Below are positions 1 through 16,401 of a stretch of DNA of 16,401 bases, in pieces; position 1 is the stretch's first letter; every line of letters starts with the position of its first letter. The position numbers and the translations under genes were made by a program. The notes under the pieces are model-generated. The model did no database searches. It worked only from the letters and a program-made list of their open reading frames with translations, and was not told the DNA's origin. Origin of the DNA: Candidatus Hadarchaeota archaeon (lineage in GTDB: Archaea; CAYQAE01; CAYVLA01); contig CAZUNO010000038.1 in the NCBI GenBank assembly GCA_964621445.1, positions 1 through 16,401 of the forward strand, written 5' to 3'.

Positions 1-175
1 TCTCTGGCATCGTATCAACAAAGGTAACTCCGTCACCTCGGAAGACCTTGCCATCCTCATAATATGCCACATCGTCCAGGGTGTCCTCCATCTCAATTGC
101 TGCTGCACTAACCAATGAGCATCCTATCAGTAGTAAGCTACAGAGTAGTGTTGAAGTGATCGTTTTTTGTTTCAA
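1..175 (-). CDS. Secreted/surface hypothetical protein, N-terminal part (runs off the left edge)
   Basis: Translated by hand, absent from the ORF track: TTG at 175-173 gives MKQKTITSTLLCSLLLIGCSLVSAAAIEMEDTLDDVAYYEDGKVFRGDGVTFVDTMPE, open to the window edge. Signal-peptide-like N-terminus; GGTGA Shine-Dalgarno at 186-182; an in-frame TGA just upstream fixes the start. Confidence 0.75.
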   Translation of the reverse strand, partial: MKQKTITSTLLCSLLLIGCSLVSAAAIEMEDTLDDVAYYEDGKVFRGDGVTFVDTMPE

Positions 176-621
176 ATGCCATCACCAAAGTTGGACCAAT
201 CAACTAATATTCTACTTAGATACTTGATATTCAATCAAAGGAATTTGAATAAGGAAATGATAAACGAAATAAAGGTCTCATTCTTCTGTCGTGATTTTGT
301 GCTCTTAAATCGTTTCTTCTCTGGGTTTTATGGCTAGATAACGCTTTTTGTCCTAGTATAGAAAACTATACATTCTGAAGTTTGGGGATCTGGATCCTTG
401 TGAAGGGGTGTTGGCTAGTCAAGCGAGAAGCAGGGGATGGGAGTGGGGAGGAAGAGATTAATGCTGTGTTATACCAAAACTTTTTTCATCCACCTGTTTC
501 TGTTTAAACTCGGGACTTGGTTTAAATTTGTATTTCAAACTTAGTTTTCTGAAGAGGTTTACGGGGAATTATGGTTATCCGTATTTTTTTTCTTGAAGGA
601 TAGGCGGTCTATATAGTTATT

Positions 622-1407
622 TTGGGCGGAAGGGACCGTTTTCACCCTGATCCGTCTATGGCGCTCACGGAGGCCATCGATGCCCGGCAGGCGGTACACG
701 CCCCCAACGAGGAGGACATCCTGTTCATCGGTTACCGGGATGCGGGAAGGCCCGAAGACCGGAAGGTGATGCCCCTGGCCATAGTTTTCGTTGACGAGGA
801 GGAGTGGACCTGGGATCGCTTCCTAAGTTGGCACTCCCGGGGAATCGTTGCCGGCTGGTTCGGGTGTATGGATCAACGGGTTGAGCCCTGGCCACCAGAG
901 AAGTCCGCGGTCGAGGTGCTGGAGGTCCTGTTGAGTGTAGCGCGAGGGGATGACCCAAGGCGCAGGCCAGGAGACGGCGTGGTTTGGGGGGTTAAGGGCA
1001 TCGAGGCCTACGCCGATGACGTGGCCGACCTCTCCAAATCCGGCGCCGACGAGGACCAGGGTGGCTTCTTCCAGAGCGGCTGGCGGGGATGCCACAACAT
1101 CATCCCCCAGATGTCCGGTCGACCTGCAGCCGCCACATACCTGAAGCGTGTAGCAGGATACTTCGACGACCAAGCCAGGGACAGGATAATTGCCGCCGCC
1201 GAGAGATACGATTCTGCAACCGACGCCTGGCAAAGATACGATACCCAGCTTGGCAGGTCCCAGAGGGAGATGGCTCACGATCAAGCCTGGCAGGACGGGT
1301 AGCACCGCACGGCAGGGGCAAATGCAGTTCGGGAGGCCGCGGCCCGGGAACGCGAGGCCATCGAGGAACTGGAAGGTGCATTGGTCGCCCTTGGAAGGAA
1401 CCCGTAA
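622..1407 (+). pseudogene. 5'-truncated gene with in-frame TAG at 1300-1302; helical protein, possibly related to BtrH/peptidase C39-like-fold proteins
   Basis: GC-rich, coding-like 226-aa ORF. After TAG the frame continues for 34 codons (HRTAGANAVREAAAREREAIEELEGALVALGRNP) to TAA at 1405-1407 as a plausible amphipathic helix. EAIDARQAV...LFIGYRD and VWGVKGIEAYADD resemble the middle and C-terminal parts of BtrH-like proteins (from memory, weak). The ORF starts abruptly after AT-rich DNA. Confidence 0.55.
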
Positions 1408-1723
1408 ATGGGAGATTCTACATATTCGTATAGCATTGGCATGAACCATTTACGCTCAAGGGTCTTCACATATCTAATCGAATCCTATTCTTTGTCCTCT
1501 GGCTCATTCCACCATATCATGTGAGATCAGTGGGCGATTCGAAGGAAAATTGAGAAGCAATCAAGTCTCGTCATCTCATATAACTTTATTACGTAAAATA
1601 TTTTATTTTATAATCATATTTTATCTATTATTTTACATGCCTCATTATGAAAAGGCGGCAAACACGGGAATGATAATCGAGGCTTGGGCATTGAAGTCCA
1701 AATTTCGCGTAGTTGGACCGATG

Positions 1724-1767
1724 CATAACTTACTTATGAGTAAGTGTATGAGCAATTCATAGTGCTC
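1724..1767 (+). promoter_or_regulatory. Two inverted repeats over the antitoxin promoter; candidate autoregulatory operator
   Basis: ACTTACT-tatg-AGTAAGT at 1728-1745 (flanked by CATA...TATG) and GAGCA-n8-TGCTC at 1750-1767, directly upstream of ATG 1770. Confidence 0.45.
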
Positions 1768-1769
1768 CT

Positions 1770-2015
1770 ATGGTGAAATATACAACCATTAAGATACGCC
1801 CAAAAACCCGGGAAAGCCTTGCTCGACTGAAAGGTAACCACAGGCAGACATACGAAGAAATTATCAACAAGCTCCTGAAAATCGTTCCCGAAGGAGACGA
1901 TGAGGGGGGATACACCGATGATTTCCGAGCTGCGCTCCTTGACTCCCTGGTTGATTTCAGGAAGGGACGTTCCCTAACTAATGATGAGCTAAAGAAACGC
2001 CTAGATTTCTTGTAA
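1770..2015 (+). CDS. Archaeal-type ribbon-helix-helix antitoxin-like protein (RelB/VapB-type), no adjacent toxin
   Basis: 81 aa. TTIKIRPKTRESLARLK...TYEEIINKLL is a typical RHH N-terminus, followed by an acidic linker and SLVDFRKGRSLTNDELKKRL, as in archaeal type II antitoxins. Confidence 0.8.
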   Translation: MVKYTTIKIRPKTRESLARLKGNHRQTYEEIINKLLKIVPEGDDEGGYTDDFRAALLDSLVDFRKGRSLTNDELKKRLDFL

Positions 2016-2039
2016 GACATACGGACGAGACCAGGACGC

Positions 2040-2096
2040 ACCCAGTGTCTTTGACTCTCATTTTTAGCAAGTCCATAGATCCGGAGCATGATCAGG
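2040..2096. repeat. Degenerate direct repeat, copy 1 (copy 2 at 3749-3806); 3' flank of paralog 1
   Basis: Manual alignment gives 43/58 identical columns with 3749-3806, including TCCATAGAT and GATCAGG cores. Confidence 0.7.
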
Positions 2097-2108
2097 ACTG
2101 GAAGCCCA

Positions 2109-3365
2109 TTACTCATCGCTGGAACTCAGGCGCGATACTCCGGCCTCCCTGTACAGCCTCCTCCTGACCATAAGCGACCACAGCACATAGCTGGAGACCA
2201 TCAGGGTCCCCAGCAGCGCACACCACTCCGTCACGTAGACCCAGAAAAGGGCCTCGTCCTTGGCCCTCGTCGCCTCCTCCCTGATCCGGATGTGCTCCGC
2301 CCTAGCCCGGTCCATGGCTTCCAGCGCCTCCTCGAAATCCCCGTCAAGATAGGCAGCCTCGGCCTCGGCCCTGATACCGTTCACCGACTCCAGCTCGTCC
2401 CTCAGCTTCCGCGGATTCCCCCCAAATTTCTCCACCCAGTCCAGCATGGAACCCACAAGCGAACCCATGGTGTCGAACTCAATGAACTCATTCATCACCT
2501 GCATGAAGATATAGGGGTCCCTGGGCAGGACCTTGTCAGCAACACGGTATACCAGATACATCATGGCCTGGGGAAATACATCCCACGTACGTTCCCAGAG
2601 GTCGGGGCCGTCGGGGAACTCGGCCGCAAAGTTCAGTACCGCCCCCTTCCCAACCTCCCAGAAGGTCATCAATGGGTGGGTCCGGGGATCATTATCCAAT
2701 ACCGCCCACTGGTGGCTGCCCTCCCTCGGTATATGGTTGCTAACCTGCAGCAATGGAGGCGATTTCTCCCATGGTAATGCCTTCATAAGCGACTCGTTTC
2801 GATCGGTTACCCTGACCCAGTACACACCGTGGAGCAACGTCTTCCTACGGTCCACCGTCACCGGCAGGAGGGGACCCAGGGTTGTGCCCACCCAGTCGAT
2901 ATTTAGGTCCTCGTAAACCACCACGCCCAGCATTAACAGACCCATTCCCCCGGACTCGATAGAGTCCGACATCCAGTGAATCCACCTCGGCTTGAAGAAC
3001 CGGTTGTTCGCAGCGCTCAGCATCAACATGTCGTAACTGGCGAGCAAGCTCTCCTGGGTCCTGGGCATGTAGACCCTCATGTTCCTAACGGCCTCATCCT
3101 CTCCGCCTGACAGGCTAACTATTCCGGTGGGAACGAAAGTGAGCTCGATTGCCGGGTCGTAGGTGATGACGAAATAGCTATTGTACCTCGATCCCCTCAA
3201 GCCAGTATTAACATCTCCGATGCAGAGAACCCTTACCCTGCCCTGGGGCCCAACCCTCTGGGCCACCCCCGGCGGAAAACTCCCCATTAACAGAAACCCG
3301 CACAACAGGGCAATCCCGGTTCCAGCCCACCGCGCACCAAGCATGAATGAAGTCCCCTCAGCCAA
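2109..3365 (-). CDS. Membrane-anchored surface protein, paralog 1 (signal peptide, class I GATase-like/DUF1355-like domain, helical stalk, C-terminal TM)
   Basis: 418 aa with hydrophobic N-terminus, RVYMPRT...YDMLMLS...GGMGLLMLG...TTLGPLLPV (GATase1-like pattern), Glu/Ala/Arg-rich helices and ALFWVYVTEW-TM-RRRLYRE. TTG start preceded by GGAG, with GCAAAAG-ATAAAT about 30 nt upstream. Confidence 0.85.
   Translation of the reverse strand: MAEGTSFMLGARWAGTGIALLCGFLLMGSFPPGVAQRVGPQGRVRVLCIGDVNTGLRGSRYNSYFVITYDPAIELTFVPTGIVSLSGGEDEAVRNMRVYMPRTQESLLASYDMLMLSAANNRFFKPRWIHWMSDSIESGGMGLLMLGVVVYEDLNIDWVGTTLGPLLPVTVDRRKTLLHGVYWVRVTDRNESLMKALPWEKSPPLLQVSNHIPREGSHQWAVLDNDPRTHPLMTFWEVGKGAVLNFAAEFPDGPDLWERTWDVFPQAMMYLVYRVADKVLPRDPYIFMQVMNEFIEFDTMGSLVGSMLDWVEKFGGNPRKLRDELESVNGIRAEAEAAYLDGDFEEALEAMDRARAEHIRIREEATRAKDEALFWVYVTEWCALLGTLMVSSYVLWSLMVRRRLYREAGVSRLSSSDE
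2143..2314. repeat. Near-identical direct repeat shared with paralog 4 (10668-10839)
   Basis: 172 bp with 5 mismatches by manual comparison; 2215-2314 is identical to 10740-10839 over 100 bp. Confidence 0.9.
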
Positions 3366-3748
3366 ACTCCAATCATTACGCTCTGGCTCTTCCCATTTAT
3401 CTTTTGCGCCCTGTTCTCGAATACGGTCAGATCAATATCTGATCTATAGACCGACTAGTTGTCGAAGGTCGCCGGCGGTATGCCCTGGAGGACGAGTGGG
3501 AGTTCAGCAGGTAGAGATGCAGTGACGACATCAGGATGCAGAGCGAGGCAGGCAGTGGGGTCAGGTGCTTCGGGTTCTATACTCAGAACTTGAGGAACCA
3601 ACCCAGATTCATATGCACATCTCCCGAGTCCGAGCAGCCTTCGTGGGGCTGAGGGCGATCTCGATTGTGGATGGCAGGAGCACGCTCAATCGGGTGGTGA
3701 AGGGAATTGACATCAGGGATTGGCACCCCGTGGAAGAGAGGAGCACCA

Positions 3749-3850
3749 ACTCAGGGTCGGTCACTCTTCATTCTTGATAAATCCATAGATTGGGACCACG
3801 ATCAGGCATGCGCCCACAGTATATAGCTCGAGACCATCAGGGCTCCCAGC
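3749..3850 (-). pseudogene. Relic of a family member's 3' end plus downstream flank, with an internal deletion
   Basis: 3814-3850 matches 2178-2214 at 32/37 nt (LGALMVSSYILW vs LGTLMVSSYVLW). 3749-3806 matches 2040-2096. About 80 bp between the blocks is missing relative to paralog 1. Confidence 0.75.
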
Positions 3851-3971
3851 GTGAACTTCTGCCCAATAGTTTTCCATCTCACGGTTGATCTCGTGTATAT
3901 TCATGCACGCGAAGATGTCCGGGATTTGCCTATAAGTAAAAATATAAGAAAGCAAAAATGAGTTCGTCCCG

Positions 3972-5298
3972 ATGCGCGCAAAAACCCAAAAATCTCTTCT
4001 TTTCCTAACCTTGATGCTTCTCTCCACCATCAATGTTAGTTCGGTAAGCGACCCCTCACGTGGAGACCCCTTGATAATCGACGTACTTATGATCGACAGG
4101 ACACTGGGCCAGGGGGGAATGTTCTATAAAAGGCTGCAATCCGACCCCAGCATCTCTGTACTGGCGGTGCCCCAACTGGGGCATTACTCCATATTCTTTC
4201 TAAACAAGAACCCGGACGCCATCAACAGGGCAATGCGGATTTACATGCCCAGGAACTACAGGGAGTTGGTGGAAAACAGGGACATGATACTTCTCAGGGA
4301 AGCCTCATGCGGGAGCGTAGAGATACCGCAAATTATCTTCAAGCACGACTGGATGACGTGGTTCGTGAAGGCTGTCCGGGAAGAGGGCATTTCATTCTCC
4401 ATGTGGGGCGGAGACGCCTCCTGGGGAGGGAATGGAGAGGGCGACTACAAGTCATGGGGGGGAGACAATCCTGGATTCCATATTGCCCTTCAAATCCCTG
4501 GGTGGATACAACCCACCTGCGAAGGCAGAATTTCAGAAGCCGCATTTCATGGATCCGGAACACCCGCTGACCCGACTTCCCTGGAAGAACTCCGGCCCAG
4601 TCGAACTTCTCAACAGAGTTGAGCCCAAGGATGGAGCCCAGTTAGTGGCAACCGCCGTGGGACGAGGGCGAATAATTGTCCAGGGCGCGGGGCCCAACAA
4701 GGAGGTCGTACGCTCTCCCGACAAGAATTTCCCTTGGATAGCATGGTGGGAACAGGGAGAGGGCAGGGTGCTGGGGGAAGCCCAGGTTTTTAGCAGCTGC
4801 GGGACCACGAACAGGATGCTCAACGACTGGAGATGGTACAACGACTTCGTGACCTACCTGATTTACTTCGGCGTAGGCAAGGAACTCCCGGATGACATAA
4901 TAAGAGCCCACCGTCTCAGGGTCGAGATCAACACCTACCAGGACAAGGCTTCATTATACATCTCGCTTCTCGATTTCGTTGAGGAGTTCGGTGCTTCAAC
5001 CCAAGAACTCTACCAGGAATTCGACCAGATAAACCGGATGGAAAAGGAGGCCGAGGAAAAATACCGTCAAAACGAATATGACGAGGCCGCGGAGATATTC
5101 GAGGAGATCAACGCCGCCTGGAGGTTGCTGGACTCCAGGACCATGGAGACCAAGAAAAGGGCCCTTTTTTGGGTTCATATGATTGAGTGGTTCGCGGTTT
5201 CGGGGACGGTCATGGTTACTGGAGTTTTCCTGTGGGCTCTGATAATAAGGAAAAAGCTATACAAGGATGTCAAAACAACCCGACCCCGACACCTCTAG
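3972..5298 (+). pseudogene. Membrane-anchored surface protein, paralog 2, split by a +1 frameshift in a G7 tract (4456-4462); 441 aa if restored
   Basis: ORF 3972..4622 carries the signal peptide, RIYMPRN and MWGGDASWGG. ORF 4432..5298 carries ETILDSILP...ALFWVHMIEW-TM-RKKLYKD. Removing one G gives YKSWGETILDSILPF, collinear with DWGLTPLQEVMPV of paralog 3. TATAAG lies about 28 nt upstream of the ATG. May be an intact gene with a homopolymer sequencing error. Confidence 0.8.
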
Positions 5299-5404
5299 TC
5301 GCCTCCCGCTACCTTCTTTCCGGTCTTCTGTAATGAATCCCAAATGACCTATGATTTAAGCAGGGTCAATTGAAACATACCATGGTAAAGTGTTCTCATC
5401 TCGA

Positions 5405-6730
5405 CTAGGCCATACCGTCCTTGCTCGCCTTCACTGCACCCCTCGATTGTTTCCCTTCCTCCACTTTTAACTCGCTGGCTCGGCTATCTGGGTCAACATC
5501 TCTACACCAGTTGGCGAATTCCTTACCCATACTGGCAACGCGTTCAGGGTACTTACTGGAAAGGTCCCGGGTCTCCCCGAGGTCATCATCCAAATTAAAC
5601 AACCCCTTCCCGTTCCGATGAACCACCAGCTTCCAGGGTCCCTCCCGAACCGCGAACTGCTCGCCCTGGCGCCAGAAGATAAAACGCTTGGGGAGCTTGC
5701 CCTCCCCTTCAAGCAGGGGGAGAAAAGAGCTTCCATCCAGATATCCATTGCCGGGTCCCGATAGCGAGGCGATATCAAGAATGGTCGGTAAAAGATCGAA
5801 CAGCATTACCGTCTCATCGGTCGTCCGTCCCTCCCCGACCCGTCCCGGCCAGCTGGCAACTGCAGGAACCCTGTGTCCTCCCTCCAGCATCGAGCCCTTG
5901 GCCCCGTTCAGAGGGCGGTTATCACATATCAGCTCGTGACCCCCATTATCGGAGGCGAAAAAGAAGAAGGTGTCATCTCTTAGCCCCAGCTCCCCAAGGC
6001 GAGTCATAATCCTTCCCACGCTGGCGTCCATGGACTCCACCATCTCCCGGTAGGCCTTCTTCTTGTCCGGCGCGCTGCCATATTTCCTGTCCTTGCTGTC
6101 GTTATTCACACCTTTCTCAAAGTCGGGCGGGTCGCCCGGTCCCTGCCAGGGGAAATGAACCATCCAGTCGGCAACGTAAAGCAGAAACGGTTCCCTGCGA
6201 TGATCATCTATGAAGTCCATGGCGTAATCGGCGATTAGCTCCGTGGAATACCCATCCTCGTCCTCCACCAAGGTCTCGTTGTGATACCATGACCCTTCTC
6301 CCCAGCGGTCGAAACGGGAATGATGGTCCATACCTCCGTTGTTTCCCCGGTAGATATCGAAGCCCATCTTCCGCGGGCTTTGGATAGGTATGTAGCCGGT
6401 GTGATATTTACCGAACATGCCAGTAGCGTATCCTGCCCGCCTGAATAGGTGGGCAAAGGTCAGTTCATCGGGCGGCATACCCAGAGACCTGGATTTATCC
6501 CGATCATGGCTCAGGCAAAACTCCACCCCCGAACGTTGTTGGTATCGGCCGGTTAAGAGCCCGGCCCGCGTCGGGCTGCACATGCATCCGTTGGAGTGAC
6601 AGTCCGTGAACCGCACGCCGCTATCGGCCAGGGCATCGATGTTGGGCGTTCTATGGGATTTGCTTCCATAGCAGGAAAGGTCGTCATACCCAAGGTCATC
6701 TGCAAGGAAAATGACGATATTGGGCTTCAT
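5405..6730 (-). CDS. Sulfatase (formylglycine-dependent, Cys-type; arylsulfatase A-like)
   Basis: KPNIVIFLADDLGY, signature CSPTRAGLLTG (CxPxR), GYATGMFGKYH, SDNG, KGSMLEGGHRVP and WKLV motifs. No signal peptide. GAGGAG RBS upstream. Confidence 0.95.
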   Translation of the reverse strand: MKPNIVIFLADDLGYDDLSCYGSKSHRTPNIDALADSGVRFTDCHSNGCMCSPTRAGLLTGRYQQRSGVEFCLSHDRDKSRSLGMPPDELTFAHLFRRAGYATGMFGKYHTGYIPIQSPRKMGFDIYRGNNGGMDHHSRFDRWGEGSWYHNETLVEDEDGYSTELIADYAMDFIDDHRREPFLLYVADWMVHFPWQGPGDPPDFEKGVNNDSKDRKYGSAPDKKKAYREMVESMDASVGRIMTRLGELGLRDDTFFFFASDNGGHELICDNRPLNGAKGSMLEGGHRVPAVASWPGRVGEGRTTDETVMLFDLLPTILDIASLSGPGNGYLDGSSFLPLLEGEGKLPKRFIFWRQGEQFAVREGPWKLVVHRNGKGLFNLDDDLGETRDLSSKYPERVASMGKEFANWCRDVDPDSRASELKVEEGKQSRGAVKASKDGMA

Positions 6731-6831
6731 CGCAGTTTATCTCCTCTCCTAGATATATGTCCCAGATGCATCTCATCACACCTGAGCAATCTAGAGATAT
6801 CAACATGCAGGTAGGGTTGGACATAACAATT

Positions 6832-6846
6832 TTTGCTATTAGCAAA
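6832..6846. promoter_or_regulatory. Perfect inverted repeat TTTGCTA-T-TAGCAAA upstream of the sulfatase; candidate operator
   Basis: 7-bp arms with a 1-nt spacer, about 100 bp upstream of the 6730 start and next to an AT-rich BRE/TATA-like stretch on the minus strand. Confidence 0.3.
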
Positions 6847-6918
6847 TGGAATCCCGCTTCTACCGAGCTTTTCCAGTGGGCTAGGTGTAAATGCAAGGAC
6901 AGATGATGGCTGCATGGT

Positions 6919-8175
6919 CTAGAGGTCGTCGTCCGAGAATTCAACTCGTGTTGCCTGCACCTTCTTGTACAATTTTCTTCTAACCATCAGGCCCCACAAG
7001 ACCGATGCACAAATGAGCAAGGTCGCGGTGATCACCAGCCACTCGGTTAGGTAGAGCCAGAAAAGGGCGGTTTGTTTCGCCTCTACCGCCAAGGCGTCTG
7101 CTTCCTCGAGCAGGGATAGAACGTGTTCCGCTTCCTTCATGCTTTTCTCAAGTTCCAGATCCACGAAGGATGCCTTCGCCTCTGCCAGGCTCTCCTCGGC
7201 CTCCGCGAGCTTCTCGTCAACCTTGCTCATGCTGGCTCCGAATCGGGAGACGAACTCCATAGTCCCGATTATCATCTGCATGTGATAACCAATCTCCCCG
7301 AATTTCTCCCTGGTGGTGTGGAGGAGCTGTGAGTCCGAGGGTGGAATAAGCCCCGCCGTAAAGTAAGCCATGTTGGACACGAAATCGGGGTAATACTTCC
7401 AGTGGATGAAGCTCACGCCGGCAGAGGTGGTGCCCCCCGCCAGGGTTCCCCTGAAACCAGTGGGGGAGGCGAAGAACCTCCCCTCTCCAACGTCCCACCA
7501 GCTCCAGCCAGGGTCGGTTCTCCCCCCACCAACCGGGCTCAGATCGGATAGTTTAACCGCACCCTGCTTGAGCTCCACCACATTGTACATGCCGAAAACG
7601 TCGTGGTCCTCGAACTCCTCCCAGGGGACGCTCTTGATAAAATCATCCTCAAATCGTGTAACCGTGTTCACCGAGAACTCTACCCGACCTGGGGTACATT
7701 CTACGGGCATAACTTCTTGCAGGGGAGTCAAACCCCAGTCCATATAATTTGCCCAACCCCCGAAGGATCCCGATCCGCCACCCATGAAGAACCCGACGCC
7801 GTCCTCCAGAAGACTGTCTCTCATCCAGACCAGAGTGTTTGGAGAGAAATGCTCGTAGGTCGCGTCATCAAACCCAACCACATCATAGTCGGAGTACTCG
7901 GACCGGGTCCTGGGCATATACAGCCTCAGCGCGCGCTTGACGATGGTCGATTCAAGCCACGCCATTCCGGAGATCGGCGTGGTCGAAAGAAGGGGATCGT
8001 TCCGGTAAATGGTGTACGGGCAGTAGGTATTGAATGGCGCACCGATGTAAAGAACCCGGATCAGCCCGGTGTTAGGGTCCCTCTTTACCTCCCTTGCCAC
8101 GGTGAGCCCGGGGAGCATGATCAGGAAGGCGAAAAGCGAAAACATCAGCCGCCTATTCCTCGACAAGGAAGACAT
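6919..8175 (-). CDS. Membrane-anchored surface protein, paralog 3 (class I GATase-like/DUF1355-like domain)
   Basis: Clearest GATase1-like signature of the set: RLYMPRT..YSDYDVVGFDD...GVGFFMGGGSGSFGG...WGLTPLQEVMPV, plus signal peptide, helical stalk and ALFWLYLTEW-TM-RRKLYKK. The ORF track starts at 8202; ATG 8175 is preferred because a BRE/TATA-like box lies 26 nt upstream and overlaps the 8202 ATG. Confidence 0.85.
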   Translation of the reverse strand: MSSLSRNRRLMFSLFAFLIMLPGLTVAREVKRDPNTGLIRVLYIGAPFNTYCPYTIYRNDPLLSTTPISGMAWLESTIVKRALRLYMPRTRSEYSDYDVVGFDDATYEHFSPNTLVWMRDSLLEDGVGFFMGGGSGSFGGWANYMDWGLTPLQEVMPVECTPGRVEFSVNTVTRFEDDFIKSVPWEEFEDHDVFGMYNVVELKQGAVKLSDLSPVGGGRTDPGWSWWDVGEGRFFASPTGFRGTLAGGTTSAGVSFIHWKYYPDFVSNMAYFTAGLIPPSDSQLLHTTREKFGEIGYHMQMIIGTMEFVSRFGASMSKVDEKLAEAEESLAEAKASFVDLELEKSMKEAEHVLSLLEEADALAVEAKQTALFWLYLTEWLVITATLLICASVLWGLMVRRKLYKKVQATRVEFSDDDL

Positions 8176-8200
8176 GGGGCTCGGGCCGCTCCTTAACCCC

Positions 8201-8215
8201 ATAAAAAACTTTCCC
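8201..8215 (-). promoter_or_regulatory. Archaeal BRE/TATA-like promoter of paralog 3
   Basis: Minus strand reads GGGAAAG-TTTTTTAT, ending 26 nt before ATG 8175, consistent with a leaderless transcript. Confidence 0.5.
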
Positions 8216-8227
8216 GCTTCCAGTGAT

Positions 8228-8394
8228 CTAGCTGTACTTCGAACCCCTCAGGCCCGAATTCACATCTCCAATGCAGAGAATCCTACCTGCCCTGGGGGCC
8301 GACCTTTTGGCCACGACGGGTTGAAAACCCCATATTAGGAGGAAACCCGCATAACAGGGCAATTCCGCTTCCAGGCTCCTCGGGCCCCAACCAT
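8228..8394 (-). pseudogene. Relic of a family member's 5' end (closest to paralog 1), frameshifted and truncated
   Basis: Minus-strand pieces GSGIALLCGF / QKVGPQGR / RILCIGDVNSGLRGSKYS* match paralog 1 GTGIALLCGF / QRVGPQGR / RVLCIGDVNTGLRGSRYN. DNA similarity to about 3183-3344 is obvious. Several indels and stops. Confidence 0.85.
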
Positions 8395-8546
8395 CCTTTA
8401 CTTCTATTGGCGCGGATAATGATGGACTATAACTAGAAAATCAGCTGTCCCGAAGTCGGTGTAAACCCTTAAAGGGGATTGCCAAACAAACCTCCAGGAG
8501 ATCCTCTGCCCTGAAACAAACTGATCCTTCCCCAGCCTTCCGGCCC

Positions 8547-9344
8547 TTGAGACGCTCCCTTGTATTCAAGGGCGTCGAGCGAGAGTATTTCCTGGCCCTG
8601 CCCAGGAATTTCGATCCGGACGAAATGCACTGGCCCCTGGTCTTCGTCCACGGCGGCGGTGGCAACGCCCGAAGAAACCGAAAGGGCATCCTAATCCACC
8701 GTTTCATGAACGAGCTTGACCTGCCAGCCATTTTGATCCTGCCCAGATTTATCACCGAGGACAAGCAGGTAAGCCGTTTTCCATCGCTCGGAGAGGGAGC
8801 CTTCCTGAAGGAGGCACTCAAGGATGTTTGGGCTGAATTCAGCTTCCACCGAAAGGTCCTGCTGGGCGGGTACTCCATGGGTGGGCAGTTCTCCCACCGG
8901 TTCGCACTTTTCAACCCCGGCCTGGTCCGGGCCTGCGCCTCCCTTGCCGCCGGAACCTGGTCGACCCCGGACGGAAGGTTGTTGACCGAGAGTTACGGCG
9001 AGGTCCGGGACCCGGAGACCTTCCTCTCCTGCAGGGCGAATGCGGGGAAGGTCCCCGAACGACTTCATGACTTATTCGACGGGCGAACGGCCGAGGTGGC
9101 CGGTCTTACCGCCGAGAAGGAAGCGGAGAAAATCCCTTTTCTGGTCATGTGCGGCAGGCTCGACCCGCGCTTCGACATCGCCAGGAAATTCGCCTCCAGC
9201 CTCAGGGAATTCGGGTTCGAGGTGGAGACGGAATGGCCAAGAACACCACACTCATCAAGCTGGGAAAAATACCGTGATGAATACCAGAGATATCCCCGGC
9301 ATGTTATAGAGTTCCTCAGGAGATGCATCGCGGATGGTGAATAG
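8547..9344 (+). CDS. Alpha/beta-fold hydrolase (esterase; PHB depolymerase/feruloyl esterase-like)
   Basis: REYFLALP...WPLVFVHGGGG, nucleophile elbow GYSMGG, FLVMCGRLD (Asp) and TPH (His). The frame is open upstream to a CTG at 8511 preceded by GGAG, so the start may be 12 codons earlier. Confidence 0.85.
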   Translation: MRRSLVFKGVEREYFLALPRNFDPDEMHWPLVFVHGGGGNARRNRKGILIHRFMNELDLPAILILPRFITEDKQVSRFPSLGEGAFLKEALKDVWAEFSFHRKVLLGGYSMGGQFSHRFALFNPGLVRACASLAAGTWSTPDGRLLTESYGEVRDPETFLSCRANAGKVPERLHDLFDGRTAEVAGLTAEKEAEKIPFLVMCGRLDPRFDIARKFASSLREFGFEVETEWPRTPHSSSWEKYRDEYQRYPRHVIEFLRRCIADGE

Positions 9345-9385
9345 ACGGGGGAGTTGCAGGGGGAGGAGTGATACCTTGGACCCAT

Positions 9386-10516
9386 TTACTGTGGGTTCCA
9401 TCTCCTCTGAACCATGTCCCTGAAATTACCTATGCGGTGGAAGGTGAGGAAATTGGCATCGTGCCTGTTGGCGGCCCCGCCAAGCCCGTCACCGTAGGCG
9501 GTGCGGGACAGGGCAAGTATATCCCGGCCCTCGAACACCCAGTCCGGGTACTGGAAGGCGTGTGTCTCGTACTCAGGATGGTAGGCGATGGCCTCATGAA
9601 CCACCCATTTCCGGAGATCCTCGCTGCTGGAGACGGCGAGGCAGTTCCGGAACTTGCCGGCCTTCCCGGGTTCCAGATGACCGAGGTCACTCGGGTGGAT
9701 GGGGTTCACGACCGACCAGTATCTCCCCGTCTCCGGGTCAAACCGGATGGTGAACTTCTTGCTCGTCCCCCCCGGGAACTCCAGGTAACCGCTGCTTGGG
9801 TCGAAACTCAGGTTCCTTCCGTCACCGGTGACCTCGATAATCGCTGCCGTGCTGTGCCCCCGGTGCAGGGCTATCCTGGTAACTATGCACATCCCGCCAT
9901 CGGGCCTTACCACCGCGTTGCCCTCCCGCCAGGACCTCATTCTCTCGTCCTGGCAAGGGGCACACTCCAGCTTCTCGGAGAAGGTCCAGCTGGAGGACCT
10001 CAACAAATCGGCATCCGCAGGCACTGACATCATGAACGGGCGCTGCCCCTCCGTATTCCTGTCCTCCATGGCCCGCCACAGACGGCCTTCATGCAGCACC
10101 ACGGGGACGGGGGCACAGTGGTACTTCCCCCGGGCCAGAACCCCGCTATCCTCGTCCAGTGGAACCGTCCACTCCCTTCCTCCGTCTGTGGAACGCCGGA
10201 TCACGACATCCCCATTCTTCCCGCTAGTTCCAATGATGTACAGCCCGCCACGGTGGGTGAAGAGCGTGGACCAGAACTGTCCCTCGGGGGAGGCCAACTT
10301 CTTCCATGTCCGGCCGCTGTCCGTTGACCCGAATACCACCGAGGAATTGTACCTGCCGCGGTCTCCTCCGGGGCCAAAGTAATCGTTGGAGGCCACGTAG
10401 CCACCCTCTGGAAGTACGGCGATGCTCGGGGAGCCAATGTACCTCTCGGTTCTGGCCGGTGAATGGTTGATGACCACGCCAGGCACCTTTGAAAAATCCG
10501 GGTTTTCGTCGCTCAT
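9386..10516 (-). CDS. Sialidase-family/BNR Asp-box beta-propeller glycoside hydrolase-like protein
   Basis: 376 aa with Asp-boxes STDSGRTW, STDGGREW and SSEDLRKW, plus YIGSPSIA, WREGNAV and AFQYPDW...HDANFLTFHRI. No signal peptide. GAAAAGG-TTTTTAC about 25 nt upstream of the ATG. Confidence 0.85.
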   Translation of the reverse strand: MSDENPDFSKVPGVVINHSPARTERYIGSPSIAVLPEGGYVASNDYFGPGGDRGRYNSSVVFGSTDSGRTWKKLASPEGQFWSTLFTHRGGLYIIGTSGKNGDVVIRRSTDGGREWTVPLDEDSGVLARGKYHCAPVPVVLHEGRLWRAMEDRNTEGQRPFMMSVPADADLLRSSSWTFSEKLECAPCQDERMRSWREGNAVVRPDGGMCIVTRIALHRGHSTAAIIEVTGDGRNLSFDPSSGYLEFPGGTSKKFTIRFDPETGRYWSVVNPIHPSDLGHLEPGKAGKFRNCLAVSSSEDLRKWVVHEAIAYHPEYETHAFQYPDWVFEGRDILALSRTAYGDGLGGAANRHDANFLTFHRIGNFRDMVQRRWNPQ

Positions 10517-10633
10517 GAGGGGGACTTAGGAAATTAGGAAAGTAAAAACCTTTTCAACATTCCTAAGAAAAAACAAACATTCCGGTCAGGATGTTCCTTG
10601 AGGGTTCGGTTCTAGATTCAATATGATTGGGGT

Positions 10634-11920
10634 CTATTCCGCCTTTAACCGCAGGCGTGAGACTCCAGCCTCCCTGTACAGCCTCCTCCTGACCATCAGC
10701 GACCACAGCACATAACTCGAGACCATCAGGGTCCCCATTAGCGCACACCACTCCGTCACGTAGACCCAGAAAAGGGCCTCGTCCTTGGCCCTCGTCGCCT
10801 CCTCCCTGATCCGGATGTGCTCCGCCCTAGCCCGGTCCAAGATGGTCAGAGCCTCCTCAAATGACCCGCCAAGGTAGGCATCCTCGGCCGCTTCCCTGAT
10901 ACCGTTCACCGCCTCCAGCTCGTCCCGAAGCTTCTTGGGATTCCCTCCAAATTTCTCCACCCAGTCCAGCATGGACCCCGCCACCGATCTCATCTGGTTG
11001 TACTCTATGAACTCAATCATCACCCGCTTGAAGAGGTATGGATCCTTGGGCAGGGTCTTTCCCACCACCCTGTAGACCAGGTACATCATGGCCTGCGGGA
11101 AAAGGTCCCAGTTATTGGCCCAGGCCCTGGTCCCCGCCGGAAACGCGGTGGCGAAGCTCAAAGTGGTCCCCTCCCCAATATTCCAGAAAGTCATCAATGG
11201 AAAGATCTGGTCCCCTCCCACCAATCCAGCCCACTCCCGGCTGCCCTCCCTGGGGATTTGGTTATTCAGGTTAGCAAGGGGAGGGGACTTTTCCCAGGGC
11301 AGTGCCTGCATCAGTTCCTCGTCACTATCCAGTATCCTTACGTAAAATAGACCATTGAGGAACCTATTCACGGGGTCCACGGTGACCGGCAGGACACGGC
11401 CCAGCGCGGTGCTCACCCAATCGAAGTCACCCGCCCCTCTGTAAACGACGGATCCCAGGGTCAATAATCCCATGCCGTCCACCTCGACACCATCGGCCAT
11501 CCAGCTGATCCATTCCGGCTTGAAAACCTTGTTATCACAGTCGCTCAGTATTATCGATTCGTAATTTTGGACCAGGTCATCCCGGGTGCGTGGCATGTAA
11601 ACCCTCAAGTGTCGCACTGCTTCGTCAAAACCACCCTTGATCATGTCCGACCTGGCGAGGACGAAGGTAACGTCGATCGCCGGGTCCTCCTGGATTATGG
11701 AATAGCTGTTGTACCTGCCCACGTGGCCAACATCCCCCATGCAAAGCACACTTACCTTACCCCCGGCTCCCACCCTTTGGGAAGGACATGGATGGAGCCC
11801 GAGGAGCAGCAATATCCCCACTGCCATTGCCCACCTCCACACGGGGACTCCAGTTAGAGAAGCCACCAAGCCCCTCGAACACCGGAAAATCTCTCTCATA
11901 ACCATCATTAAAGGAACCAC
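10634..11920 (-). CDS. Membrane-anchored surface protein, paralog 4
   Basis: 428 aa, collinear with paralog 1 (QRVG..G.V.VLC.GDV, RYNSY, RVYMPRT, LPWEKSPPL), with the last ~60 aa almost identical. The true start may be ATG 11908, which has GAGGAG upstream. Confidence 0.85.
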   Translation of the reverse strand: MVPLMMVMREIFRCSRGLVASLTGVPVWRWAMAVGILLLLGLHPCPSQRVGAGGKVSVLCMGDVGHVGRYNSYSIIQEDPAIDVTFVLARSDMIKGGFDEAVRHLRVYMPRTRDDLVQNYESIILSDCDNKVFKPEWISWMADGVEVDGMGLLTLGSVVYRGAGDFDWVSTALGRVLPVTVDPVNRFLNGLFYVRILDSDEELMQALPWEKSPPLANLNNQIPREGSREWAGLVGGDQIFPLMTFWNIGEGTTLSFATAFPAGTRAWANNWDLFPQAMMYLVYRVVGKTLPKDPYLFKRVMIEFIEYNQMRSVAGSMLDWVEKFGGNPKKLRDELEAVNGIREAAEDAYLGGSFEEALTILDRARAEHIRIREEATRAKDEALFWVYVTEWCALMGTLMVSSYVLWSLMVRRRLYREAGVSRLRLKAE

Positions 11921-12057
11921 TCCTCGATGACCGGGACGGAATAATCAGCCCACTAATATTTCTAGTGCCACCCGGTATCAAGAATCGCTTCACCTGATCA
12001 TAACGGGAACGGCAGAAACATCTAATTCCCGCAGAGACAGAACTCACCTCAGAATCT

Positions 12058-12155
12058 CTATCGCTTCCTGGTAATCCCCACCTCGCGATAGAGTTGCCTC
12101 CTGCCCCTCACCCTCCATAACACGACACCGGTTAGGGTCAGTAGGACGAAGATAC
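12058..12155 (-). pseudogene. Probable relic of a family member's C-terminal TM and tail
   Basis: GIFVLLTLTGVVLWRVRGRRQLYREVGITRKR* resembles VMVTGVFLWALIIRKKLYKDVKTTR and VLWSLMVRRRLYREAGVSR. The upstream part of ORF 12058..12294 has no family similarity and overlaps the divergent promoter region. Confidence 0.55.
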
Positions 12156-12293
12156 CCCGGGACTTTTCCCTTTCTCTCGGTTTGAGCTTTTCATTGAATA
12201 GGATTGTCCGAATCTCCCGATATCCTACGTCCCGTTGCTCTTTTGGAAAGTCATTTATGATCCAGTAATTTTGGATGGACGGGAAGCCATTCA

Positions 12294-14099
12294 ATGCGTG
12301 GAATTATTCCCGCCATATTGCTCACCGCTTTCCTGCTTCCCTTTAGCGTTGCCGCTTCCTATGAGGACATGGAGCAGCTGGACCAGGCAGCGACCTTCAG
12401 CTTCGCCATAATGAGCGACAACAAGGGCGATTCGCCCTATAGCAGCGAGGAGTTCGCCAACATGGTTGACTCCATCAACCGAAGCAGCGACGCCTTCGTG
12501 ATCGGTCTGGGCGACCACGTGAAAAGGGGATGGTCCAACGACTTTCTCCAGTTCCTCGATGACGACGAGTGGTGGCACAGGTGGTTCTACCCCAACGTGG
12601 CCGATGGCGAAAACGAATATTACGGCCAGGGGCAGGGCGACTGGGGGGCCGGGGCACCCATCCTTGACGAGGTCGATATGGACACCAGACCAGGTGTTGA
12701 AATCAGGGATAACGGAGCTGAATACTACGCCAGGATCGAGGTAAAGGGCTACACGATCCATCTCATCCAGCTAACATTCTCCGACACGCCATCCGACCCC
12801 GACACGGCATTTACCGAGTCCAGCAGGAACTACCTCATCGAGACCCTAAATGGTATAGACAAGGGCCAGAAGGACATGGTGATAGTGGGGGCCCATTCCA
12901 TAGGGGGTAGCTGGTTGGAGGTCCTATCTGAGGAAAGAATCGAGGCGGTCATGGACAAGACCGATCTCCTACTCTCCGCAACCACCCATTACTTCACCAG
13001 AATCATCCCCCGCGGCTACTCATACAGTGGTGCTCTCTGCATAAACACCGGATCGATAACCTATCCCTCGGGAGGCAGCGAACCGGGATATGTCCAGGTC
13101 CACGTCCTGGAAGACCCTCTCCGTCTGGTGACCCACTACCACGATGCCCGCCAGGAGGAGAGGGTGATCAGATGCGGCAGATATTCATTTGTAAAGGAGA
13201 TAGATGGCATAATACTGGAGGACATCTGCTCCTACGACCCGGACATACCGGCCTGTTGGCCCGAGGACCCCGCCACTTCCCCTCCAGAGGTCGTGCAGGG
13301 AGAGATATTCACGGTCACCTGCAGGGCGAAATACCGATCCGTCCCCGTCAAACCAAACGTAACCCTCGACCTTTACAAGGTAGAGGGAGACAAGCTGCCC
13401 ATGTACGATGACGGGTCCCCGGGAGATGGCATTGCCGGGGATGGTGTTTACTCCCTGACCACCCGGATGCCATCAGATGCCCGGCTCGGAGAGCACCACC
13501 TGGACCTGATCATGGAGTACGGGGAGGAGAACACCGACACCGAGGTGGAAGTAACCGTGCTCCCGGCAGGAGACTACCTAATATTTTCTGATCGGATGCG
13601 CCCGGGCTGGATTAAGGAGGAGATGGGAGGCGCCAATCTCACACTGTCGGCGGATGACCCGAACAAGGGATCGGTCTGCCAACACCTATCACTGGACAGG
13701 GGCGGTGGTGCCCGCTACAGCTATATAGTCGAGGAGGGATTTCCGACATCCGGCTTCGATACACTCGAATTCTTGATAAGACCAGTTGAAATGACCCCCG
13801 AAAGCATCTTCATTCAATTATCGTCAGAAGGTGCTCCAGGCACTGTAACCCTTAGCGATCTTGGACTGGACTTTCCCGAGGGATCATGGACCCCGGTGAG
13901 AGTGCCTCTGGAATCCTTGGGGATGAACGGCACGTATCTTTCATCCATCAGAATCTCCTCAACCGTCCCCACCGACTTATACCTAGATGATCTCAAAATG
14001 TCAGTGGAAATGGATCAAAAAATCCTGTACCTACTAATCATTTGGCTAGGATTTTGTTGCTTTGAGAGAGCAGAACCTGCCAAAACGGCGACCAGCTAG
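12294..14099 (+). CDS. Secreted multidomain protein: calcineurin-like metallophosphoesterase, Ig-like domain with choice-of-anchor X-type motif, CBM-like beta-sandwich, C-terminal hydrophobic anchor
   Basis: Signal peptide; FSFAIMSDNKG, GLGDHV, GENE, VGAHS and TTHYF in metallophosphoesterase motif order; MYDDGSPGDGIAGDGVYS; FDTLEFLIR...SWTPVRVPLESLG...LYLDDLKM; terminal ILYLLIIWLGFCCF. Confidence 0.75.
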   Translation: MRGIIPAILLTAFLLPFSVAASYEDMEQLDQAATFSFAIMSDNKGDSPYSSEEFANMVDSINRSSDAFVIGLGDHVKRGWSNDFLQFLDDDEWWHRWFYPNVADGENEYYGQGQGDWGAGAPILDEVDMDTRPGVEIRDNGAEYYARIEVKGYTIHLIQLTFSDTPSDPDTAFTESSRNYLIETLNGIDKGQKDMVIVGAHSIGGSWLEVLSEERIEAVMDKTDLLLSATTHYFTRIIPRGYSYSGALCINTGSITYPSGGSEPGYVQVHVLEDPLRLVTHYHDARQEERVIRCGRYSFVKEIDGIILEDICSYDPDIPACWPEDPATSPPEVVQGEIFTVTCRAKYRSVPVKPNVTLDLYKVEGDKLPMYDDGSPGDGIAGDGVYSLTTRMPSDARLGEHHLDLIMEYGEENTDTEVEVTVLPAGDYLIFSDRMRPGWIKEEMGGANLTLSADDPNKGSVCQHLSLDRGGGARYSYIVEEGFPTSGFDTLEFLIRPVEMTPESIFIQLSSEGAPGTVTLSDLGLDFPEGSWTPVRVPLESLGMNGTYLSSIRISSTVPTDLYLDDLKMSVEMDQKILYLLIIWLGFCCFERAEPAKTATS

Positions 14100-14118
14100 A
14101 AAACGCACCCGGCACATT

Positions 14119-14133
14119 CCTTTTTTCATTCTT
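14119..14133 (+). terminator. Oligo-T tract, candidate archaeal terminator
   Basis: CCTTTTTTCATTCTT about 20 nt after the TAG at 14099. Confidence 0.35.
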
Positions 14134-14415
14134 CACGCGAAATAACTCATATATATGATCTAGTTCGCCAACGGTCTTTTTCGAGCACCTCAGCGAATGA
14201 AACCGCATTGGAGAGGTATGACCCTATCAGCCAGAGGCCACTTTGTCGCAACAGGCATCCTAGCATTATGGTTTCAAGTCGAAATGGAATACTGATGCAT
14301 TATCGATGAATGTTTTGGAAAACAATATTCCCGATAGAGTTCACATAATCAGCCATTAGCAAAAAGAGTTTTACGCCGAATACCTTTCCTCTGATATTGC
14401 CGAGGATGAGCCTCA

Positions 14416-15648
14416 TTGCAACCAAACCTACTCCTGATCATGGTGGACTCCCTGCGCCCTGACTTCCTGGGCCAGACAAAGAATTCTCGCAAGGTAACCC
14501 CCTGCATCGATTCGCTTGCCCAAGCCGGTGTCTTCATGGAGAACGCCTTCTGTCCCATGCCCTCTAGTGCTCCATCCAGGGCAACCATATTCACCGGCAG
14601 ATTCCCCCATTCCCACGGCGTTAAGGTGAACGACCTGCCCCTGCCGGCCCGGGAAACCACCCTAGCCCAGATACTGGACGAGGCAGGATACACCACGGCT
14701 GCGGCGCCAAAGCTAGATGAGGGTTTCGAGAAGGGATTCCAGCATACGGACATATTTGACGCCTACCGGAACAACCGAGAGGCCGGACACCACCAGGAGG
14801 AGAGCACCCTCATAACCGACGCCGCCATAGAATGGATACAGGGCGGCGGAGAGCCCTGGTTCCTGTGGTTGGACTACGAATCAATACACGAGCCCTGGCG
14901 ACCGCCCGAACGCTTCCGGTCACTGTTCGATGAATCCTACCAGGGAGACGACCTTGACAGCCCCAAGATGTACCAGCCCGGCCTATCCCATAAAGACCTG
15001 CTCCATATCCGCTCCCTGTACCGGGCAGAGGTAGCAATGATGGACGAGAACATCGGGCGGTTGTTGAAAACGCTGGAGAGAGCCGATCTGAGAAAATCAA
15101 CCATTGTGATCCTGCTCAGCGACCACGGGGTCTTCCTGGGCGAACACCAGTTCTTCAAGAAGCCCCCCTTCCTCTACGATCCACTCATTAAATCCACCCT
15201 GATATTCTCCTGGCCCGGGGAACTGGCATCCGGTCTGCGTGTGGACTCCCTGGCCCAAATGGTGGACGTATTACCCACCATACTCAGTATCCTCGACCTC
15301 CCGGCACCCGAGGAATGCCAGGGGCGCATCCTAGGTCCCATTTTAGATGATGGATGTGAGACTAACCACGAGATCTTCGTTGAGTTCTGCGAATACAAAG
15401 GAACCGCCGTCAAGGCCGTCCGTAACCGGAGATGGAAGCTAATCCATCATCGGTCAGTGGGAGACATACCCTGGGCAGGGGATTACTCCCCCGGAGAGGT
15501 TTTCGAGAAGGCAGGTCTGGAAAGAGATATGCTATTCGATCTCTCCAGGGATCCTCACGAGGAAATCAACGTTCTCAGTGAAAATCCCCATATCGGCGAA
15601 AAGATGCGAACCTCCCTATTGGACTGGATGATCGATAACGAAGGCTAA
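14416..15648 (+). CDS. Sulfatase (formylglycine-dependent, Ser-type; choline-sulfatase-like)
   Basis: QPNLLLIMVDSLRPD, signature SAPSRATIFTG (SxPxR), HEPW, SDHG..LGEH, KK..LYD and WKLI...LFDLSRDPHEEIN. TTG start with GAGG upstream; no signal peptide. Confidence 0.92.
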   Translation: MQPNLLLIMVDSLRPDFLGQTKNSRKVTPCIDSLAQAGVFMENAFCPMPSSAPSRATIFTGRFPHSHGVKVNDLPLPARETTLAQILDEAGYTTAAAPKLDEGFEKGFQHTDIFDAYRNNREAGHHQEESTLITDAAIEWIQGGGEPWFLWLDYESIHEPWRPPERFRSLFDESYQGDDLDSPKMYQPGLSHKDLLHIRSLYRAEVAMMDENIGRLLKTLERADLRKSTIVILLSDHGVFLGEHQFFKKPPFLYDPLIKSTLIFSWPGELASGLRVDSLAQMVDVLPTILSILDLPAPEECQGRILGPILDDGCETNHEIFVEFCEYKGTAVKAVRNRRWKLIHHRSVGDIPWAGDYSPGEVFEKAGLERDMLFDLSRDPHEEINVLSENPHIGEKMRTSLLDWMIDNEG

Positions 15649-15763
15649 ACCCGTCCAAATTTATCCGCCGCCCCAAAGCCATCACGGTCAAAACAAGGGT
15701 GTTCCACATTTAAGTACCGGTGCCCAGCATTTAATGGCAGTTCCCCCGTAAGGGTGTTCTTTC

Positions 15764-16401
15764 ATGAAGGAAAACAAGACCTGTTTTGCGTTGCTCTTCG
15801 GTAACCGCGGCTTCTTCCCCGGGTCCCTCATAGCGGAGGCCAGGGACGAGATCTCGAGCATGCTCCGGGAGTGGGGCCACGAGGTGACCATGCTACCCGA
15901 GGATGCCACCCGGTTCGGCGCCGTGGAGACCCCCGAGGAGGGAGATGTCTTCGCCGATCTCTACCAGGAAAACGAGGACCGGTGCGGGGGCATCATCATC
16001 AGCCTACCAAACTTCGGGGACGAGACCGGCACCCTATCCGCGGTCAAGGACGCCGATATACCCCTTCTGATCCATGCCTACCCCGACGATCTGGACAAGA
16101 TGGCCCCCGACCTCAGGCGGGACGCGTTCTGCGGCAAGCTCTCCATCATGGACGTTCTACGCCAGAACGGGGTCCGTTTCACCGCCCTCAAGCCCCATGT
16201 GGTCAGCCCCCAGGACGAAAGATTCAAGGAGAACATCGATCACTTCGACAGGGTTTGCAGGGTCACTAGTGGGATGAAGGACCTGGTAATCGGGGCCGTC
16301 GGCGCCCGGACCACCCCCTTCAAAACGGTCAGGGTGGACGAAATCGCCCTCCAGAAGCGGGGGATCACCGTCGAGACCTATGACCTCTCCCGGATAATTG
16401 A
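15764..16401 (+). CDS. L-fucose/L-arabinose isomerase family protein, N-terminal part (runs off the right edge)
   Basis: Translated by hand, absent from the ORF track: MKENKTCFALLFGNRGFFPGSL...TRFGAVET...GIIISLPNFGDE...RRDAFCGKLSIMDVLRQ...IGAVGARTTPFKTVRVDE, open to the window edge. These motifs are characteristic of the FucI/AraA-like family. Confidence 0.9.
   Translation, partial: MKENKTCFALLFGNRGFFPGSLIAEARDEISSMLREWGHEVTMLPEDATRFGAVETPEEGDVFADLYQENEDRCGGIIISLPNFGDETGTLSAVKDADIPLLIHAYPDDLDKMAPDLRRDAFCGKLSIMDVLRQNGVRFTALKPHVVSPQDERFKENIDHFDRVCRVTSGMKDLVIGAVGARTTPFKTVRVDEIALQKRGITVETYDLSRII

Follow-up and report, generated by a model that had tools for sequence, protein, structure and literature searches.

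The closest described relatives of the proteins considered here belong to the GATase1_like family PF07090 (formerly DUF1355), which has no assigned function. Its solved members, STM3548 (2gk3), STM1381 (3soz) and a P. limnophilus protein (3rht), each consist of a single domain of some 250 aa, two of them titled cytoplasmic, and passages of PMC13432705 place STM3548 in a putative carbon-source pathway. Two other domains with a GATase1/ThuA-like fold that lacks the catalytic triad are proven glycan binders: CBM87 of Aspergillus Agd3 (6nwz), and the levan-binding domain of Bacteroides Bt1761 (8aa2), a protein that joins Ig-like domains to a GATase1-like domain and acts beside an importer, SusCD. 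In ABC transporters with solute-binding proteins and in ECF systems with S-components, many dispersed specificity subunits share one uptake module. A signal peptide followed by a GATase-like ectodomain and a single C-terminal transmembrane (TM) helix characterizes the arCOG01314/DUF4350 and GldG/GIFT proteins (OST48/Wbp1, IFT52), and Ig-like neighbours of arCOG01314/DUF4350 are mentioned in passages of PMC5898192. Finally, archaeosortase substrates of the PGF/PEF-CTERM type end in a motif, a TM helix and a basic cluster, a tripartite layout set out in part of PMC6098224.

How does the present locus compare? The window, the whole stretch of 16,401 nucleotides that was analysed, carries members of a protein family with the same head fold as PF07090 (Z 24.6-24.8, rmsd 2.2-2.4) and profile similarity to it (E 6e-20 to 2e-18). 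PF07090 is precomputed on many homologues; in the window its gathering score of 27 bits is not reached (A, 25.4; C, 19.4; no match for the two halves of B or for D). To the solved PF07090 members the family adds a signal peptide, a stalk, a conserved TM helix with tail, an RxYxPR motif and about 150 copies. In Agd3 the conserved aromatics lie at the sheet edge that corresponds to the family's pocket. However, Agd3 and Bt1761 are only 11-12% identical to the family, their domains belong to enzymes or lipoproteins without a helical stalk or conserved TM helix, and SusCD has no known equivalent in an archaeon. The arCOG01314/GldG group matches at Z 13.8-15.1 and at an Atlas feature score of 0.81, which is a lead only. 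The window copies have no DUF4350 match, vWA/MoxR genes are absent among the recurring neighbours, and neither a helical stalk nor a large expansion figures in the descriptions of that group in passages of PMC5898192. The likeness to solute-binding proteins and S-components is one of logic only, since the family's fold appears to be another and the family has no identified permease or shared module; in a check against the periplasmic-binding-protein fold the best family matches were GATase1-like. Sequence, profile and structure searches found no match to a characterized family, and a literature search, with most subscription papers outside its coverage, found no description of it, in keeping with the preliminary description of this DNA, which did not recognize it as a described system.

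The features of the window are collected in the table below. ORFs, alignments and translated motifs bear out four homologous genes of common architecture. Copy A is 63% identical to copy D, its closest paralogue, and the remaining pairs are 26-32% identical, with long alignments at E 1e-27 to 1e-38. The motifs R[VLI]YMPR[TN], VxxFG[GA][NS] and ALFWxxxxEW occur in all four copies; the RRxLY tail, described as equally general, occurs in three, copy B having RKKLY. Copy B, whose nearest paralogue is C7:39565-40845 (65-69% identity), is indeed a homologous copy but not a single ORF in the present assembly, where it falls into two (3972-4622 and 4432-5298). A contig from a second sequencing run (X2; 1237 bases, depth 4.7) that covers 4069-5306 has one G fewer, is otherwise identical and leaves the ORF intact, whereas run X1 (depth 2.3) has no deletion there; with both depths below 5, a polymorphism and an error are the two candidate causes of the difference. 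A fifth copy, C38:16983-18257, lies just beyond the window and is cut by the contig end.

Table. Family copies and relics in the window
Feature	Position	Strand	State
Copy A	2109-3365	-	Intact; 418 aa if read from the earliest start; ATG 3344 is the probable start (411-aa protein P0003)
Relic 1	3732-3850	-	Remnant of a decayed A-like copy: 3' flank and the segment that codes for the TM; upstream of A, tandem
Copy B	3972-5298	+	Frameshifted in the present assembly at G7 run 4456-4462
Copy C	6919-8175	-	Intact; ATG at 8175; longest ORF 6919-8202
Relic 2	8233-8394	-	5' end of an A-like copy, frameshifted, covering signal peptide and first strand; upstream of C, tandem
Copy D	10634-11920	-	Intact; probable start 11827, 397 aa
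Relic 3	12061-12141	-	TM and cytoplasmic-tail remnant; upstream of D, tandem

All three relics are real. Relic 1 matches the TM segment of copy A (2174-2214; 85% over 41 nt, E 8e-7) and its 3' flank (2023-2096; 72% over 75 nt) in nucleotide comparison. Relic 2 resembles copy A over the initial 165 nt of that gene (78%, E 6e-28), and a nucleotide search of the genome gives it no further match; at the protein level the relic is recognized with 60% identity over 40 aa (E 4e-9). Relic 3 is detected by a C-terminal HMM (E 7e-5), in a separate comparison (15 bits) and by tblastx. Because each relic is co-oriented with an intact copy and lies directly upstream of it, we read them as decayed tandem pairs; the intact copies are, as described earlier, not in tandem. 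Apart from the paralogues, no long DNA repeats occur in the window. An archaeal host, here an uncultured one from a mat, agrees with 16S primer matches and with the presence of AglB in the genome.

The architecture consists of a signal peptide, a GATase1-like (DUF1355) head, a three-helix stalk, and a conserved TM helix with tail. A hydrophobic N-terminal segment is present in 118 of the 122 near-full members in the genome, and a type I surface topology is inferred for the proteins from these predictions. In the predicted structure of copy D (pLDDT 93, pTM 0.87) the head spans residues 25-257 and the stalk 263-350, from where a continuous helix runs through the TM segment to 385. The model superposes on 3rht with Z 24.8 (rmsd 2.2 over 209 residues), and on 2gk3 with Z 24.4. 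Agd3 (6nwz) is matched at Z 14.6 and Bt1761 (8aa2_G) at Z 11.7. A Cys-His-Glu catalytic triad is missing: Cys reaches at most 16/122 and His at most 20/122 in any head column, and Cys at most 5/122 in the nucleophile elbow (columns 133-141). The view of these proteins as stalked, membrane-anchored and non-enzymatic in appearance is thus upheld by signal and TM predictions, the stalk model and the lack of a conserved triad.

The family is mostly not a local expansion, as had been suggested, but genome-wide, although the window contig is the densest in family genes among contigs longer than 15 kb (2.19 intact genes per 10 kb). In addition to the near-full ORFs the genome holds 32 broken or cut loci (15 split, 10 fragments and 7 at contig edges), and 115 to more than 150 matches occur in each of three related genomes; in all four genomes of this uncultured archaeal family the share is about 5%. 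The broken loci beside near-full ORFs speak for birth and death. The fast, diversifying turnover that had been envisaged is not supported: identity between a member and its nearest paralogue is 34-76% and in no case above 80%, the best match of 72 of 116 members lies in another genome, and close homologues keep their pockets. The repertoire is hence an old one on which purifying selection acts. It comprises about 50-60 sub-groups (47 clusters at 45% identity, 62 at 50%). Phase variation was rejected as a general mechanism: of 15 split loci, just 2 break at a G or C run of at least 6, and such runs are not in excess among family genes. A mobile-element or shared-promoter origin was likewise rejected, for the genes are dispersed without a recurring flank k-mer or shared upstream motif; their GC3 is 0.645 vs 0.615. 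Local gene conversion was rejected too: genes less than 15 kb apart show no greater pairwise similarity than the rest (median 0.264 vs 0.258), and identity of at least 45% is reached by 5 of 95 such pairs vs 206 of 7286 others. A search for fused forms among longer proteins gave only three weak matches, two of them vWA-GATase1 proteins, which is weak evidence.

Where do the members differ? Variation concentrates on one patch of the head, a pocket at the strand ends that is fixed within sub-groups and differs between them. In 90 close pairs, which are not independent, the pocket loops, defined after the column profile had been inspected, have an identity of 0.78 vs 0.64 for opposite-face loops and 0.58 for the stalk, and exceed the opposite-face loops in 76 pairs. 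In 3000 distant pairs the values are 0.11 for pocket loops and 0.31 for opposite-face loops, the low figure reflecting misalignment in part. This pattern is that of specificity-determining sites. Pocket aromatics are slightly enriched (Trp 4.6% vs 2.9%, Phe 5.2% vs 3.7%). The diversified repertoire of the preliminary description therefore stands as sub-groups that each conserve their own pocket. Neither of the two outcomes that would have told against that description, a characterized family match or uniform variation with no copies elsewhere, was observed.

The anchor behaves in the opposite manner and is nearly invariant: W376 is found in 117 of 122 members, E381 in 116, W382 in 116, G393 in 109, M400 in 118, Y406 in 108 and T/S412 in 119. 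An HMM of the anchor matches solely family ORFs and relics, and a role as a general sorting signal was rejected, as no other ectodomain is found with it. Recurring neighbours of the family are catabolic genes and c8, an Ig-like partner that is a type II membrane protein; searches of Pfam, NCBIfam, PDB sequences and the Atlas gave no match to c8, whose fold is Ig-like in a generic way. In the genome of the window c8 neighbours the family 9 times vs 1.3 expected. In the three related genomes 37 of 82 c8 loci have a family gene directly upstream, 35 have downstream a gene of c14, a second, glycosylation-prone GATase-like family, and 74 have one or the other within 400 nt. Copy C groups in the tree with two genes located upstream of c8. 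Members linked to c8 are scattered over the tree (16 label changes vs 31 in shuffles) and conserve the anchor as well as unlinked ones (0.65 vs 0.64), hence c8 alone does not explain it. Similarity of family and c8 proteins correlates over 29 pairs (rho 0.31), but the correlation disappears in the 13 non-redundant pairs (rho 0.05, p 0.33). Conventional sugar importers are scarce in this genome, judging from its Pfam matches (6 BPD_transp_1, 1 SBP_bac_1, 14 MFS_1, 1 SSF). Sulfatases lie within five genes of the family 26 times vs 15+-4 expected; none of the 46 proteins of the sulfatase cluster has a signal or TM segment, and they look cytoplasmic. In this genome, which encodes AglB, N-glycosylation sequons are depleted eightfold in the family (20 observed vs 159+-12 in shuffles), while other type I proteins hold 829 vs 360 expected and the homologous c14 family 136 vs 59.

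Based on these observations, we propose that the family may be a lineage-specific repertoire of non-catalytic ligand-capture subunits on a shared putative membrane partner, a reading to which we give a probability of about 0.45. The ligands would most likely be sugars or oligosaccharides, possibly sulfated; that they are sugars at all we infer. After Sec export and signal cleavage, the helical stalk would hold the head some 45 A above the membrane. There each sub-group may bind a ligand of its own where the central sheet has its C-terminal edge, the site used by CBM87 of Agd3. Through the conserved TM face and tail all members would dock interchangeably on one putative membrane partner, sometimes together with c8 and c14, and this partner might hand the ligand to uptake and then to cytoplasmic sulfatases and sugar enzymes. 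A bolder version, which we regard as doubtful, is that the family has replaced sugar ABC importers, some 150 unglycosylated GATase1-like subunits plugging with c8 and c14 into a shared translocase via a Glu-bearing TM helix. In a scan of 40 of the 60 proteins with at least 8 predicted TM segments, 9 had no Pfam match and no protein showed a link to the family. Several observations count against ligand capture, among them the mild enrichment of pocket aromatics and the low correlation with c8 in non-redundant pairs. PMC13432705 describes the nearest solved relatives as cytoplasmic proteins without a known function. The family is not enriched near ABC ATPases (15 within five genes vs 16 expected) and is slightly depleted near proteins with at least 8 TM segments (14 vs 22); one conserved family locus follows an ABC-2 operon in both genomes in which the upstream DNA is present. 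In the genome of the window only 7 of 122 members have a co-oriented c8 neighbour, none of them in the window, and on the related contig that carries a homologue of copy C (G003; 78% nucleotide match over 1193 bases) the neighbours of copy C have no matches. Furthermore, sequons are avoided over the whole ectodomain, in the stalk as well (2 vs 37), which transporter docking does not explain.

Such avoidance over head and stalk fits the tight packing expected if the family were an adhesin or coat repertoire, whose oligomers or surface layer bind mat exopolysaccharide or cells and whose anchor serves self-assembly. The deposited structures of DUF1355 relatives contain 3-6 chains each, the c8 sandwich resembles domains of pilins and adhesins (unspecific, best Z 9.1), and a search for one S-layer family, the Thermococcus/Methanococcus type, gave a single borderline PF05124 match in one of five genomes and thus no convincing protein. 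A coat, however, needs no 50-60 sub-groups with individually conserved pockets, and the dispersed genes share no upstream motif; we consider this reading unlikely. The combination of a variable pocket with an invariant TM helix and tail, including the outer-TM Glu and T/S412, would also suit sensory receptors that relay binding through the stalk-TM helix to the 15-residue tail, a shared adaptor and catabolic gene regulation. Yet an MCPsignal domain is found in none of the four family genomes, 1-2 weak Pkinase and 1-7 HATPase_c matches per genome offer scant capacity for some 150 inputs, which a single shared adaptor would be unable to distinguish, so that sensing appears quite improbable.

Improbable to a similar degree is a dedicated archaeosortase signal at the C-terminus, cut near the conserved Glu so that the protein is lipid-anchored or shed; this reading is about the anchor and leaves room for a head that binds ligands. 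The tripartite layout (part of PMC6098224) is shared, and two exosortase/archaeosortase genes with intact Cys, Arg and His are present in all four family genomes, with none found in a further genome compared (G004). One of these genes, unclassified, is the immediate upstream neighbour of a broken family gene in the window's genome, but this adjacency is not kept in the other family genomes. The sortases are better suited by a separate class of 48 [IVLMF][PGSTA]E-TM proteins (4-19 for control residues), which have Pro near the Glu in 75% of cases vs 1% in the family, a variable TM length and enriched sequons (347 vs 149). Known substrates carry their Pro-containing motif on unrelated ectodomains, unlike the family anchor, which is modelled as a single unbroken helix and matches no NCBIfam CTERM model. 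Least probable, in our judgement, are surface enzymes such as sugar-modifying hydrolases with divergent active sites and their own catalytic residues in each sub-group. The pocket loops do occupy the GATase active-site position, are kept within sub-groups and commonly contain Asp, His or Ser, and the carbon-source pathway putatively assigned to STM3548 (passages of PMC13432705) would agree. Against this, no reactive side chain is kept in the pocket family-wide, the best being S141 in 73 of 122. Enzyme families normally retain their catalytic residues.

What would a capture repertoire mean? The phylum is known from only five genomes in GTDB 232. A sequon-avoiding family beside a homologous, sequon-enriched one offers a clean test of the cost of glycans to a surface protein. 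If the pockets bind different sugars, the family would be a natural library in which one scaffold carries about 50-60 conserved specificities. The DUF1355/GATase1-like fold would then have a function open to testing, and it would become clear how dozens of cytoplasmic sulfatases are supplied in an archaeon that has few known importers.

The proteins with a signal peptide, GATase1-like head, three-helix stalk and membrane anchor form a genome-wide repertoire, not the local expansion of the preliminary description. In this hadarchaeal genome (3.21 Mb, 89 contigs, 96% complete) tblastn located 148 family loci, and an HMM search returned 170 ORFs, of which 122 span 75% or more of the model; the remaining 48 amount to 15 split, 10 fragment and 7 contig-edge loci, and one of the 122, which lacks an N-terminus, is in truth a split gene. 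Taken from stop to stop, a slight overestimate, the 122 ORFs fill 156.5 kb (4.9% of the assembly), and the family is the largest paralogue cluster (154 members versus 46 for the second). Median paralogue identity is 25%, with nearest paralogues at 34-76%. The HMM count, proposed earlier as a check, also gave many matches in three genomes of the same archaeal family among the five returned by a phylum search: 148/150 scored candidates in G001 (161 candidates), 115/136 in G002 and 150/150 in G003 (244 candidates) match, figures that are matches and not copy numbers. The sister-family genome G004 gave three matches, to the head only, inside proteins of different architecture, and a single query matched 0/37 archaeal genomes outside the family. 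A 50%-representative library gave 318 matches at E 1e-30 or better, irrespective of taxon. The best DNA matches were two microbial-mat metagenomes from one study.

Within the window (positions 1-16,401 of contig C38), the three relics announced earlier are real and three of the four copies are intact, but copy B is frameshifted. A contig from run X2 has one G fewer in copy B and is otherwise identical over 1237 bases; because read depth is below 5, this difference is either polymorphism or error. Copies A and D share 63% identity, the remaining pairs 26-32%. Two of the three relics derive from A-like copies. The copies had been described as dispersed and not in tandem; every relic, however, has an intact copy directly downstream in the same orientation, which shows that genes have been duplicated in tandem and have decayed at this locus.

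Coordinates of family genes and other features (window positions unless stated; G000, genome of the window; C, its contigs; L, fetched loci)
Feature	Location	Remarks
Copy A	2109-3365	intact
Copy B	3972-5298	split by frameshift at G7 run
Copy C	6919-8175	intact
Copy D	10634-11920	intact
Fifth family copy	G000:C38:16983-18257	just beyond window end; cut inside TM by contig end
Strain difference	8284-8512	run X3 contig (diverged strain) has 196 different letters replacing 227 bases, most of relic 2
DUF7557 protein	1770-2015 (+)	81 aa; presumably antitoxin-like (by eye); 3' flank duplicated in relic 1
Two sulfatases, alpha/beta hydrolase, BNR-repeat protein, sugar-isomerase-like protein	5405-6730, 8547-9344, 9386-10516, 14416-15648, 15764-16399	weak SftI match for the sugar-isomerase-like protein
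Secreted 601-aa protein	12294-14099 (+)	choice-of-anchor X match (E 1e-7); N-terminus presumably metallophosphoesterase (by eye); C-terminal hydrophobic segment after VEMD, like the genome's xE-TM class
Two archaeosortase/exosortase genes	L195:3755-4588, L196:4345-5157 (G000 C19 and C2)	intact Cys-Arg-His; kept in 4/4 family genomes
ABC-2 locus	L151:975-8945 (G000:C13)	ABC-2 ATPase, two ABC2_membrane_3 permeases, family gene, c8, leuC/D/B-like genes
GATase1-like proteins of G004	L037:1192-2910, L040:742-2292	double zinc ribbons at end; L037 also CARDB
Putative DUF58/transglutaminase/DUF4350 cluster	G000:C3:188010-198997	presumably arCOG01314-type (by eye); separate from the family

The fold foreseen in the preliminary description is borne out by the model of copy D (pLDDT 93), in which an alpha/beta head is followed by a three-helix stalk, whose helices 1 and 2 are joined by the FG[GA][NS] turn, and by a final helix that crosses the membrane without a break. 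The best matches of the head are 3rht, 2gk3 and 3soz (Z about 25), followed by ThuA-like proteins, IFT52, Agd3, OST48 and Bt1761; it is a divergent PF07090-type domain. The zinc-ribbon proteins of the sister family are possibly receptor-like in architecture. An N-terminal hydrophobic segment is present in 118/122 members. Conservation across the family peaks in the TM and tail, and an HMM of this region recovers family ORFs and relics only.

How is variation distributed over the head? Among 365 distinct sequences, we compared 90 reciprocal close pairs (median 65% identity, 12 within G000) with 3000 distant pairs. For the loops after the central strands, at the GATase active-site position, identity is 0.78 among close pairs and 0.11 among distant ones, values to be read with the poor alignment of distant loops, the mutual relatedness of pairs and the definition of the loop set after inspection of the column profile, from which loop 203-206 was picked. 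Corresponding values are 0.64 and 0.31 for opposite-face loops, 0.62 and 0.15 for the lid, 0.58 and 0.25 for the stalk, and 0.72 and 0.52 for the TM and tail. For 72/116 members the best match lies outside G000 (249 outside sequences sampled). Judged from sequence, the loop values are characteristic of binding sites that differ between sub-groups and are maintained by purifying selection. The predicted concentration of variation on a head surface patch holds for the strand-end loops, but these are conserved within sub-groups, a pattern that does not fit antigenic variation.

Family ectodomains avoid N-glycosylation sequons: 20 N-x-S/T were observed versus 159+-12 in shuffles, about 12 of the 20 at one homologous site, and control motifs occur about as expected except D-x-S/T (202 versus 291). 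Members in relatives are also depleted (8 versus 45 in 47 rows; 20 versus 134 in 129 representatives). Cytoplasmic proteins carry 1776 versus 1952 expected, and other type I proteins are enriched (829 versus 360), as are two neighbouring families, the Ig-like type II membrane proteins c8 (286 versus 103) and the second GATase-like family c14 (136 versus 59). Since c14 has the same fold, depletion is not forced by it. The depletion by itself implies that family proteins pass AglB, of which the genome has two copies, and hence that they are exported.

The c8 family (16-17 members in G000) adjoins family genes 9 times versus 1.3 expected, and 9/10 c14 genes lie next to a c8-cluster gene. The c8 model combines a TM with an Ig-like sandwich into which a large segment is inserted (best Z 9.1); c14, a GATase1-like family of remote homology (profile probability 93.5, E 2e-7), lacks a conserved tail and has a shorter stalk. 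Matches to c8 and c14 number 31 and 17 in G001, 23 and 12 in G002, and 41 and 25 in G003, with none found in G004. In 82 loci fetched around 95 c8 matches outside G000, many of them orthologous (29 pairs examined collapse to 13 groups), c8 directly follows a co-oriented family gene in 37 (about 2 expected by gene share, an estimate), directly precedes a c14 gene in 35, and does both in 10; 74/82 have a family or c14 gene within 400 nt. One family-c8 pair is kept in 4/4 genomes ahead of leuC/D/B-like genes (labels read from sequences) and is preceded by ABC-2 permease genes in G000 and G003. The majority of family genes are solitary, and the window contains no c8 or c14 gene.

Forty-six sulfatase-cluster proteins of the genome (labelled by reading representatives, plus Pfam on two window copies) all lack a signal or TM segment, and none of the window's sulfatase, hydrolase, BNR-repeat and isomerase-like proteins has an evident signal peptide. 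The genome also has large oxidoreductase and sugar-isomerase-like clusters, likewise labelled from representatives. Within five genes of family members there is a modest excess of sulfatases (26 versus 15 expected), UroD-like proteins (21 versus 13) and FAD oxidoreductases (8 versus 3), but none of Gfo/Idh/MocA proteins or ABC ATPases. Importer matches comprise 6 BPD_transp_1, 1 SBP_bac_1, 14 MFS_1 and 1 SSF, with EamA, OPT, TctA, CitMHS and one BPD_transp_2 besides (40 membrane proteins scanned), a count that seems low for a sugar specialist beside Thermotoga or Thermococcus.

Other functions have to be weighed. An adhesin or coat is unlikely, and sensory receptors rather more so. Processing of the anchor by archaeosortase, which is compatible with a binding head, is about as improbable as a sensory role: two intact archaeosortases are limited to the family genomes, but a separate class of about 48 proteins with an [IVLMF][PGSTA]E-TM tail fits these enzymes better. 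One archaeosortase gene belongs to a lipid-linked-sugar operon, with ArtC as its best model but a score below cut-off; the other is unclassified. A set of enzymes is the least probable reading; the family alignment, searched for a catalytic residue, shows neither a Cys nor a His conserved across the heads, which places the family outside the GATase enzymes. It also falls outside the arCOG01314 system and the Pro-motif sortase substrates.

We propose instead, with a probability of roughly 0.45, that the members are non-catalytic capture subunits. The ligand, probably a sugar, would differ from one sub-group to the next, and the conserved TM face and tail would let every member dock on a common membrane partner. 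Agd3 CBM87 (PMC7229062) and Bt1761 (10.1101/2022.08.15.503959) are cases in which this fold binds glycans; for GIFT domains, sugar binding is no more than proposed (PMC7226087). The literature searched gave no description of the whole architecture, its expansion, the sequon avoidance or the three-gene cassette. In its way of working, the family would resemble a solute-binding or glycan-binding repertoire.
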